The translations under genes and the position numbers were made by a program. The notes below the pieces were generated by a model, which was given only the letters and a program-made list of their open reading frames with translations, was not told the DNA's origin and did not search any database. From Candidatus Latescibacterota bacterium (GTDB lineage: Bacteria; Latescibacterota; UBA2968; UBA8231): a stretch of 64,000 bases of DNA. The stretch lies in assembly GCA_965204725.1 (NCBI GenBank), contig OZ242005.1:64001-128000 (forward strand), in the 5' to 3' direction. Below, piece after piece: positions 1 to 64,000 of this stretch. Within the stretch, counting starts at the first letter, position 1; each line of letters opens with the position of its first letter.

Positions 1-762
1 AACCTGCAAAAGCTGTTCCTGTACGACAACGCGATTACAGATGTAAGTCCGTTGGCCAGCCTAACCAATCTGCGCGATCTGTATCTGTACGACAACGCGA
101 TTACAGATGTAAGTCCGTTGGCTAGCCTAACCAATCTGCGCGATCTGTATCTGTTCGAAAACGCGATTACAGATGTAAGTCCGTTGGCCAGCCTAACCAA
201 TCTGCGAGGGCTGTTTCTGTACGACAACGCGATTACAGATGTAAGTCCGTTGGCTAGCCTAACCAACCTGCGAGGGCTCGGGCTGAACAACAATGCGATT
301 ACGGATGTGCAGCCGTTGGCTAGCCTGACCAACTTGCAAGTGCTGCAAGGGGACAACGCGATTACGGATGTGCAGCCGTTGGCTGGCCTAACCAACCTGA
401 TAGTGCTGTCGCTGGGCGACAACGCGATTACGGATGTGCAGCCGTTGGCTAGCCTAACCAACTTGGAAACGCTATGGCTGAACAACAACGCGATTACGGA
501 TGTGCAGCCGTTGGCTAGCCTAACCAACTTGGAAACGCTATGGCTGAACAACAACGCGATTACGGATGTGCAGCCGTTGGCTAGCCTAACAACCAACTTG
601 GGATGGCTATATCTGAGGAACAACGAAATTACGGATGTGAGTCCGTTGGTGGGCCTGACCAACCTGACCCACCTGTCGCTGGAAAACAATCCCCTCAGCG
701 CAGCATCAACCGGCACACACATCCCCGCCATGCAGGCAAACGGCGTCTCGGTAAGCTATTGA
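1..762 (+). CDS. Internalin-like leucine-rich repeat protein (5' end outside window)
   Basis: Frame open from base 1; 22-aa repeats LxxLxLxxNxITDVxPLAxLTN; C-terminal cap NNPLSAAS..THIPAMQANGVSVSY. Confidence 0.92.
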   Translation, partial: NLQKLFLYDNAITDVSPLASLTNLRDLYLYDNAITDVSPLASLTNLRDLYLFENAITDVSPLASLTNLRGLFLYDNAITDVSPLASLTNLRGLGLNNNAITDVQPLASLTNLQVLQGDNAITDVQPLAGLTNLIVLSLGDNAITDVQPLASLTNLETLWLNNNAITDVQPLASLTNLETLWLNNNAITDVQPLASLTTNLGWLYLRNNEITDVSPLVGLTNLTHLSLENNPLSAASTGTHIPAMQANGVSVSY

Positions 763-856
763 GGACATCAAGGCGATTCGCAAAGTTTTTAGTAGCCCTC
801 TGAAGTCTTTATCCGAGTTCTCATTTCCCCTAACCGCCGTAAAAAGGAGCAAAAAA

Positions 857-2449
857 ATGCCGTCGTTGAAACGAATAAAAATCAAGTCCGTGTTCATCCT
901 CTTAGGCGTCGTTGGTGCTTGGATTGGCTGCTCCGACGCCCCGCCGGTCGCCCCTCGTCCTGCGGGCAAAGCCACCTGTGCCTTGTGCGATTTCTTGGGC
1001 GACGAGAAATACACCGCAGCCGACGGGCAGGGGCCCACCGAAAGCCCCGACAGCACCCAGACCGAAGCCGAGGCCGCGACCGAAGCCGAAACCGATAGCA
1101 CCCAATCGGCCACCGTTTCGTTCGACGACGCCAATCTAGAGCGTGCGGTGCGGGAAGCACTGGACCGCCCGCAAGGAACCCTTACCACGGCGGATCTGGA
1201 TTCCCTGACCGTGCTCGACGCGAGCGATAGAGACATTCAGAGCTTGGCCGGTCTCGAACACGCAACGGCGTTGCGAGAGCTATATCTGCGGCGCAACGAA
1301 ATTACGGATGTCCAGCCGCTGGCCAGCCTGACCAACCTGCAATCGCTGTCGCTATGGGGCAATGAGATTGCGGATGTCCAGCCGTTGGCTAGCCTGACCA
1401 ATTTGCGAAAGCTGTCGCTATGGGGTAACGAGATTGCGGATGTCCAGCCGCTAGCCAGCCTAACGAACCTCCAATGGCTTCAGCTAGGGGACAACGAGAT
1501 CGCGGATGTAAGTCCGTTGGCCAGCCTAACGAACCTCTACTGGCTGGGCGTGGTGGACAACGCCCTCAGCGAACACGCCGTCAACGAACAGCTCTCCGAC
1601 TTGATGGAAGGGGGCATCCGCGTCCAAACGGAAGCGGAAACGGGAATGGCCGCCAGTTTGTTCGCCGACGCCAATCTAGAGCATGAAGTGCGGGTGGCAC
1701 TGGATCGCCCGCAAGGGACTCTTTACCCGGCAGATCTGGCTTCTCTGACCCAGCTCGACGCACGTAATAGAAACATTCGGAGCTTGGCCGGCCTCCAACA
1801 CGCTACGGCTCTGCAACGCCTGTGGCTGGCGGGTAACACGATTAAGAATGTGAGTCCGTTGGCAAGCCTGACCAACCTAGGGTTGCTACAGATAGAGGAA
1901 AACGCGATTGCGGACGTGAGTCCGTTGGCAGACCTAACCAGCTTATATTGGCTGTCGCTGTGGGACAACGCGATTACGGACATCAAGCCGTTGGCAAACC
2001 TGACCAACTTGAACTTGCTAGAGATAGGGGACAACGCGATTGCGGACGTAAGTCCATTGGCAGGCCTAACCAACTTGGATGGACTGGCTCTGAATCACAA
2101 CGCGATTACGGATGTGAGTCCGCTCGCCAGCCTGATCAACTTGGTATCGCTGCAGCTACAGTCCAACAAGATTACAGATGTGAGTCCATTGACCAACATG
2201 ACCGACCTGCGCGATCTGTATCTATCGGGCAACAAGATTACAGATGTGAGTCCATTGACCAGCATGACCAACTTGGGGACGCTGTCGCTGTCCTACAACG
2301 AAATTACGGATGTGAGTCCGTTGGTGAGCCTGACCAACTTGAGGACGCTACAGCTATACAACAATCCCCTCAGCGCAGCATCAATCAGCACACACATCCC
2401 CGCCATGCAAGCAAACGACGTCACGGTAAACTATGGGAATATTCCTTAG
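857..2449 (+). CDS. Internalin-like LRR lipoprotein with two LRR blocks
   Basis: AGGAG RBS; lipobox-like WIGC; two FxDANLExxVRxAL N-caps each followed by 22-aa LRRs; same C-cap as upstream paralog. Confidence 0.92.
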   Translation: MPSLKRIKIKSVFILLGVVGAWIGCSDAPPVAPRPAGKATCALCDFLGDEKYTAADGQGPTESPDSTQTEAEAATEAETDSTQSATVSFDDANLERAVREALDRPQGTLTTADLDSLTVLDASDRDIQSLAGLEHATALRELYLRRNEITDVQPLASLTNLQSLSLWGNEIADVQPLASLTNLRKLSLWGNEIADVQPLASLTNLQWLQLGDNEIADVSPLASLTNLYWLGVVDNALSEHAVNEQLSDLMEGGIRVQTEAETGMAASLFADANLEHEVRVALDRPQGTLYPADLASLTQLDARNRNIRSLAGLQHATALQRLWLAGNTIKNVSPLASLTNLGLLQIEENAIADVSPLADLTSLYWLSLWDNAITDIKPLANLTNLNLLEIGDNAIADVSPLAGLTNLDGLALNHNAITDVSPLASLINLVSLQLQSNKITDVSPLTNMTDLRDLYLSGNKITDVSPLTSMTNLGTLSLSYNEITDVSPLVSLTNLRTLQLYNNPLSAASISTHIPAMQANDVTVNYGNIP

Positions 2450-2466
2450 CCGAACACGCCTTTGGC

Positions 2467-2505
2467 ATCATAGAACGGCAGCATCCGACTTGGTGGGATT
2501 TATAG
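2467..2505 (+). pseudogene. Possible C-terminal remnant of a GIY-YIG (UPF0213-like) nuclease
   Basis: IIERQHPTWWDL* resembles the LIE..NP.W.DL tail of small GIY-YIG proteins and directly precedes the REP-like palindrome type often found beside them. Confidence 0.4.
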
Positions 2506-2520
2506 GAAGACACGGTTTGA

Positions 2521-2575
2521 CTGGATTCCCGCCCCGTGTCGGGGCACGGGGTGACGTTCTTGCGCGAGAATGACG
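2521..2575. repeat. REP-like palindromic element (CTGGATTCCCGC...GAATGACG type)
   Basis: ctggattcccgccccgtgtcggggcacggggtgacgttcttgcgcgagaatgacg; internal hairpin ccccgtg/cacgggg. Confidence 0.6.
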
Positions 2576-2611
2576 AAAAAATGCGTCGCCCAGATCAATC
2601 AATTTCGCGTC

Positions 2612-2908
2612 TTTCACCCACGTCCTCCACCCCAGCCCGCAACAACTCAGCCACGCTCCACGCTTGAGCGATGCAGCCGCGCGGCGCAAAAGGCGGCTCG
2701 GCGTCAAATATCTCCGAAACCGTGCCCAAGCCCGCTTCGTGCAGGTGTTCAGCAAAGCCGTCGAGGAGGGCGCGGGCCACGCTGACGATCCGCCCGGCCA
2801 TGACAACGACAGAGGGCGGTGATGTACGGCCCGATCAGCCATGCCCACACCGTGCCTTGGTGATACGCGCCATCGCGCTCCCAAGGGCCGCCCGCATATC
2901 GGGCGCAG
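2612..2908 (-). pseudogene. Diverged duplicate of the 3' end of the glycogen debranching enzyme gene
   Basis: Aligns by eye to 4382-4677 with 8 substitutions and a 1-bp frameshift insertion. Confidence 0.93.
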
Positions 2909-3298
2909 CTACCGCGCCCCCGCGATCAATTGCTTCAGGTTACTCCACGTCCACTCATAAACCTTGTCTGAGCGGCGTGCCATGGCAGGTTTATGACATA
3001 CCTTCTTGGGGCGTCCCCACAGCAAAAAATATGGCTTCTGTTCTTCTTGAGTGATGGTTAGCTCAGCAGCCACACCCTTTGCATCATGGGTATGTTCGCC
3101 GCAAATGACGATGGTAAGGTCTGTCTCACATATACGCTCTCTCACCTTATCCTTCCATTTTTCGGCGAATGGTTCCTGCAAGGAATAATCTACAATCTCG
3201 AATGGCGAATCAGGATTTTTCGCTTGGCCCACCAAAGCATCTCGTAGCTCTGCATCGTGGTCGAAGTCGAAACTGATAAAGGCGCGTTTTGTGCTCAT
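2909..3298 (-). CDS. Stand-alone TIR domain protein (MTH538/DUF1863, Thoeris ThsB-like)
   Basis: [10 protein letters not shown] start, [17 protein letters not shown] with putative catalytic Glu, YEWTWSNL end; AGGAG RBS. Confidence 0.85.
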
Positions 3299-3358
3299 TG
3301 TCTAGTCTCCTTATACACTGAGGTTGTAGTATCTGATTGATTACATTACTTCAGACAT

Positions 3359-4147
3359 TTAGCTAAGGCAAGATCGAACAGTTTCTTGAATCACATCAAT
3401 GGGAACTACCACTGCCAAACCCGAATTCTCTTGGAAAACCATTCTTCTTTGACCAGTTTGCTTGCTTATCGCAACATCTTCATAAGGGATGTATGAAGAA
3501 ACCATCCCGAGCAAAAGCGAGCTCATAATGGACTGTGTATTAGTGATACGAATTTGTTCTGGTTTGGTTACTACTGGTCCTCCACTGTTCCCCGGAAATA
3601 TAAAAGAATCAATCAGTATATTTGGGTTTCCCTGAAACCAATCTTGAATACGCGCTATAGTACCGTGACGAACGATTGTGTAATTTCGTTCCTCCCCAGC
3701 CAAACCCATTGGAAAGCCGAGGACAAAAACCCCATCGCCTTCACTGATTCGTTGGCTTGCTTCTTCCCGTAAAATTGCATCTTCATTTCCTCGAAAAACT
3801 TCAACCTCAATCCCATATTGCTCTAATATTTCTATAGGGATAGGTATAACTGCTACATCAGCATCTCTGGGGTGTGTAGTCCACCGTGCTGAGCCATCCT
3901 CTGCCTTTGATTCTATAGAGAATATCTGTGAAGGACTATTTAGGGGGCGATTAAAGCGAGCTACTATGACATCAGAACCTTCAACTACGTGGCGGTTTGT
4001 TACTAAGAAAACTTTGAAATTCTGCTCGCTATCGTTTAGCTCTTTTCTCAACAGGAAGCCTGTTGCTATATACTCAACCTCATTTTCTTCTATTGGGATT
4101 CCTAAAGCAACAACTGCGTTTAGATATTTGGGTGGGATGAGTGCCAT
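3359..4147 (-). CDS. Cytoplasmic trypsin-like (PA clan) serine protease
   Basis: ATGF, VTNRHV (His), DVAV (Asp), GFP, PGNSGGPV (Ser); no signal peptide; AT-richer than flanks. Confidence 0.88.
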   Translation of the reverse strand: MALIPPKYLNAVVALGIPIEENEVEYIATGFLLRKELNDSEQNFKVFLVTNRHVVEGSDVIVARFNRPLNSPSQIFSIESKAEDGSARWTTHPRDADVAVIPIPIEILEQYGIEVEVFRGNEDAILREEASQRISEGDGVFVLGFPMGLAGEERNYTIVRHGTIARIQDWFQGNPNILIDSFIFPGNSGGPVVTKPEQIRITNTQSIMSSLLLGMVSSYIPYEDVAISKQTGQRRMVFQENSGLAVVVPIDVIQETVRSCLS

Positions 4148-4364
4148 AGCGATTCCCCTGAATTTATCTGAAAACCTTCATGCCATAGCTTATTGATGAG
4201 TACGCCTAGCGAACAATATACCACCGCTAGGACCGCCACGCAATGGCATCTAATCGAATCGTTGCGGCCGCCGCTCACCTAGCAGCCGGGCGGTCCGAGA
4301 TCAACGATCTGCATGCGACCAGTCAAGCCCTTTATCAGATATAGGCCGATGCAGATACACAACG

Positions 4365-6314
4365 TTAGTTCCTAATTCCCTTTTCACCCACGTCCTCCAC
4401 CCCAGCCCGCAACAACTCAGCCACGCTCCACGCCTGAGCGATGCAGCCACGCGGCGCAAAAGGCGGCTCGGCGTCAAATATCTCCGAAACCGTGCCCAAG
4501 CCCGCTTCGTGCAGATGCTCAGCAAAGCCGTCGAGGAGGGCGCGGCCACGCTGGCGGCCCGCCCGGCCATGACAACGACAGAGGGCGGTGATGTACGGCC
4601 CGATCAGCCATGCCCACACCGTACCTTGGTGATACGCGCCATCGCGCTCCCAAGGGCCGCCCGCATATCGGGCGCAGTACGCCGGGTCGCTCGGCGAGAG
4701 GCTGCGGAGGCCGCGCGGGGTCAGCAAGTGTTGGTCGATCACGGATAAGACCCGCCGCGCCCGCTCGCCCTCGACGAGCGGAAAGGGCAGCGAGAGCGCG
4801 AACACTTGGTTCGGGCGGATCGCCCAGTCCGGCCCCTCGGGCGCGACCACGTCGCAGAGATACCCCCGGTCTTCGCACCAAAAGAGACGCTCAAAGGAAG
4901 CCCGCACCTCGGCCGCACGTTGCCCGTAATCGGCGCGGTGCCCAAACCTCTCGGCCAAGTGCTGCAAAATTCTGAGCGCATTGTACCAGAGGGCATTGAC
5001 CTCCACCGGCTTGCCCATGCGCGGCGTGACCACCCAATCGCCGACCTTGGCGTCCATCCACGTCAGTTGCACCCCCGGCTCGCCAGCCGCGAGCAGGCCA
5101 TCGGCATCCACCCGAATCCGATGGCGCGTACCGCGCACATGCCAAGCGGCTATGTCCGCTAGCGTGGGCCACAGCGTGCGGGCAAACTCGTAGTCTTGGG
5201 TGTATTGCAAATACTTGTAGAGCGCGACAAAAAACCACAACGTCGCGTCCACCGAGTGGTATTCAGGAATCGCCCCCGCGTCGGGAAAGCGGTTGGGGAT
5301 CATGCCCTCGCTGACGTGCGCGGCAAACGCCGCAAAAATGCCCCGCGCCTCGGCAAAGCGGCCGGTGACCAAGCAGAGGCCGGGCAGGGCAATCATGGTG
5401 TCGCGGCCCCAATCCGTAAACCAGTGATAGCCCGCGATAAGGGTGTGCAGGCCGTCTCCGCGCCGCACCAGAAACGAATGGGCCGCCCGCGCCAGCGACC
5501 CCAGCACCGGGTCGGCGGCCCAAGAAGCGCACACCTCCACCTGCTGACGACGACCGATCTCGCCAGCGAGCAGCGCGAGGGGATCGCGGCCAGCGGGCGG
5601 CTCAGTGGTCGCGAGTACGCCAACGATGGCCCCCGGGGCGAGCCGCAGGCGCAAGCGACCGGGCGTGAACAGATCCTCGCTGTGGTCGAGGCCGCGCTCT
5701 TCCTCACGCGGATATTGGAAGTTGTAGTACCAGTCTGGAGCGGCCTCCCAACACGCGCCTGGGGCGAGCAGGTGGGCGGTGGGTTGCTCTCGATAAGGGC
5801 GGTAGGCCAGCGCGTCCGCAGCCCAATCGGCCCCTAGAGCCACGTGCTCGTTGGCCTGCATCAAGTGGTGATAGTCCCGGCCGGCGAAAAAGGGGCGCAA
5901 TTCCAAACAAAGCGGGGCCGGCGCATTCACCAGCTCGTACGCGACGACCACGGCGTCCTCGCCCGCGAGCAAAGCCAGCCGCTTGCGCAACACCCACCCG
6001 TCGCCCGCGTACGTCCACGTCGGCACCGGCTCGGGCGCAAAGGCCGTCAGCCATTGGTCGCCCTGGGGGTGCATGACCCCGGGGAACATGCTGCAACTCA
6101 GCTCAACGCGGGCTTCGGGCAGGACCAAGGTCTCGTCGAGCCGCGAGAGCAGCACCACCCGGCCAACCGGCGGGCAGGTCGCCACCACCAGCAGACCGTG
6201 GTAGCGCCGGGTGTGTGCGCCGCTAACCGTGGAGGAGGCCCAGCCGCCCAAGCCATTGGTCTCCAGCCACTCGCTGTCCTGCGGCGGTCCGCGGTATCGA
6301 CGGTCCTTTGTCAT
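4365..6314 (-). CDS. Amylo-alpha-1,6-glucosidase / glycogen debranching enzyme
   Basis: [58 protein letters not shown]. Confidence 0.93.
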   Translation of the reverse strand: MTKDRRYRGPPQDSEWLETNGLGGWASSTVSGAHTRRYHGLLVVATCPPVGRVVLLSRLDETLVLPEARVELSCSMFPGVMHPQGDQWLTAFAPEPVPTWTYAGDGWVLRKRLALLAGEDAVVVAYELVNAPAPLCLELRPFFAGRDYHHLMQANEHVALGADWAADALAYRPYREQPTAHLLAPGACWEAAPDWYYNFQYPREEERGLDHSEDLFTPGRLRLRLAPGAIVGVLATTEPPAGRDPLALLAGEIGRRQQVEVCASWAADPVLGSLARAAHSFLVRRGDGLHTLIAGYHWFTDWGRDTMIALPGLCLVTGRFAEARGIFAAFAAHVSEGMIPNRFPDAGAIPEYHSVDATLWFFVALYKYLQYTQDYEFARTLWPTLADIAAWHVRGTRHRIRVDADGLLAAGEPGVQLTWMDAKVGDWVVTPRMGKPVEVNALWYNALRILQHLAERFGHRADYGQRAAEVRASFERLFWCEDRGYLCDVVAPEGPDWAIRPNQVFALSLPFPLVEGERARRVLSVIDQHLLTPRGLRSLSPSDPAYCARYAGGPWERDGAYHQGTVWAWLIGPYITALCRCHGRAGRQRGRALLDGFAEHLHEAGLGTVSEIFDAEPPFAPRGCIAQAWSVAELLRAGVEDVGEKGIRN

Positions 6315-6362
6315 CCAACCCTAAGTACTGAGTCACCTTTTCAGGTGTTGCCGCTGCGTCCG

Positions 6363-6408
6363 GGATCGAGGGCGTCCCGCCCTCGCGAGGGCAAGATGCC
6401 CTCGATCC
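6363..6408. repeat. Intergenic palindrome (REP-like)
   Basis: ggatcgagggc...gccctcgatcc outer arms with inner palindrome gccctcgcgagggc. Confidence 0.6.
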
Positions 6409-6432
6409 GGTCCGCGGTATCGGCGGAGCGGG

Positions 6433-8388
<1,956 letters not shown>

Positions 8389-8452
8389 GCGAGCTAACTC
8401 CTCATTAGGGGTGGAAATGGTCGTGCGTAGCGCAAACTAATAAGGCAGCCGC

Positions 8453-9391
8453 CTATTCGCCAAACCCCTCTATCACGTAAATCTCATCGTTGCCGTCGCG
8501 GTCAGAGCTAAAGGCGATGGAAAGACCATCCGGCGACCACGAAGGCGATCCGTCGGAGCCACTGTGGTACGTCAGGCGGCGCACGTTATCACCATTGGCA
8601 TCCATCACGTAAATATCATAGTCGCCGTCGCGATTGGAGTCGAAGGCGATGAAACGACCGTCGGGCGACCACTCAGGAGACCCGTCAATGCTACCGTCGT
8701 TGGTCAGGTTGCGCCGGTTGTCCCCATTGGCATCCATCACGTGAATCTCATGGTTGCCCGTGCCCCTAGAGTCGAAGGCGATAGAAAGACCATCCGGCGA
8801 CCATGCAGGCCCCAAATCATTGCCATAGTCGCCGCTCACTTTTTGCAGATTGCCCCCCGACAAATCCATCGTGTAAATTTTCCTAGCACCAATGACGCGG
8901 AGAGAGGTGAAAGCGATGGAAAGACCATCCGGCGACCACGCGGGAAACCAGTCGCTGCCACTGCTGTCGGTCAGGCGGCGCACATTATCTCCATTGGCAT
9001 CCATCACGTAAACCTCATAGTCGCCCTCATGGCGGTCGGAGTAGAAGGCGATGGAAAGACCATCCGGCGACCACGAAGGCTGCCCGTCCTTGCTATCGTC
9101 ATTGGTTAAGTTTCGCACGTTATCACCATTCGCATCCATCACGTAAATCTCCGTGTTGCCATCGCGATTGGAAGTGAAGGCGATAGAGCGACCATCGGGC
9201 GACCACGAAGGATCCCAGTCGCCGCCACTGGCGTCGGTCAAGCGGCGGATCTCATACCCGGCCTCATTGCTGATGCCAACGGGCGACGGCTCGGAATCAT
9301 CGCAGCCGCTGACCGCCAGTACGCAAAACGCTGAGACGGATTTCAGCACCGTCCACATCCGGCCCGAAAATACACGCTGTTCCTCGTTCAT
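8453..9391 (-). CDS. TolB-like PD40 beta-propeller lipoprotein
   Basis: Lipobox VSGC; six PxWSPDGxxIAF...EIYVMDANG repeats. Confidence 0.88.
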   Translation of the reverse strand: MNEEQRVFSGRMWTVLKSVSAFCVLAVSGCDDSEPSPVGISNEAGYEIRRLTDASGGDWDPSWSPDGRSIAFTSNRDGNTEIYVMDANGDNVRNLTNDDSKDGQPSWSPDGLSIAFYSDRHEGDYEVYVMDANGDNVRRLTDSSGSDWFPAWSPDGLSIAFTSLRVIGARKIYTMDLSGGNLQKVSGDYGNDLGPAWSPDGLSIAFDSRGTGNHEIHVMDANGDNRRNLTNDGSIDGSPEWSPDGRFIAFDSNRDGDYDIYVMDANGDNVRRLTYHSGSDGSPSWSPDGLSIAFSSDRDGNDEIYVIEGFGE

Positions 9392-9442
9392 CGTTTCCTC
9401 TCCTTCTGCGGTTATACCGCCTTATGTTGTATGGTACACGGA

Positions 9443-9498
9443 GCGGGAATCCACGCTGCAACCCCGCCCACTGGACGCCCGCTTACGCGGGCGTGACG
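9443..9498. repeat. Degenerate REP-like element
   Basis: gcgggaatcca ... ctggacgcccgcttacgcgggcgtgacg; similar to 2521-2575. Confidence 0.45.
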
Positions 9499-9564
9499 GC
9501 TATGAACTGGCAAGTGCTATGTGTCGTATGCCACAAGAGGACGCCCCTCGCACGGACGTGACTG

Positions 9565-10350
9565 CTACTTACCACCAGCCACCGGCGGCAAGGGCCACTC
9601 GTCTCCAGCCATGAAGCCGCCATCGACGTAAATGCACTGCCCGGTGACGTAATCCGAAGCGGGCGCGGCCAAGAAGACGGCCGTGCCGACCAAGTCTTCG
9701 GGCGTCCCCAAGCGATTGAGCGCGACCCGCCCTTCGCCCCAAGCGCGCATCGTGTCGTCGGCCCACATCTTCTCGGTGAGCGAGGTGAGCACAAAGCCCG
9801 GGCAGATGGCGTTTACTTGGATGTTGTGCGACCCGAACTCAATAGCCTGCCCCTTGGTGAGTTGGCCGACGGCCCCCTTAGTCGCGGTGTACACCGACAC
9901 TTTGGCAAGAGCGTAGCCCGTGGTCAGCGAGCCGATGTTGATGATCTTGCCGCCTTGGCCGCGCTCGATCATCTCGCGGCCGACCTTTTGGCTGAGGAAG
10001 TACAAGCCCTTGAGATTGACGGCCATGATCTGGTCGTAGTTTTCCTCCGAGACCTCGACGATGGGCTGGCGGATGTTCATGCCGGCGTTGTTGAACAGGA
10101 TGTCTATGGGGCCGCATTGCGCCAAGGCCGCGTCCATGCCCGCCAGATCGGCCATGTCCAATTCGACCGCACGGGCCTTGCCGCCAGCGGCCTCAATGGC
10201 GGCGACGGCTTCGTCGAGTTGACTGCGGGTGCGGGCGGCGCAGACGACCGTGGCACCGGCCGCCGCCATGCCCGCCGCCACGCCGCGACCAATGCCGCGA
10301 CTAGCGCCGGTGACGAGGGCAACTTTTCCCGCTAGCGAAAATAGATTCAC
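9565..10350 (-). CDS. SDR oxidoreductase (gluconate 5-dehydrogenase/KduD-like)
   Basis: TGASRGIG, NNAG, YTATK, DYVTGQCIYVDGG. Confidence 0.9.
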   Translation of the reverse strand: MNLFSLAGKVALVTGASRGIGRGVAAGMAAAGATVVCAARTRSQLDEAVAAIEAAGGKARAVELDMADLAGMDAALAQCGPIDILFNNAGMNIRQPIVEVSEENYDQIMAVNLKGLYFLSQKVGREMIERGQGGKIINIGSLTTGYALAKVSVYTATKGAVGQLTKGQAIEFGSHNIQVNAICPGFVLTSLTEKMWADDTMRAWGEGRVALNRLGTPEDLVGTAVFLAAPASDYVTGQCIYVDGGFMAGDEWPLPPVAGGK

Positions 10351-10417
10351 AATACACTCCTTCGTTGTGGTTGAGTTGGTTTAATGATAATCGGGGCTGG
10401 CGTTCCAGCAAGGCTTT

Positions 10418-11356
10418 TTACGTGGGTACGGAAGTGATTAGGTACTCCAATTTTTCGCTCCCCAGCGGCGCGACCTCGCAAGCGCGACCGGCCGGCACCA
10501 GCGCGGTCGCGCCCGTGCCCAAGCTGCACTCGCCCACGCGCGCCCGGCCGCGGACGACCGTCAGCGCCAAAAACGACTCTCCAGCCCGATGCTCGGCCCG
10601 GCCCCGGTCTAAGCCGCAGCCGCGCAGCACAAAGTGCTCGGATTCTACCAGCACTTGGCCCTCCAGCACGGGATACGGCACCGGCTTGGGCCGGCGTTGG
10701 GCAAAGTCAATGACCTCAAGGGCCTGCTCCCAGTGCAGGGCGCGCGGCCGGCCGTAGTCGTAAATGCGGAAGGTCAGGTCGCTCGCTTGCTGGACCTCGT
10801 ACAGGACAACCCCCCGGCACAGGGCGTGTACCGTGCCCGGCGGCAAAAAGAGCACATCCCCTTGCGCGACCGGGTAAAAGCGTACGACCTCGGCGACGCG
10901 GTCGGCGGCGTGTGCGGCGACAAACTCCGCGCGGCCCACGCCCTCGGCCAGCCCGCAAGCCACGCGGCCGCCGTCTGATTGCAGCACGTACCAAGCCTCC
11001 ATCTTGCCGCTGTCGGCCAATCCATGGCGTCGGGCGTACTCGTCGCTGGGATGCACTTGGATCGAGAGGTCTTGTTGAGCGTCGAGGAGCTTGACCAACA
11101 GGGGGAAGCACCCACCGTAGCGCACCCACACGGCCGCCCCGACCAAATCGGCGCGGTGCGTTTCCAGCAACGCGCCCAGCGAGCGACCATCCGCCGCCCG
11201 ACTCTCGCGGCCTTCGTACGCCGATAGCTCAAAGGACTCGCCAATGAGCGCGTCGTCTGGCAGGGCCTTGCCGTACAGCGCGGCTAAGCGGCGTCCACCC
11301 CACACCATCTCGCGGTAGTAGGGCGTCAAGGGAATGACATCGGGCAATGTATTCAT
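10418..11356 (-). CDS. manA: Mannose-6-phosphate isomerase type I (cupin)
   Basis: VWGG, FPLLVKLLDA, LSIQVHP, GKMEAWY, GTVHA, EVQQASDLTFRIYDY. Confidence 0.9.
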   Translation of the reverse strand: MNTLPDVIPLTPYYREMVWGGRRLAALYGKALPDDALIGESFELSAYEGRESRAADGRSLGALLETHRADLVGAAVWVRYGGCFPLLVKLLDAQQDLSIQVHPSDEYARRHGLADSGKMEAWYVLQSDGGRVACGLAEGVGRAEFVAAHAADRVAEVVRFYPVAQGDVLFLPPGTVHALCRGVVLYEVQQASDLTFRIYDYGRPRALHWEQALEVIDFAQRRPKPVPYPVLEGQVLVESEHFVLRGCGLDRGRAEHRAGESFLALTVVRGRARVGECSLGTGATALVPAGRACEVAPLGSEKLEYLITSVPT

Positions 11357-11455
11357 CGGCGATAGCTCGCCCCTAAAGTTATAGGACGACGAGGGCGAGA
11401 CAATACCGAGGCGAGATGCCGTTTTTAACCGGCTCGCAGTGACGCGCTCCCTAGC

Positions 11456-11941
11456 TTGACACCAAGCGCATCTTCTCGTTCAATCAAGTTTATCGAGAAA
11501 GCGGGCACTGGCATTCGCCGCATTCGGGACGAGGCACGGGAACAAGGCTGCCTAGAACCGGAATTCGAGTTTGACAACTTCACGCCCGTCACCTTCCGTC
11601 CCAATCCAGAGGTCCGGCCAGACGCAGATACAGAGGGCTATCGAGTCGCCGAGCAAGCGACCGGACAAGTCACCCCCCAAGATACCCCCCAAGATGCCGG
11701 AATAGCACGTCTATTAGAGGCCATATCGGGTGAGATGAACAGGAGACAACTCCAAAACGCCTTGGGCCTGAAGGATACCAAACACATCCGCAAGACCTAC
11801 CTACTCCCCGCCCTGCAAGCCGGCCTAATCGAAATGACCATCCCGGACAAGCCGCGCAGCAGCAAGCAGTGCTATCGCCTGACGCCGGCGGGACGCGACT
11901 ATTTGCACAAATCTAAAGGATGGGATCGTGGCAAAAACTGA
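11456..11941 (+). pseudogene. C-terminal fragment of a RecG-C-like ATP-binding / HTH protein
   Basis: Starts mid-domain (IEKAGTGIRRI); ends LIEMTIPDKPRSSKQCYRLT; no convincing start or RBS. Confidence 0.65.
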
Positions 11942-11993
11942 GCCTCACTACCTCGCGCTTGGAAAGAGGAGGGCCGACGCTGATGGCGGCCCG

Positions 11994-14900
11994 TTAGCCA
12001 CTACCTAGCCCCTGTGGTTGCTCCACCCCCGTCTCCCGCGCCAACTTCTCGCCCTCAATCAAGTATTCTTCCCGCATCTCGGGCGCAATCGTCCGCCAGA
12101 CCAAGAAGCGCTTGCGTAGCACGTTGAGGAAGCTGGTGTTGAGCCGCTGCCAACTCACCACATCGCCGCTTACGCGCTGCAAGTGCATCTCAATGCGGTA
12201 AATGCCCGGAATGTCGTCGGTCGGCAAGGTGCGTAAAAACACCCGCTGACTCACGCCCAAGTCGTAGGGCGCGAGCCATACCATCAGTTCCAGCAGATAG
12301 ACCGGCTGTGCGCCGCCCTGTTCCATGTGGAAATCCACGCCCTCGGTCATAAAGTCGCCCACCGATCCCTCGCCATAGGACGAGAAAACCCGGTGCAAGT
12401 ACGCGCACGATCCCAACGCATCGCCCTTGCCCAACGTAAAGGGAAAGTCAAAGCGCCAGTCGTCGCCATCGGGCGGGGGAAACTCCCAGCGCCGCGTCAC
12501 GTCGGGCACGGCCATGGCCGCGGCCTTGCGCGCCGGATACAGGGTCGAGAGCACCACCACCACCATCACGATCAAGGTCGAAAAAATCGCCGACAGCGAC
12601 GAGTAGTTGAGAAACATCCCGCCCAAGAGCGCGTAGTGCGCCAGCAGCAGCGTCGTCGTCTGTCCCACCAAATAGCCCAGCACCGCGCCGACAATGGCAA
12701 ACACGAGGGCCTCGGCAATGAAGAGCGAGGCAATGTGGCTCGGCGCCAGCCCCACCGACGAATACACCCCGATCTCGCCGGAGCGCTCGTACACCGCCCC
12801 GAGCATGGTGTTGAGCACAATGAGCGAGGCGATCAACAAGGGCACGAAGAGATTGCCAATCCCGGCTAAGGACGCCGACCCCATCGACGTGTACACCCGC
12901 ACGCGGTCGCCCGCCCCGACAAAGAGCGGCACGGCCACCCGCGACACAAATTCCTCCACCTCGGCGAGCAAGGTCTCCCGATCGGCAAAACCGGCGATGG
13001 CAATGGAGCGCAGCGTCCCCCCCAAATCGACGACCTGCTGGTACGGCAAGAACGCCACGTTGTTGGCCAGCAGGTGGGTAAAGGTCTCAATCGCGGCCGT
13101 GTCCATCAGGCGCGGGTCTAAGCCGGCCATTTCCTCCATCTTCTTGGCCTCGGCGACCGTATCGACCGGCATCGGACTCTCGTTGTCCAAGTCGCGCAGC
13201 CGGTCGATGGCCTCGCCGTCGATCAAGCCAATGACCCGATAGGACTGCCCCATCAGACCAATGTGGGCCGTGCCCACATCCTCCGGGCCGATGCCCAAGA
13301 TCGCCGCCATGGCGACCGGCAGGATGCACACGTCGCGCTCGCCGGCCGCAAACCAGCGGCTCGCCGGTCCCACCAACCGCTCTGCTAGCCCCATCAGCGC
13401 CCCCTCGCCCGGGGTCACCCCGAGGAGGGCCGAGGCAAAGCTCTTTTTTTGCGCCGACTTGTGTTCAATGTCGATATAGGCCCGCTCGCCAATGACCTTG
13501 GAGGTCACCCACGACCTCGGCAGCACCTGCGCTCGGTCGCCAAAGGCGCTCTCCGCATAATCGAGCACCGATAGCTGCAAGCCCTTCCAACCGCGGTCGC
13601 GCAGCAGGGCGCCCTCGTAGCTGGGCGCATTCGAGCGGGGGATCTGATAGAACTTGAGATAGCTCTGCACCGAGGTGAAGGCTTGGGCGGTAAAGGTCAA
13701 AAGCGTCAGGGTGATCACCGTCAGGGCGGTGCGCAACTTGCGCTTGCGGAGGTTGGAAATCCCCAGCGACGCGGCCGCGGCCGTGGCACTGAGGCGACCG
13801 ATGTCCGCTTCGTGGACGCCGGCTGCGGCCCGCTTGCGCTGACCAACGGCGCGGGTAAAGCGGCCCAGAATCATCAGCAGCGCGGTGCCGCCGATGGCGA
13901 AGATGACAAAGGCCAAAAAGATGATGTACGGCGACGAACTCAGCTTAAAGGCCGGGTGGATAAAGCGCATGACGAGGAAGATCGCCAAAAAGAAAAACGC
14001 CGCGCCGGCCACTTGCCGGCGGATGTCGGCAAAGCCGAAGAACAGCCGCTCGCAGCAAAACGAAAACGGCAGCAGCAGCGCGAAGTAAAAGATCACCCCA
14101 TAGACCGTATCGTCCGCGGTCGATTTGATGTCTGGGTAGCCCCGCCCTTCGAGGCCCCACGCCTTGCGCGTGGCCCGCTTGAACTCGCTGTACCGCCGCG
14201 CCTGCAAGTGCTCTTCGGCCTCCAACAAAGCCAAGCGCGCCTCTTCGTGCAGGCGCATGAACTTGTCGTTGCGCACCCCGTAGCGCGCCAACTGCTTGAT
14301 CCGCACGTCGTCGAGGACCCATAAGTCTTGCGCGGCCGCGTACCCAGGGCGCAAGACCACGCCTTGATCCACGAGATAGCCGCGCCCGAGGGCCTGCTTG
14401 ATGGTCTGCTCATCCACGTCGGCCGGGCGCACCGGCTCGGCCACCCATTCGGCCGGCGCGCCGCTCAGCAGGTAGCGCACGCCGAACAGGCTCGTGCTCA
14501 TCAGGGCTTTGACCCGAGTGCCGGGCCGGGCGTACACCACCGCAGCGAGGGTTACTTTGCCCTCCTCATTGCTCTGCTTTTCGACGAAATCGGCCCCCCA
14601 CGACTGGGGCACGCCGTCGCGCTCGTCGAGGACGGTCACGTGGTCCAAGACCGACAGGTAGCGCGAGTCCACGGTCTCAAACAGACTCAACGCTCGGCAT
14701 TCAAAGAGCACTTGCAGCATCTCGTTTTCCCACCAGCCCCACGGATGCACGGTCGGGTACGTCTCGTCGCCTTCTTGGCCCAAGTCCGGCGCGGAAATAA
14801 TCGCCCCGTAGGGATCGAGCTCGTACGCGCGGATGGTGTTGTCCAGCTTGTTGCGCATGATGTCGAAGTGGAAGCGGCCCGCGTCGTCGGCCTCTTGCGC

Positions 14901-16616
14901 GATCAAGGTGCGGACCCCGCCGACCGAGTTCGGCCCGAGCTGCTGATAGGTCACCAGCGCTTGCGGCACCGGCTTTTTGGGCACGGCAAAATTGACGTCG
15001 CGGTCAAACCAATAGATCGCGCCCGACAAGCTGTGACCGTAGTCTTCCAACTCCAACTTGGTCGGCTTGAGCAGCTCGGCGTCGCGGCCAGCCCACGCCA
15101 GCATGGCCGCGAGCGTCTGGATCTGCCGAGTGAGGTTGGCGGTATCTACGGCCTCCGGCAGGTCGAGCGGCGTGTCGATCCGCTCGCGCGCATCGTTGGC
15201 CGTCGCGAGGGCGAGGGCCTTGTAGCCGACGAAGGCGGCAGCCTCGCTGGCAAAGGCGAGCGGGATGGGCATGAAGTTTTTCCACGTGCGCTTGGGCGGG
15301 GCAATGCCCTCGTAGTGGCGCGTGGTGTCGCCAAAGGTCTCTTCAACCGCAAGGCTCAGCCGCTTGGAATAGGGCGTCAACATGTATTTGACGTAGTTGT
15401 CGGTGCGCCACTTGGGATTGTAGAAGGTGCCCATCCCAAAGCTGGCCGTGCGGTCGGCGTGGCTCGACAGGTCCAGCGATAGCATTAGGTCGAAGTCAAT
15501 GCGCTCGGCCGCGCTCATGCGCTCGCGGAAGTAGTCGCTGCGGCGGCTGTGCCGGTAGAGGAAATCGTTGATCCCGGACAGGCCCTCAAAGTGCCCGGAG
15601 GTCGCCAAAAAGAGCACCGAGTAGTGCGGGCGGTGCGCTTGGAGCAGCTCCACGAGCTGGAGCAGGGCGACGATCCCAGCCGCGTTTTCCGCGCCGGGGG
15701 CGAGGGCCGGCACGACCGAGATGGCGTCGTAATAGGCTTGGATGACGATGGTTTGGTCCTTCCACGCCTGCGGCTTTTCGCGGCTCTTGGCTGGCAGCAT
15801 CTGGGGCGACCCGGGCAGGTAGCCATACACGTTGTGCGCTTCCACGCCTTCCCAATCCATCCGCGCTTGGACGTGGACAGCGACCGGCCCGTCTTGGAGG
15901 CGCGCCAACAGGTCGAGCGCGTCTTGCCGCGCAAGCCAAAATCGCGGGATGTCAACCGGCACCTTGAGAAACTTGTCGGCGGCCTGCTCGCGGTTGACGC
16001 CGCCGTTGTCAAAGAAAACAATGGCCTTGGCTCCCAGCGATGCGGCGTGGAGGTAATTTTGGCCGCTGGCAAAGTCCAAGAGCACGACGCTGCCCTGCAC
16101 GGGCTGACCATCCAATGATTCAAGGACGCCTTGACTGCCGTAGATCAAGGGGCCGCGCACGCCGTCTGGCCCGAGTGAGGGTGTGCGTACGCCATTGGGC
16201 CACAAGCAGTAGAGCCGTTTGCGGTCGCCGCCTTGCACCACCAGTTCGCCGCCGCGATCGAGCGGCACGGCCACCTTAAATGCCTCGCTCTGTACGTCCT
16301 CCAGCCCTAGTGCCTCAAACCGCTGGCGCACGTAGTCGCGGGCCTGTCGCTCCCCGGCATAACCCGGCACCCGCGACCCAAAGGCCGCAAAGCGCTCGAT
16401 CTCAGCGGCAATGTCTGCCTCGTCCACGCCAGCGACTAGGGCGCGAAGCTGGGCGGCTTGGGCGGGATCCACCATCCGCGCTTCTACGGGCGGGTTGGGA
16501 GCCCAGCCAAAGAAATCGTTCACCGCCCGATTGACGGCACCCGGATCGCCCAAACCGACGACCGCAATCATGGCAGCGGCGAACAGCAAGAAAAACGCAT
16601 TGAGTAGTTTGGCCAT
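11994..16616 (-). CDS. Large membrane protein: M28-peptidase-like + FtsX/MacB-like permease fusion
   Basis: N-terminal SRVPGYAGE, PA-like insert and M28 fold motifs; NLRKRKLRTALT; ERSGEIGVYSSVGLAP and LYPARKAA (FtsX-type); multiple TM segments. Confidence 0.8.
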   Translation of the reverse strand: MAKLLNAFFLLFAAAMIAVVGLGDPGAVNRAVNDFFGWAPNPPVEARMVDPAQAAQLRALVAGVDEADIAAEIERFAAFGSRVPGYAGERQARDYVRQRFEALGLEDVQSEAFKVAVPLDRGGELVVQGGDRKRLYCLWPNGVRTPSLGPDGVRGPLIYGSQGVLESLDGQPVQGSVVLLDFASGQNYLHAASLGAKAIVFFDNGGVNREQAADKFLKVPVDIPRFWLARQDALDLLARLQDGPVAVHVQARMDWEGVEAHNVYGYLPGSPQMLPAKSREKPQAWKDQTIVIQAYYDAISVVPALAPGAENAAGIVALLQLVELLQAHRPHYSVLFLATSGHFEGLSGINDFLYRHSRRSDYFRERMSAAERIDFDLMLSLDLSSHADRTASFGMGTFYNPKWRTDNYVKYMLTPYSKRLSLAVEETFGDTTRHYEGIAPPKRTWKNFMPIPLAFASEAAAFVGYKALALATANDARERIDTPLDLPEAVDTANLTRQIQTLAAMLAWAGRDAELLKPTKLELEDYGHSLSGAIYWFDRDVNFAVPKKPVPQALVTYQQLGPNSVGGVRTLIAQEADDAGRFHFDIMRNKLDNTIRAYELDPYGAIISAPDLGQEGDETYPTVHPWGWWENEMLQVLFECRALSLFETVDSRYLSVLDHVTVLDERDGVPQSWGADFVEKQSNEEGKVTLAAVVYARPGTRVKALMSTSLFGVRYLLSGAPAEWVAEPVRPADVDEQTIKQALGRGYLVDQGVVLRPGYAAAQDLWVLDDVRIKQLARYGVRNDKFMRLHEEARLALLEAEEHLQARRYSEFKRATRKAWGLEGRGYPDIKSTADDTVYGVIFYFALLLPFSFCCERLFFGFADIRRQVAGAAFFFLAIFLVMRFIHPAFKLSSSPYIIFLAFVIFAIGGTALLMILGRFTRAVGQRKRAAAGVHEADIGRLSATAAAASLGISNLRKRKLRTALTVITLTLLTFTAQAFTSVQSYLKFYQIPRSNAPSYEGALLRDRGWKGLQLSVLDYAESAFGDRAQVLPRSWVTSKVIGERAYIDIEHKSAQKKSFASALLGVTPGEGALMGLAERLVGPASRWFAAGERDVCILPVAMAAILGIGPEDVGTAHIGLMGQSYRVIGLIDGEAIDRLRDLDNESPMPVDTVAEAKKMEEMAGLDPRLMDTAAIETFTHLLANNVAFLPYQQVVDLGGTLRSIAIAGFADRETLLAEVEEFVSRVAVPLFVGAGDRVRVYTSMGSASLAGIGNLFVPLLIASLIVLNTMLGAVYERSGEIGVYSSVGLAPSHIASLFIAEALVFAIVGAVLGYLVGQTTTLLLAHYALLGGMFLNYSSLSAIFSTLIVMVVVVLSTLYPARKAAAMAVPDVTRRWEFPPPDGDDWRFDFPFTLGKGDALGSCAYLHRVFSSYGEGSVGDFMTEGVDFHMEQGGAQPVYLLELMVWLAPYDLGVSQRVFLRTLPTDDIPGIYRIEMHLQRVSGDVVSWQRLNTSFLNVLRKRFLVWRTIAPEMREEYLIEGEKLARETGVEQPQGLGSG

Positions 16617-16743
16617 GGAATTCGCTTTGTCTATAGAAGGGACGAGCGGCTGTCAAGATATGGCATCGACGAGGGAGGTTCAAGCGCGGAAGAAGGCGCG
16701 GCCTTGGCTTGTGATAGCGACTCGACGGAGAAGCCTCTTTTTC

Positions 16744-16776
16744 TTGACATGTAGTATCATTATCGGTATCATACTA
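16744..16776 (+). promoter_or_regulatory. Sigma70-like promoter/operator of hicAB, probably leaderless
   Basis: TTGACA(16744)-17 bp-TATCAT(16767); tagtat/atacta inverted repeat; GTG start 6 nt after the -10 box. Confidence 0.6.
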
Positions 16777-16778
16777 TT

Positions 16779-17027
16779 GTGGCGAGCACGGCGGAAATCC
16801 TCAAAGCGATTCGCAATAATCCGCGAGGGGTGCGGTTTGCGGATCTCGCCAAGGTGTGCGACGCATACTTTGGAGAGCCGCGCCAGAATAGCACCAGCCA
16901 TCGAGTTTACCGAACACCGTGGCGAGGCGATCCACGAGTAAACATCCAAAATGCCAAGGGCATGGCTAAGTCATACCAAGTTCGCCAAGTCATCAAAGCA
17001 ATCGAGAAATTGGAGGACACGCGATGA
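16779..17027 (+). CDS. hicA: HicA-like toxin
   Basis: NPRGVRFADL, STSHRVY, AKSYQVRQV; overlaps hicB start. Confidence 0.82.
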   Translation: MASTAEILKAIRNNPRGVRFADLAKVCDAYFGEPRQNSTSHRVYRTPWRGDPRVNIQNAKGMAKSYQVRQVIKAIEKLEDTR

Positions 17028-17350
17028 GCAACCGCTACACCTATCGCATCACGTGGTCGGCTGAAGACGACGAACATGTGGGTCTATGCGCTGAATTTCC
17101 ATCGCTGAGTTGGCTCGCCCCTACGCCTGATGCGGCGTTGTCCGGCATCCAGCACCTTGTGCGCGAGTGCCTCGCAGACATGTACGCGACTGGAGAAGCC
17201 GCGCCGGAGCCAATAGCGGACCGCAACTATAGCGGGAAGTTCATGGTGCGTTTGCCGCCGGAATCGCACCGCGCCCTCGCCATCCAAGCGGCCGAGCAAG
17301 GGGTGAGCCTGAACCGGCTTGTGAGTGCGCGGATCGCAAACGCGACCTGA
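17024..17350 (+). CDS. hicB: HicB family antitoxin
   Basis: WSAEDDEHVGLCAEFPSLSW; YSGKFMVRLPPESHRALAIQAAEQGVSLN (RHH). Confidence 0.9.
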   Translation: MSNRYTYRITWSAEDDEHVGLCAEFPSLSWLAPTPDAALSGIQHLVRECLADMYATGEAAPEPIADRNYSGKFMVRLPPESHRALAIQAAEQGVSLNRLVSARIANAT

Positions 17351-17440
17351 CGATGCGTTGTATTTGCCGGATCGAAAACAACGGCTGGGAAACATCGAGA
17401 AACCCAGCGTTGGGCACTTGCCAAACAAAAGGAGAGAGAA

Positions 17441-18220
17441 ATGACCCGATTCAAGGTTTGTCTTAGTATGATTTGTCTTGCTGCTTGTATGAATAGTTAC
17501 GCAGAGTCGGGGAATGGGAATGCGTCATCCCATTCCGAACAGGCCGAATGGGGCTACGGCGTCGAGAATGGACCCGCCGTTTGGGGACAGCTTAGCCCCG
17601 AATATGCCCTTTGCGCTGTGGGGACGCACCAATCGCCTATCGATCTGGTGAATCCCACGTCGGCGGAGCTTCCTGCCATCGCCTTCAACTACCAGCCAAC
17701 AGCCCTGCGTATCCAAAACAACGGACACACCGTTGTCGTCGCGTCCTCGAAAGAAAACTGGATTGAGGTGGATAGTACGAGATACGAGTTGCTACAATTC
17801 CACTTTCACGCCCCGAGCGAGCACACCGTGGCCGGCCAGTCGTTTGCTATGGAGATGCACCTCGTTCATCAAAATAAGGATGGCGCGTTGGCGGTCATTG
17901 GGGTGCTCATGGAGCGCGGTAAGGACCACGCCGCATTCAACTCGCTCTGGGCACATCTACCAAGCACCATAGGGGCAGAACAACAGGTTGAGCAGGTTGC
18001 CGTGGAAGCGGACTCCTTGTTGCCGAGCGCAAGGTCTTACTATCGCTACGATGGCTCGTTGACGACTCCGCCCTGCTCAGAAGGGGTCAAATGGTTTGTG
18101 CTGACGACGCCCATTGAATTGTCCGAAGCGCAAATCGCCGCATTTGCCGCTATCGTCCATAGCAACAATCGGCCCGTGCAACCGCTAAATGGACGCCAAC
18201 TCCTCGTCAATGTCCAATGA
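17441..18220 (+). CDS. cah: Periplasmic alpha-carbonic anhydrase
   Basis: Signal peptide; QSPID, NNGHT, QFHFHAPSEH, EMHLVH, GSLTTPPCSEGV, NNRPVQPLN. Confidence 0.95.
   Translation: MTRFKVCLSMICLAACMNSYAESGNGNASSHSEQAEWGYGVENGPAVWGQLSPEYALCAVGTHQSPIDLVNPTSAELPAIAFNYQPTALRIQNNGHTVVVASSKENWIEVDSTRYELLQFHFHAPSEHTVAGQSFAMEMHLVHQNKDGALAVIGVLMERGKDHAAFNSLWAHLPSTIGAEQQVEQVAVEADSLLPSARSYYRYDGSLTTPPCSEGVKWFVLTTPIELSEAQIAAFAAIVHSNNRPVQPLNGRQLLVNVQ
18177..18213 (+). repeat. Direct repeat copy 1 (3' end of carbonic anhydrase gene)
   Basis: 37 bp, 2 mismatches to 19779-19815; last 28 bp identical. Confidence 0.88.
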
Positions 18221-18228
18221 GTAGTGTG

Positions 18229-18489
18229 TTACCTATATATGCTACTACGATGACCGACCTTCACGACATATACAATCAGGTCATCGTCCTCAATGGAGTA
18301 GATGATTCTATAGGCTCCTTGACGTACTCGGTATCTACCCAATCCAGCGAGTTTTTCAACTCCTCGTGGACGAGGATTTTCCGTTAAGGCACGAATCCGA
18401 GCAATGATACGCTGTCGTTGTTTCTTCTGAGGAATCGCTTCGATTTCCCGGACGGCAGAAGGCTTGATCCGAATTTTATAGCTTGCCAC
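18229..18489 (-). CDS. RelE/ParE family toxin
   Basis: ENPRPRGVEKLAG, YRVRQGAYRIIY, VKVGHR. Confidence 0.92.
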   Translation of the reverse strand: MASYKIRIKPSAVREIEAIPQKKQRQRIIARIRALTENPRPRGVEKLAGLGRYRVRQGAYRIIYSIEDDDLIVYVVKVGHRSSIYR

Positions 18490-18709
18490 TGCGCTTGAGA
18501 TCTTCGACGACTTCCTCGAACGACAGATTAGGTTCAGCCTCCCTCTCGTCGAAGGCCCTTAAATCCTCAAAGTCCTCAGTTAGAGCGAGCTTAACTGCAT
18601 CATTGACTAAGGCAGAGATTGACCTATCTGCTTCGGCAGCCTTCAACCGAAGGGCACGGTGAACCGCAGGGTCAAAGTAGATGGTACTTCGTTTGTTCGT
18701 ATTGCTCAT
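18476..18709 (-). CDS. CopG/RHH-type antitoxin
   Basis: RSTIYFDPAVHRALRLKAA...SISALVN; acidic tail; overlaps toxin start. Confidence 0.85.
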   Translation of the reverse strand: MSNTNKRSTIYFDPAVHRALRLKAAEADRSISALVNDAVKLALTEDFEDLRAFDEREAEPNLSFEEVVEDLKRSGKL

Positions 18710-18743
18710 AAAAAAACGATAACCTCACAGTGTTAAACCGAAG

Positions 18744-19409
18744 TCACTTTACTGTCCCTATCTGAATCTCCATCTGATTCATTAATTCCATTAAATTGAC
18801 AAACATATCGTGGGTAATGCACAGCGGCCCTGGGCAGAGGCCCCAATTGAGTTTATTCAGTCCCTTGTATTCGACGGAGATAACGGAATTTTTATGGACA
18901 ATACAATTGCGAATTTGGCGTATGTCTCCCATTAGATCGGCTTCGATCTTATTCTTGTCTGAAACATTTAATTCTTTAGCAATCTCACCGCGATATCGAT
19001 CTTCCCACAGTGCATAGATGGCCACAATCATCCACTTGGCGATCTGATTCGGGAAGTCGCCATCGGGCGCGGATCGATCGAGCACTTCCCCGATGGGCAA
19101 AGACGAGGGAAACGAGCCTTGATGCAAAGTTCCTGTTCCTACACTATATGGTTCACTTAACGGAACAGAGTGCTCTCTTACCAAATTTTTGATAAACTTT
19201 GATCCCTGTTGCAACCCCAAGTACGCTACCTTGTAACACATATAGATCTCTTGACATTCCTTCTGAAAGGAATGCAGGGCCTCAGATTTCAACCGAATAG
19301 ATCGCTCCCAGAAATTCTTCCGCTTAGGGCCAACCTTTCTCACCTGTAAGTTCTTTAAGTCGTACTCGGAACGAAGATCGTCGTCCATGGCGGTTTCAAT
19401 CTTCTTCAT
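18744..19409 (-). CDS. BrnA-like antitoxin N-terminus fused to a putative HEPN domain
   Basis: DDLRSEYDL..L.VRK.GP.R N-terminus overlapping the brnT stop; C-terminal part has IRNCIVH (Rx4H); start moved to ATG 19409. Confidence 0.6.
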   Translation of the reverse strand: MKKIETAMDDDLRSEYDLKNLQVRKVGPKRKNFWERSIRLKSEALHSFQKECQEIYMCYKVAYLGLQQGSKFIKNLVREHSVPLSEPYSVGTGTLHQGSFPSSLPIGEVLDRSAPDGDFPNQIAKWMIVAIYALWEDRYRGEIAKELNVSDKNKIEADLMGDIRQIRNCIVHKNSVISVEYKGLNKLNWGLCPGPLCITHDMFVNLMELMNQMEIQIGTVK

Positions 19410-19668
19410 AGTATTCTCTCTCCCTGCGGGTTGCTGCTCTCGCACTAATCAAACGAGTCTTATGTTCTCTTTCTGTATATGATACGATCAATAGGCGGCT
19501 TTGTTGGGACTCACCAATGATGATATAGCGATCCTCTCTGTCAGAATGGTCGGGATCGTAAAAGTCAATATAGAGTGGATCATTGAAAACGGTTTTTGCT
19601 TCGTCAAACGAAACCTCGTGCTTCAACAGATTAGATTCTGCCTTGGTTTTATCCCACTCGAATTCCAT
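19396..19668 (-). CDS. brnT: BrnT family toxin
   Basis: MEFEWDKTKAESNLLKHEVSF, DPDHS..EDRY, RLISARAAT..E. Confidence 0.92.
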   Translation of the reverse strand: MEFEWDKTKAESNLLKHEVSFDEAKTVFNDPLYIDFYDPDHSDREDRYIIIGESQQSRLLIVSYTEREHKTRLISARAATRREREYYEED

Positions 19669-19778
19669 AGGATAATATCAATAGTATATATACTTTTAAC
19701 CATTTAGTTCGGTCTCGGCCATACAAGCGGCCGGGCAAGTCTTGATATAGGATAGTGTACCGCAGCCACTTATACAAA

Positions 19779-19815
19779 TGCAGCCGATAAATGGACGCCA
19801 ACTCCTCGTCAATGT
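19779..19815 (+). repeat. Direct repeat copy 2 (diverged carbonic anhydrase 3' end)
   Basis: tgcagccgataaatggacgccaactcctcgtcaatgt. Confidence 0.88.
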
Positions 19816-19827
19816 GCCGAATGCTGC

Positions 19828-21732
19828 TCAACCGTGAAAATAAGCGTGGCCCTCGCCCATAAACCAGAAGATATCCACCAGATACGACACCCCAATCCCC
19901 AAGAAGTACCCGGCGATCAACCCCATAAAAAACGGCCGTGCTTGGCGGTACGCGGCAAGGCCCCCATAGCGCATAATCGCGCTCTTGGCCACCCACGCCA
20001 GCAAGACCGAAAACGCGATGAGGCGGGTCATCCACAGCGGGGCTATTGCAATGCCCACCGGATGCAGCGGCCACCAGTGGAAGCGATACTGGAGGAAGGC
20101 CAAAATTGAGTAGGCCCCCATGCCGATACCAAAGTAGGACAGCTTGTTCCAGTCGGTGGGCCAAGGATCGTTGAAGTGGCGAATCACCCCGTTGTACGCC
20201 ATGCCGCCCGCGCCGCCGCCAGCGATAAAATACCAAGAGCCGAAATTGCCCGCGCCGTATTGGTAGCACAGCGAGAGGACGAAGTAAAGACACGTGGTAA
20301 AGCCCACTACGGCGGCAAGGCCCAGTGCCCAAGCCATCGACCGGCGAACCCGGTACAGTTCGCCGAGCCTTGCGCCGTGCGCCGCGGCCGGCATAAAGAG
20401 CGATTGCACGTCCCCGAACCACGTATAGGAAATCCCCAGCGCCACCAAATTGTGCCCGCCGATCCCCGTGCCGGTTATCGCCAGCGCAAAGGCCTGAGCA
20501 CCCACCGGCGGCGTCAAGAAATAGACCCCGGCCTGCACCACCAGTCGCGTGATGCCGTAATAGGCGACCAACACGCCAAAAACAAAGAGCGCGGCGATGT
20601 GGAGATCCATTCCAGACCGCCACAGCCAGCCGAGGATATAGACCAACGCGGCCATGAAGCCGCAAACCGCCGTGCGATAGGAAACCATTTCCTCGCGGTC
20701 GTCTATAGTTCGCCGTCCCCACAGGGCTTGGCGCACGACCGCCCCTAAATGGCCCCGCGCCATCCACAAGCTCAACAGCACCATCGCCGTAAATCCGCCC
20801 CAAGCCTGCCAAGAAAGCGACTGCATCCCCCAGACAAAGGCGTCGGGCCGCGTCACATCGTAGCCGATGCGGTTGGTAATGCCCTCTTGCAAGACAGCCA
20901 CCAAGTAAAAGAACACGATGCTGAACGAGACGTTGGTACTGACCAAGTACATAAAGCCGATCACCGGGAAGTAGAGCATTAAGCTGATCGTGGGAAACTC
21001 CCGGCTCAGTTGCAGATTGACGGCGTGGTTGAAGTTGATTTTGGGAAAGCCGATGTAGAACGAGCCAATGATATTGAAGAGGATCATCCCCAGTGGAATG
21101 GCCGCGCCGATCCAAAACCCCTTAGAACGCACAATCGCCCGCCCGTCGTCGTCGATCAGCAGGCGCGGCATCTCCATCAGGGGAAAGACTAGGCGCTCGT
21201 TCTCGACCCACTGACGGCGAAAGATCACCACCAAACAGAAGCAGGCAAAGTACAAGGTCAGAATCAGGCTCAACAGCCAAAACAGCGGCCCGATCCAGAC
21301 CTCGAAGGGCAGGGCTTGGCCTTTGGGCAGCCCTTCGTAAAACCAGCGCATGGCGTCGCCGTCAGCGCGCGGCACAACCCAATCGGGCAGGTAGGGATGA
21401 ATGTTGCCCGCCCAGTCGTTTTCCGGGGTGGCACCGTAGTACGGCGACGAAACAATCGCCAGCAAGGTGCCGACGATGAAGGTCGGAATCCCGGTCGCGG
21501 CCAAGCCCATAATCACCAAGGTCGCCAGCTCGGCCGGCCGCAACCTCCACGTGGGCCGCAGCCGGCGCACCAGCGCATTGGCCAGCAGAATCACCACGAA
21601 GCAAAAGCCGGCGCTAGTCGGAAAATACGACCAAGTAATCTCCGAAGAGCGCACCATCCAAATCGAATAGGGCGCCCCCGTAACAATGGCCACCACGACC
21701 ACAATCCCCAGCACGGCCGAGCGCAAAGTCAT
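19828..21732 (-). CDS. Polytopic membrane protein, DUF6785/DUF6784 (OPT-like) family
   Basis: Many TM helices; RRQWVENERLVFPL, WWPLHPVG, RYGG...ARPFFMGLI. Confidence 0.75.
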   Translation of the reverse strand: MTLRSAVLGIVVVVAIVTGAPYSIWMVRSSEITWSYFPTSAGFCFVVILLANALVRRLRPTWRLRPAELATLVIMGLAATGIPTFIVGTLLAIVSSPYYGATPENDWAGNIHPYLPDWVVPRADGDAMRWFYEGLPKGQALPFEVWIGPLFWLLSLILTLYFACFCLVVIFRRQWVENERLVFPLMEMPRLLIDDDGRAIVRSKGFWIGAAIPLGMILFNIIGSFYIGFPKINFNHAVNLQLSREFPTISLMLYFPVIGFMYLVSTNVSFSIVFFYLVAVLQEGITNRIGYDVTRPDAFVWGMQSLSWQAWGGFTAMVLLSLWMARGHLGAVVRQALWGRRTIDDREEMVSYRTAVCGFMAALVYILGWLWRSGMDLHIAALFVFGVLVAYYGITRLVVQAGVYFLTPPVGAQAFALAITGTGIGGHNLVALGISYTWFGDVQSLFMPAAAHGARLGELYRVRRSMAWALGLAAVVGFTTCLYFVLSLCYQYGAGNFGSWYFIAGGGAGGMAYNGVIRHFNDPWPTDWNKLSYFGIGMGAYSILAFLQYRFHWWPLHPVGIAIAPLWMTRLIAFSVLLAWVAKSAIMRYGGLAAYRQARPFFMGLIAGYFLGIGVSYLVDIFWFMGEGHAYFHG

Positions 21733-21825
21733 GTTCTATCGCCCCGGTGCAATCGACAGTTTACATCGTTCATTTTTTGTATTTTGATAGGACGCATCGG
21801 CCTTACAAGGTGCATACCGTCCGTT

Positions 21826-21991
21826 ATATAGCCGTCCTACGTCCTTATGGCGTTTTGGGTATGAGATACTTCGCTGCGCTCAGTATGACAAGGTCTGGGG
21901 CACGAAGTCCCCGTCTCGGTGTCATGCTGAGCGTAGCGCAGCGAAGTCGAAGCATCTCTACATGCTTGCAAGTCATTTAGGACTGCTATAT
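21826..21991. mobile_element. MITE-like element with terminal inverted repeats and internal palindrome
   Basis: atatagccgtccta / taggactgctatat (13/14 inverted match); internal arms 21863-21890 and 21920-21958. Confidence 0.55.
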
Positions 21992-22016
21992 TTATATTAC
22001 TACCAACGCACTGACT

Positions 22017-23192
22017 ATGTACAACAACCACCTCCTGCCCCTCATCCTCGCCCTGCTGCTGACGGCTTGCTCCAAGAGCACCGGCCCGGCTAGCGACCCG
22101 CAAACCCGCTGCCCGGACGCGCCCGGCACCATCTGCACTTGGGCCGGCACGGGCGAAGCCGGCTTTAATGGCGACGGGCTGCCGCTCCTATCCTCCAACC
22201 TGTACTGGCCCGTCGATATTACCTTCGTTCCCTCGGACGCGACCCCCTACCTCCTCGACTGGAACAACCACCGCGTCCGCCGCGTGACCCCGGAGGGGAC
22301 TCTCGTCACCGTCATCGGCACGGACTTCGTCGGCGATGGGCCGTACGATGAATCCGACCAAGTGCCCCCGGGCGCGCCCGGCACTGAAGTCCACCTCAAC
22401 CACCCGACCCACCTCCTGCCGCTGGCCGACGGCACGCTGCTGCTAACGGCTTGGCACAACCACAAGCTGCGCCTCTACGACCCGCAGACCGGGCTCGTCC
22501 AAGTGATATGCGGCGCGGGTCCGGGGTTTGCCGGCGACGGCGGCCCGGCCACCGACGCGCTTTTGAGCCAGCCGCCGCAGACGGTCTTAGGCCCCGACGG
22601 CGGGTTGTACATCCTCGACCAGCGCAATCAACGGGTGCGAAAAATAGACCGCGACGGCATTATCACTACCGTCGTCGGCACGGGCGAGGCCGGGTTTGGC
22701 GGCGATGGCGGCAGCCCGCTCCACGCCCAGTTGCAGCTCCCGGCCGGGGCCAACCCGCCGCCAGCCGGGAGCTTGGCTTTTGACCCGCAGGGCCGGCTCT
22801 ACATCGCCGACACCCTTAACCACCGCATCCGCCGCGTTGACTTTGACCGCGACCGGATTGAAACGGTGGCGGGCACGGGCGCGGCGGATTTCTTTGGCGA
22901 CGGCGGCCCGGCCCGTAGCGCAGCCTTTAACAACCCACGCGATTTGGCCTTGGGCCCAGACGGCCGGCTCTACATCGCCGACGAATTCAACCACCGCATC
23001 CGCGTCCTCGACCTAGCGACCGGCATCATTGAGACCGTGGTCGGCAGCGGCGAGGAGGGCTTTGCTGGCGACAGCGGCCCGGCCGGCAGCGCGGCCCTCA
23101 ACCGCCCGGCCGGACTCGACTTCGACCCGCAGGGGCGGCTCTATATCGCCGACACGTACAATCACCGCATCCGCCGCGTCGTTTTGCCATGA
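22017..23192 (+). CDS. NHL-repeat (teneurin-like) lipoprotein
   Basis: Lipobox LTAC; repeated GTGxAGFxGDGGPA and LYIADxxNHRIR. Confidence 0.9.
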   Translation: MYNNHLLPLILALLLTACSKSTGPASDPQTRCPDAPGTICTWAGTGEAGFNGDGLPLLSSNLYWPVDITFVPSDATPYLLDWNNHRVRRVTPEGTLVTVIGTDFVGDGPYDESDQVPPGAPGTEVHLNHPTHLLPLADGTLLLTAWHNHKLRLYDPQTGLVQVICGAGPGFAGDGGPATDALLSQPPQTVLGPDGGLYILDQRNQRVRKIDRDGIITTVVGTGEAGFGGDGGSPLHAQLQLPAGANPPPAGSLAFDPQGRLYIADTLNHRIRRVDFDRDRIETVAGTGAADFFGDGGPARSAAFNNPRDLALGPDGRLYIADEFNHRIRVLDLATGIIETVVGSGEEGFAGDSGPAGSAALNRPAGLDFDPQGRLYIADTYNHRIRRVVLP

Positions 23193-24310
23193 TCTACGCC
23201 GCGTTCTTGCTCATCGCCCTATTCGCCTGCGGGGAAACGCCGACCAGCCCTAGCGACCCCTACGGACGCATCGAAACCTTTGCCGGCACCGGCGACGCGG
23301 GCAAAGGCCCGGAAGAAACGACGCCGCGGCAAGCGCACTTCTACCTGCCGCAAGACCTGACCTACGGCCCCGACGGGCGGCTCTACATCCTCGACTGGAA
23401 CAACCACCGCGTCCGCGTGGTCGCCGACGACCGCATCACCACCCTGATTGGCACCGGCGAACTCGGCGACGCCCCAGCCGGCCGGGCGCGTGAAATTGGT
23501 CTCAACCATCCGACGCACATCTCCTTTGACCCGCTCGGACGCCTGATCCTCTCGGCTTGGCACAACTCGCTCATCCTGCGCTACGACTTTGCCACCGACT
23601 ATATCGAGCCGATCTGTGGCACGGGCGAGCGCGACTATGGCGGCGATGGCGGCCCGGCCGCACGGGCGCAGATCAACCTGCCGAGCGCGACCGCCTTTGA
23701 CCCGCTCGGACGCATGTACATCTCCGACCAAGAAAACCAGCGCGTCCGCATGATCGACCTCGACGGCACGATCTCCACGGTCGTCGGCACCGGCCAGCCG
23801 GGGTTTGCCGGCGACGGCGGCCCGGCCACCGACGCCCAGATCTGGGCACCCGTAAGCCAAGCCGCGCCGCCCACCAGCCGCATCGCCATCGACGATTTGG
23901 GCAACCTCTACCTCGCCGATACCTTCAACAACCGCATCCGCAAGGTGGATGCAGCGACCGGCATCATCACCACCATCGCCGGCAATGGGGCCAGCCGCCC
24001 TGCGCCCAGCAGCGAAGAAGACGGGGCCGACGCGCTCGCGGTTTTTCTGTACTGGCCCTGCGACGTGGCCATTGACTCGGCGGGCCGCGTGTTCTTGGCC
24101 GACACCTTTAACCACTGCGTGCGCCGCATTGAACTCGACGGCACGATCTCCACGGTGGCCGGTCAGTGCGGCCAATCCGGCGACCACGGCGACGGCGGCC
24201 CGCCGCAATCGGCCCTGCTCAACCGCCCCTACGGCATTGAACTCGACCCGGACGACAACCTCTACATCGCCGATACGCGCAATCACCGCATCCGCCTCGT
24301 GCGAAAGTGA
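23189..24310 (+). CDS. NHL-repeat (teneurin-like) lipoprotein, paralog
   Basis: Lipobox LFAC; same repeats; ATGA overlap with upstream gene. Confidence 0.9.
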   Translation: MIYAAFLLIALFACGETPTSPSDPYGRIETFAGTGDAGKGPEETTPRQAHFYLPQDLTYGPDGRLYILDWNNHRVRVVADDRITTLIGTGELGDAPAGRAREIGLNHPTHISFDPLGRLILSAWHNSLILRYDFATDYIEPICGTGERDYGGDGGPAARAQINLPSATAFDPLGRMYISDQENQRVRMIDLDGTISTVVGTGQPGFAGDGGPATDAQIWAPVSQAAPPTSRIAIDDLGNLYLADTFNNRIRKVDAATGIITTIAGNGASRPAPSSEEDGADALAVFLYWPCDVAIDSAGRVFLADTFNHCVRRIELDGTISTVAGQCGQSGDHGDGGPPQSALLNRPYGIELDPDDNLYIADTRNHRIRLVRK

Positions 24311-24312
24311 AA

Positions 24313-25116
24313 TCAGGGGCCGGGGGACTCAGCGCCCAGATTGCCCTCGGCGATCACCGCCCCGGCAAATCCCTCCGCGACCATCCGCTCGGCAAATGCC
24401 TGCACCGCAGATTGGGGCAGCAGGGCGTTGTTGCTGATGATCAAATCTGCCCCCACGTGGCGGACGCCGCGCAACCCATCGAGGCTTTGCAACGCGCCGT
24501 TGCCGCTGACTTCCAAAAAGTCCCGCACCCTAGCTAAGTAGTGCAGGCCCTCTAGACTTTGCAGCGCGTCGTTGAACCAGATATCCACGCTGCCTTCGAT
24601 GGCCACGAGGTGCGACAGGTCCGTCAGCGACGCCAGCGCCTCATTGCGGACGAGCGCCAAACCCCCGCGGACCGCGGCCAAACTCTCCAGCCCTTTGAGC
24701 GAGCGCAGGGCCTTGTTTTCAAAGATCAACAGCCCTTCCACCACGTGCGCGGCTTTCCCGGCGGCCTCCGCCGGGCCTAGCCCCGCCCCGACGCTTTCCA
24801 GCCCTTCCAGCCCCGCGAGGCTTTCCAAGCGGTCGTTAAACCAAATCTCAACGCTGCCCTCAACGCGCCGCAGCCCTTCCAAGCCCGTCAGCGCGACCAA
24901 GTCGGTCCCGGCGATCTGCAAGTCGCCGTCGATTATATACGCGGCCCCCCCTCTGGCTCTCAGGGCCGCAATATCGGCCGACGACGCAATGACAACGCCT
25001 TCTTGCAGGGTGACCGGGGCCACCGGTTGCAAGATGACCGGGGCCACTGGGTCTTTGCCGCAGCCTGCCAGCGCGACGAGCAACAGCGCGATTACCCGCT
25101 CAAAAATCCCGCGCAC
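24313..25116 (-). CDS. Receptor-L-domain-like (LRR) lipoprotein
   Basis: Lipobox LAGC; repeats LxSLxGLxxLxxVxGxLxIxxN; start (GTG 25116) uncertain. Confidence 0.75.
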   Translation of the reverse strand: MRGIFERVIALLLVALAGCGKDPVAPVILQPVAPVTLQEGVVIASSADIAALRARGGAAYIIDGDLQIAGTDLVALTGLEGLRRVEGSVEIWFNDRLESLAGLEGLESVGAGLGPAEAAGKAAHVVEGLLIFENKALRSLKGLESLAAVRGGLALVRNEALASLTDLSHLVAIEGSVDIWFNDALQSLEGLHYLARVRDFLEVSGNGALQSLDGLRGVRHVGADLIISNNALLPQSAVQAFAERMVAEGFAGAVIAEGNLGAESPGP

Positions 25117-25930
25117 ACCGGAACCCAATGTCTATATCGGTTTCGAGCGGGCGATAGGCTTCCCGATTCGCTGCGGGCAGGGCCTCCTTCTCAAACCACC
25201 ACGACCCGCCCCGCAGCACCCCGAACTCGCCGCGCAACGGCCCCTGCGGATTGTCGCGGGGGCTTTCTGCGTAGTACGTGTCCCCGTACCAATCGGCGAC
25301 CCACTCCCACACATTGCCCGCCATGTCGTGTGCCCCATACGGCGACGCGCCAGCCGGGCGGCTGCCCACCGGCTCGGTCGTTCCAGCGATAAAGCGAAAG
25401 TTGGCCTCGTCGCCTGCGAGCTCGTAGCCCCAAGGATACGGGCGGCCGTCGGTTCCGCGCGCGGCCTTCTCCCACTCGGCCTCGGTCGGCAGCCGCAGGC
25501 CAGCCCACGCGCAATAGTCGATCGCGTATTGGCGGTTCACGCAGTTGATGGGATGGGTGTCGTCGGCAAAGCCGTCGTAGTTGCAGTTCGGAGCGTAGGC
25601 CGGCTCTTCGCAGGCATCGGCCTCCACGCAACGCCGATACCGCCCGACAGTGACCTCGAACTGGTCGATGTAGTACGCGGCCAGAAAAACTGGGTGCGGC
25701 GGCGCCTCGTCCGGGTCGCCGGCGTTCCAACCCATCACAAAGAGGCCCTCGGGCACGAGGACCATGGCGTGATCAACTTCGCTGATCGCGGGCGCGGCGG
25801 TGGGATCTTCAGAGGGAGGGGCCGCGCCGGATGGAGGGGGCGCGACCACGCGATCGCCGCTCGGTTGCCCGCGGTCCTTTGGGCCGCAACCCAGCGCCCA
25901 CAAGGCCATACACACCAGTGCAAAACGCAA
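25100..25930 (-). CDS. FGE-sulfatase/SUMF1-fold lipoprotein
   Basis: Lipobox ALGC; RLPTEAEWEKAARG, DMAGNVWEW, RGGSW, IGFRCA; start placed at TTG 25930 after GAGGGG. Confidence 0.85.
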   Translation of the reverse strand: MRFALVCMALWALGCGPKDRGQPSGDRVVAPPPSGAAPPSEDPTAAPAISEVDHAMVLVPEGLFVMGWNAGDPDEAPPHPVFLAAYYIDQFEVTVGRYRRCVEADACEEPAYAPNCNYDGFADDTHPINCVNRQYAIDYCAWAGLRLPTEAEWEKAARGTDGRPYPWGYELAGDEANFRFIAGTTEPVGSRPAGASPYGAHDMAGNVWEWVADWYGDTYYAESPRDNPQGPLRGEFGVLRGGSWWFEKEALPAANREAYRPLETDIDIGFRCARDF

Positions 25931-25941
25931 CGGGCAGCCCC

Positions 25942-27933
25942 TCAGAACACGACCTGCGACACGGCCTTGGAAATCAGCGCGACGGCAATGGACGTCATGC
26001 CGATTAGGCCCACGCCGCACGAGTACCCAGCCAGCACGATGGGCGCGTACGCGTACCAACGCTCGGGGCCAAAGCGCTTTTGCAAGTAGAAGCGGCCCAG
26101 CAGGGCGCCGACGAAGTTGAGGATGGCAAAGTGCGGCCAGCCGCCGAGGCCGGCGACAAAACCATAGAAGATCCCCAGCGGCGCACTCAGCGCACTCAGC
26201 AGCGCGTACAACGCGCCGCTAAAGACCAGCCCAACCCCGATGTAATCCCAGCGAATAATTTGCGTCACCAAGCTCTGGCCCGCGCCCGGCAGCGTTGACT
26301 TGGCCCAAAACGCCTGCATCGTGGCGTGGAAGGGCCACATCTTTTGCACGAATGGGTAGGCCGAGGAGGGAATCGGCCCGAGCTTCCAGATCAGCGACCA
26401 GAACAGGAAGCTACACGCGAACATGACGGCCAAGGTCAGGGCCGTCATCTTGACGATGCTGCCAAAGCGGGTGCGGGTTAGCTGGAGTTGCTTAAACACT
26501 TGCGCCTCGTAGCCCCACTGAAAGATCGGCACTGGCGCGAACCAAATCCCAGCCCCTTGGTAGCCAGACAAATAGAAGCTGGCCTCGCGCAGATAGGGGA
26601 ACGTAACGCCCTGCGGCGACCCGGTCAGGCCGATCATCCGCGTGCCGATGTACGAATAGATCGGCGTCCACACAAAGCCAAAGAGCGCGGTGATCCACCA
26701 AGGAAAATCGGGCACCAAATAGTACACCATCAGCACAAAGCCCAGCGTGCTCACCGCCCAAATTCCCAAAGCCGTGGCTATGCGGATGTCGCCGCGCTCG
26801 GGGGAGACCTCCTTGAGTGGGGCGCGCTCCTTGCCGGCCGCGAGCAAGACCTTGCCCGCCGTATAAAAGCCAATGGCCGCGACCACGATGGCCCCTCCCA
26901 GCGAAAAGCTCAGCCAGAAGTCGAAGGTATTGGCGATCTGGGTGGGAATCGACGACATGCCCGGCTCCCAAGTGTGCAGGATGCCGTAGGCATAGAGGAC
27001 GGGATTGGCGACCAAGTTCACCAAGATCGACGAGGAAAATACCCCGACTACGACCCAAAACGGCAGCACCAAGCCGAATAGCACGTGGATCAAATCCGTG
27101 GCCAAGCCGATGACTGCGGCAGGCAAAACCGCCTTGAGCGGCACTGTGAAGTCGATGAAGGGGATCGGCAAAATCGACACGGTTTCGGTCAAAAAAACCG
27201 ACGACAGCGTGGGCACCACCACGTAGAATACCCCCCACACGGCCCCGATAAAGGCCCCCGTGCTGAACACGTGCCAGCGCCAACCCTCCTGCTTGGCCGA
27301 GGTCTCGGCGAGGGCCGTCGCGCCGCCGGCCTGTACGTAGGCCATGGGAAAGGGCAAGCGCTCAATGTCGTGGGTGATGCGGAAGAGCACGTAGCCCAAC
27401 GACAGGGCATTGACGCGCTGCAGGGCAACGGCGCAGAGGAGGATGACGATGGGCTTGAGCCACGCGCCGGCGAGGAAGCTGCGCTCTAAGAGCGCGTCCG
27501 AACCCCGCGGGGGCACGACCCAAGTGGGAATGTGTTCGGCCAGCCCGTCGGCCTGGGGCGATTGGATCAGATATTGATCCCAGATCAACACGCCAAATGG
27601 GCCGCCGAACAGGTCGGCCCCCGTGCCCAGCTTGCCGCCCATGATCACCAAGCCCCCGGCCACCCAGTAGAGGATGATGATCTCTTGGGTCCGCAGGGTC
27701 ACAAAGGTGCGCTTGGCCATTTCGATAAAGAGAATCAAGGTGACCCATTCGGCACCCCCGGCCATGCTCATCCCCGTCACCAGCCCGAGGTAAATCGCGC
27801 CCGGCAGCATCACGAAGCCGACGAAGAGCGCGGCCCACAGGGTCTTTGCATTAAAGCCCGGTTCAAACGGGGCGTCGGCGGGCATAACCGCGAAGCGCTC
27901 TGGGGCGTTGGCCGACGACAAAGACAAAATCAC
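25942..27933 (-). CDS. OPT-like (oligopeptide transporter-related) membrane protein
   Basis: Many TM helices; DIERLPFPMA, PIPSSAYP; start uncertain (GTG 27933 or ATG 27885). Confidence 0.7.
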   Translation of the reverse strand: MILSLSSANAPERFAVMPADAPFEPGFNAKTLWAALFVGFVMLPGAIYLGLVTGMSMAGGAEWVTLILFIEMAKRTFVTLRTQEIIILYWVAGGLVIMGGKLGTGADLFGGPFGVLIWDQYLIQSPQADGLAEHIPTWVVPPRGSDALLERSFLAGAWLKPIVILLCAVALQRVNALSLGYVLFRITHDIERLPFPMAYVQAGGATALAETSAKQEGWRWHVFSTGAFIGAVWGVFYVVVPTLSSVFLTETVSILPIPFIDFTVPLKAVLPAAVIGLATDLIHVLFGLVLPFWVVVGVFSSSILVNLVANPVLYAYGILHTWEPGMSSIPTQIANTFDFWLSFSLGGAIVVAAIGFYTAGKVLLAAGKERAPLKEVSPERGDIRIATALGIWAVSTLGFVLMVYYLVPDFPWWITALFGFVWTPIYSYIGTRMIGLTGSPQGVTFPYLREASFYLSGYQGAGIWFAPVPIFQWGYEAQVFKQLQLTRTRFGSIVKMTALTLAVMFACSFLFWSLIWKLGPIPSSAYPFVQKMWPFHATMQAFWAKSTLPGAGQSLVTQIIRWDYIGVGLVFSGALYALLSALSAPLGIFYGFVAGLGGWPHFAILNFVGALLGRFYLQKRFGPERWYAYAPIVLAGYSCGVGLIGMTSIAVALISKAVSQVVF

Positions 27934-27946
27934 TCCCCTCGCTTGC

Positions 27947-29599
27947 TCAGTTCTGCACCGACTCGTCGGCCAAGTACCGCAGGTGCTCTTCATACACCTC
28001 AATCTGCGCGGCGTATTTTTCGTGCAAATCCCGCAGGTAGCGATTGAAGAACGCCCGCTCGACGCGCTCCCGCACATCCCGCACCACCGCATTCCGCACC
28101 CTCTCAAGGTCTAGGCCGTGATAAATCTCTGGGTATCGTGCGATCACCCGGAAGATCGAATAGCCTCCTCTCGTTTGGATCGGCCCTTGGAGTTGGTCTA
28201 ACTCGGCGTTCATCACCGCGTTCATCCAAGCCTCCCCCAAAAAGGGGGCCTGTGACTCGGAGACGTATAGGAGACCATCTTCGGCGTTGCGGCGGCGACT
28301 GTGGGCGCGAGCCAGCGCCGACCACTCGGCCCCCGCCTCAATCTGCGCGGCGATTTGTCGCGCCTCGCTTGGGGTTTCGAGCAAAATCTCCTCTAATTGG
28401 GCGTGGGGCGGGCTGCGGAAGCGGCGCTTGTGCTCCTCGTAGAAGGCCCGTAGCTCGTCCTCGGTCGGCTCGGGGGCCTCTGTCAAAATTTGCTCGCGCA
28501 GCTTTATCAACATCAAGTTGCCCAACGCCAAAGCATGAGACCGCGCAAAAGCCTCGGTTTTATCGAGGCCCTTGCGCCGAGCGTCGTGGGCCATCAGGCG
28601 GGTGGGGAAGTGGTTCTCCGATAGTTTCTCGTTGACCGCGTCGGCGCTGGCTTCCGGCCACCGTTGGCCCGAGGGCCGCACGGCCTCTACGACCTCGGCC
28701 ACATCCATAAGCAAGCCCTCAAAAGCATAGACCGGCTGCTGGCGCTGCGCCTCGTCCAAGTCGGCATAGTCTAACGCGCCCTGTAAGACAGCTACGACCA
28801 CATCCATGCCCTCGGCGTCAAACACCGTGTCCAAATCCCACTTGAGGTGCCGCAGGTACGATTCGCGCAGTTGCTTTTGCTGCTCGTCGCGCAGTGCTTG
28901 GCGGATGCCTTCCTCGACCTCGGCCAAATCAACGCGGTCGCGCTCGGCCACCTTGGCGATGACGAATCCTCCGTGCAAGGGGAGCGGCTCGGTCACGCCG
29001 CCGACGGGCAGGGCGAAAACGGCTTGGGCTAGGTCGCGGGGGCTGTCGAAGGGCGAATAGGCCAGCCGCCGGATTTCGCCGGTGTGCATGCCGTAGTAAG
29101 GGTCGGCCGCGAATTGACGACCGGCTTCCGCAAAGTCCGCGCCCTGCGCCAAAAGCCCTTGCACCTGCCGCGCCTGCTGCCGACTGGGGACAAAAATCTC
29201 CAGCGCGACGACTTTTTCTCCCCACCCCGGCCGCGTGTAGGCCGCTGCGACGTCGTCCTCATCAACCGCGACCTTGGCCGCGACATTGCGCTGCATCATC
29301 ACGTCGGCGAGGGCCTTGGTTTCGCGCTGGGCGAGTTCGGCCAAGACCGCTTCATCGCGCTGCAACCCCCGGTGGTTGGCCTCCAAAAGCAATACCTCGC
29401 GGTCTATGAGCGTCTGCAAGTTGGCCCGGTGCTGGGCGCGCTGGGCCGCCGTTTTGAGGCTGTTCTCGAAAGTGTGCAGATCGGCCACGGTAATTTCGAC
29501 CTCCCCGACCTGAGCCAGCAGCGAGGCGTTGTCCGGCCGCTCGTCGCCGCAGCCAATACAGGCTCCGACTAGCAGGCAGGCTAACGGCAATTTGTGCAT
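27947..29599 (-). CDS. Parvulin-type peptidyl-prolyl isomerase / SurA-PrsA-like lipoprotein with two PPIase-like modules
   Basis: Lipobox CIGC; LQTLIDREVLL, GADFAEAG, GAEWSALARAHS, GPIQTRGGYSIF. Confidence 0.78.
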   Translation of the reverse strand: MHKLPLACLLVGACIGCGDERPDNASLLAQVGEVEITVADLHTFENSLKTAAQRAQHRANLQTLIDREVLLLEANHRGLQRDEAVLAELAQRETKALADVMMQRNVAAKVAVDEDDVAAAYTRPGWGEKVVALEIFVPSRQQARQVQGLLAQGADFAEAGRQFAADPYYGMHTGEIRRLAYSPFDSPRDLAQAVFALPVGGVTEPLPLHGGFVIAKVAERDRVDLAEVEEGIRQALRDEQQKQLRESYLRHLKWDLDTVFDAEGMDVVVAVLQGALDYADLDEAQRQQPVYAFEGLLMDVAEVVEAVRPSGQRWPEASADAVNEKLSENHFPTRLMAHDARRKGLDKTEAFARSHALALGNLMLIKLREQILTEAPEPTEDELRAFYEEHKRRFRSPPHAQLEEILLETPSEARQIAAQIEAGAEWSALARAHSRRRNAEDGLLYVSESQAPFLGEAWMNAVMNAELDQLQGPIQTRGGYSIFRVIARYPEIYHGLDLERVRNAVVRDVRERVERAFFNRYLRDLHEKYAAQIEVYEEHLRYLADESVQN

Positions 29600-29675
29600 A
29601 AAAAGAGGAGCTAGACGGAAGGTCCAGCTCCTCGCAACGAGCCATCCTGCCATACGCGCTACCAGTGCCGGGGCC

Positions 29676-30443
29676 TCAACTCGTCCCATCCGCTGGGGCT
29701 TTTTCCCTCGTGCCTTGGTCCACTGCAAAGCGGAACTCGACGTCGATGGTCTCTTCGGGGTTGCCGCTGGCGTCGAACGAAAGCACAAATTCGCGGAAGG
29801 TCAGCAGCAATTCGTCGTTTTCTGGCAGCAACGGGTCGAAAACCAACATGCCTTTTTGGCTGCTATCGCGGAAGATGGGGCGATGGCGGTGAAAAACCGT
29901 CTTGTAGATAATGCCCATGCGCTCCAAGTTGATTTCGCGCTCATTGCCCGAAGTTCCCAGCTCCATTTTGTAGTACTTGGTGAAGCTGTTGGCCCCCAAC
30001 ACGATGGCCCCCTCGCGCCCGGGATCGTAGTAGCGATAGGTCTCGCCGCCCGATTCCATGGTCGCCTTGGCCGGGTCGAATTCAATTTTGGCATAGGTCA
30101 GGTTTACGACCTCGACCTCAAAGACTGTGAACTGCGGCGGGATATAGCCCTTTTCGGGATCAATAGTGCCCCGGGTGTAGGGGTTCACGTGGCGACCGTC
30201 GTACAGGGGCGGGAAGCGCTCGTTGAGCTCGGGGTCGCTCAGATGCCGCACCTTGATCAAAAGCCCCTCTTTGCTAAATACCATCGAGCTGTCGTCCGGG
30301 TCGATGGTGTAATCGCCGCGGCCCTCGGGCAGGACGGGCATCACGTGTAGATCGTACACGCGCTGCGGCGGAATTAGCCCGCCGCAGCTCCAGACTAGCC
30401 CGAGCGCCACGAAGCCGAGGAGCACCATGTACCTCGTTCTCAT
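29676..30443 (-). CDS. Uncharacterised lipoprotein (paralog of 41472-42254)
   Basis: Lipobox VWSC; GGGAG RBS; shared motifs with paralog. Confidence 0.78.
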   Translation of the reverse strand: MRTRYMVLLGFVALGLVWSCGGLIPPQRVYDLHVMPVLPEGRGDYTIDPDDSSMVFSKEGLLIKVRHLSDPELNERFPPLYDGRHVNPYTRGTIDPEKGYIPPQFTVFEVEVVNLTYAKIEFDPAKATMESGGETYRYYDPGREGAIVLGANSFTKYYKMELGTSGNEREINLERMGIIYKTVFHRHRPIFRDSSQKGMLVFDPLLPENDELLLTFREFVLSFDASGNPEETIDVEFRFAVDQGTREKAPADGTS

Positions 30444-30478
30444 AAATGCAACTCCCTTTTTGCTCGTTCTCGTTGTTG

Positions 30479-30898
30479 TCACTGGGTTGGTTCCTCGGTT
30501 TCAACGTCGATCTGCTCGACGCCGGCCATGGTGGCCGTTTCCATTGCGTCAATGATATGGCCGTGTGCTGCATCGGCGTCCGCGGTGATGATCAACGTCG
30601 CTGAGCCGGTGCGGACCTTCTCGCGCTCTAGCCAGCTTGCGAGCTGGCCCATGGCCACGAGCTGCCCGTTGATTTCGAGCTGGCCCTCGCTCGAGATGCG
30701 TAGGTTCAGCTTCTTCTCGGACTTGAGCTGGTCGTAGTGAACCGAGTCGGGCAACTCAATTTTGAGCTGAGTCGCCTTGACAAAGACCGTGGTGGTCATA
30801 AAGAAGATCAGGAGCAGGAACACCGCGTCTATCATCGGCGTCAGGTTCAGTTCAAATTCGCCGGCCTTGTCGGCCAGCGACTGTCTCCGTTTAGCCAT
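30479..30898 (-). CDS. exbD: ExbD/TolR family protein
   Basis: LNLTPMIDAVFLLLIFFM with conserved Asp; ADADAAHG. Confidence 0.92.
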   Translation of the reverse strand: MAKRRQSLADKAGEFELNLTPMIDAVFLLLIFFMTTTVFVKATQLKIELPDSVHYDQLKSEKKLNLRISSEGQLEINGQLVAMGQLASWLEREKVRTGSATLIITADADAAHGHIIDAMETATMAGVEQIDVETEEPTQ

Positions 30899-30903
30899 GA
30901 CGC

Positions 30904-31323
30904 TTATCCTTCTCCGCTCTTGGCAAAGGCAATGGCTTCAATGCCCTCGCCGCGGGCGATGTCCATGACCTGCACCACGTAGGCGTGTGGCACGGAGCGC
31001 GCGGACTCCAGGATCACGTTCTTGGTGTTGTCGGCTGCGATGACCTGACGGATCTTTTCCGCCAACCGCGCCTTGTCGGTGATCTCGCCGTTGACTTGGA
31101 TCGTCTGATCCGGGTCAATCACGATGTTCATGTCCTTGGTCGCTCTCGACTCGCCTTCGCCGCCCGGCAGATCGACGCTCAGGCCCTTGGGGTTGACGAA
31201 AGTGGTCGCCACCATAAAGAAAACCAACAGCAAGAACATGCAGTTGATGAGCGGAGTCAGGTCTGGATTCTCCGAGGTCTTGAAGGCACTTTGGCCGAAC
31301 CCGCTCTTTCGTCGCTGCCGCAT
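30904..31323 (-). CDS. exbD: ExbD/TolR family protein (TM Asp replaced by Asn)
   Basis: PDLTPLINCMFLLLVFFMV; VVQVMD. Confidence 0.88.
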   Translation of the reverse strand: MRQRRKSGFGQSAFKTSENPDLTPLINCMFLLLVFFMVATTFVNPKGLSVDLPGGEGESRATKDMNIVIDPDQTIQVNGEITDKARLAEKIRQVIAADNTKNVILESARSVPHAYVVQVMDIARGEGIEAIAFAKSGEG

Positions 31324-31341
31324 CGCAGGGCCTCTTTCTGC

Positions 31342-32016
31342 CTAGCTAGCCTCTTGTTGGCTGGCCTGAAAGCGCACCAGCAGGGTGTTGGCGAAGGCGT
31401 GGCAGTACAGCTCCACGCTCTTAAAGACCTTTTCCGCCCGCCCGGAGAGGTAGCGGTGGAAAACGATGGTCGGAATGGCGACGATGAGGCCACTGGCCGT
31501 CGTAATTAGGGCCTCGGAGATGCCGCTGGCCACGGCCGCCGGATCGCCGGCCCCGGCGCGCGCAATGGCGTCAAAGGCGTGAATCATGCCCATGATCGTC
31601 CCCAACAACCCCATCAGCGGGGAAAGGACGCCAATGGTGCCGAGCGCGTTGAGCAGGCGGCCGAGGTACATCTCGCCGGCTTCCTCCGTCGCCAAGATCA
31701 ACTCTTGGCGCATGTCCTCTAAGTCGGTGCGATTTTCCAGCACCAAGGTATCGTAGCGCTTGACCAAGGCGGCGAAGATGAAGTTGAGGACGCCGCTGCC
31801 CTGCCGGAACAGCTCGATGGCCCCGCCTTCGCCTTGGTTTTTGAGCACGTCCTCGGCCTCGTTGAGCTGCTGCTCGGCCTCCTGTTCGCCCGGGACCATC
31901 AGCAGCCGCCACAGCCGTTCGATGATGATGGCCAGAGCGATCAGCAAGCAGAGCAACATGGGCCACATCATAGGGCCGCCTTTGAAAAACTGGTCAACTA
32001 AAAAATTCTGCTCCAT
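31342..32016 (-). CDS. exbB: MotA/TolQ/ExbB proton channel protein
   Basis: KGGPMMWPM, PLMGLLGTIMGMI, GISEALITTASGLIVAIP; GGAGG RBS before ATG 32016. Confidence 0.93.
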   Translation of the reverse strand: MEQNFLVDQFFKGGPMMWPMLLCLLIALAIIIERLWRLLMVPGEQEAEQQLNEAEDVLKNQGEGGAIELFRQGSGVLNFIFAALVKRYDTLVLENRTDLEDMRQELILATEEAGEMYLGRLLNALGTIGVLSPLMGLLGTIMGMIHAFDAIARAGAGDPAAVASGISEALITTASGLIVAIPTIVFHRYLSGRAEKVFKSVELYCHAFANTLLVRFQASQQEAS

Positions 32017-32056
32017 TACAAACAACCTCCCGGTATTGCGTTGCGTTGAAAGCTCG

Positions 32057-35000
32057 CTAGAGCCGGTTTTCCACGATCCATGCTCGGTGCAGCTTGGCAA
32101 AGCTGACCACGTCGGCGTTTTCCGGCTTGTCCCCCCCCTTTTCTTCCACTACCTGATAGTTTTCTACGGCCTGCGACCACTGGCGCGTGATTTCATAGAC
32201 CAGCCCCAAGTTGCAGTACGCGGCCAACTCGGTATAGGTGCCGGGGTAATCGCGGATGATCCCCTGTAGGGCCGGCACGGCCCGGTCGTAGTCTTTGGCC
32301 TCAAACAGCTTCATGGCCTCGTTGTAGCTAAAGCTCGCTTGGATCTCGCTGAGCTCTTCCACTAGGGCTGTGGCCCTCGACGCCTCCTCAGAGCTGGGAT
32401 ATAGATCGGTTACTCGCTTGTACGCGGCCATGGCCTCGTCGTAAGACTGGATATTGTAGTAGTAGTCGCCAATGGTAAACTGCGCTTTGGGGGCGAACTC
32501 GCTCTTGGGGTACTGGGCGACTAGGTCTTGCATCGCGCCGACGGCTTGCTCCATCTGCTCTTGTTCGACAAAGGACCACGCCAACGCGTACTGGGCCGAG
32601 CCGCCGTATTGGCCTTGGGGATATTTAGCCAAGAGCGCTTGATAGGCCGGCACGGCTTCGGCAAAGGCCTGCTCGTTGTAGTGGTTTTCGCCAATGAGGA
32701 AAAGTGCTTCCTCCTCGTATTGGGACTGGGGATAGCGCTCGACGAGCGCGGCAAAAGCGGCCGCGGCCTCCTCAAACTGGGTCAGGGCCTGAAGGCTGTG
32801 GGCCAGATAGTACTGGCCGTGAATGCGGTTGGCATTGCGCGGGTATTTTTTGACAAAGGCCCTGAAGCTCTCGGCTGCGGTGGCGTAGTCGCCGTAGCTG
32901 ATTTCGGCAAAGCCCTTGGAGAACGCCAAGTTGCCGCTCTCGCCCGAATTTGGATAGCGCTTGAGACCTTGGGCAAAGATGCGGGCGGATTCCTCGTAGC
33001 GCTGCTGCTGGAGCAGCGCGTTGCCGATGATGGAATAGGCGCGTTCTTTGCGGTAGTACCCGGCTTGGTCGTCGTCTGCAAACTCCATGTCGAGGAGCTG
33101 GCGGGCGAATTTTTCGGCTTGGACGAAGTCCTGCTGGTCGTAGTACAGCTCGGTGAGGAGCATGCGAAAGGTCGCCTGCTCTTGGGGGTCGGCCGACGCG
33201 GCGATGAGCTCTTGGTAGTAGTTGGCCGCCTCTTCTTGCCGCCCCAAGCGAATCATGCCCGCCCCCAGCGTGCGGAAGGCGCTGTCTTTGATCTGGGGCG
33301 CGGGGTCGCTTTCGAGCAGGGCCTTCATATCCTCTAGCGATGCCTCATAGCTCAGGCGCGCTTGGGCCGTGTCGCCGACCGCGTCTTGTTGTTTGGCGAC
33401 CTCGTAGTACGCACCGCCGCGCGCCAGCAGCGAATTTTGCAAGATGTGCGCGGGCGGATTGAGCGCGATGGCCTGCCCCCAAGAGCCGATTGCACCCGCG
33501 AAATTGTCCTCGGCAAAATGCACCCGGGCCAAGGTGTAGTGCATCTGGCCTCGCAGGGTGTCGTCGCCCGCTCGATCCAAGGCGCGCGACAGGGCTTGGC
33601 CAGCCTTTGCGTACGCTTGCTCGCCCATGTATAGCTCGGCCAACTCGACCTGCACGGTGGGCCACTTGTCCCAATCCTCTTCCACCAGCTCATAAGCGGC
33701 AATGGCGCGGTCTGTATCCTGTAGGCGCTTGTACGCAAGGCCCAACTCCATCCGCGCCGTATTGCACAGCTCCGAGTCTGGGAAGCGGCTGAGGAAGGAC
33801 GCATAGATCGCTTCGGCCCGGTTGAATTCGGCGGCGGAGTATGCGATGCGAGCCAACTGCAAAAGCCCGTTGGGAGCGGCCGGATGGTCCGCGTATCGAT
33901 CGACTAATCGCTGGTACAGGGGCTGCGCCGCTTGGTCTTTGGCGAGGAGCTGGTTGGCAAAGCCGGCGTTAAAAAGCACGTCTGGGATCAGGGCATTGTC
34001 CTCGCGCTGGCGCAAGAGTTGGTCGTAGCTTTTGAGCGCCTTGGCGATTTCCGCGTCCGCGCGCGCTGGGTCCTCGCTACGGAGCTGCCGCCCGTATTCT
34101 TGGTGGCACTGGGCAATGCGAAAGAGAACCTTGTAGCGGTCGAAGCCAATGCGCTGCGCCACATCGCCGTAGGCATTGAGGTATATCTCGTATTCTTGCG
34201 CCGACTTGAGGTATTCGCTTTGGTCGAAAAGCATCAGGGCGACCGTGAGCTGCGTCCGGGCTTGAAAGAGCCGGTCCTCGACCTTTTCGATGGCGTCCTT
34301 GTACGCGGCGATGGCCGCGGTCGTGCCCTGCTCCTTCTGCACCAACTCGGCGATGCGGATATAGCTGTTTTGCACCAAGACCGGCTCGGCCTCGTATTCG
34401 GCCGGGAGCACGGCATAAGCGGCGAGGGCCTTTTCGACCTCGCCGTTGCCGGCGTAGATGTCGCCCTTTTTCAGATGGGCCTTGGCCACGAGCTCGCGCG
34501 CGGTCTCCTTGACCAAGCCCTTGAGCTTGAGGGTGGTCATCTCGATGATCTCTTCCTCGGTCATCTGCGCGAAGTCGTAGCGGGCGATGAGGCGGTCGAG
34601 GTAAGCGAGCGCGTCTTCGTACTGCCCTAGCTTGTCGTAGCTCTCGGCGATCTGGAAGAGCGAGCGGTCGGCGTTGGAGCCGCGGGGGGCCAAGACCAAG
34701 ACCTGCTTGAAGCTGGCGATGGCCTCGTCGTAGCGCGCCAATTCAAAGTAGGACCACGCTCGGTCGTAGTGAACGGACGCCTCGTAGAGGCTGTGGGGGA
34801 ATCGGCGCAACAGCGCGTCCCCTTCCTCAATGACCTGCTCGTAGTCCTTGAGCTGGTAACTCGTCTGGATCATCTGGTACTGCGCCATCACCCGGGTGCG
34901 ATTATCGACGCTTTCGTCCTCAGCGAGGCTGCGAAAGAAGTCGCGGCTCTTGTTGAGATCGCGCAGTGCTTCTTCGTAGCGCGTGTCGGCCGCACCTTCC

Positions 35001-35329
35001 TTTTTTTCTGAGCGCAAAAACTGCGAGCGCTGCAACTTTTCCAGCCCGAGCTTGTTGTAGGTGTTGCCGAGCTGGTACGTAGCGCCCACGCGCACCGGCA
35101 GGATGAACTCATCGACCGCCACGGTTACATCCTCCACGTTGATCATGGCGTTGCTTTCGGTGGAGAGAATAACCTCGTAGCGCTCAATGGCTTTGTCGTA
35201 GTCGCCGAGCGCGTAGAGCTTCTGCCCTTCCTCAAAGCGGTCTTGCAATTCCACCGGCGAGAAGAAGCGCGTGCTCAGGCTGGCGGCCGCGCCGACCGCT
35301 GCGATGAGCAGCAGATTTACCAGAATCAT
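32057..35329 (-). CDS. Large exported TPR protein (BamD/CpoB-like repeats)
   Basis: Signal-like N-terminus; many TPRs with xxYPxS turns; GAGGAG RBS. Confidence 0.88.
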   Translation of the reverse strand: MILVNLLLIAAVGAAASLSTRFFSPVELQDRFEEGQKLYALGDYDKAIERYEVILSTESNAMINVEDVTVAVDEFILPVRVGATYQLGNTYNKLGLEKLQRSQFLRSEKKEGAADTRYEEALRDLNKSRDFFRSLAEDESVDNRTRVMAQYQMIQTSYQLKDYEQVIEEGDALLRRFPHSLYEASVHYDRAWSYFELARYDEAIASFKQVLVLAPRGSNADRSLFQIAESYDKLGQYEDALAYLDRLIARYDFAQMTEEEIIEMTTLKLKGLVKETARELVAKAHLKKGDIYAGNGEVEKALAAYAVLPAEYEAEPVLVQNSYIRIAELVQKEQGTTAAIAAYKDAIEKVEDRLFQARTQLTVALMLFDQSEYLKSAQEYEIYLNAYGDVAQRIGFDRYKVLFRIAQCHQEYGRQLRSEDPARADAEIAKALKSYDQLLRQREDNALIPDVLFNAGFANQLLAKDQAAQPLYQRLVDRYADHPAAPNGLLQLARIAYSAAEFNRAEAIYASFLSRFPDSELCNTARMELGLAYKRLQDTDRAIAAYELVEEDWDKWPTVQVELAELYMGEQAYAKAGQALSRALDRAGDDTLRGQMHYTLARVHFAEDNFAGAIGSWGQAIALNPPAHILQNSLLARGGAYYEVAKQQDAVGDTAQARLSYEASLEDMKALLESDPAPQIKDSAFRTLGAGMIRLGRQEEAANYYQELIAASADPQEQATFRMLLTELYYDQQDFVQAEKFARQLLDMEFADDDQAGYYRKERAYSIIGNALLQQQRYEESARIFAQGLKRYPNSGESGNLAFSKGFAEISYGDYATAAESFRAFVKKYPRNANRIHGQYYLAHSLQALTQFEEAAAAFAALVERYPQSQYEEEALFLIGENHYNEQAFAEAVPAYQALLAKYPQGQYGGSAQYALAWSFVEQEQMEQAVGAMQDLVAQYPKSEFAPKAQFTIGDYYYNIQSYDEAMAAYKRVTDLYPSSEEASRATALVEELSEIQASFSYNEAMKLFEAKDYDRAVPALQGIIRDYPGTYTELAAYCNLGLVYEITRQWSQAVENYQVVEEKGGDKPENADVVSFAKLHRAWIVENRL

Positions 35330-35346
35330 GGTGTCAATCTCCTCGG

Positions 35347-38268
35347 CTAGAACCCGGCCACAATATCGAAGAAGAGGCGCGAGTTGTCGAAGCTATCGGA
35401 AGCGCGCGTGGGATCGTCGTACTCCCGGCTGGTGCGGATAAAGCCGAACTGGGAGGCGAGGTTGTAGCCGTAGTGATCCGAGCGATTGCTCATCATCAGC
35501 ACCAGCGTCCACTCCTTAAAATCGTTGCTCTCTTCTACCCGGTCTAGGTTGGTGTGCCGCCAGAATGGGAAGCCTTGGAAGCCCAGTTGCAGATTGGACT
35601 TGGCCGTCAAGTCGAAGCGGGTCCTGACGATCGGGGCGTAAATCGAAAACGAGCGAATGCTGCCCTCGCCCGTGGCGTCTTCGAGGACGCTCGAATGCTC
35701 GCGCAACAACAGGTGCTTGAACATCGGGCGGATGTTTAGGTTGCCGGCGTTGATCGTGTAGTCAAGCCGGTTGACCATCGCAAAGGTCGAGAGCACCCCG
35801 GCTTCCTGTTGGGTGCCGTCGTCGAACTCGTCCTCGGCTTGGCTGTTGCGGATCCATTGGATGCTGTTGATGACGTTGAGGTTGGAAAACTGCCGAAAGG
35901 TCGAGCTGATGAACAAGGTATTGACCAAGCTGTTGCGCATGTTCAGGGGATCGACATCCGGCGGAAAAATCTGCGAATTGATATCCCGCGCCTCAATCAT
36001 TGGCCCCTTCAAGTGCGGAACGGGGCTGGGTATCCGCTGGGTAAAACCCACGTCTTCCCAGATGTACACGTCGTCGCGAATGCCGTCTTGGACCTGCTTG
36101 ATGTCCTCGTTGATGCGAATTTTGCCCAGATAGGGCGAGGTGAAGTTGTGCTCGTAGCGGGCGTAGAAGGCCCGCGCCTCGCCGCCGCCGGCCGGCTCCT
36201 CCATGGTGTAGTACCCGACCGAGGCCCATTTGCCCCAGCGCCCCAAGCCTTTCTTGGTGGCGACCAAGTGGACTCCGCGGCGGTCCCGGGGGTAGGGATA
36301 GTCGGGCAGGGCGTCGTTTTCGCGGTAATCGACGACGCCGTTGTTGTTGAAGTCGATGCCGTAGATGAAGTCCGGCGGGTCCGCGTCGTAAAAGAGGATC
36401 GGCTCAGTCCAATCGGGAATGCCGTTGAAGTTTTGGTCGCTGTCCGGGATGAGGTCGTTGTTCTCGTCCAAGCCGGGGAAAATGCCCGAATCCGCCTTCT
36501 CCGCACTGGGCAGCTCGTTGAGCATTTCGTCCGGCCACTGGTCGTTGTCGTCGTTGTCGGTCATAACGGACATTTCCTGCATCTGCGGACACACGAAGCA
36601 GTCGTCGCTAAAGAAGGCCACGCCGCCGCGGTCGCTGTCGTAGTTGCCGCTGTAATCCGGGTCTAGGTTGAAAATTTCACCCCCGAGCTCGATCGGGCCT
36701 ACCTCCTTTTGCGCGGTGAGGAAATAGCCGAGGGCCTGCTTGTCAAAGCGCTTGCCGGCGTTGCTGCCCACCGGGAAGAGGAAGTATTGGGGATTGGCGG
36801 CCAACTCGCCCCGTACCTTAAGCCCTTTGAAGTCTAAGTCCCAGTCCAATCCGTAGAGCGCCTGACCCGTGGGGATGCCGTAGTCAAATTCGACCACCTT
36901 GCGGCCCGAGTTGCTGCCGTCGGAGCGTGCGACCGTATAGCCTACTCGGGTGGGGTCGAGCAGATCCCACTTGTATTGCAAAAACGGCGACGCTTGGGTC
37001 GTGCCCGGGTCCGGCTGCACCGGCCACTGCTTGAAGGCTTCGGGATTTTCGGCTAGGACCTCTGCGAGCGGTTTGATGGCATCGTCGCCCTTCAGCCCGG
37101 TAAAAGGATTGACGTAGCTCCTGCCGCCCGGCGCGTACCGGTCGTCCCCATCGGCCACTTTATCTACGTTCTTTTGGTGTGCCCGCTGGTCGAAGAACAA
37201 GTGCTGTTGGCGCACCAAAATGCGATAGTCGCCCTCGACATCGGCCAAGAAGCGCACGGATTTCATCGTCAGCCCCGGAGCGAATCCGTCGGGATCGGCC
37301 GAATAGTCGGCCGCGTCCGGCAGGTTGAATTGCGGCATTTGGAAGCGGAAGACCGCTTGCTCGCTGCCGGCGATTGACAGCCCGCCGTCGGCCCCGCCGA
37401 CCGGATCGATCATCTTGAGGCTGGAGTCGTATTCGGGATCGCCTTCAATGCTGGTCAGGCGCACTCGCTGCCCCTGCGACTCGCCGATGATGACCACATC
37501 TATGTCATAGACGGTGGCCGCCCGGCCCATATCGTCGGGCGAATCGTCTTCGACAATGACTTCGATAAAAGAGGGCGGCAGCATGCTGTATGGGGTATCG
37601 CCCTTGAGAAAGGAGCCGTTTTCGTCGGCCGTGTTGGCCATGTGCTGGTTGAAGTACGTGGCCCCCATGCGCAGCACGTTGCCCAACTTGGTCTCCCAGT
37701 GGCCGCCAAAGATCAACACCGGCGAGGTCTCCCGAGTCGCTTTGAAGGTCGAAAACTTGGCGGCGTTCAACAGGTCGCCGCCTTGGCTCAGCATCAGGGT
37801 GAATTTGTTGTCCGAGGAAGCGCCGTCGAGCAGGATGCCGAAGAAGCGCGGGTCGCTAAAGGTCAGATCGGAGAACTTGGCGCGGATGTCCTCGCCCAAG
37901 GTCACTCGGTAGTTCCAGCCCTTGTACGAGTCGTTGAGCATCACCAAGTTGGCGAACCACCCCAAGTACTGGGCCGTGCGGGTGTTGATATTGCTTTCCC
38001 CGGGGCGAGAAAATTCCCAAGTAAAGACATTGAAGCCGCGCGACAGGTAATTGCCCAAGCGGTCGTAGCGATTGCGCGCATTGATCACCGAAGGATAGGG
38101 ATCGTACTCCTTGCGCCCGTAGTTCAAATACGGCTCGGGATGGCCGAGGTTGAGGAAATCCCGGTTGCGCAGAAAGGTCTGCGCTTGGGCTTCGGCGGCC
38201 AGCATACCCAACCCAACAGACGCTAGGAGCGCGGTCCTCACCAGACGTTTTCTCGCATTACTACTCAT
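35347..38268 (-). CDS. Uncharacterised ~973 aa exported protein, putative outer-membrane barrel
   Basis: Signal ending AEAQA; amphipathic beta-like segments; terminal Phe (FFDIVAGF); Asp/Asn-rich loops; start moved to ATG 38268. Confidence 0.7.
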   Translation of the reverse strand: MSSNARKRLVRTALLASVGLGMLAAEAQAQTFLRNRDFLNLGHPEPYLNYGRKEYDPYPSVINARNRYDRLGNYLSRGFNVFTWEFSRPGESNINTRTAQYLGWFANLVMLNDSYKGWNYRVTLGEDIRAKFSDLTFSDPRFFGILLDGASSDNKFTLMLSQGGDLLNAAKFSTFKATRETSPVLIFGGHWETKLGNVLRMGATYFNQHMANTADENGSFLKGDTPYSMLPPSFIEVIVEDDSPDDMGRAATVYDIDVVIIGESQGQRVRLTSIEGDPEYDSSLKMIDPVGGADGGLSIAGSEQAVFRFQMPQFNLPDAADYSADPDGFAPGLTMKSVRFLADVEGDYRILVRQQHLFFDQRAHQKNVDKVADGDDRYAPGGRSYVNPFTGLKGDDAIKPLAEVLAENPEAFKQWPVQPDPGTTQASPFLQYKWDLLDPTRVGYTVARSDGSNSGRKVVEFDYGIPTGQALYGLDWDLDFKGLKVRGELAANPQYFLFPVGSNAGKRFDKQALGYFLTAQKEVGPIELGGEIFNLDPDYSGNYDSDRGGVAFFSDDCFVCPQMQEMSVMTDNDDNDQWPDEMLNELPSAEKADSGIFPGLDENNDLIPDSDQNFNGIPDWTEPILFYDADPPDFIYGIDFNNNGVVDYRENDALPDYPYPRDRRGVHLVATKKGLGRWGKWASVGYYTMEEPAGGGEARAFYARYEHNFTSPYLGKIRINEDIKQVQDGIRDDVYIWEDVGFTQRIPSPVPHLKGPMIEARDINSQIFPPDVDPLNMRNSLVNTLFISSTFRQFSNLNVINSIQWIRNSQAEDEFDDGTQQEAGVLSTFAMVNRLDYTINAGNLNIRPMFKHLLLREHSSVLEDATGEGSIRSFSIYAPIVRTRFDLTAKSNLQLGFQGFPFWRHTNLDRVEESNDFKEWTLVLMMSNRSDHYGYNLASQFGFIRTSREYDDPTRASDSFDNSRLFFDIVAGF

Positions 38269-38320
38269 GGCAGTTATCCTCATGCAGTGTAGAGATTCGG
38301 TCTTCTGTCGCCATTCCAAC

Positions 38321-39181
38321 TCAGCGCTGGCGATACCCAACGCTGAACCAATGCACACCGCCATAGCCGGACAGGTGCAGTGGGTAGGAATAAGCGTAAT
38401 CGAAATGCCATTGCTTATAGTTGTGGCCAAGCCCCACGTTGAGCTCCCTATCGTCAAAACCCGTGCCCACTGCGGCCCCGCCCATGCGGAACCGAGCGCC
38501 GTTGAGGCTCACCGTCCGCGTCTCGAACCCAACCCTAAACTCGGTCTGCCCATCGCGGCACTCCACGTCGAGCAGGATTTCCCGCCCCGCCCAGTTGAGC
38601 GCGGCCGCCGCGACTACGGCCGGCTGTTGCTCGCCCGCGGCTTGGCCGCCGGCGGCGATGTTCGCGCCGGTTAGGCCCTGAGCGACCAACGCCAAGCGCA
38701 GGTACGCCCGCGGGTGAACGAAACCCACTTCCCAAGTGGCCCCTACGTCGAGGTGCCAAGCCCGATGCCCCAGATCGCCCGCTTTCCAAGTGCTGGTGCG
38801 CAAGCCGCCGCCCAAGGCAAAGCGCTCGTGCAACGGCCGCCCATAGCCCAAGGCAATCACTTCTTCGCGCCAGCCATCGGCCCCTAAAAACGAAAGGCCC
38901 AGTTGGAAGCCGCCGCCCCGCAAGGGGCCGGCCACGGATAAGCCGTTTAGGGCTGGGCTTTGGTCCAGCCCGGGGTAAAGCAGCGCGTGGGTCGTGCCCG
39001 CCCGCCATTTTTGCTGCTGGGCGTTGCCGGCCGGATTGAACCAAACGGCCTCAGCCGTCTGCGTACTGGCGGCGAAAGCCCCGCCCAATGCCGTGCTCTG
39101 CGCCCCCTGCCCGGCAAATTCAAAAGCAGCACCGCACGGGGAGCCGAGAGCCAGCACTAGGGCGCTAGTACGCCACCACAA
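38321..39181 (-). CDS. PorV/PorQ-like (FadL-type) outer-membrane barrel
   Basis: GAQSTALGGAF, AVWFNPAG, FDYAY, HWFSVGY. Confidence 0.7.
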   Translation of the reverse strand: MWWRTSALVLALGSPCGAAFEFAGQGAQSTALGGAFAASTQTAEAVWFNPAGNAQQQKWRAGTTHALLYPGLDQSPALNGLSVAGPLRGGGFQLGLSFLGADGWREEVIALGYGRPLHERFALGGGLRTSTWKAGDLGHRAWHLDVGATWEVGFVHPRAYLRLALVAQGLTGANIAAGGQAAGEQQPAVVAAAALNWAGREILLDVECRDGQTEFRVGFETRTVSLNGARFRMGGAAVGTGFDDRELNVGLGHNYKQWHFDYAYSYPLHLSGYGGVHWFSVGYRQR

Positions 39182-40823
39182 AAGTGCCTCGGCGCGCCTT
39201 GCCGCTTTCTTCTATCCCAACCTCGTACAGATAGAGCCCCGGCTCGACGACGCGACCGCTGCTATCGCGGCCGTCCCACTCAAACTGATAGGTGCGGGCG
39301 CTGCCAGTTTGCGCCAACTGGCGAATTGGCCGGCCGGTCAAATTGTAAATTTTTAGCACCACTTCCCGGCCCGCTTCGATGTTGCCGACGACCAAGGCAA
39401 AGCGCGCATACTCGTCGGCAAACGGCGAGAACGGGCGCGGCTGCACCTGCACTTGGCTCAAAAGCTGCAACGGCGTCCCCGCTGCCAGTACCGTCCACGT
39501 GGTGCCCGGCTTTTCTCGCCCCTGCTGCCAGTTCACGTACCCGTCGCGGTCGCCTTGGGCCTTGTTGCCCGCGGCAAAGCGCAGGGCGGTCTTGTCGCGC
39601 ACAAAGAGTGCCGGCCCCTCAATTTCGACCGTGGCCAGCGCGTTGATCCGCTCGTTGGGGGCCAGCTCTACCCGCATCCCCTCCCGGTCTGACGTCGGCC
39701 CCCAAGTGTAGCCGACGCCGGGCGCGAGTTCTCGGCCATCGACGCGCACGACCGTTACGCTGAGCAAGGGGCCTTGGACTCGTAAGAGATCGACCCCGTA
39801 ATCATCGACGCCCGCCGCGATTTCCACTCGGCAGCTCAGGGGCACTTCCTCGCCCTTGCGCAGGGAATCGGACGCGACCACCTCGGCCCAGATCTGTTGG
39901 GCGACCAAGACGGGGTCGTAGTCAACGGCGATGCGCTTGAGCACCGGGCTGACAAAGGGGGCCGAGTTCGTCAGGCGGGCGCGGTATGCCAGCCGCTCGA
40001 CCGGCTCGTCCCCGCTGTAGAAAAATTCTCCGACCGCGTGTGCTGCAACGCTTTCCCAAGGCTCCTCAACGCCCTCGGCCGGGACGCCGCGCACCTGCAA
40101 CTCAATACCCGTGCGCTCCGGGCGGTCCGCTTGCCAGCGAATCTGCCCTACGTTGACCGGCAGGTTCGGAGCGAAGCTATCCTCTATAAAGCCTTCGTTG
40201 CCGTAGCCCACGCCGAACACTTCGATTTCTCCGATGGCGACCCAGTTGCTGCGGTCTTGGCGGATGAGCGTCAGCCGCACGAAGCGCCCCGCGCGCGGGA
40301 TGGCCTCACCGCGCTCGTCGGTCGCGGCCCAAGTAGAATCCGCGCTCGTATCTACATTGAGGACGAAATTGTCCGGCTGTTCCGCCAAGAGCTGCCAGAC
40401 TTGCGGCGCCGCTTGGGTGGCGGTTTCGAGCCTGTACCCGCGCACGAAGTACTCGGGCTGGTTCAGCGCGGTCTCACCGGCGAGCACCCGCACCCGCTTG
40501 ATCGCCCGGTCCAGCCCGAGATCGACTGTAAACTGCTTGTCGAACACGTGGTTGGTGCCCGAGATCCACTCGCTCCGCACGAGGTCAATCGCGCCGTCCG
40601 TTAGGGGCACGGGCTTGTCAAAATCGTCTATCACCGATCGTCCTAAGGCCACGTTTACACCTTCGTCCAACTGCGCCAGTATGACGAGGCTATCGGGATG
40701 CACCTGTACGCCTTGGGTCGCTCCCAAGGCAAATGTCTCGACCGCGTCCACCACCCAAGTCTTTAATTCGGCACGACACGGAATGAATGAAAGCAACAGC
40801 AAAAGTGCGCCCAGCCTCAGCAC
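39165..40823 (-). CDS. Exported protein with discoidin-like N-terminal domain and C-terminal FlgD-Ig (T9SS-CTD-like) domain
   Basis: FTVDLG, IGEIEVFG; PRPFSPF...IYNLTGRPIRQL...WDGRDSSGRVVEPGLYLY. Confidence 0.75.
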   Translation of the reverse strand: MLRLGALLLLLSFIPCRAELKTWVVDAVETFALGATQGVQVHPDSLVILAQLDEGVNVALGRSVIDDFDKPVPLTDGAIDLVRSEWISGTNHVFDKQFTVDLGLDRAIKRVRVLAGETALNQPEYFVRGYRLETATQAAPQVWQLLAEQPDNFVLNVDTSADSTWAATDERGEAIPRAGRFVRLTLIRQDRSNWVAIGEIEVFGVGYGNEGFIEDSFAPNLPVNVGQIRWQADRPERTGIELQVRGVPAEGVEEPWESVAAHAVGEFFYSGDEPVERLAYRARLTNSAPFVSPVLKRIAVDYDPVLVAQQIWAEVVASDSLRKGEEVPLSCRVEIAAGVDDYGVDLLRVQGPLLSVTVVRVDGRELAPGVGYTWGPTSDREGMRVELAPNERINALATVEIEGPALFVRDKTALRFAAGNKAQGDRDGYVNWQQGREKPGTTWTVLAAGTPLQLLSQVQVQPRPFSPFADEYARFALVVGNIEAGREVVLKIYNLTGRPIRQLAQTGSARTYQFEWDGRDSSGRVVEPGLYLYEVGIEESGKARRGTFVVAY

Positions 40824-40824
40824 T

Positions 40825-41475
40825 TCAGAATAGCAATCGCTGGGTCAGGCTGGTCACCACCGCGATGGCGAGCGCCTCCTCCAACTCCCTCGAGTTGAAG
40901 GTCATGACAATGCCGGCATCCACCGGGCTTTTCTTGCTCACTTTGCCAGTCTTGAGATCCTTCACTGAGACCTCGACCTGCACCCGTTGCGTTTGCGGCG
41001 AGAATACTTTGCGCACCCGCTGACTGGTGATCACAGCCGTGCCGCTGATTTCCAAGTCGGCCTCGTCCGAGTCCTCGGCCACGAGCGCAAAGGGATTGCT
41101 CACTTGCCGCACGCTGTCTTCGTCGAGCACCTCAACCCGATCGGTCTGCATAAAGACCCGCACCCGCTGCTTGCGAAGTTCGCGCAACAAGGCCCCGGAC
41201 AAATCCTCAATGCGCGAGGGCCGAGTAATCTGCAACAGCCTATTTCCGTGGCTGGCGAGGGCGTTCGTGCTGTAATGAGCTCCTTGATCCGCAACCGAAT
41301 TGGCACTCCGCGGATCGATCACATTGGCTTTGCTCTCCACCGGGAATTCCTTGACGTATATTTTGACCGGCATCGCCGGCGGGTTGGTCAAACTGGTGTC
41401 CTTGAGTGCCTCGTACTTCAAGGAGCAGGCTGTCGCGCCGACGAGCAGCATCGCGCCGACATATATCTTTTTCAT
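40825..41475 (-). CDS. Uncharacterised lipoprotein
   Basis: Lipobox ATAC; overlaps upstream stop. Confidence 0.75.
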   Translation of the reverse strand: MKKIYVGAMLLVGATACSLKYEALKDTSLTNPPAMPVKIYVKEFPVESKANVIDPRSANSVADQGAHYSTNALASHGNRLLQITRPSRIEDLSGALLRELRKQRVRVFMQTDRVEVLDEDSVRQVSNPFALVAEDSDEADLEISGTAVITSQRVRKVFSPQTQRVQVEVSVKDLKTGKVSKKSPVDAGIVMTFNSRELEEALAIAVVTSLTQRLLF

Positions 41476-42254
41476 TGGCTATTCTCCACCCAACGCACGC
41501 CGTGATCGACATTGAAGTGGAACTTCAGGTCGGTAAATTCCGTTGGATTGCCGTACCCCACTTGAAAGCGATCAAAGGCCAGAATGAAGTCGTTTACTTC
41601 GAGGGTGAACGACCCAACCTCTGCGGGCAGCGGCGGAAAGGTCAGCTTGCCGCTGTATATGGAGCCTTTGCGCACGGGCTTTTCCCGGCTGTACTCGCTT
41701 CGGCTCCAGATCGGGTCGCGGTCCAAGCTAGCGTGATACCTCACATTGCCTTCTTGCCCGCCCCACTTCAAATAGGAATAGTCGAAGAACTCGTCTTGGT
41801 CGTACCAATTGCCCGCCCCTTGGCGGCAGAGCAGGCGGCGGCCGTCGTCCAAGCGCAGAATGGCCTGCGTGGGATCGAGCTCCACCCGCTCCCGAGTGCG
41901 GTTGATCACGGTCACGTCAAAAACGGTCCACAGCGGCGGCGTATAATCCAACCCGGGGATTTCAACGCCCGTGAGCGTATAGGGCGTGAAGCGGGTGCCG
42001 TATTCGGCGTCGAGCATGGCATCGTCGTAGAACTGGACCTTGACTTGCACCCCTTGCTCGCTCCACACGACCGAGCTGTCGATGGGATCGATGTAATAGG
42101 TATCCCCAGCGGGCAGGACCGGCTCCAGCTCGATGACGTACTCGCGCTGGGCCTGCGATTCGAGGGAGCGGAGGGTCGCGCATCCCCCGGCGGCCAACGC
42201 CACGCACAGCAGGACGCGAAGGTGTTTTGCGATGGGTGTCATCTGCGTTCGCAT
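41472..42254 (-). CDS. Uncharacterised lipoprotein (paralog of 29676-30443)
   Basis: Lipobox AGGC; IDPIDSS, TVFDVTVINRT, FNVDHG. Confidence 0.78.
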   Translation of the reverse strand: MRTQMTPIAKHLRVLLCVALAAGGCATLRSLESQAQREYVIELEPVLPAGDTYYIDPIDSSVVWSEQGVQVKVQFYDDAMLDAEYGTRFTPYTLTGVEIPGLDYTPPLWTVFDVTVINRTRERVELDPTQAILRLDDGRRLLCRQGAGNWYDQDEFFDYSYLKWGGQEGNVRYHASLDRDPIWSRSEYSREKPVRKGSIYSGKLTFPPLPAEVGSFTLEVNDFILAFDRFQVGYGNPTEFTDLKFHFNVDHGVRWVENSQ

Positions 42255-42256
42255 CG

Positions 42257-45226
42257 TTAGAAGGGGGATATCAGCTCCACGAAGAGGATGCCTTGCTTGG
42301 AATCGGGCCGCCCTGCATGGCTAAAGTCGCGCCGCGTGCGCTGATAGCCGAAGAATATCGAATTGTCGCGGATGCCAAAGTAGTCTGCGGTGATGCTCAG
42401 CATGGCTAGATAATCGGTCTGGCTGTACGTCTCGTCCTCAAAGGCGCGATCCCAGTGCTTAAACGGCAGCAAGGGCAGCCCTTGGACGCCCAACTGAAAG
42501 CTGGTCTTGGGCGTGAGCTTGTACCGCCCCATGACGATGGGGATGAAGTCGCTGTACGATTTTCGCGGCCCCTCTTCGCTATCGACCTGCTCAAAGATCG
42601 TCCGATGCTTGAGCTTGGGCGTGATGCTGAAGGCACCCCAGCTATGGGTATAGTCGATCTTGTTGATAATGGAAAAGCGCGAGCGCACGTCTTGGGGCTG
42701 CAACAGCCCGCTGCCGTCTTTGAGCTCAATTTCGGCTTGACTGTTGCGCTGCCACAGGAAGCCGTTTTCAATGTTGAAGCCGCGAAAGCCCTGATAGGTG
42801 CTGTCGAAAAAGAGGAGATGCACAAAGCTGTCGCGCATCAACAACTCGTCCGGCGTTGCTGGCCGCCAAAAGCCGGCGCGTTCGGGCGGGCCGTCCGGCT
42901 CGTTAAACCAGCTAATGACCTCTATATCGTCAATGGGCACTTGGTACACGTACGTGTGATCCGGGATGTCGTCTTTGACCTGCTTGGCGTCGAAATTGAT
43001 TTTCAGGGCGCCGACGCCGCGCTTTTCCACCGAGTATGCGTAGCGGAAGTACATCCCCTCGGACTTACCCGGGCCGGCGATCTGGCTGTTGTCGTAGCGG
43101 CCTATGCTAATGAACTCGCCCCAGCGCCCCAAGCGGTCGTAGCGGAGGAAGATGTGATTGCCCCTTTGGTCGCGCGGGTAGGGGTAGTCTGGCTTATCGT
43201 CGTTTTCGCGGAAGTCGGGCACGTTGTTGTTGTTGAAGTCGATGCCATAGACAAATTCGGGCGGCTCTGAATCGTAGGTCAGAAACGCCTCTTCCCAATC
43301 GACGATGAAGTTTTCGTTGCGGTCCATGTCCGGGATGTTATCGACGTTCTCGTCGAGGCCCGGATACACTTGGGCATTAGGAAAGCCCGGATATAGCGTA
43401 CGCGGCTCGGCGACAGCCGTATCACTAACGTGTTCGTCGGGGAAACGGTCGTGATCGTCGTTGTCCTCGTGGAGGGGAAACTCCTCGGTGACCATAGCGA
43501 CTCTCTCGCCGGGCGCAGGCTGTCCATCGTAGTGGAAGGCCATGCCGCCGCGGTAGCTGTCGTACCCGCCACCGTAGTCGGGCTCCATGCGGTAGATCTC
43601 GCCACCCACTGCCAAGCCGCCGACTATATCCTTGACGCCCTTGAGCCACCACGCCAAGGCGCGTTCACTACTGCGCTCGCCCTCGTTATTGCCGATCGGG
43701 AACATGAAATTTTGCAGGTTGTGCGCCACTTCGCCGCTGACTTCCAGCCCTACCAAATCGACCTGATAGTTGATCGAGGCCAAGCTCTGCCCGGTGGGAA
43801 TGCCGTAGTCAAAAGACACCATCCGCCGGTTGGCACCCGTGCCGTCGCTGCCATCAGCGCGGACGATGGTGTAGTAGAGTTCCTCGTCTTCGTCTGTGTA
43901 CCACTTGAACGGACGCCTTATGGCTCGCTCACCGGCACTGGCGATGGGGGCGGGCCAAGCTGACTCAGTGATCGTCGCGTTGCGTTGGCGATTGATACTG
44001 AAAAAGTCGTGGGTCTGGCTGACGCCGATCCGGTAGTCGCCGGCCACATCGGCGACAAAACGCGCCGAGCGCACCGTTACTTCCGGCGGAAGGACGAAGG
44101 TGTACACCACCGGCACCTTACCCTCGGCCTCGCGCCCGCCGCCCGCTTGGAAGGCCCCACCTTCGGGCGGCCCGGCTTCTATGGACGGATCGTAGTCCGG
44201 GTCGTCGTCGAGGCTGGTCAGGCGCACCGGCTCTCCGTTGCGCTCGCCTTCAAGGACGATGTCCACGCCATAGACTAGGGCATTGGCTCGGGCGTCGTCG
44301 GGCGAGTCGTCGGCCACAAAGACGCGAATGGTCTTGGGGCCAAGCATCTCATAGGGTAAGTCGCCGCGCCAAGCACTGGTGCGCGACACCGCTGGCGAAG
44401 CCATAATCTGGTTGACCAGCGTCCCGCCAACGCTGGCGAAGCTACCTACTTCGTGCTGCCAGTGGCCGCCAAAGAGCAGCACCGGTGAGTTGTCCCAAGC
44501 GTCGTCGCCTTCTTGGCCAATCGCCCATTTGGAGAATAGCTGGGCACCGGAGTGATCGCCGCCGCGCGAGTAGAGGAGCGTCGCCCGGTCGCGCTCCTTG
44601 TAGTTGATGTCCATGCGCAACGCACTCATCTTGCTGTTGACCAGTGTGAGCGGCGTGAAGATGGTACGAATATCCGTAGCACCGCCTTGTGTGCCCACGT
44701 TGCCCAATGTGGCGGTCCAGTGCAAATCCTTGTGCGTGTAGTGGCCGACCCGAAACGCCCGATACTTGTGGTCAATGTAGCTATACCCACTAAAGTCGTT
44801 GCCGCTGCGCGACTCTTCTATCGTCAGGAGCCGCCGATAGCCGCTGCCCATGTAGTTACCCATCCGATCCCAACCCACATTGCGGGTTTTCAGAGGACGC
44901 CCCGAAGGGGTGGCCCAAGGAACCGTCTCGCGCTCGTACGCAATGTACTTTTCGTCGGCGTAGTTGAGATAGGGGACATTGACTGCGGCGTTGAGGAAGG
45001 CCCTCCCTAGCCCTCGGTCATAGCGATCTTGGGGACCGCGCAGGAAGGGAGGGCGCTTTTTCCACGGGGGATCCTTTGGAGTACCGGGAGAAGGATCGTA
45101 ATAGGGCAGCGGGCCAGCAGATTCGGGGTGGCGCTGCGCCTCCGTCGGCGCGGACAATCCAGTACCAACCAGTGCGGACAAGACCACCCAGCACTTAACC
45201 ACACGGCATTTTAGAAAACACAGCAT
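42257..45226 (-). CDS. Uncharacterised ~989 aa exported protein, putative outer-membrane barrel (paralog of 35347-38268)
   Basis: Signal ending TEA; terminal Phe (LFVELISPF); many motifs shared with paralog; start moved to ATG 45226. Confidence 0.7.
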   Translation of the reverse strand: MLCFLKCRVVKCWVVLSALVGTGLSAPTEAQRHPESAGPLPYYDPSPGTPKDPPWKKRPPFLRGPQDRYDRGLGRAFLNAAVNVPYLNYADEKYIAYERETVPWATPSGRPLKTRNVGWDRMGNYMGSGYRRLLTIEESRSGNDFSGYSYIDHKYRAFRVGHYTHKDLHWTATLGNVGTQGGATDIRTIFTPLTLVNSKMSALRMDINYKERDRATLLYSRGGDHSGAQLFSKWAIGQEGDDAWDNSPVLLFGGHWQHEVGSFASVGGTLVNQIMASPAVSRTSAWRGDLPYEMLGPKTIRVFVADDSPDDARANALVYGVDIVLEGERNGEPVRLTSLDDDPDYDPSIEAGPPEGGAFQAGGGREAEGKVPVVYTFVLPPEVTVRSARFVADVAGDYRIGVSQTHDFFSINRQRNATITESAWPAPIASAGERAIRRPFKWYTDEDEELYYTIVRADGSDGTGANRRMVSFDYGIPTGQSLASINYQVDLVGLEVSGEVAHNLQNFMFPIGNNEGERSSERALAWWLKGVKDIVGGLAVGGEIYRMEPDYGGGYDSYRGGMAFHYDGQPAPGERVAMVTEEFPLHEDNDDHDRFPDEHVSDTAVAEPRTLYPGFPNAQVYPGLDENVDNIPDMDRNENFIVDWEEAFLTYDSEPPEFVYGIDFNNNNVPDFRENDDKPDYPYPRDQRGNHIFLRYDRLGRWGEFISIGRYDNSQIAGPGKSEGMYFRYAYSVEKRGVGALKINFDAKQVKDDIPDHTYVYQVPIDDIEVISWFNEPDGPPERAGFWRPATPDELLMRDSFVHLLFFDSTYQGFRGFNIENGFLWQRNSQAEIELKDGSGLLQPQDVRSRFSIINKIDYTHSWGAFSITPKLKHRTIFEQVDSEEGPRKSYSDFIPIVMGRYKLTPKTSFQLGVQGLPLLPFKHWDRAFEDETYSQTDYLAMLSITADYFGIRDNSIFFGYQRTRRDFSHAGRPDSKQGILFVELISPF

Positions 45227-45311
45227 GAAAACCCCTCGCGGGTCACTTACGTATTGAGCAACTGAAAAGCAACGGGCGAAAACATAGGCTTGCCAAATCT
45301 CGCGGGTCAAG

Positions 45312-45350
45312 AAAAAAAAACGGGAAGCAGGCGTCAAGCCCACTTCCCGT
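45312..45350 (-). terminator. Intrinsic terminator after the CBM9-like gene
   Basis: acgggaag...cttcccgt stem followed by a T run on the minus strand. Confidence 0.75.
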
Positions 45351-45379
45351 CTTTGTATAACCTATCCAAAGGCCATTGA

Positions 45380-46336
45380 CTACTGGATGAAGGTCTCCTT
45401 TACGCGGCCCCAAGAATCTTCCTCGACCGAGGTGCCTCCTTGCGGGCCAGCCGGGTCATCCACAAAGACCCAGTTGGCGAACTCGGACTGGTTACCACCC
45501 GCCCAAGCCACGCACTGGATCTGGCCACCATAGGCGTCTTCGCCATCGGCGTCAACCAACAGCCAAGTGAAGCCCATCTCAGAACCAGCAGTGGGGGCTT
45601 CAAAGAGGTTGCCATTGCGCAGGAAGGTATCCCACTCCATCCGTCCCTCGATCACGTAGTCGGCATCGCCTTCGTCGCCAAACTCATCGCCGGCGTCACG
45701 GAAGCCATACTCAAAACCCTCAATTGCGTCGGGGTCGTGGACGTCCACGCGCTGGTTCTGCACGGTGGTGATGTAGCAGACGGACAGTTCGTTCGAGCCA
45801 AAAGGCACGGCCATGAAGTTGACCACATTCAGGTTGACGTACTCGCTGGTCGGGTCACCACCGGGGTGATCTTCGTTGTTCAGGTCGAGGTAAAGAGACA
45901 TGCTGTCGCGCTCCCACCAAGCCCGGGCCTCACCGCCGCCCTCAGTGTCGCGGACGTTATCGCTAACCTCGGTAATGTAGTACAGGGCATCGTCGTCCCA
46001 TGCCTGCAAAATCACCGAAGAGACATCGGCGTCAGTGCGGCCTTCACCAGCTACTTCGGTCTCGCCGTTTTCGTTAAGCTGGTTGGTGCTGACTTCACTG
46101 GACTGCTGCTCGATATTGCGCCAGCCATACTCTTGACCGTCGAGCTGAATTTGGCTCGGCGAGCAGTTGAATTCCAGCGCACCAGCCCACTCGTCAGCAA
46201 CGGTTTCGCGGTCGCCATCGAGCGTGGGGGGCTGGGTGAACTTGGGCAAGTCGAAGTAACGCACCGGTGGCTGGGCACTGGCTAGCGTCGTAAAACAAAG
46301 GGCCGCAATAGCGACCAAAAGAGTCAACTTCTTCAT
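45380..46336 (-). CDS. Exported CBM9/DOMON-like protein with C-terminal SWGxxK motif
   Basis: Signal ending ASA; PTLDG, AWDDDALY, WERDSMSLYLD, YVIEGRM; ends TSVEEDSWGRVKETFIQ; AAGGAG RBS. Confidence 0.7.
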   Translation of the reverse strand: MKKLTLLVAIAALCFTTLASAQPPVRYFDLPKFTQPPTLDGDRETVADEWAGALEFNCSPSQIQLDGQEYGWRNIEQQSSEVSTNQLNENGETEVAGEGRTDADVSSVILQAWDDDALYYITEVSDNVRDTEGGGEARAWWERDSMSLYLDLNNEDHPGGDPTSEYVNLNVVNFMAVPFGSNELSVCYITTVQNQRVDVHDPDAIEGFEYGFRDAGDEFGDEGDADYVIEGRMEWDTFLRNGNLFEAPTAGSEMGFTWLLVDADGEDAYGGQIQCVAWAGGNQSEFANWVFVDDPAGPQGGTSVEEDSWGRVKETFIQ

Positions 46337-46385
46337 TACTGCATCTCCTTAGCTGTGAGAAGTGGACGAAAAATTTGAATGGTGC

Positions 46386-46414
46386 ATAATAAATTCTCGC
46401 CAAAAGGCTGTCAA
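46386..46414 (-). promoter_or_regulatory. Sigma70-like promoter heading the envelope locus
   Basis: TTGACA-17 bp-TATTAT on the minus strand, about 50 nt above the ATG at 46336. Confidence 0.65.
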
Positions 46415-46498
46415 GAAAAAAGTTGCTCTACTAGCCCCTTCTACATTCGTCTGCGCCCCCTATCGTTTGTAGCCAATAAGGCCAGCGGGGGGCGGTAA

Positions 46499-46861
46499 TC
46501 AACCTTTCAACAAGATGCTCACAAGCAAGCCAACCAGCGCGACAAACGTTCCGATCTGGATGCCAATAAGCCAGTCAATGCGCCGGTTGACGGCAGCGAT
46601 GCGGCTATCGACAGAGGCGATGCGGCTATCGACAGAGGCAAAGCGACTATCGACAGAGGCGAAGCGGCTATCGACAGAGGCGAATCCTCGCTGCATGTCC
46701 TGTCGCAGCGCGGCAATCTCCTGTCGTAGCGAGGCAGTGTCCTCGCGGTGGTGAGTCTCGACCCGCTCCAAGTGACGCTCAATGGAGTCAAGCCGCTTGG
46801 ATAGCTCGGCGGCGACGCCGGGCAGCGGATCGGGTTTTAGTTCAGGAGGGGAGGTCGTCAT
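46499..46861 (-). CDS. Small coiled-coil protein with C-terminal membrane anchor (DUF1640/CCDC90-like), copy A
   Basis: AGGAG RBS; heptads incl. four (F/I)ASVDSR; hydrophobic tail WLIGIQIGTFVALVGLLVSILLKG. Confidence 0.75.
   Translation of the reverse strand: MTTSPPELKPDPLPGVAAELSKRLDSIERHLERVETHHREDTASLRQEIAALRQDMQRGFASVDSRFASVDSRFASVDSRIASVDSRIAAVNRRIDWLIGIQIGTFVALVGLLVSILLKG
46596..46679. repeat. 4 x 21-bp in-frame tandem repeat
   Basis: gcgatgcggctatcgacagag and variants. Confidence 0.9.
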
Positions 46862-46914
46862 GGTCTGCAACTCCTATCGTTTGTGGCCAATAAGGCCAGC
46901 AGGGTGGGTGGTAA

Positions 46915-47103
46915 TCAGCCTTTCAATAAGATGCTTACAAGCAAGCCGACCAGCACGACAAACGTTCCGATTTGAATGCCAATAAGCCAATCGAGGCGCC
47001 GGTTGATGGCGGCGAATCCTCGCTGCATGTCCTCTCGCAGCGCGGCAAGGTCCTCTCGTTGGCGAGTCTCGATCCGGTCCAAGCGACGCTCAATGGAGTC
47101 TTG
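46915..47103 (-). pseudogene. 3' part of coiled-coil gene copy B, separated from its 5' part by an insertion
   Basis: QDSIERRLDRIE...SILLKG*, collinear with copy A from residue 24 onward. Confidence 0.88.
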
Positions 47104-47271
47104 ACCCACAAAACAAGGAGCATCGCAAAAAAACCATCGCGGCGTTCCGGCAACTCGACAGGGATGGCGTCATTGACTTGCACCACGAGGGAGGCGCAAA
47201 GACGGGGCGTTGGCAGATATTCGCGCCGCCCAAATTCCGCGATGCCAATGCCGTTGAGCAAGCCTAATCCA

Positions 47272-47337
47272 CGACAAGCGGCCCCCCATTACTCGACAAG
47301 CGGCCCCCCATTGTTCGACAAGCGGCCCCCCATTGTT
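47272..47337. repeat. Three 22-bp direct repeats (iteron-like)
   Basis: cgacaagcggccccccatt(act/gtt/gtt). Confidence 0.85.
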
Positions 47338-47410
47338 GACCGCAAAATCGCCGCAAGTGAACAGGTGACAGGAACTTACAGCGATTTTCGCTGACTCCCC
47401 CCCTTACAAC

Positions 47411-47488
47411 CCCTTACTGCCCCAGAGCAGTAAGGGTGGTAGGAAGGGCTATGCCCGGGCCGCTGACGCTGGCATAGCCCTTCCTACC
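47411..47488. repeat. Two adjacent perfect inverted repeats (10-bp and 18-bp stems)
   Basis: cccttactgc/gcagtaaggg; ggtaggaagggctatgcc/ggcatagcccttcctacc. Confidence 0.85.
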
Positions 47489-47744
47489 CTCTATCCTTCT
47501 CCCAACGCTCACACGCGCAACACAGCGGCTAATCAGCGGTTTTTATCAGGGGGGCGGCGCGAAAGCCTCGCCAAGAGCGGCGAGTTTTTCGTACACTCTC
47601 TAAAAACCCGGACCGCGCGGTACTCGGCTTGCTCTTTTGCGGCGTGGGTGGACGAGCGGGCGGTACTTGGTCAATGACCCTCAGAACCGCTCAAAACGCT
47701 TAGGAGGCGTTACAGGGCGTTTAACGCGATGGAGGCAAAAAACG

Positions 47745-48461
47745 ATGCGTGGTAGGCCAATGAGGATGACGACGGCGCGGCTGAAAGCGATTGGGGAGCA
47801 TCTCGAGGAGGGCGACGACCTAATGGGCGCGTGCCACAAGGAGGGCGTAACGTTGTCCCTCTATAAGCGTGCCTACCGCAGGCTCAAGGCGAAGGACAAG
47901 GCGCAACGCAAGCCCACAGCACGGCTACGAGCGGCTTGGAAACAAACCCTTACGCCTATACGTGCGCGTATCGCGCCTACGCGAGGCGCAGGTAATCCGC
48001 GAGTGCGGACCGGCCCCAAGCAAGGCAAGCAAGGGCGCGAGGTCGTAGCCACAGCGGATAAGGTCCTTGAGGTTTTACAGGGCTTGACCTACGGCTATAC
48101 GTTGGCGGTGTCGTGCTCGATGGCAGGCTTGGCCGTTGGCACGTTCAAAAGCCGCAGATATGCTCTCCAGCGGATTGCGCCCGAACACTTGACGGACTGG
48201 GAACGCTTGACGCTCATGGCCTACGAGGCTTGCACGGAGGCGATCTATTCAGAGGAACGCCCCGACAACCCGCTCCAGCGCGTGGAGCGAGCCGTCCGAC
48301 ACTTCGAGGAGCGAGAGTGGCTTAACGGCCGTATCCTCAAATTCACGGAGCGGCAGTGGGGGCGCAACGATGGCTTACGCGCAGGGATGGCCGCGAACAA
48401 GGCGCGGATGCGTTCCGCGCTTTGGCAAGCGGGCGAGCACGAGCAGGCTCGCGGCGTATAG
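47745..48461 (+). CDS. Double-HTH protein resembling a phage terminase small subunit
   Basis: GGAGG RBS; MRGRP start; two GxxLxxxCxxxG(V/L)-type HTH units; WLNGR...ERQWGRND tail. Confidence 0.5.
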   Translation: MRGRPMRMTTARLKAIGEHLEEGDDLMGACHKEGVTLSLYKRAYRRLKAKDKAQRKPTARLRAAWKQTLTPIRARIAPTRGAGNPRVRTGPKQGKQGREVVATADKVLEVLQGLTYGYTLAVSCSMAGLAVGTFKSRRYALQRIAPEHLTDWERLTLMAYEACTEAIYSEERPDNPLQRVERAVRHFEEREWLNGRILKFTERQWGRNDGLRAGMAANKARMRSALWQAGEHEQARGV

Positions 48462-48495
48462 CCGTTATTCTAAGCAAGAGGGATAGGAGGTTGCT

Positions 48496-48885
48496 ATGGG
48501 CAAGATTACGACGGCGGTTTCAATGTGCTTGTCGCTGGCGTTGTATTGGCATTATTCGGCGGCGTTGGCAGAGGTCGAGGGAGAGCGAGACAAGGCGTTG
48601 GCGCACGTGGCAACGGTGCAGGCTCAGTTGACAGCGGCTATTGAGGAGCGAGACGAGCACAAGGCGATGAGGGACAGTGCAGGGGCGTCGGCGTGGCGCG
48701 AGGTGGTTCGGGCCGATGAGTTGCGGCAGGTGCTAAAGCAGATGCTGGAGGATAGGTGGCTATCCGCACAACGGGCCGCTCAGTTGTGCAGCGGTTGGAA
48801 CTGTGGTAAGCTGCGGGTGGAGGCTGAATTGTGGAAAGGTCGTTTTGAGGATTTTAACTATCGACGGCGCATTTTTTTTGATTAA
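48496..48885 (+). CDS. Hypothetical N-anchored coiled-coil protein
   Basis: GGAGG RBS; hydrophobic N-terminus; ERD-containing heptads. Confidence 0.6.
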   Translation: MGKITTAVSMCLSLALYWHYSAALAEVEGERDKALAHVATVQAQLTAAIEERDEHKAMRDSAGASAWREVVRADELRQVLKQMLEDRWLSAQRAAQLCSGWNCGKLRVEAELWKGRFEDFNYRRRIFFD

Positions 48886-49166
48886 AAGTCATTATTGATA
48901 AAACGGCATAATTATCGGCTGTTTTTCCATCGACGATCCTCGATCTACCGCGAATCGGCCCTTTTTCGGCATAATTATCAAGTTTTTGTGGTAAGCCAGC
49001 GGCGTTGCGGCTTGTGAACCTACTCTGCGGCTCCCTATATTGCCCGGCGCCGCGGCAACGCCCTGCTTGGAGCAAGGAAAGGCTAAGGTATGGTGCTCGG
49101 TTAGGAACGTGTTTATGTTGTGGTTCTATCGTATCTCAATAATCTTACACAAAAAGGAGTGTTGCG

Positions 49167-50411
49167 ATGAAATCGCTATTGGGATTTTTGGCGTGTCTGT
49201 TGGTGTTGGTGGCCGGTTGCGGAGAGGATACGAAGCGGTCAGTGGGGCCGTCAGCGGCGAAGGTGGCAAGTTCGACGCCTGAAACGGTGTGGACGGGTCT
49301 GAAGGCCGATGGCAAGTACACTACCGCAGGTTCGCCACTTGCGGCGTTTATAATGGCGGCTGGCGCGGGCGATCTGGCGGCGGTCAAGTTGTTTGTACAG
49401 GCGGAGGTCGATAAAGAGGGGCAAGCTATTGTCCACCTAGCGGGTATTGGTCGGTCACGGACTGCCCTTCATGCGGCGGCTCGTGGCGGTCATCGCGCAG
49501 TGGTTACGTACCTTCTCGGTCAGAGTGCGAGCGTCAGCAGTACGGACGGGAATGGGGACACGCCGCTACATGCGGCGGTTGAGGCAGGAAATCTTTTGAT
49601 GGTGCGGGAGCTTGTCGGTCAAGGGGCGAGTGTCGATGCTAAGAACACAGCAAGCGAGACGCCGTTGCATTTCGCGGTGACCCTAGGGCACTTGCTGATT
49701 GTGAAGTATCTGGAAGGGCAAGGAGCCGATCTTACGATCATCTCCACTGACGGCTTGACGCCCTGGGCGTTGGCGAAACTTTTTGGTAGTACGGCGATAG
49801 TGACGTTCTTGGATTCGACGACGGCGCGGGCTTTTGTTGATTCGGCTGGCGCGGGCAACTTAGAAGTTGTCAAGTCATTGGTAGCGGCGGGTATGCCGGT
49901 TGAGACTAAGGTCGAATACGATGGCGGGCGCGGTCCTAATTTTAATCCAAGCTGGACGGCACTGCTTAGGGCGGCGGGGAAGGGTCATCTGGCGGTGGTT
50001 GAGTATCTGATCGAGCAGGAGGCGGATGTGGATGCGGCGACCGCGATCTTCATAAACGATTTTCCTCTTAGTTTGTATTATGGCGAGACGGCTCTGTACT
50101 TGGCTGCGGGTGCTGGTCATGCGGCGGTGGTGAAGGTGTTGTTGGCAGCGGGTGCGACGGTGGATGCTAGGAACTATTATGCCTATACGCCTTTGCACCG
50201 GGCGGCGTTGTTTGGTCATCTGGCTATCGTCCAGTATCTGATTAGTTACGGGGCGGATGTGAATGCTGTGGCCGGCGTCAACGGTTCGGTTCGTTACTTG
50301 GCGGGGAGATGCGCCGAGAGGATTGATGCGGATCTATTTCCCGAAAAAATTGCCCGTTGCCGGTCGGTGGTGGCTTATTTAGACTTGCTGCCCGATGACG
50401 CTGACGAGTAG
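49167..50411 (+). CDS. Ankyrin-repeat lipoprotein
   Basis: AAGGAG RBS; lipobox VAGC; repeated TPLHxA/TALxxAA...GHxxxVxxL...GAxV. Confidence 0.93.
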   Translation: MKSLLGFLACLLVLVAGCGEDTKRSVGPSAAKVASSTPETVWTGLKADGKYTTAGSPLAAFIMAAGAGDLAAVKLFVQAEVDKEGQAIVHLAGIGRSRTALHAAARGGHRAVVTYLLGQSASVSSTDGNGDTPLHAAVEAGNLLMVRELVGQGASVDAKNTASETPLHFAVTLGHLLIVKYLEGQGADLTIISTDGLTPWALAKLFGSTAIVTFLDSTTARAFVDSAGAGNLEVVKSLVAAGMPVETKVEYDGGRGPNFNPSWTALLRAAGKGHLAVVEYLIEQEADVDAATAIFINDFPLSLYYGETALYLAAGAGHAAVVKVLLAAGATVDARNYYAYTPLHRAALFGHLAIVQYLISYGADVNAVAGVNGSVRYLAGRCAERIDADLFPEKIARCRSVVAYLDLLPDDADE

Positions 50412-50475
50412 GTTAGTCTGTCTTATTCGTTGGTAGGTTCGTAGCGGCCGTAGCGACCGCAGCGAATAGCTTGAC

Positions 50476-50509
50476 GCCCCGTAGCCCATACAGTGGCTAC
50501 GGGGCTTTT
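50476..50509 (+). terminator. Intrinsic terminator after the ankyrin gene
   Basis: gccccgtagcc/ggctacggggc stem + tttt. Confidence 0.75.
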
Positions 50510-50621
50510 CTCTGCCGCTTGACCGCCCCTAACGCACGGAACGATATTGAGCAATCCTTGTAAGGTGAACCACGTCGCGGCTGAACCACTGGCAACGTAA
50601 ACCGGGCGCGGCAAGTGAAGG

Positions 50622-50703
50622 AGCGGCGTTGGTTGGGCCGATTGCGTAAGCGCGGCCACCGGGCCGGTTTTCCCGGTTAGAGCGGCCAACGCCGCTTTTT
50701 TTT
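50622..50703 (+). other. Branched stem-loop ending in a T tract at the element's right end (possible sRNA or terminator)
   Basis: agcggcgttgg/ccaacgccgct closing stem, internal hairpins, followed by a T run. Confidence 0.5.
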
Positions 50704-50709
50704 ATGGGG

Positions 50710-50782
50710 CTTGCCGCTTGAATAGCTCGGCAACGACGCCGGGCAGCGGATCGGGTTTTAGTTCAGGAGGGGAGGTCGTCAT
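50710..50782 (-). pseudogene. 5' part of coiled-coil gene copy B
   Basis: MTTSPPELKPDPLPGVVAELFKR, near-identical to the N-terminus of copy A; GGGAG RBS. Confidence 0.88.
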
Positions 50783-51043
50783 GGTCTGCAACTCCCAATT
50801 TTTAACATAGCTGATAGATTAAAGATATAGACAAAATGCTTAGTACACGATAGTCACCCAAAGGACGTTACGCATATTTTCGCGCTGTGTGCTTGCCGAG
50901 CGGCGGCGAGAGGACGGACAGTTCTTGCATTGCCGTTTTCTTCCTCGTATCCTTCATGCAAAGTCGCCGGCCTTATCGCGCTTGCCCGCTGAGTTCCTCC
51001 CGCTAGTCGGCCTCGTCGCCGCGGAGATCGCACATTCAATCCC

Positions 51044-52072
51044 GTGAACCGTCTCTTCCTCATCGGATGGGCCGCCATCCTATTCGGCAACCAGCCAGCC
51101 AACGCCCAGCCGCACCTCTACACCATCGGCCTAGCCTTTACCGATCTCGTCGATCAAGAGGCCCTGCCCGTCCACCTCGCCGATCAACACCCCCTCTTAA
51201 TGCGGGAAATTGAGCGCACACTCAGCGACATCTTTGCCGACATAGGCCGCTTTCGCGCCGTGCGCTTGCGAAGCATGGGCGAGGCCCGCGATCCTAATCA
51301 AGGGGAAGAATCCGTCGATTACATCGCCCACTTCATGCTCAACAAGGCTTATAAAACATACCACAACAAGGTCATTCACTACGAGAACTTGGGCCTATTC
51401 GACGACGGAAGGCCGAGCGAAGACCGCTCTTATGAAGTGATTTCCCTGCCCGCCATCGTCGCCCAACTCGAAGTCAAGCTGGAGGACCCGCGCCGAGACA
51501 GAATTTTTTGGTCGGACTTGCGCGACTCGTCGGCCGTGATACCTTATGACAAACAACTATACCTTTATAATAGTTGGAAGTATCCGGGCGCGTCACATCC
51601 TAGTTTGACGCGCGCTTTCCTAGCCGACCTTCTCCGTTTGCAAATGGCCAATCCCTCCACAGAACGCGCCCTGAATGTCGCCGAACGCTGGTTTATCTCC
51701 AATCCCAGTAGCGACCTCGCCGTTGCCCGAGGGGTGTTAAAGGGCCTAGCGAGCAATCTAGCGCCCGACCTAGACGCGAATTTGCCGCTAGAGGGCCGCA
51801 TAGCAGCCCTATTACCCGCACGGAAAGGCAAACCCCACGTCCGGCTAAACATCGGCGCTCGGCACGGGTTGCTAAAGCGAATGCGGTTCGACGTGTGGCG
51901 GCCTAGGCCATCGCAGCAGAAAGTCGGGCAAATAGAGGTGGTCGAGATGGATTCCACTACGGCCATTGCTCGGCTGCGAAAACTCGACAAGGAACTCAAA
52001 AAACGCGGCGATAGCCTACAAATCCAAGACCGAGTCATTTCCCCCAAACGCCCTTTGAGGAGATCATTATGA
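51044..52072 (+). CDS. Exported protein with FlgT-like C-terminal domain
   Basis: Signal ending ANA; VRLNIGARHGL...FDV...VGQIEV...A. Confidence 0.6.
   Translation: MNRLFLIGWAAILFGNQPANAQPHLYTIGLAFTDLVDQEALPVHLADQHPLLMREIERTLSDIFADIGRFRAVRLRSMGEARDPNQGEESVDYIAHFMLNKAYKTYHNKVIHYENLGLFDDGRPSEDRSYEVISLPAIVAQLEVKLEDPRRDRIFWSDLRDSSAVIPYDKQLYLYNSWKYPGASHPSLTRAFLADLLRLQMANPSTERALNVAERWFISNPSSDLAVARGVLKGLASNLAPDLDANLPLEGRIAALLPARKGKPHVRLNIGARHGLLKRMRFDVWRPRPSQQKVGQIEVVEMDSTTAIARLRKLDKELKKRGDSLQIQDRVISPKRPLRRSL
52041..52072 (+). repeat. 32-bp direct repeat copy 1 (gene end + RBS + ATGA)
   Basis: cccccaaacgccctttgaggagatcattatga; 2 mismatches to 52396-52427. Confidence 0.9.
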
Positions 52073-52392
52073 CCGAACTGACCGAACACCCGCATCCGCA
52101 GCTTGAACGCGATCAAGGCCGCGCAGAAGGCATCCTAGAGCAGATGATAGCCCGGCTGGATCGCTTGGAGGACGCCCACCGGCAAGAGATGACCGCTTTG
52201 CGGCAGGCGATGACTGCCTTAGATCTCGCCCACCGGCAAGAGATGACCGCCTTGCGGCAGGAGATGACTGCCTTAAGCCAACACCTCGACCGCCGCCTCG
52301 ACGCTCAATTGCGCTGGATTATTGGTATCATCATAGGCGTAGCCAGCCTACAAGTAGCTGTTGTATCCATCCTGTTGAAGGTATTGACCTAA
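52069..52392 (+). CDS. Small coiled-coil protein with C-terminal membrane anchor (DUF1640/CCDC90-like), copy C
   Basis: Internal repeat AHRQEMTALRQxMTAL x2; tail WIIGIIIGVASLQVAVVSILLK. Confidence 0.75.
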   Translation: MTELTEHPHPQLERDQGRAEGILEQMIARLDRLEDAHRQEMTALRQAMTALDLAHRQEMTALRQEMTALSQHLDRRLDAQLRWIIGIIIGVASLQVAVVSILLKVLT

Positions 52393-52395
52393 CCG

Positions 52396-52427
52396 CCCCC
52401 AAACGCCCTTTGAGGAGGTCACTATGA
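52396..52427 (+). repeat. 32-bp direct repeat copy 2
   Basis: cccccaaacgccctttgaggaggtcactatga. Confidence 0.9.
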
Positions 52428-53638
52428 GTAAGAAATGGGTCTCCACGCGCTTCGACTCGCCCGCTCAGGACTTCGACCTCGACAGTCTGGTCCGCCGCCT
52501 GCGCCGGGGCTTTTTTATCGCCCTAGCCTCGGCTGCGGCCCTCCTGCTCGTCGTCGTTGCGATCAACCCCTTTAAGGAGGACGAGAAGAAGGCACCTCGC
52601 CCCCTAACGACCAAGTTTATCAAGCGCGAGCCGCGCCTGACCAAGCCGCTGGAGTTGCGCAAAATCCCCCAGCCCAAGCGTCAGCTCGCCCGCCGCGAAG
52701 TCCAGCTAGCGCAAGCGCGCATGGACCAAGTACAGGCCACGGCCTCGTTCAACACCCGCAGCCTAATCGCCGGAGTCAGCGGCTCGGGGATTCGCCTGTC
52801 TGGGCAATCCGCCTTCAGTCCGACGAGTACCATGACCATTGAGCCTAAGCTGACGGCCGCAGCCGTGACCAGCACCCGCACCTCCGAGCACAAAATCGAC
52901 ATGGGCCTGGAGATGCTCGATGTCAACGACATGGACACGGGTCGCTACCGCGCCATTATAGTCCAAGACGCCACGGACAAGCAGGCCATCAAGGGCTTTG
53001 TCAAGATGGCCCAAGTCATGTCCTCGCGGGCACTGGCTGGCGGCACCTCCGGCTACGGCACGGTTACGCTCCGCGTCAAAACTATCGATAGAATACGCGA
53101 CGTGCTTAACGAGTACACCGGCCTCAAGGCCGAATTCCTCGGCTTTATAACATTTGACGACCCGCGCTTGGCAGAAGTACCCATCATTCTGCCCCAGGGT
53201 AATCCCAACGAAACCGAAATGGCCAACCTAGCCCAGTACCTCATGTCGGGTGGTTTTACCTTCAACGGAATCTATGAAGAAGCCCTAGAAAAGTACGGCG
53301 GCCTAATCCGCGGCAAGGACTTCTGGTCCGAGCGTCTGCCGGAAGATCACCCCGTCTATACCGCCTTCTTTGACCTGAGTGGAGGCATGCCTTTTGGCTA
53401 CTCTCCCTCGCTAGGGCAGGGCAAGTCGGGCGTCAAGACCTGGAACTATCTGCGCGGCCATTATATCAAAGGTAGGCTAGCAAGCGTCACGCCCGGCGAC
53501 ACCGGCGGCTGGGGCTGGGAAAACGACGAGCGCGGCGGCGACTCGACGCGCCAGCTACAACTGGCGGTCAACATCATCATCTACGCCCTGACGCAGGAAG
53601 GGTCCATTACCCAACGCCTCATGCAGATGGTCAACTAG
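52424..53638 (+). CDS. Membrane-anchored protein with C-terminal DUF4159-like domain
   Basis: Single TM, Pro/Lys/Arg-rich linker; NLAQYLMSGGF, LPEDHPVYTAFFD, LAVNIIIYALT. Confidence 0.7.
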   Translation: MSKKWVSTRFDSPAQDFDLDSLVRRLRRGFFIALASAAALLLVVVAINPFKEDEKKAPRPLTTKFIKREPRLTKPLELRKIPQPKRQLARREVQLAQARMDQVQATASFNTRSLIAGVSGSGIRLSGQSAFSPTSTMTIEPKLTAAAVTSTRTSEHKIDMGLEMLDVNDMDTGRYRAIIVQDATDKQAIKGFVKMAQVMSSRALAGGTSGYGTVTLRVKTIDRIRDVLNEYTGLKAEFLGFITFDDPRLAEVPIILPQGNPNETEMANLAQYLMSGGFTFNGIYEEALEKYGGLIRGKDFWSERLPEDHPVYTAFFDLSGGMPFGYSPSLGQGKSGVKTWNYLRGHYIKGRLASVTPGDTGGWGWENDERGGDSTRQLQLAVNIIIYALTQEGSITQRLMQMVN

Positions 53639-53639
53639 C

Positions 53640-53750
53640 CCATCTATGGTTCGCCCTTCACCCCTTTTGTGCCTTTTGTGCCTCTTGTGGCCATCTACGG
53701 TCTCCCCTTCACCCCCTTTGTGCCTTTTGTGCCTCTTGTGGCCATCTACG
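53640..53750. repeat. Tandem 51-bp intergenic repeat (2 units plus a partial)
   Basis: ccatcta(t/c)ggt...cccttcacccc...ttgtgccttttgtgcctcttgtgg. Confidence 0.85.
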
Positions 53751-53782
53751 CCAACTCAAAGCAGCCCTCAGCCCCTTTGCCC

Positions 53783-54601
53783 ATGTCCAAGCTCGCCCTA
53801 GCAAGCCTGTGCGTCGCCCTAGTAAGCTGCGCCGCACAACAGGCCGAGTACTACATCGACCAACTCGCCGACCCACGGCGTCAAGTCCGCCTCGACGCCA
53901 GCCACGCCTTAGTGCAACTAGGCGGCGCAGCCATCGATCCTCTGATGGACCGCGCGACCGCTGGCAGCGACACCCTGCGCTACATTGCCGCCCAAGTCCT
54001 CGGCCAAATCGGCGACCACCGCTCCACCCCCTTCCTCAAATCGCTCCTCCGCGATGAAAACCACCATGTCCGCGAACAAGCCGTCCGCGCCCTCGGCCAA
54101 CTCGACGATTCCCGTCTCCACCCAACCCTAGCCGGCGTCCTCGCCAGCGACTCAGTTCCAGAGGTGCGCGGCGCGGCTGCGTGGAGCTTGGGCAACCTCC
54201 GCGACACCACGGCCGTGCCCTCTCTGGTGCGCGCCTTGGCCGATACCGTGCCCTCGGTGCGCCGCCAAGCCCTCGCCGCGCTTCAGTTTCTGTGGACATC
54301 CGAGGCCGAAGCAGCGGCCCTCGCTGCACTCGGCGACCGCGACGCCAACGTGCGCTACGTGGCCGCGCAGCTATTGGGGCATCACCAGACGCACCGCGCC
54401 CTCGACGCGCTGTGCCTCGCCTTGACCGACGACAACATCTGGGTCCGCGTGGAGAGCGCCCGTACCCTCGGCCGCATCGGCGACACCACGGCCGTGGCCC
54501 CGCTAGAGCGCGTATTCGCCGAGCGCGAAGGCCCCGACCACGAGGCAGCAAAAGAGGCACTGCAACTACTCACGGGCCTGAACTACGCGGTCGCCCCTTA
54601 G
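53783..54601 (+). CDS. HEAT-repeat lipoprotein
   Basis: Lipobox LVSC; VRxxAxxALGxxGD repeats; start moved to ATG 53783. Confidence 0.85.
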   Translation: MSKLALASLCVALVSCAAQQAEYYIDQLADPRRQVRLDASHALVQLGGAAIDPLMDRATAGSDTLRYIAAQVLGQIGDHRSTPFLKSLLRDENHHVREQAVRALGQLDDSRLHPTLAGVLASDSVPEVRGAAAWSLGNLRDTTAVPSLVRALADTVPSVRRQALAALQFLWTSEAEAAALAALGDRDANVRYVAAQLLGHHQTHRALDALCLALTDDNIWVRVESARTLGRIGDTTAVAPLERVFAEREGPDHEAAKEALQLLTGLNYAVAP

Positions 54602-54603
54602 CC

Positions 54604-56280
54604 TTGCGCCTCTCGCCCCTGTTTTGCGCCGCGCTGCTATGCGTCCCCCCCCTACACGCCCAGCCCCAATTTAGCGACCAAACCGAGGCCGCTGGCATCA
54701 CTTACCGCAATGTATTCGGCGGGCCAGAGAAACTGTACATCCTCGAGTCCCACGGCAGCGGCGCGGCCTTCTTCGACCACGACTCCGACGGCGACCTCGA
54801 CCTCTACATAGTCAACGGAGCCACCTTTGCCACGTACCGCGACCGCTCAGGGCCGGGCAACGCGCTCTACCGCAACCGCGGCGACGGCACGTTTGGGGAA
54901 ATCACCCGCGAAGCCGGAGTTGGCGACGCCGGTTGGGGCGGGGGCGTGGCCGTAGGCGACATCGACAACGACGGCCGCCCAGACCTCTATGTGACCAACT
55001 ATGGGGCCAACGTGCTCTACCGCAATCGCGGCGACCGCTTTGCCGATGCGACCCGAGCAGCCGGCGTTGCTGGCGATCAATACAGCGCCAGCGCGGCCTT
55101 CTTCGACTACGACCGCGACGGCGATATAGACCTCTATGTCGCCAACTACGTCGTCTTCGATGCCGAGCGCCGGCCGGCCACGCCTGAGCTATGCACCTTT
55201 TTCGGCGGTCTGAGCGTCTATTGCGGTCCCAAAGGCTTAGTCGGCGCACCGGATGTGCTCTACCGCAACGAGGGCGACGGCGCGTTTACCGACGTCACCC
55301 AAGCGTCCGGCGTGGCAGCCGCCAATCGCTACTACGGCTTGGGCGTGGTTCCGGCCGATTACGATTCCGATGGCGACAGCGACCTCTTTGTCGCCAACGA
55401 CGAGACCCCTAACGTGCTCTTCCAAAACCAAGGCGACGGCACCTTCCAAGACATTGCCCTCATCGCGGGTGTGGCGTACAACGGCGATGGCGACGTCGAA
55501 GCGGGTATGGGCGCGGACTTTGGCGACTACGATCAGGACGGCGACCCCGATCTGTACGTAACCCACTTTTTTACCGAGACCAACACGCTCTACCGCAACG
55601 AGGGCGGCGTGCGTTTCTCCGACGTCACGAGCACGGCCGGCCTCGCCGCGCCCACAGTCGAGTTGTTGGGCTGGGGAACGCGCTTTTTCGACTACGACAA
55701 CGACGGTCGCCTCGATATCTTCGTCGCCAACGGCCACGTATATCCGCAGGTTGACCGGGCCACAACCGGCGCCACGTACCGCCAGCCCAACCAACTCTTC
55801 CGCAACGACGGCGGCACTCGCTTCGTCCCCGTACCAGCCGGCCCCGGGCTAGCCCAAGCCAAAGTCAGCCGCGGCACTAGCGTTGGCGACTACGACGACG
55901 ACGGCGATATAGACCTCTTCGTCGTCGAGCTCAACGACGCGCCGACGCTGTTGCGCAACGATGGGGGGAATGCGGGAAATTACCTCGTGGTGCAGGTCTT
56001 GGGCCGCGCGGACAACCGCGATGGGCTCGGCACTCGCATCGGCCTGCAAGCGGCCGGCCAGCACCAGTGGCGCACGGTCAACGGCGCGGGCAGCTATCTG
56101 TCGCACAGCGACTTGCGCGCCCACTTTGGCTTGGGCGCAACGCGAGCCATTGACCGCGTGGAAATCGCCTTTCCCAACGGCAGCACCTATGCGGTCGAGA
56201 ACGTGCCCGCGAACAAGCTCTTAGTCGTCCGCCAAGGGCAGGGGCACGCCGTCCTCGAACTAGGCGCGAATCCTTTTTGA
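54604..56280 (+). CDS. CRTAC1-like protein (FG-GAP/VCBS repeats + ASPIC/UnbV)
   Basis: DxDxDGxxDL(Y/F)V repeats, LYRNxGDG, SYLSHSD..AHFGLG; start (TTG 54604) approximate. Confidence 0.88.
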   Translation: MRLSPLFCAALLCVPPLHAQPQFSDQTEAAGITYRNVFGGPEKLYILESHGSGAAFFDHDSDGDLDLYIVNGATFATYRDRSGPGNALYRNRGDGTFGEITREAGVGDAGWGGGVAVGDIDNDGRPDLYVTNYGANVLYRNRGDRFADATRAAGVAGDQYSASAAFFDYDRDGDIDLYVANYVVFDAERRPATPELCTFFGGLSVYCGPKGLVGAPDVLYRNEGDGAFTDVTQASGVAAANRYYGLGVVPADYDSDGDSDLFVANDETPNVLFQNQGDGTFQDIALIAGVAYNGDGDVEAGMGADFGDYDQDGDPDLYVTHFFTETNTLYRNEGGVRFSDVTSTAGLAAPTVELLGWGTRFFDYDNDGRLDIFVANGHVYPQVDRATTGATYRQPNQLFRNDGGTRFVPVPAGPGLAQAKVSRGTSVGDYDDDGDIDLFVVELNDAPTLLRNDGGNAGNYLVVQVLGRADNRDGLGTRIGLQAAGQHQWRTVNGAGSYLSHSDLRAHFGLGATRAIDRVEIAFPNGSTYAVENVPANKLLVVRQGQGHAVLELGANPF

Positions 56281-56360
56281 CCCCCTCCCCCGGCCCCTCC
56301 CCCGAGGCGGGGGAGGGGAGTCATGCGGGCCTCTTGCTTGTAGGAAGGGGGGAGGGGTTG
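56280..56360. repeat. C/G-tract palindromic intergenic repeat between convergent genes
   Basis: cccctcccccg aggc gggggagggg hairpin plus a second partial arm. Confidence 0.55.
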
Positions 56361-56369
56361 GGTTGGTTA

Positions 56370-57596
56370 CTAGTCTGCGCGGTGTGCGGATCGGACCCGC
56401 TCGATTTCGGCGAGTCGATCCTGTGCGGCGGAGAATTTGGGGTGGAGTTTGAGGAGTTGCTTAAAGGCCGCGGCTGCCTTGTTGACGTAACCGAACTCTA
56501 GGTGGAGTAGCCCCACGTTGTAAGCGGCCTCTGGGGAGCGCGGCGACCGGCTCGCGGCCCGTTTGAGGCTGGCGAGTCGGCCCTCGTATTCCTTGAGCTT
56601 GGTGAAGACCTGCATGAGTTCGCGGCCCTCGTCGCTGCGGCCCTGCTTGAAGTAGAGCTGGGCCAAGCTGTAGTGGGCACCCGCGTGGCCGGGGTCGCGC
56701 TTTATGGCCTCCAAGTAGTAAGTGGCGGCCTGTTCCTCGTGCCCCAGCTTGGCCGTCACCGCGCCTAAGCGGTGATAGGAACCGGCGTGGGCCGCGTCCT
56801 TGAGCAGGGCTTGGTGAAAGTAGCTCCGCGCCGCTTCGAGCTTGCCTTCCTGCTCGCTGATAACGCCGAGGTCGTAAAACGCGCCGGCCCGCTCAACGCC
56901 GAGTTCTACCGCTCGCCGATAGGCCGCCCGCGCCTCCTCGTATTGGCTCAAGGCCATGTAACTCTCGCCCAAGCGGACATGCACGAGTCCTTCGTCCGGG
57001 TGGTCGGCGAGGGCGCGCTGGTACTCGGCAATGGCTTGGCCCGGGCGGTGCTGCTGGTGATAGACCCAGCCCAAATTAGCCCGGGCTTGCAGAAAGTTCG
57101 GCACCAAGCGCACGGCTTCCTCGTACTGAGCAGCGGCCTCTGCGTACAGGCCCTGTTGCTGGTAGAGATAGCCGAGGTTGTAGTAGATCGCCCCAAACTC
57201 GGGCCGGAGCGCGAGCGCCTGCTTATAGCTGTCTTCGGCGGCTAAAAAACGGCCCAATCCATCGAGCGAAACCGCGAGACCAATCCGCGCCTCAAAGTGC
57301 GCTGGGGCCAGCGCCAGTGCCTGTTCAAAGTGGGGGATCGCAACGTCAAAGCGTTCTAGCGCCGCCTGCGTCACGCCTAGATTGCTATGCGCTTGGGCGA
57401 GGTCGGGCGACAACTCAACGGCCTGCTGGTAATAGCGGGCCGCTTCCTCCATCTGGCCTTGGGCGCGCAAGCGGTCGCCTTGCTCAACGGCTTGTTGCGC
57501 GGCGTTTGCCCGGTACTGCGAGTACCAGTACGAGCCGCCCACGCCGAGGGCTATCGCCAGCGCGGCGGCTCCTATGTAAAAGAGGCGACGCGGCAC
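56370..57596 (-). CDS. Membrane-anchored TPR protein
   Basis: N-terminal TM; about 10 TPRs (AxxNLG). Confidence 0.9.
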   Translation of the reverse strand: MPRRLFYIGAAALAIALGVGGSYWYSQYRANAAQQAVEQGDRLRAQGQMEEAARYYQQAVELSPDLAQAHSNLGVTQAALERFDVAIPHFEQALALAPAHFEARIGLAVSLDGLGRFLAAEDSYKQALALRPEFGAIYYNLGYLYQQQGLYAEAAAQYEEAVRLVPNFLQARANLGWVYHQQHRPGQAIAEYQRALADHPDEGLVHVRLGESYMALSQYEEARAAYRRAVELGVERAGAFYDLGVISEQEGKLEAARSYFHQALLKDAAHAGSYHRLGAVTAKLGHEEQAATYYLEAIKRDPGHAGAHYSLAQLYFKQGRSDEGRELMQVFTKLKEYEGRLASLKRAASRSPRSPEAAYNVGLLHLEFGYVNKAAAAFKQLLKLHPKFSAAQDRLAEIERVRSAHRAD

Positions 57597-57624
57597 GTGC
57601 TCGCGGTGGGGGGGGTTGTATGCA

Positions 57625-58077
57625 CTACTGCCGGACGACCTCTATCGCGGTCATGATCTGGTCTTGGCCCCAAGTTCCTCCGAGGCGGAGCGAACTCGTC
57701 GCGATGGAGCCGGTGATCGCGTCGCCTTCTTTGGTGAGGGCATAGACCGTCTTGGCATTGAGGTAGCGCGGCTCTATGGTGATTTGCTCGGGATCGTCGG
57801 GCTGGAGAATGTCGATTGCCTGAATGAAGTCGTTGCGGCCCGCGCCATAAGTCAACTTGGCAGACACAGTAACTTGCTTGGGGGAAACCCGCACAATGTT
57901 TATGGAAACCGGGCGATCTTGCCCGCTGACGCCATTGGACAGGGCGAAATCCCCGCTGCCTTCGTATTCGCCGACCCACGCATCGGCGTAATCGGGCGTC
58001 GATTGAACGGCTTCCTCCGAGCCGCAGCTCAAAATCGTCAACAGGCCCGCCAGGGCCAACCACGTCCATTGTTTCAT
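57625..58077 (-). CDS. Hypothetical lipoprotein
   Basis: GGAGG RBS, MKQWTWLALAGLLTILSC lipobox. Confidence 0.72.
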   Translation of the reverse strand: MKQWTWLALAGLLTILSCGSEEAVQSTPDYADAWVGEYEGSGDFALSNGVSGQDRPVSINIVRVSPKQVTVSAKLTYGAGRNDFIQAIDILQPDDPEQITIEPRYLNAKTVYALTKEGDAITGSIATSSLRLGGTWGQDQIMTAIEVVRQ

Positions 58078-58189
58078 CGGGTGTACCTCCGCAGAGTTTT
58101 TATTCGGCAAAAGTATAGCGCACAACCCGCGGCGAATCAACCGCCTCGGGCCGCGGCCACTCGCCAACGCCCCCCTCAATTCGTACACT

Positions 58190-60469
58190 ATGCGCTGCAA
58201 AATGTATCCACTGCCAAAGACGCCCACGCGCCTCAGTATCGCGCTCGCCGCTTGGTTGGGCTGCGCCTCCGAGCCGCCCCTTCCCGCCCAGAGCGCCCAG
58301 CGCTACGAACAGGCTCGCCAACACTTAGCGGCCGGCCGGTTGGACTCGGCGGCCCACGTCCTCGAAGCCCTCGTCCGGCGCGATACCCTGCACTACGAGG
58401 CCGCGCTCGCGCTCGGGGAAATCTACCTGCGGCAACGGCACTACCAACGCGCCTTGCCGCCGCTCGCCCGCGCCCAAAAGCTCGCGCCCGAGCGCATTGA
58501 GGCCCGGTTGCAGTTGGCCCAAACCCTCAGCAAACTCGGGCGTCAACCCGAGGCCCGCGCCCTTTTTGACGCCCTCGTCGCGGCCTTCCCGGGCAACGCG
58601 GTCGCCTGCATGGCTTACGCCGACCTCCTGATGACGCAAGACCAACCCGACGCGGCCGGGGCCCTCGCCCAGTACGAAGCCATCCTCGCCGTCGATCCCA
58701 CGCACTACCGCGCCCGTGCGGGCAAGGCCGCCTCCCTGTTGCGCTTGGGCGATTTTGCCGGCGCGGCCGACCGCCTCAGCCGCTTGCTCGCCGAGCGGCC
58801 GACCGACGTGTATCTATCCTTCCTGTTGGGCGCGGCCCACCACCACTTGCGCCAATATCCCGAGGCCGTGGCCGCGTACAAGCGAGCCATCGACGTCCTG
58901 CCGCCGGCCTCGCCGCAGCGCACCGTGCGCCAGTGGAATCTGCGGCTGGCCTATATCGAGGGATACGGCGCGTACCCGGGCGACCTCGAACCGGCCTATC
59001 AGCTTGGATTGGCGCCGCTGGCCGAGGCGTCGCCCGTGCGCTTTACCGATGTGGCCGCAGCGACCGGCGTCGGCAAGCGCGACCGGGGGCGCGGCGTGGC
59101 GTGGCTCGACTACGACACCGACGGCGACCCGGACCTCTTTGCCGCGGGCATCCAAGCTCCGCATGCACTCTACCGCAACGACGGCGATGGAACCTTTGCC
59201 GACGTATCGGCCGCAGCCAACCTCCTAGATCCGCGCGGCGGCTGGGCGGCCATTGCCGCAGACTACGATGGCGACGGCCACCCAGACCTCTTTGCCACCC
59301 GCGAGGCTTGGGAGGGCCGCGCGCCCAACTCGCTCTACCGCAATCGGGGCGACGGCACCTTTGCCGAGGTCGCGCCCCAAGCCGGAGTCGCTGGCACGGA
59401 CGACAGCTTCATGGCCGTCTGGACCGACTACGACAACGACGGCCTGCCCGATCTGTACGTGGCCTCGGGCATCACCGGCAGCGGGCGGCCCAATCGCCTG
59501 TACCACAACCAAGGGGACGGCACCTTTGCCGATCGCGGCGTCCGAGCCGGCGTGGCCTATCGCGGCAAAACCCTCGGCGTGACGTGTGGCGACTACGACA
59601 GCGACGGCGACAGCGACCTCTACGCCATTGACGTGGCCGCCCCCAACCACCTCTACCGCAACGATGGGGCCACCTTCCGCGACGTCACCGCCGAGGCCGG
59701 CGTGGCCAAACCGGGCGAGGGCAGCTACGTGGGGTTTTTTATTGACAGCGATGGCGACGGCGACCGCGACCTCTTTGTCTCGGCCATGAACTTCTACGAA
59801 GACATCGTGCAGTCGCAGGTCACCGGGCTGGCCTTGCGCCCGACCCGCGCCTATTTGTACCGCAACGACGGGGCCACCTTCCGCGACATCGCCCGTCCGC
59901 AGGGGCTGGCCCGCTCCTTTGGTTCGATGGGCGCGGGCTACGGCGACGTGGATTACGACGGTCTGATCGACCTCTACCTGACCAACGGCGGCCCCTTAAT
60001 GACGCGCTTTGAGCCTAACGCGCTGTTCCACAACCGCGGCGACCGCTTTGCCGACATCACGGCCGCGGCCGGCGTCGGCAATCCGGGCAAGGGGCACGGC
60101 GTGGGGTTTGCCGACTACGACCTCGACGGCGATCTCGACCTCTACACAGCGGTCGGCGGGCACTACCCTGGCGACCTGTGGGCCAACAGCCTGTACCGCA
60201 ACGAGGGGCACCGCAACCACTTCCTCGGCGTGGATTTGGGGCCGCGAGCCATTGGCGCGCAGTTGCGTTGGCGCGCCCAAGATCTGCTCGGGGTCGCAGA
60301 AGTCAGCAGCGGCCCGGGATTCGGGTCGTCCAATAGCTTGGCTCCGGCCCTCGGCTTGGGGGCGCGCACCCGGGTTGACACCCTCGAAATCCGCTGGCCC
60401 ACCGGCGAGCAGCAAGTGCATGCCGACTTGGAAATCGACCGCTTCCACCGCTTTGTCGAGCAGCCCTGA
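58190..60469 (+). CDS. TPR + FG-GAP/ASPIC (CRTAC1-like) lipoprotein
   Basis: Lipobox WLGC; N-terminal TPRs then DYDxDGxxDL repeats; start could be 58202. Confidence 0.88.
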   Translation: MRCKMYPLPKTPTRLSIALAAWLGCASEPPLPAQSAQRYEQARQHLAAGRLDSAAHVLEALVRRDTLHYEAALALGEIYLRQRHYQRALPPLARAQKLAPERIEARLQLAQTLSKLGRQPEARALFDALVAAFPGNAVACMAYADLLMTQDQPDAAGALAQYEAILAVDPTHYRARAGKAASLLRLGDFAGAADRLSRLLAERPTDVYLSFLLGAAHHHLRQYPEAVAAYKRAIDVLPPASPQRTVRQWNLRLAYIEGYGAYPGDLEPAYQLGLAPLAEASPVRFTDVAAATGVGKRDRGRGVAWLDYDTDGDPDLFAAGIQAPHALYRNDGDGTFADVSAAANLLDPRGGWAAIAADYDGDGHPDLFATREAWEGRAPNSLYRNRGDGTFAEVAPQAGVAGTDDSFMAVWTDYDNDGLPDLYVASGITGSGRPNRLYHNQGDGTFADRGVRAGVAYRGKTLGVTCGDYDSDGDSDLYAIDVAAPNHLYRNDGATFRDVTAEAGVAKPGEGSYVGFFIDSDGDGDRDLFVSAMNFYEDIVQSQVTGLALRPTRAYLYRNDGATFRDIARPQGLARSFGSMGAGYGDVDYDGLIDLYLTNGGPLMTRFEPNALFHNRGDRFADITAAAGVGNPGKGHGVGFADYDLDGDLDLYTAVGGHYPGDLWANSLYRNEGHRNHFLGVDLGPRAIGAQLRWRAQDLLGVAEVSSGPGFGSSNSLAPALGLGARTRVDTLEIRWPTGEQQVHADLEIDRFHRFVEQP

Positions 60470-60470
60470 G

Positions 60471-61664
60471 ATGATGGGGCGACTGATCGGCGCGGCCTGT
60501 GCGCTCGCCGCCTGCGCCTCCGAGCCGCCGCCAGTGCCCGTCAATCACCTCGACCGCGCCCGCGCTCACTTTGCGGCGACCCGCTTTGAACAAGCGACCG
60601 CAGCCGCCCGCGCCGGGCTAGCCCTCGATTCGACCAACGCCGACCTCCACAACGTGCTGGCCTCGTCCCACGCGGCTCAGGGCCGCTATGCCCTCGCCAT
60701 TGAATCCCTCGAAATAACCGTCCGCCTCCAGCCCGACTACGCCATGGGCTTTGTGAACCTCGGCGGGATCTACACCAAGCTGGGCCAGTACGATCGCGCC
60801 GCGACCTATCTCCAGCGCGCCGTCCAGCTCCACTCCGACAACTCGCCGGTGCGCCGGCGCTTGGGCGAGCTATACTTGGCCACCGGACGCTATGCCGAGG
60901 CCACCCGCGAGTTGCGCGAAGCCCTGCGCCTGTTTCCCAACGACGCCACTCTTTACTACTACCTCGGCCAAAGCCTCGCGGCCGAGAACCGATCGGCCGA
61001 AGCCCTAGCGGCCTTTCAGCGCGCCACTGTGCTCGACATCGGCTTTGCCGACGCCTTCTATCGCCTCGCCACCCTCGCCCGCCAAGCCGGTCGCGGCCCC
61101 TTGGCCCAGCAGGCCCTAGCGAGTTTTGAGCACCTTCAAGCACTCAGTGGCAAGGAGGTCAAGCGGCTGCGCGCAGCCATCCTCAACGCGCCCGAAGAAG
61201 CGGCCCATCACTACAACCTCGGCCTGTTCTTCGTCCGGCACGGGTACTTTGCCCAAGCCGAGAACAAATTCGACCGGGCCGTCGCCTTGCGCTCTGGGGA
61301 CCTCGCCCTGCTCAACCGCCTCGCCAGCGACCTGATAAAGCTGCAACAGCCCGAAGCTGCGCTCCGCTACTTGCAGATAGCCCTCGACCAAGACCCCACG
61401 CATTTTCCCTCCTTGCTCAGTGCCGGGCACATCGCCGGCCAGCTCGGGCGCTACGACGAGGCCGTAGCTCACTGCCGCCGAGCGACTGCGGTGCGCCCAG
61501 ACGACGCCGAGGGCTGGTATCTCCTCGGCTTGGGCCTGTTCAGCAAGGGGGAACGCGCGGACGCCGAACAAGCGTTGCGCCGCAGCCTAGCGCTCAGCGC
61601 GGACGCCGAGGAGCTGCGCCCCAAGGTCCAGCAACTGCTCAACACCCTGCAACAACACCCTTAA
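60471..61664 (+). CDS. TPR lipoprotein
   Basis: Lipobox LAAC; TPR repeats; start moved to ATG 60471. Confidence 0.85.
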   Translation: MMGRLIGAACALAACASEPPPVPVNHLDRARAHFAATRFEQATAAARAGLALDSTNADLHNVLASSHAAQGRYALAIESLEITVRLQPDYAMGFVNLGGIYTKLGQYDRAATYLQRAVQLHSDNSPVRRRLGELYLATGRYAEATRELREALRLFPNDATLYYYLGQSLAAENRSAEALAAFQRATVLDIGFADAFYRLATLARQAGRGPLAQQALASFEHLQALSGKEVKRLRAAILNAPEEAAHHYNLGLFFVRHGYFAQAENKFDRAVALRSGDLALLNRLASDLIKLQQPEAALRYLQIALDQDPTHFPSLLSAGHIAGQLGRYDEAVAHCRRATAVRPDDAEGWYLLGLGLFSKGERADAEQALRRSLALSADAEELRPKVQQLLNTLQQHP

Positions 61665-61697
61665 ACGCCGCGACTGGCCCACAAGAGGAGTCCATTT

Positions 61698-62699
61698 ATG
61701 AATCGCCCCCCCGCAGAGTTCAAACGCATTGCCGCCGCCGACCTCAGAGCCTTTGGCACGGCCTGCCTGCGCGCCGCCGGCCTGTCCGCGGCCCACGCCG
61801 CCCAGTTGGCCGACCTACTCACTAACTCAGATTTGCGCGGCGTACGCTCGCACGGCACCCGCGCCCTGTACGGGTATTGCTGTACGCTCCGCGACAAAAA
61901 GGCCAACCCCGCCCCCGACATTCGCGTCCTGCGCGAAAGCGACACCCACGTCTTTGTCGATGGCGATGGCAGCCTCGGGTACGCGCCGACCATGCTGGCT
62001 GCGGAACGGGCCATTGCCAAGGCCAAGGAAAAGGGGCTCGCCGTCGGCGCGGCCTGCCACATTGGGCACTACGGCTCGGCCGGGCACTACGTGCGCCGCG
62101 CCATGGCGGAAAATTGCGTGGGCTTTTCAGTGCAAGCGGCGTACCCTCAGTTCTACCCCAGCAACGAAGGCAAGCGCGCCGCCCACTACGGCAACCCGCC
62201 CCTGTGCTTTGGCCTGCCCGGGCAAGAAGGGCCAGCGGTGGTCCTCGACGTGGCGACCTGCATCCTCGCCGACTACCAGCGCGGCGAGCCTATCGAAGCC
62301 ATTGAAGAGCTGATCCCGGCGGCCTTCTTCAAGTCCATGGGGTACACTGCCATCGCTACCCTGCTCGGCGGGGCCTTTGTCGGCCAAGGGGACGACCGCG
62401 CCCGCGAGATCGCCGCGCAGTGGCCGGCCGCGCGCATGGGCAGCTTAATCCTCGTGCTCGACTTGGGCCTTTTCGCGCCCGCGCCGCAAGTGCGCCGTGG
62501 CGTCGATGAACTCGTGCGCCTAGCGGGTGAGCAGCTCATTCCCCTGCGCGGGTACGACGAAGTCACCCTGCCGGGCACTCCCGAACACCGCAACGAAGAA
62601 GCGTATGCACGCGACGGCGTACCCGTCGGCGTAGAGGATGTCGAGCGCCTAGCCGAATGCGGCCGGGCCTTTGGCGTCGCCCCGCCGTGGCTGGACTAA
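61698..62699 (+). CDS. Ldh_2 family (malate/L-lactate/sulfolactate dehydrogenase-like) oxidoreductase
   Basis: DLRGVRSHG, VDGDGSLG, GHYGSAG, GNPP, LDVAT, LPG..E. Confidence 0.85.
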   Translation: MNRPPAEFKRIAAADLRAFGTACLRAAGLSAAHAAQLADLLTNSDLRGVRSHGTRALYGYCCTLRDKKANPAPDIRVLRESDTHVFVDGDGSLGYAPTMLAAERAIAKAKEKGLAVGAACHIGHYGSAGHYVRRAMAENCVGFSVQAAYPQFYPSNEGKRAAHYGNPPLCFGLPGQEGPAVVLDVATCILADYQRGEPIEAIEELIPAAFFKSMGYTAIATLLGGAFVGQGDDRAREIAAQWPAARMGSLILVLDLGLFAPAPQVRRGVDELVRLAGEQLIPLRGYDEVTLPGTPEHRNEEAYARDGVPVGVEDVERLAECGRAFGVAPPWLD

Positions 62700-62741
62700 C
62701 GCCGCGCCGGTTTCTACCTTACGGCTAAAAAGGAGAACGCT

Positions 62742-63608
62742 ATGAGCCTGACGCCGGCGCGCCACGCCGAGCTAAAACGCCATGCCATCCACCTGCGCCG
62801 CCTAGTCGTCGAGTCGGTACACCGCGCTGGGGCTGGGCACCTAGGCGGCCCCATGTCCGCGGCCGAGTTGCTCATCGCCTTGTATTTCGCCGAGCTAAAC
62901 ATCGACCCGGCCCGGCCCCGCGCTGAAGGCCGCGACCGCTTCATCCTGTCCAAGGGGCACTCGTCAATCGGCCTGTACGCGGCTTTGGCCCTGCGCGGCT
63001 TTCTGCCCATCGAAGAGCTCGCCACCTTTGACGCTATTGACTCCCGCCTCCAAGGCCACCCGGACATGAGCGTCCTCCCCGGCCTCGACATGTCCACCGG
63101 CTCGCTGGGCCAAGGTCTGTCGCCCGGCCTCGGCATGGCCCTCGCCGCCCGGCTCAAGGGGCAGAACTTTCGCACTTGGGTGATGATCGGCGACGGCGAC
63201 TCGCAGGAGGGGCAAATATGGGAGGCGGCCTTTGTCGCCGCGCGCTACGGCCTCGACCATCTCACCGCCATCCTCGACTGGAACGGCCTCCAGCAATACG
63301 GCTGGGCCACCGCAAAGGGCTACGGCGTGCTCGACCGCTTGGCCGCGCAGGAAAATCCGCTCAGCCGCTGGCGCGCCTTTGGCTGGAACGCCATCGAGAC
63401 CGACGGGCACGACTTTCCCGCCATTTTCTCGGCCTTTGCCGCGGCCAAAGCCCACCGCGGGCAACCCACCATCATCGTCGCCCGCACGGTCAAGGGCAAA
63501 GGAATATCCTACATGGAAAACGACTTCAACTGGCACTCCAAGCCCGTGACCGACCAAGACCTCACACGAGCGCAGGACGAACTCGCCGCGCAGGAGGCCG
63601 CCCTGTGA
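62742..63608 (+). CDS. Transketolase, N-terminal (TPP-binding) subunit
   Basis: GHLGG, RDRFILSKGH, LQGHP, STGSLGQGL, GDGDSQEGQIWE, TVKGKG. Confidence 0.93.
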   Translation: MSLTPARHAELKRHAIHLRRLVVESVHRAGAGHLGGPMSAAELLIALYFAELNIDPARPRAEGRDRFILSKGHSSIGLYAALALRGFLPIEELATFDAIDSRLQGHPDMSVLPGLDMSTGSLGQGLSPGLGMALAARLKGQNFRTWVMIGDGDSQEGQIWEAAFVAARYGLDHLTAILDWNGLQQYGWATAKGYGVLDRLAAQENPLSRWRAFGWNAIETDGHDFPAIFSAFAAAKAHRGQPTIIVARTVKGKGISYMENDFNWHSKPVTDQDLTRAQDELAAQEAAL

Positions 63609-64000
63609 ACCTCTCCATCACCAGCGATATGCTGGCCCAGCGCGACGCTTTTGGCGACGCGCTCATCGAACTCATAGACCGCGACGCCCGCGTGTACGTG
63701 CTCGACGGCGACTTGGCCAACTCGACCAAGGCCGACAAAGTCTCCCGCGAGCGGCCCGACCGCTTCCTCGAAATGGGCATTGCCGAGCAAAACATGATGG
63801 GCGTCGCCGCTGGCATGGCCACCTGCGGCCTCGTGCCGTGGCTGAGTAGCTTCGCCTGCTTCATCGTCAACCGCGACCTCGATCAGCTCCGCGTCGTCGT
63901 CGCCCAGCCCAACTTACCGGTCAAGCTCTGCGGCGCGTACTCGGGCCTGTTGACCGGCAAAACGGGCAAAACCCATCAAGAAGTCGCCGACATCGCCGTC
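63605..64000 (+). CDS. Transketolase, C-terminal subunit (runs off the window)
   Basis: GTGA overlap; own translation: QRDAFGDAL, DGDLANST, EMGIAEQNMMGVAAG, GKTHQ. Confidence 0.9.
   Translation, partial: MNLSITSDMLAQRDAFGDALIELIDRDARVYVLDGDLANSTKADKVSRERPDRFLEMGIAEQNMMGVAAGMATCGLVPWLSSFACFIVNRDLDQLRVVVAQPNLPVKLCGAYSGLLTGKTGKTHQEVADIAV

Follow-up and report, generated by a model that had tools for sequence, protein, structure and literature searches.

In lambdoid phages, the cohesive-end region and its associated moron comprise Rz, the bor lipoprotein gene, cosN, the R-sites of cosB and Nu1. Known phage cohesive ends are far longer than the 4-bp core shared by the two ends of the insert described here. 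The attP and attB sites of serine and tyrosine integrases combine an imperfect inverted repeat with a very short common core, donor and target being otherwise little alike; the core of phiC31 is TTG. Like the insert, which may also be related to packaging, phage satellites such as the PICMIs are small and chromosomally integrated; PICMI115 measures 6.1 kb, and all PICMIs are reported to carry an integrase, AlpA and a primase (PMC10803314). Sponge phages have been described in which secreted ankyrins lie beside the genes for terminase, portal and coat proteins (bioRxiv 10.1101/608950), and the transposons IS801 and IS1294 are reported to have a cleavage tetranucleotide identical to that of the target (PMC13181058).

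Here we compare with these systems a 3.6-kb insert in the genome (94% complete) of a sponge-associated bacterium. The window is a 64,000-nt stretch of contig OZ242005.1 (assembly GCA_965204725.1), of which positions 46,915–50,782 hold the split gene and the insert; features are listed in the table. The insert splits one of two tandem paralogues encoding a small membrane-anchored coiled-coil protein. The N-terminal part shares 96% identity over 83 nt with the start of the intact paralogue and the C-terminal part 84% over 74 nt. The intact paralogue contains 21-bp tandem repeats (46573–46677), and its family matches are limited to weak XhlA/DUF7310 similarity, every one under the curated cut-offs. 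Removing 47104–50713 in a script and joining the halves gave 258 nt encoding 85 aa, with an ATG start and no internal stops, as the first-pass annotation had proposed. The joined product could be aligned over its full length with the paralogue and with the uninterrupted 85-aa orthologue of the congener G008 (locus L024, 277–534), where both halves are contiguous (47026–47101 to 420–345; 50715–50788 to 341–271). L024 shows the site unoccupied in a different species. G008 is the only congener with a gene at the insert's spot, and the insert was absent at the syntenic spot in all 18 of the 18 congeners having the same flanks. This intergenic spot is a variable hot spot among congeners.

Features of the insert and the gene that it splits (window positions).
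Feature	Position	Strand	Remarks
Intact tandem paralogue, 123 aa	46499..46870	-	Small coiled-coil protein, C-terminal membrane anchor
Split gene, C-terminal part	46915..47103	-	Stop codon 46915-46917
Left CTTG, flank side	47100..47103	+	Paralogue has CAAG here on + strand
Insert body, 3,606 bp	47104..50709	+	Between the two CTTG
Left arm of terminal inverted repeat, ACCCACAAAA	47104..47113	+	Complementarity to right arm 8/10
Three direct repeats, 22-bp spacing	47272..47337	+	19-nt cores perfect and identical (47272-47334)
Two strong hairpins, stems of 10 and 18 bp	47411..47490	+	-34.7 kcal/mol, z = -6.6, 0/200 shuffles as good
ORF1, 238 aa	47745..48461	+	All-helical, two HTH-like units; small-terminase-like, otherwise orphan
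ORF2, 129 aa	48496..48885	+	N-terminal membrane segment, then charged coiled-coil-looking stretch (by eye)
AT-rich promoter module	48888..49093	+	Promoter-like site 49012-49041
ORF3, ankyrin-repeat lipoprotein, 414 aa	49167..50411	+	Ank E = 1.8e-49, Ank_2 E = 4.9e-49
Terminator-like hairpin of ankyrin gene	50476..50505	+	11 pairs, 9 G-C, then T run
sRNA-like unit	50519..50709	+	Ends at right arm TTTTATGGGG
Right CTTG	50710..50713	+	Part of terminal module
Split gene, N-terminal part	50714..50782	-	ATG 50780-50782

Both junctions were supported by public data. A 2,073-nt contig (X1) from a public run spans the left junction (46845–48917) and a contig from a different study (X3) spans the right (50634–50970), each with zero differences. 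The circle junction and exact empty site that the first-pass annotation had predicted were both missing from the contigs of four public runs, a form of data that drops rare variants. Another contig (X4) matched 46960–47100 exactly and diverged over its final 14 letters, a departure that may hint at a recent insertion.

The ends of the insert are symmetric beyond chance. Between the arms ACCCACAAAA and TTTTATGGGG, 8 of 10 positions are complementary, upholding the earlier description of an imperfect inverted repeat around CTTG; symmetry this good or better occurred in 0.03% of 2,000,000 random genomic 10-mers (about 3 in 10,000), and 8 of the 30,783 genomic 10-mers lying 3' of a CTTG reached it, the real end included. 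Identical CTTG at both junctions, flanked by inverted arms, is the site arrangement of elements moved by tyrosine or serine recombinases, and both breakpoints fall in non-coding DNA, leaving all three genes of the insert whole. The insert differs from attP/attB systems in having no integrase, and no attP-like site was found elsewhere in the genome, where the only attB-like 32-mer was the intact paralogue and no other occupied site was detected. There was no second copy of the left end genome-wide within 5 mismatches of 24, and the only match to the right end was another copy of the sRNA module. Because the module copies at C1:1.687 Mb and 3.472 Mb have the right CTTG too, we assign it to this terminal module; at these two loci a different sequence comes next, so CTTG may be a module boundary and not a crossover core. 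Rejoining the halves gives the junction codon CAA (Gln), whereas the paralogue, G008 and one G007 copy have CTT or TTA (Leu), and the + strand has AAG in the paralogue but TTG in the split copy. The core before insertion may therefore have been CAAG instead of CTTG, and the event may have been untidy. Thus, of the proposal that excision would restore the host gene, the 85-aa frame stands but the residue at the junction does not agree with the compared homologues.

The left half of the insert contains the repeats, the hairpins and ORF1. Located some 400 bp upstream of ORF1, the three 22-bp repeats are candidate binding sites for its product, either pac/cosB-like or iteron-like; no further copy was found in the genome at up to 2 mismatches, and three places matched at 3 mismatches. 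In an iteron plasmid replicon such direct repeats would adjoin a Rep initiator gene, and the repeats and hairpins may form an origin; ORF1 had no match to a Rep family, its resemblance being to terminase-small and HTH proteins, and the insert had no plasmid relatives in PLSDB. Three weak lines suggest that it may be small-terminase-like. First, residues 2–36 match phrog_1482 (E = 6.7e-4). Second, ORF1 matches ESM-atlas clusters annotated Sf6_terminase/HTH with a score of 0.91, which serves as a lead only. Third, BLASTP aligned it (27% over 90 aa, E = 4e-6) with an ORF of C2, a co-assembled 34,918-bp circular phage unit, that lies just upstream of terL and overlaps its start. This 27% identity is the sole link to a helper, C2 having neither the 22-bp repeats nor an attP-like site. 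ORF1 had no Pfam, NCBIfam or PDB sequence match and no fold match, its structure models were of low confidence (pLDDT 62.7), and only one or two relatives were found among billions of proteins. An ORF1 fragment at 85% identity is borne by a public contig of 3,637 bp, near the size of the insert.

The right half begins with ORF2, which had no Pfam or PHROGs match and whose only relative among 5.8 billion clusters was itself. Its architecture is i-spanin-like as a weak lead, the score against DUF2570-type clusters (0.88) falling under the lead threshold. The remaining 1.8 kb is built from modules reused at loci for eukaryotic-like proteins in this genome. The promoter module is common to several such genes, with 97% identity to C1:3471152–3471356 and 83–93% at three more places. 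ORF3 has the lipobox LVAGC (by eye) and an 86% identical paralogue at C1:2558358–2559733. The sRNA-like unit has a promoter-like TTGACC-N18-GATATT (50519–50548) and a variable 5' part followed by a conserved Y-shaped terminator (about 50622–50705); it had no Rfam family and was found in five copies in the genome (nhmmer, E <= 1e-33), compared to two marginal matches in 30 congeners, a distribution by which the sRNA/terminator module family is lineage-specific. At C1:3.847–3.852 Mb the module lies 3' of a leucine-rich-repeat (LRR) lipoprotein gene, with a terL fragment on one side and HNH and major-head genes on the other, and this locus is inside a phage remnant. At C1:3.471 Mb another LRR lipoprotein gene is preceded by 56 nt left over from the 3' end of ORF1 (95%) and by the promoter module (97%). 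Repeats, hairpins, a terminase-small-like gene, a coiled-coil gene and an ankyrin lipoprotein were all part of the first-pass description, and each was recovered, the terminase-small likeness weakly and the coiled coil by eye.

The earlier characterization of the insert as recombinase-less also held. We found no integrase, transposase, recombinase or AlpA family in ORF1–3 (Pfam, PHROGs and PADLOC, with NCBIfam for ORF1 and ORF2) and no primase, Rep or replicase family in the insert (Pfam and PHROGs, with NCBIfam for ORF1 and ORF2). The insert had no relatives in 30 congeners, 131 other genomes of the class, IMG/VR, JGI metagenome contigs, GenBank phages or PLSDB plasmids, and no phage with its gene order was found. 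The congeners and the viral, plasmid and metagenome collections likewise yielded no circle junction and no second left end.

We tentatively favour the reading that the insert is a non-autonomous, phage-derived cassette comprising a packaging end and a moron, which entered the gene once and is not self-mobile. The left half would be a packaging-recognition module, composed of the symmetric end site, the 22-bp repeats as putative binding sites, the hairpins and, as a small-terminase-like DNA-binding protein, ORF1. The right half would be a late-region block, composed of the spanin-like ORF2, the sRNA and, as a moron equipped with a promoter and terminator of its own, the ankyrin lipoprotein. Closed into a circle, the insert would run from the membrane/coiled-coil, spanin-like gene through the lipoprotein cargo, the partly symmetric site and the direct repeats to the HTH-bearing terminase-small-like gene. 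This is the order of parts around the cohesive-end site of lambdoid phages, by which the insert would resemble a phage genome reduced to its two ends by loss of the middle. Unlike the lambdoid region, the insert has no large terminase or other phage gene after ORF1, ORF1 has an additional N-terminal HTH unit, and the cut and binding sites of the insert are putative. The integrating molecule would have been either a small circle or a linear form with short cohesive ends. It would have entered through a single conservative exchange at CTTG, which we infer solely from the CTTG pair; a phage or the host would have provided the enzyme in trans. At present the insertion would be fixed, with one paralogue knocked out and the secreted ankyrin lipoprotein and the sRNA expressed. 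A fixed ankyrin insertion would be in line with the phage-borne ankyrins already known from sponge symbionts. As in the ankyphages, a secreted ankyrin-repeat protein is tied to phage packaging and structural genes in a sponge-associated bacterium (bioRxiv 10.1101/608950), but here the ankyrin gene lies in a 3.6-kb chromosomal insert, has a lipoprotein signal and has close chromosomal paralogues.

It is unlikely that the insert is instead an active minimal satellite or integrative circle, excised at CTTG by a recombinase acting in trans, recognized through its own repeats and its own terminase-small-like protein, packaged by a helper as concatemers and restoring the host gene on leaving. The attP-like symmetry around the CTTG core, the repeats upstream of the terminase-small-like gene, the whole genes between non-coding ends and the distant ORF1 homologue in the terminase-small position of the co-assembled phage would all suit such an element, as would the ORF1 fragment on a public contig of similar size. 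Packaging as concatemers, if true of the insert, would resolve its small-size problem, and the 6.1-kb example is reported to be packaged in this way (PMC10803314). However, at 3.6 kb the insert has none of the integrase, AlpA and primase that mark the PICMIs, nor an excisionase or Rep, while every known satellite is reported to bring an integrase and excision factors of its own (PMC10803314). The X1 contig over the left junction had a word depth of 115, similar to the 111 and 104 of the flank contigs, a weak hint against this reading. The lack of a second copy of the ends, repeats or attP-like site in the genome, the absence of relatives from viral collections and the Gln that excision at CTTG would leave in place of a conserved Leu all weigh against this reading, and a self-contained circle is hard to square with a right 1.8 kb of modules recurring at other loci, where the terminal module with its CTTG continues differently at two. 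Of the first-pass interpretation as a satellite or circle, the part that stands is a real, discrete, recombinase-less insert with symmetric ends, whole genes and a weakly terminase-small-like ORF1; its mobilisation in trans and its excision are hypothetical.

Also unlikely, in our judgement, is a random phage or chromosomal fragment captured by illegitimate recombination at the level of microhomology, which would lack defined ends and would not function as one unit. The shared core is just 4 bp, the left end is unique in the genome, the right half is a patchwork of scattered modules with decayed pieces at other loci, and the junction codon differs from all compared homologues. In addition, an ORF1 contig from run X5 (47720–48418, 8 differences) opens with 38 letters that do not match the window, and at least 15 copies of a weakly Rpn-like gene are present in this genome, with others in the relatives' hot spot. 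A random fragment would nevertheless be expected to reach the 8/10 end symmetry at only about 3 in 10,000 sites, a CTTG target would show no visible loss of bases, and the breakpoints lie outside genes with three complete ORFs between them.

An origin as a non-autonomous IS91/ISCR-like HUH element, inserted 3' of a target CTTG and bearing at its far end a subterminal palindrome followed by a CTTG cleavage site of its own, is improbable. As described for the IS91 family, CTTG adjoins one end, a palindrome and tetranucleotide mark the other and there is no classical duplication (PMC13181058), and the right CTTG lies within a conserved module 3' of a strong palindrome. Such elements have a target CTTG or GTTC next to the origin end; here CTTG adjoins the left end, but the paralogue has CAAG at that place. 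Against this, the insert is single-copy and its left end has no further copies; the presumed origin end has no palindrome, with no significant fold in the first 170 nt (z = 0.14); and the right palindrome with its T run looks like the ordinary terminator of an sRNA unit having its own promoter. No HUH Y2 transposase (PF04986, NF033538, PF14319) was found in the insert or the 94%-complete genome, though control genomes also lacked PF04986 and NF033538. More improbable still is a MITE-like non-autonomous DDE transposon with cargo and a 4-bp target duplication, for which the short imperfect terminal inverted repeats and 4-bp direct repeat would speak, since the genome has no autonomous partner or other copy with these ends, the right CTTG belongs to the module and not the target, and a CAAG target, as in the paralogue, would be duplicated to CAAG on both sides.

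The consensus of integron attC sites has the order RYYYAAC ... GTTRRRY with a G/TT crossover; the stem arms of the terminal module, GTTGG ... CCAAC, have the reverse order, and an integron cassette was rejected. The Rpn-like gene was assigned at E = 4.4e-5, under the cut-off, and its copies in this genome are full-length. Lastly, a truncated member of the split-gene family lies at C1:1.687 Mb, broken at a position different from that of the insert.

The insert at 47104-50713 is real and tidy. The first-pass annotation had proposed that its removal would restore an in-frame 85-aa gene, and slicing it out does join the two pieces of the split minus-strand gene, which codes for a small membrane-anchored coiled-coil protein, into 258 nt encoding 85 aa with no internal stop. 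The joined product is collinear with the intact neighbouring paralogue. The congener G008 has an uninterrupted 85-aa orthologue that is likewise collinear, and both pieces align to it contiguously. Each junction was spanned, with no differences, by a contig from a public sequencing run, the left by a 2,073-nt contig from run X1 and the right by a 337-nt contig from run X3, which belongs to another study. The insert junctions are not assembly artefacts.

The split had also been called precise, a term that the junction codon qualifies. After rejoining, this codon is CAA (Gln), at a conserved coiled-coil position that is Leu in the paralogue (CTT) and in the congeners G008 and G007 (TTA); on the plus strand, the left junction of the split copy reads GTC-TTG where the paralogue has GTC-AAG-CCG. 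Two readings remain: the split copy already had both changes before insertion, a reading on which the high local divergence beside the right junction bears (5 of 24 positions differ from the paralogue), or the insertion event swapped 2-4 bp. A 155-letter contig from run X4 is identical to 46960-47100 and then ends in 14 letters unlike the window, as would be expected of a 31-mer unitig if the copy in the X4 strain were uninterrupted like the paralogue. When metagenomes were scanned for the uninterrupted site with a pattern taken from the paralogue, its variable pair set to NN, four matches came up, none of them window-like beyond the pattern itself.

The ends had been described as an imperfect inverted repeat around a CTTG core. 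The inner ten bases next to each CTTG are indeed complementary at 8 of 10 positions, and complementarity this good or better was found in 0.03% of 2,000,000 random genomic 10-mers. Among 10-mers that follow a CTTG, 8 of 30,783 were equally good, the real site counted in. With the choice of register and length allowed for, we judge the end symmetry significant, at a level of about 0.3%.

Features of the split gene and of the insert
Feature	Position	Strand	Description
Intact small gene, first copy (paralogue)	46499-46870	minus	123 aa
Second copy, C-terminal piece	46915-47103	minus	84% identity over 74 nt to first copy
Left CTTG	47100-47103
Insert left end	47104-47270		no significant fold
Three repeats	47272-47337		22-bp spacing, identical 19-nt cores
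Two strong hairpins	47411-47490
ORF1	47745-48461		small-terminase-like by weak lines
ORF2	48496-48885		N-terminal membrane segment and coiled coil
Promoter module	48888-49093		AT-rich
ORF3	49167-50411		ankyrin-repeat lipoprotein
ORF3's own terminator	50476-50505
sRNA-like unit	50519-50709		promoter-like site, variable stretch and conserved Y-shaped terminator, leading to TTTTATGGGG and CTTG
Right CTTG	50710-50713
Second copy, N-terminal piece	50714-50782	minus	96% identity over 83 nt to first copy's start

The contents claimed for the insert, namely repeats, hairpins, a terminase-small-like gene, a coiled-coil gene and an ankyrin lipoprotein, were all present, and its description as recombinase-less held as well: no recombinase, integrase, transposase, primase or Rep was found in ORF1-3 with Pfam, PHROGs and PADLOC, or with NCBIfam for ORF1 and ORF2. 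ORF2 had no relatives among 5.8 billion protein clusters, its sole lead being sub-threshold matches to DUF2570-type clusters. The 22-bp repeats had no further copy in the genome under study (G000) within 2 mismatches. Their core had no exact match in IMG/VR. In genome_contigs it matched once, an Opitutus MAG that is unrelated carrying a lone copy, against about 4 matches to a 19-mer estimated by chance for this collection. A search of 46000-51500 with Rfam returned nothing for the sRNA-like module and one sub-threshold match, to Hrs13 (21 bits against a cut-off of 52 bits).

Three weak lines point to ORF1 being a small terminase. Residues 2-36 match PHROG 1482 (E = 6.7e-4); it has ESM-atlas neighbours with Sf6_terminase or HTH_23 at 0.91 with 160 shared features, which we treat as a lead only; and residues 103-192 share 27% identity with an ORF overlapping the start of the large-terminase gene on C2, the second contig of the assembly (E = 4e-6 by BLASTP, 3.8e-4 in the genome search). 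The C2 protein and a distant relative, P0003 (34% identity, E = 1.7e-4), match the C-terminal 140 residues of ORF1, which therefore has an extra N-terminal HTH unit. Structure models reached a pLDDT of 49.6 from the single sequence and 62.7 from an 8-sequence alignment. Foldseek found no PDB structure at E <= 0.001; it placed Sf6 gp1 20th with E = 3.3, which does not count as evidence, and a profile search of PDB sequences gave nothing below E = 0.7. C2 itself (loci L045, L046) is a 34,918-bp circular phage unit of 63% G+C, assembled with a 16.8-kb terminal overlap. It encodes a large terminase, scaffold, neck, primase/helicase, three DNA methyltransferases and a 2,460-aa ORF; a scan of 25 of its ORFs showed no integrase.

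Own-genome BLAST located modules of the insert's right half elsewhere in G000, whose contig C1 includes the window at 64001-128000. A paralogue with 86% identity to the ankyrin gene lies at C1:2.558 Mb, inside an ankyrin array; the promoter module recurs at four places; and the sRNA/terminator module has five copies, with no good match in 30 congeners. At C1:3.471 Mb, a 97%-identical promoter module stands between 56 nt left over from the 3' end of ORF1 (95%), which precede it, and a gene for an LRR lipoprotein. In the wider locus (C1:3471040-3473500, L038), this gene is succeeded by one sRNA module, then by a gene for a secreted coiled-coil protein with PEEQE repeats and another sRNA module, so that the whole resembles a two-cassette array. 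Two copies of the sRNA/terminator module, at 1.687 and 3.472 Mb, end like the insert in CTTG, after which comes the common 5' leader of another gene; since CTTG stays with the module at both places, the right CTTG belongs to the module. At the former locus (C1:1687009-1687940, L039), a member of the small coiled-coil family without its N-terminus abuts a 5'-truncated ankyrin gene that is followed by an sRNA module, and 1 kb beyond them there is a gene for a tyrosine recombinase (1688930-1689910).

In a phage remnant at C1:3847528-3852507 (L037), an LRR lipoprotein gene and, behind it, a copy of the sRNA/terminator module are flanked by a fragment of a large-terminase gene on one side and by HNH endonuclease and major head genes on the other. 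Since this module copy and its LRR gene lie among phage genes, the combination of promoter, eukaryotic-like protein gene and sRNA module appears to behave as a phage moron. This fits sponge phages, in which secreted ankyrins lie next to terminase, portal and coat genes (10.1101/608950). On the reading that we favour, the insert is a phage-derived moron cassette in a symbiont chromosome. Ankyrin, LRR and other eukaryotic-like proteins are a hallmark of sponge symbionts, and their spread is only partly known. In G000, LRR and ankyrin genes are found framed by identical kinds of promoter and sRNA/terminator module, in one case within a phage remnant, and this recurrence suggests that small cassettes of phage origin serve as a vehicle for eukaryotic-like protein genes.

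Insert DNA was absent from 30 congeners, two of which had matches at the ankyrin-repeat level only, and ORF1 was absent from 131 other genomes of the class searched, with two marginal matches (E = 0.005 and 0.009). Besides the window's own protein, the relatives of ORF1 comprised one 90%-identity cluster with 97%- and 92%-identical proteins and one fragment cluster at 85% identity; P0003 and P0005, another database protein from these searches, lie on public contigs of 157 kb and 55.6 kb. P0006, a fragment with 85% identity to ORF1, comes from a 3,637-bp public contig, about the 3,606 bp of the insert plus a 31-mer overlap. A check for the element at other loci or in viromes had been suggested; ORF1 had no relatives in IMG/VR (searched also with P0003), JGI metagenome contigs or GenBank phages (tblastn), and the left 2 kb of the insert had no PLSDB match. 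Runs labelled sponge metagenome contain parts of the stretch, and no RNA run was listed among those that do. The insert is present in X1 and X2, from one sample, and in X3. An X5 contig with ORF1 (99% identity) begins with 38 letters unlike the window, so ORF1 also has another upstream context. X4 had no contig on 47120-48759, nor X4 and X5 on 47120-47611; uncovered parts prove nothing. For the integrative circle that had been suggested, neither a circle joint nor an exact empty-site joint was among the pieces listed from contigs of four runs, and contigs drop rare forms. A joint in X3 that goes back 1293 is no circle but a tandem ankyrin-paralogue junction.

That the ends are symmetric and the genes whole speaks for a defined unit on which an enzyme acted by recognition, and the lack of a recombinase, other copies and circles argues for a single event, made in trans. 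The CTTG pair could have arisen when a circle entered the gene by one conservative exchange, by HUH-type insertion, or from filled-in short cohesive ends. Drawn as a circle, the insert runs from the membrane/coiled-coil gene through the lipoprotein cargo, symmetric site and direct repeats to the terminase-small-like gene, which is the gene order around the cohesive-end site of lambdoid phages. Because of this match, it may be read as a phage genome reduced to its two ends, the middle being absent, and the locus as a eukaryotic-like protein gene carried by a unit of 3.6 kb that consists of phage packaging-end DNA. Should the insertion be dead and nothing more, it would be an ordinary, if tidy, case of a phage moron left in the chromosome.

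It is rather improbable that the insert is a natural 'cosmid-like' hitchhiker consisting only of a phage packaging signal and host-interaction cargo, without integrase or replicase, packaged by a helper and re-entering at CTTG. The signal would then comprise the symmetric cut site, terminase-small-binding repeats and the element's own terminase-small-like protein, and the cargo would be the ankyrin lipoprotein and sRNA; a helper phage would cut and package the element as concatemers, and helper or host enzymes would return it to the chromosome at CTTG. Such a satellite would be far smaller and gene-poorer than PICMI, a 6.1 kb element with integrase, AlpA and primase (PMC10803314). It would measure roughly half as much as the smallest satellite characterised and be a vehicle spreading eukaryotic-like proteins among sponge symbionts; if it were packaged and re-integrated without a recombinase of its own, phage satellites would be known to get by with less DNA and fewer genes than those described so far. 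An IS91-like (HUH) insertion fits in form, since in the IS91 layout CTTG adjoins one end while the opposite end has a palindrome and a tetranucleotide (PMC13181058), but no Y2 transposase was found in the insert or the 94%-complete G000 genome, and the insert's left end has no palindrome. Readings of the sRNA module as a bridge/seek-RNA or omega-RNA guide, suggested by a single stretch of 8 nt that, judged by eye, is complementary to the right junction, were dropped (about 8% by chance, as estimated, with none in other module copies), and an integron attC was ruled out by the reversed arm order.

The insert's phage-derived content lies in an ordinary chromosomal setting. Pfam on 41 of the 47 ORFs of at least 110 aa picked in the surroundings returned ordinary chromosomal genes, with no phage or integrase genes among those 41; the six others comprise one with a faulty coordinate and five in the region of the insert, scanned separately. 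At least one flank of the intergenic spot between 45380-46336 and 51044-52072 was common to all 18 congeners searched, none of which has the insert there. The spot is empty in at least eight, with the flanks 48-70 bp apart (G001, G003, G004, G005, G006, G009, G011, G012); G008 has one intact small-gene copy at the spot; G007 has copies beside each flank, its flanks sitting at different places; and G010, G013, G002 and G014 have 1.2-4.6 kb of other DNA, with an IS1-like gene, IS110 transposase and Rpn-like genes. Since the contents vary and no congener has the insert, the spot (window 46435-51023, compared with loci L020-L027) is a hot spot in the genus, and the paralogue pair and insert are particular to the G000 lineage.

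Several other observations concern the genome and window. Rpn-like genes of ~300-330 aa, with copies in the relatives' hot spot and beside ankyrin loci, form a family on C1 (for example 2561118-2562101 and 17 further places; 18 tblastn matches of at least 150 aa, 15 full-length); they gave a weak Rpn-family signal (TIGR01784, E = 4.4e-5, below cut-off) and were not detected by PF04754 (Transposase_31). At C1:1910658-1910888 (L009), a Y1 (IS200-like/REP-associated) transposase domain (47.9 bits) lies in-frame within an open frame of >1,000 aa. The paralogue contains four to five 21-bp tandem repeats coding a 7-aa unit (46573-46677), where X4 and X5 contigs skip 56-88 nt, so that repeat number differs between strains. 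Lastly, the window also encodes an LRR protein (857-2449) and a ThsB-like TIR domain protein (2909-3298).
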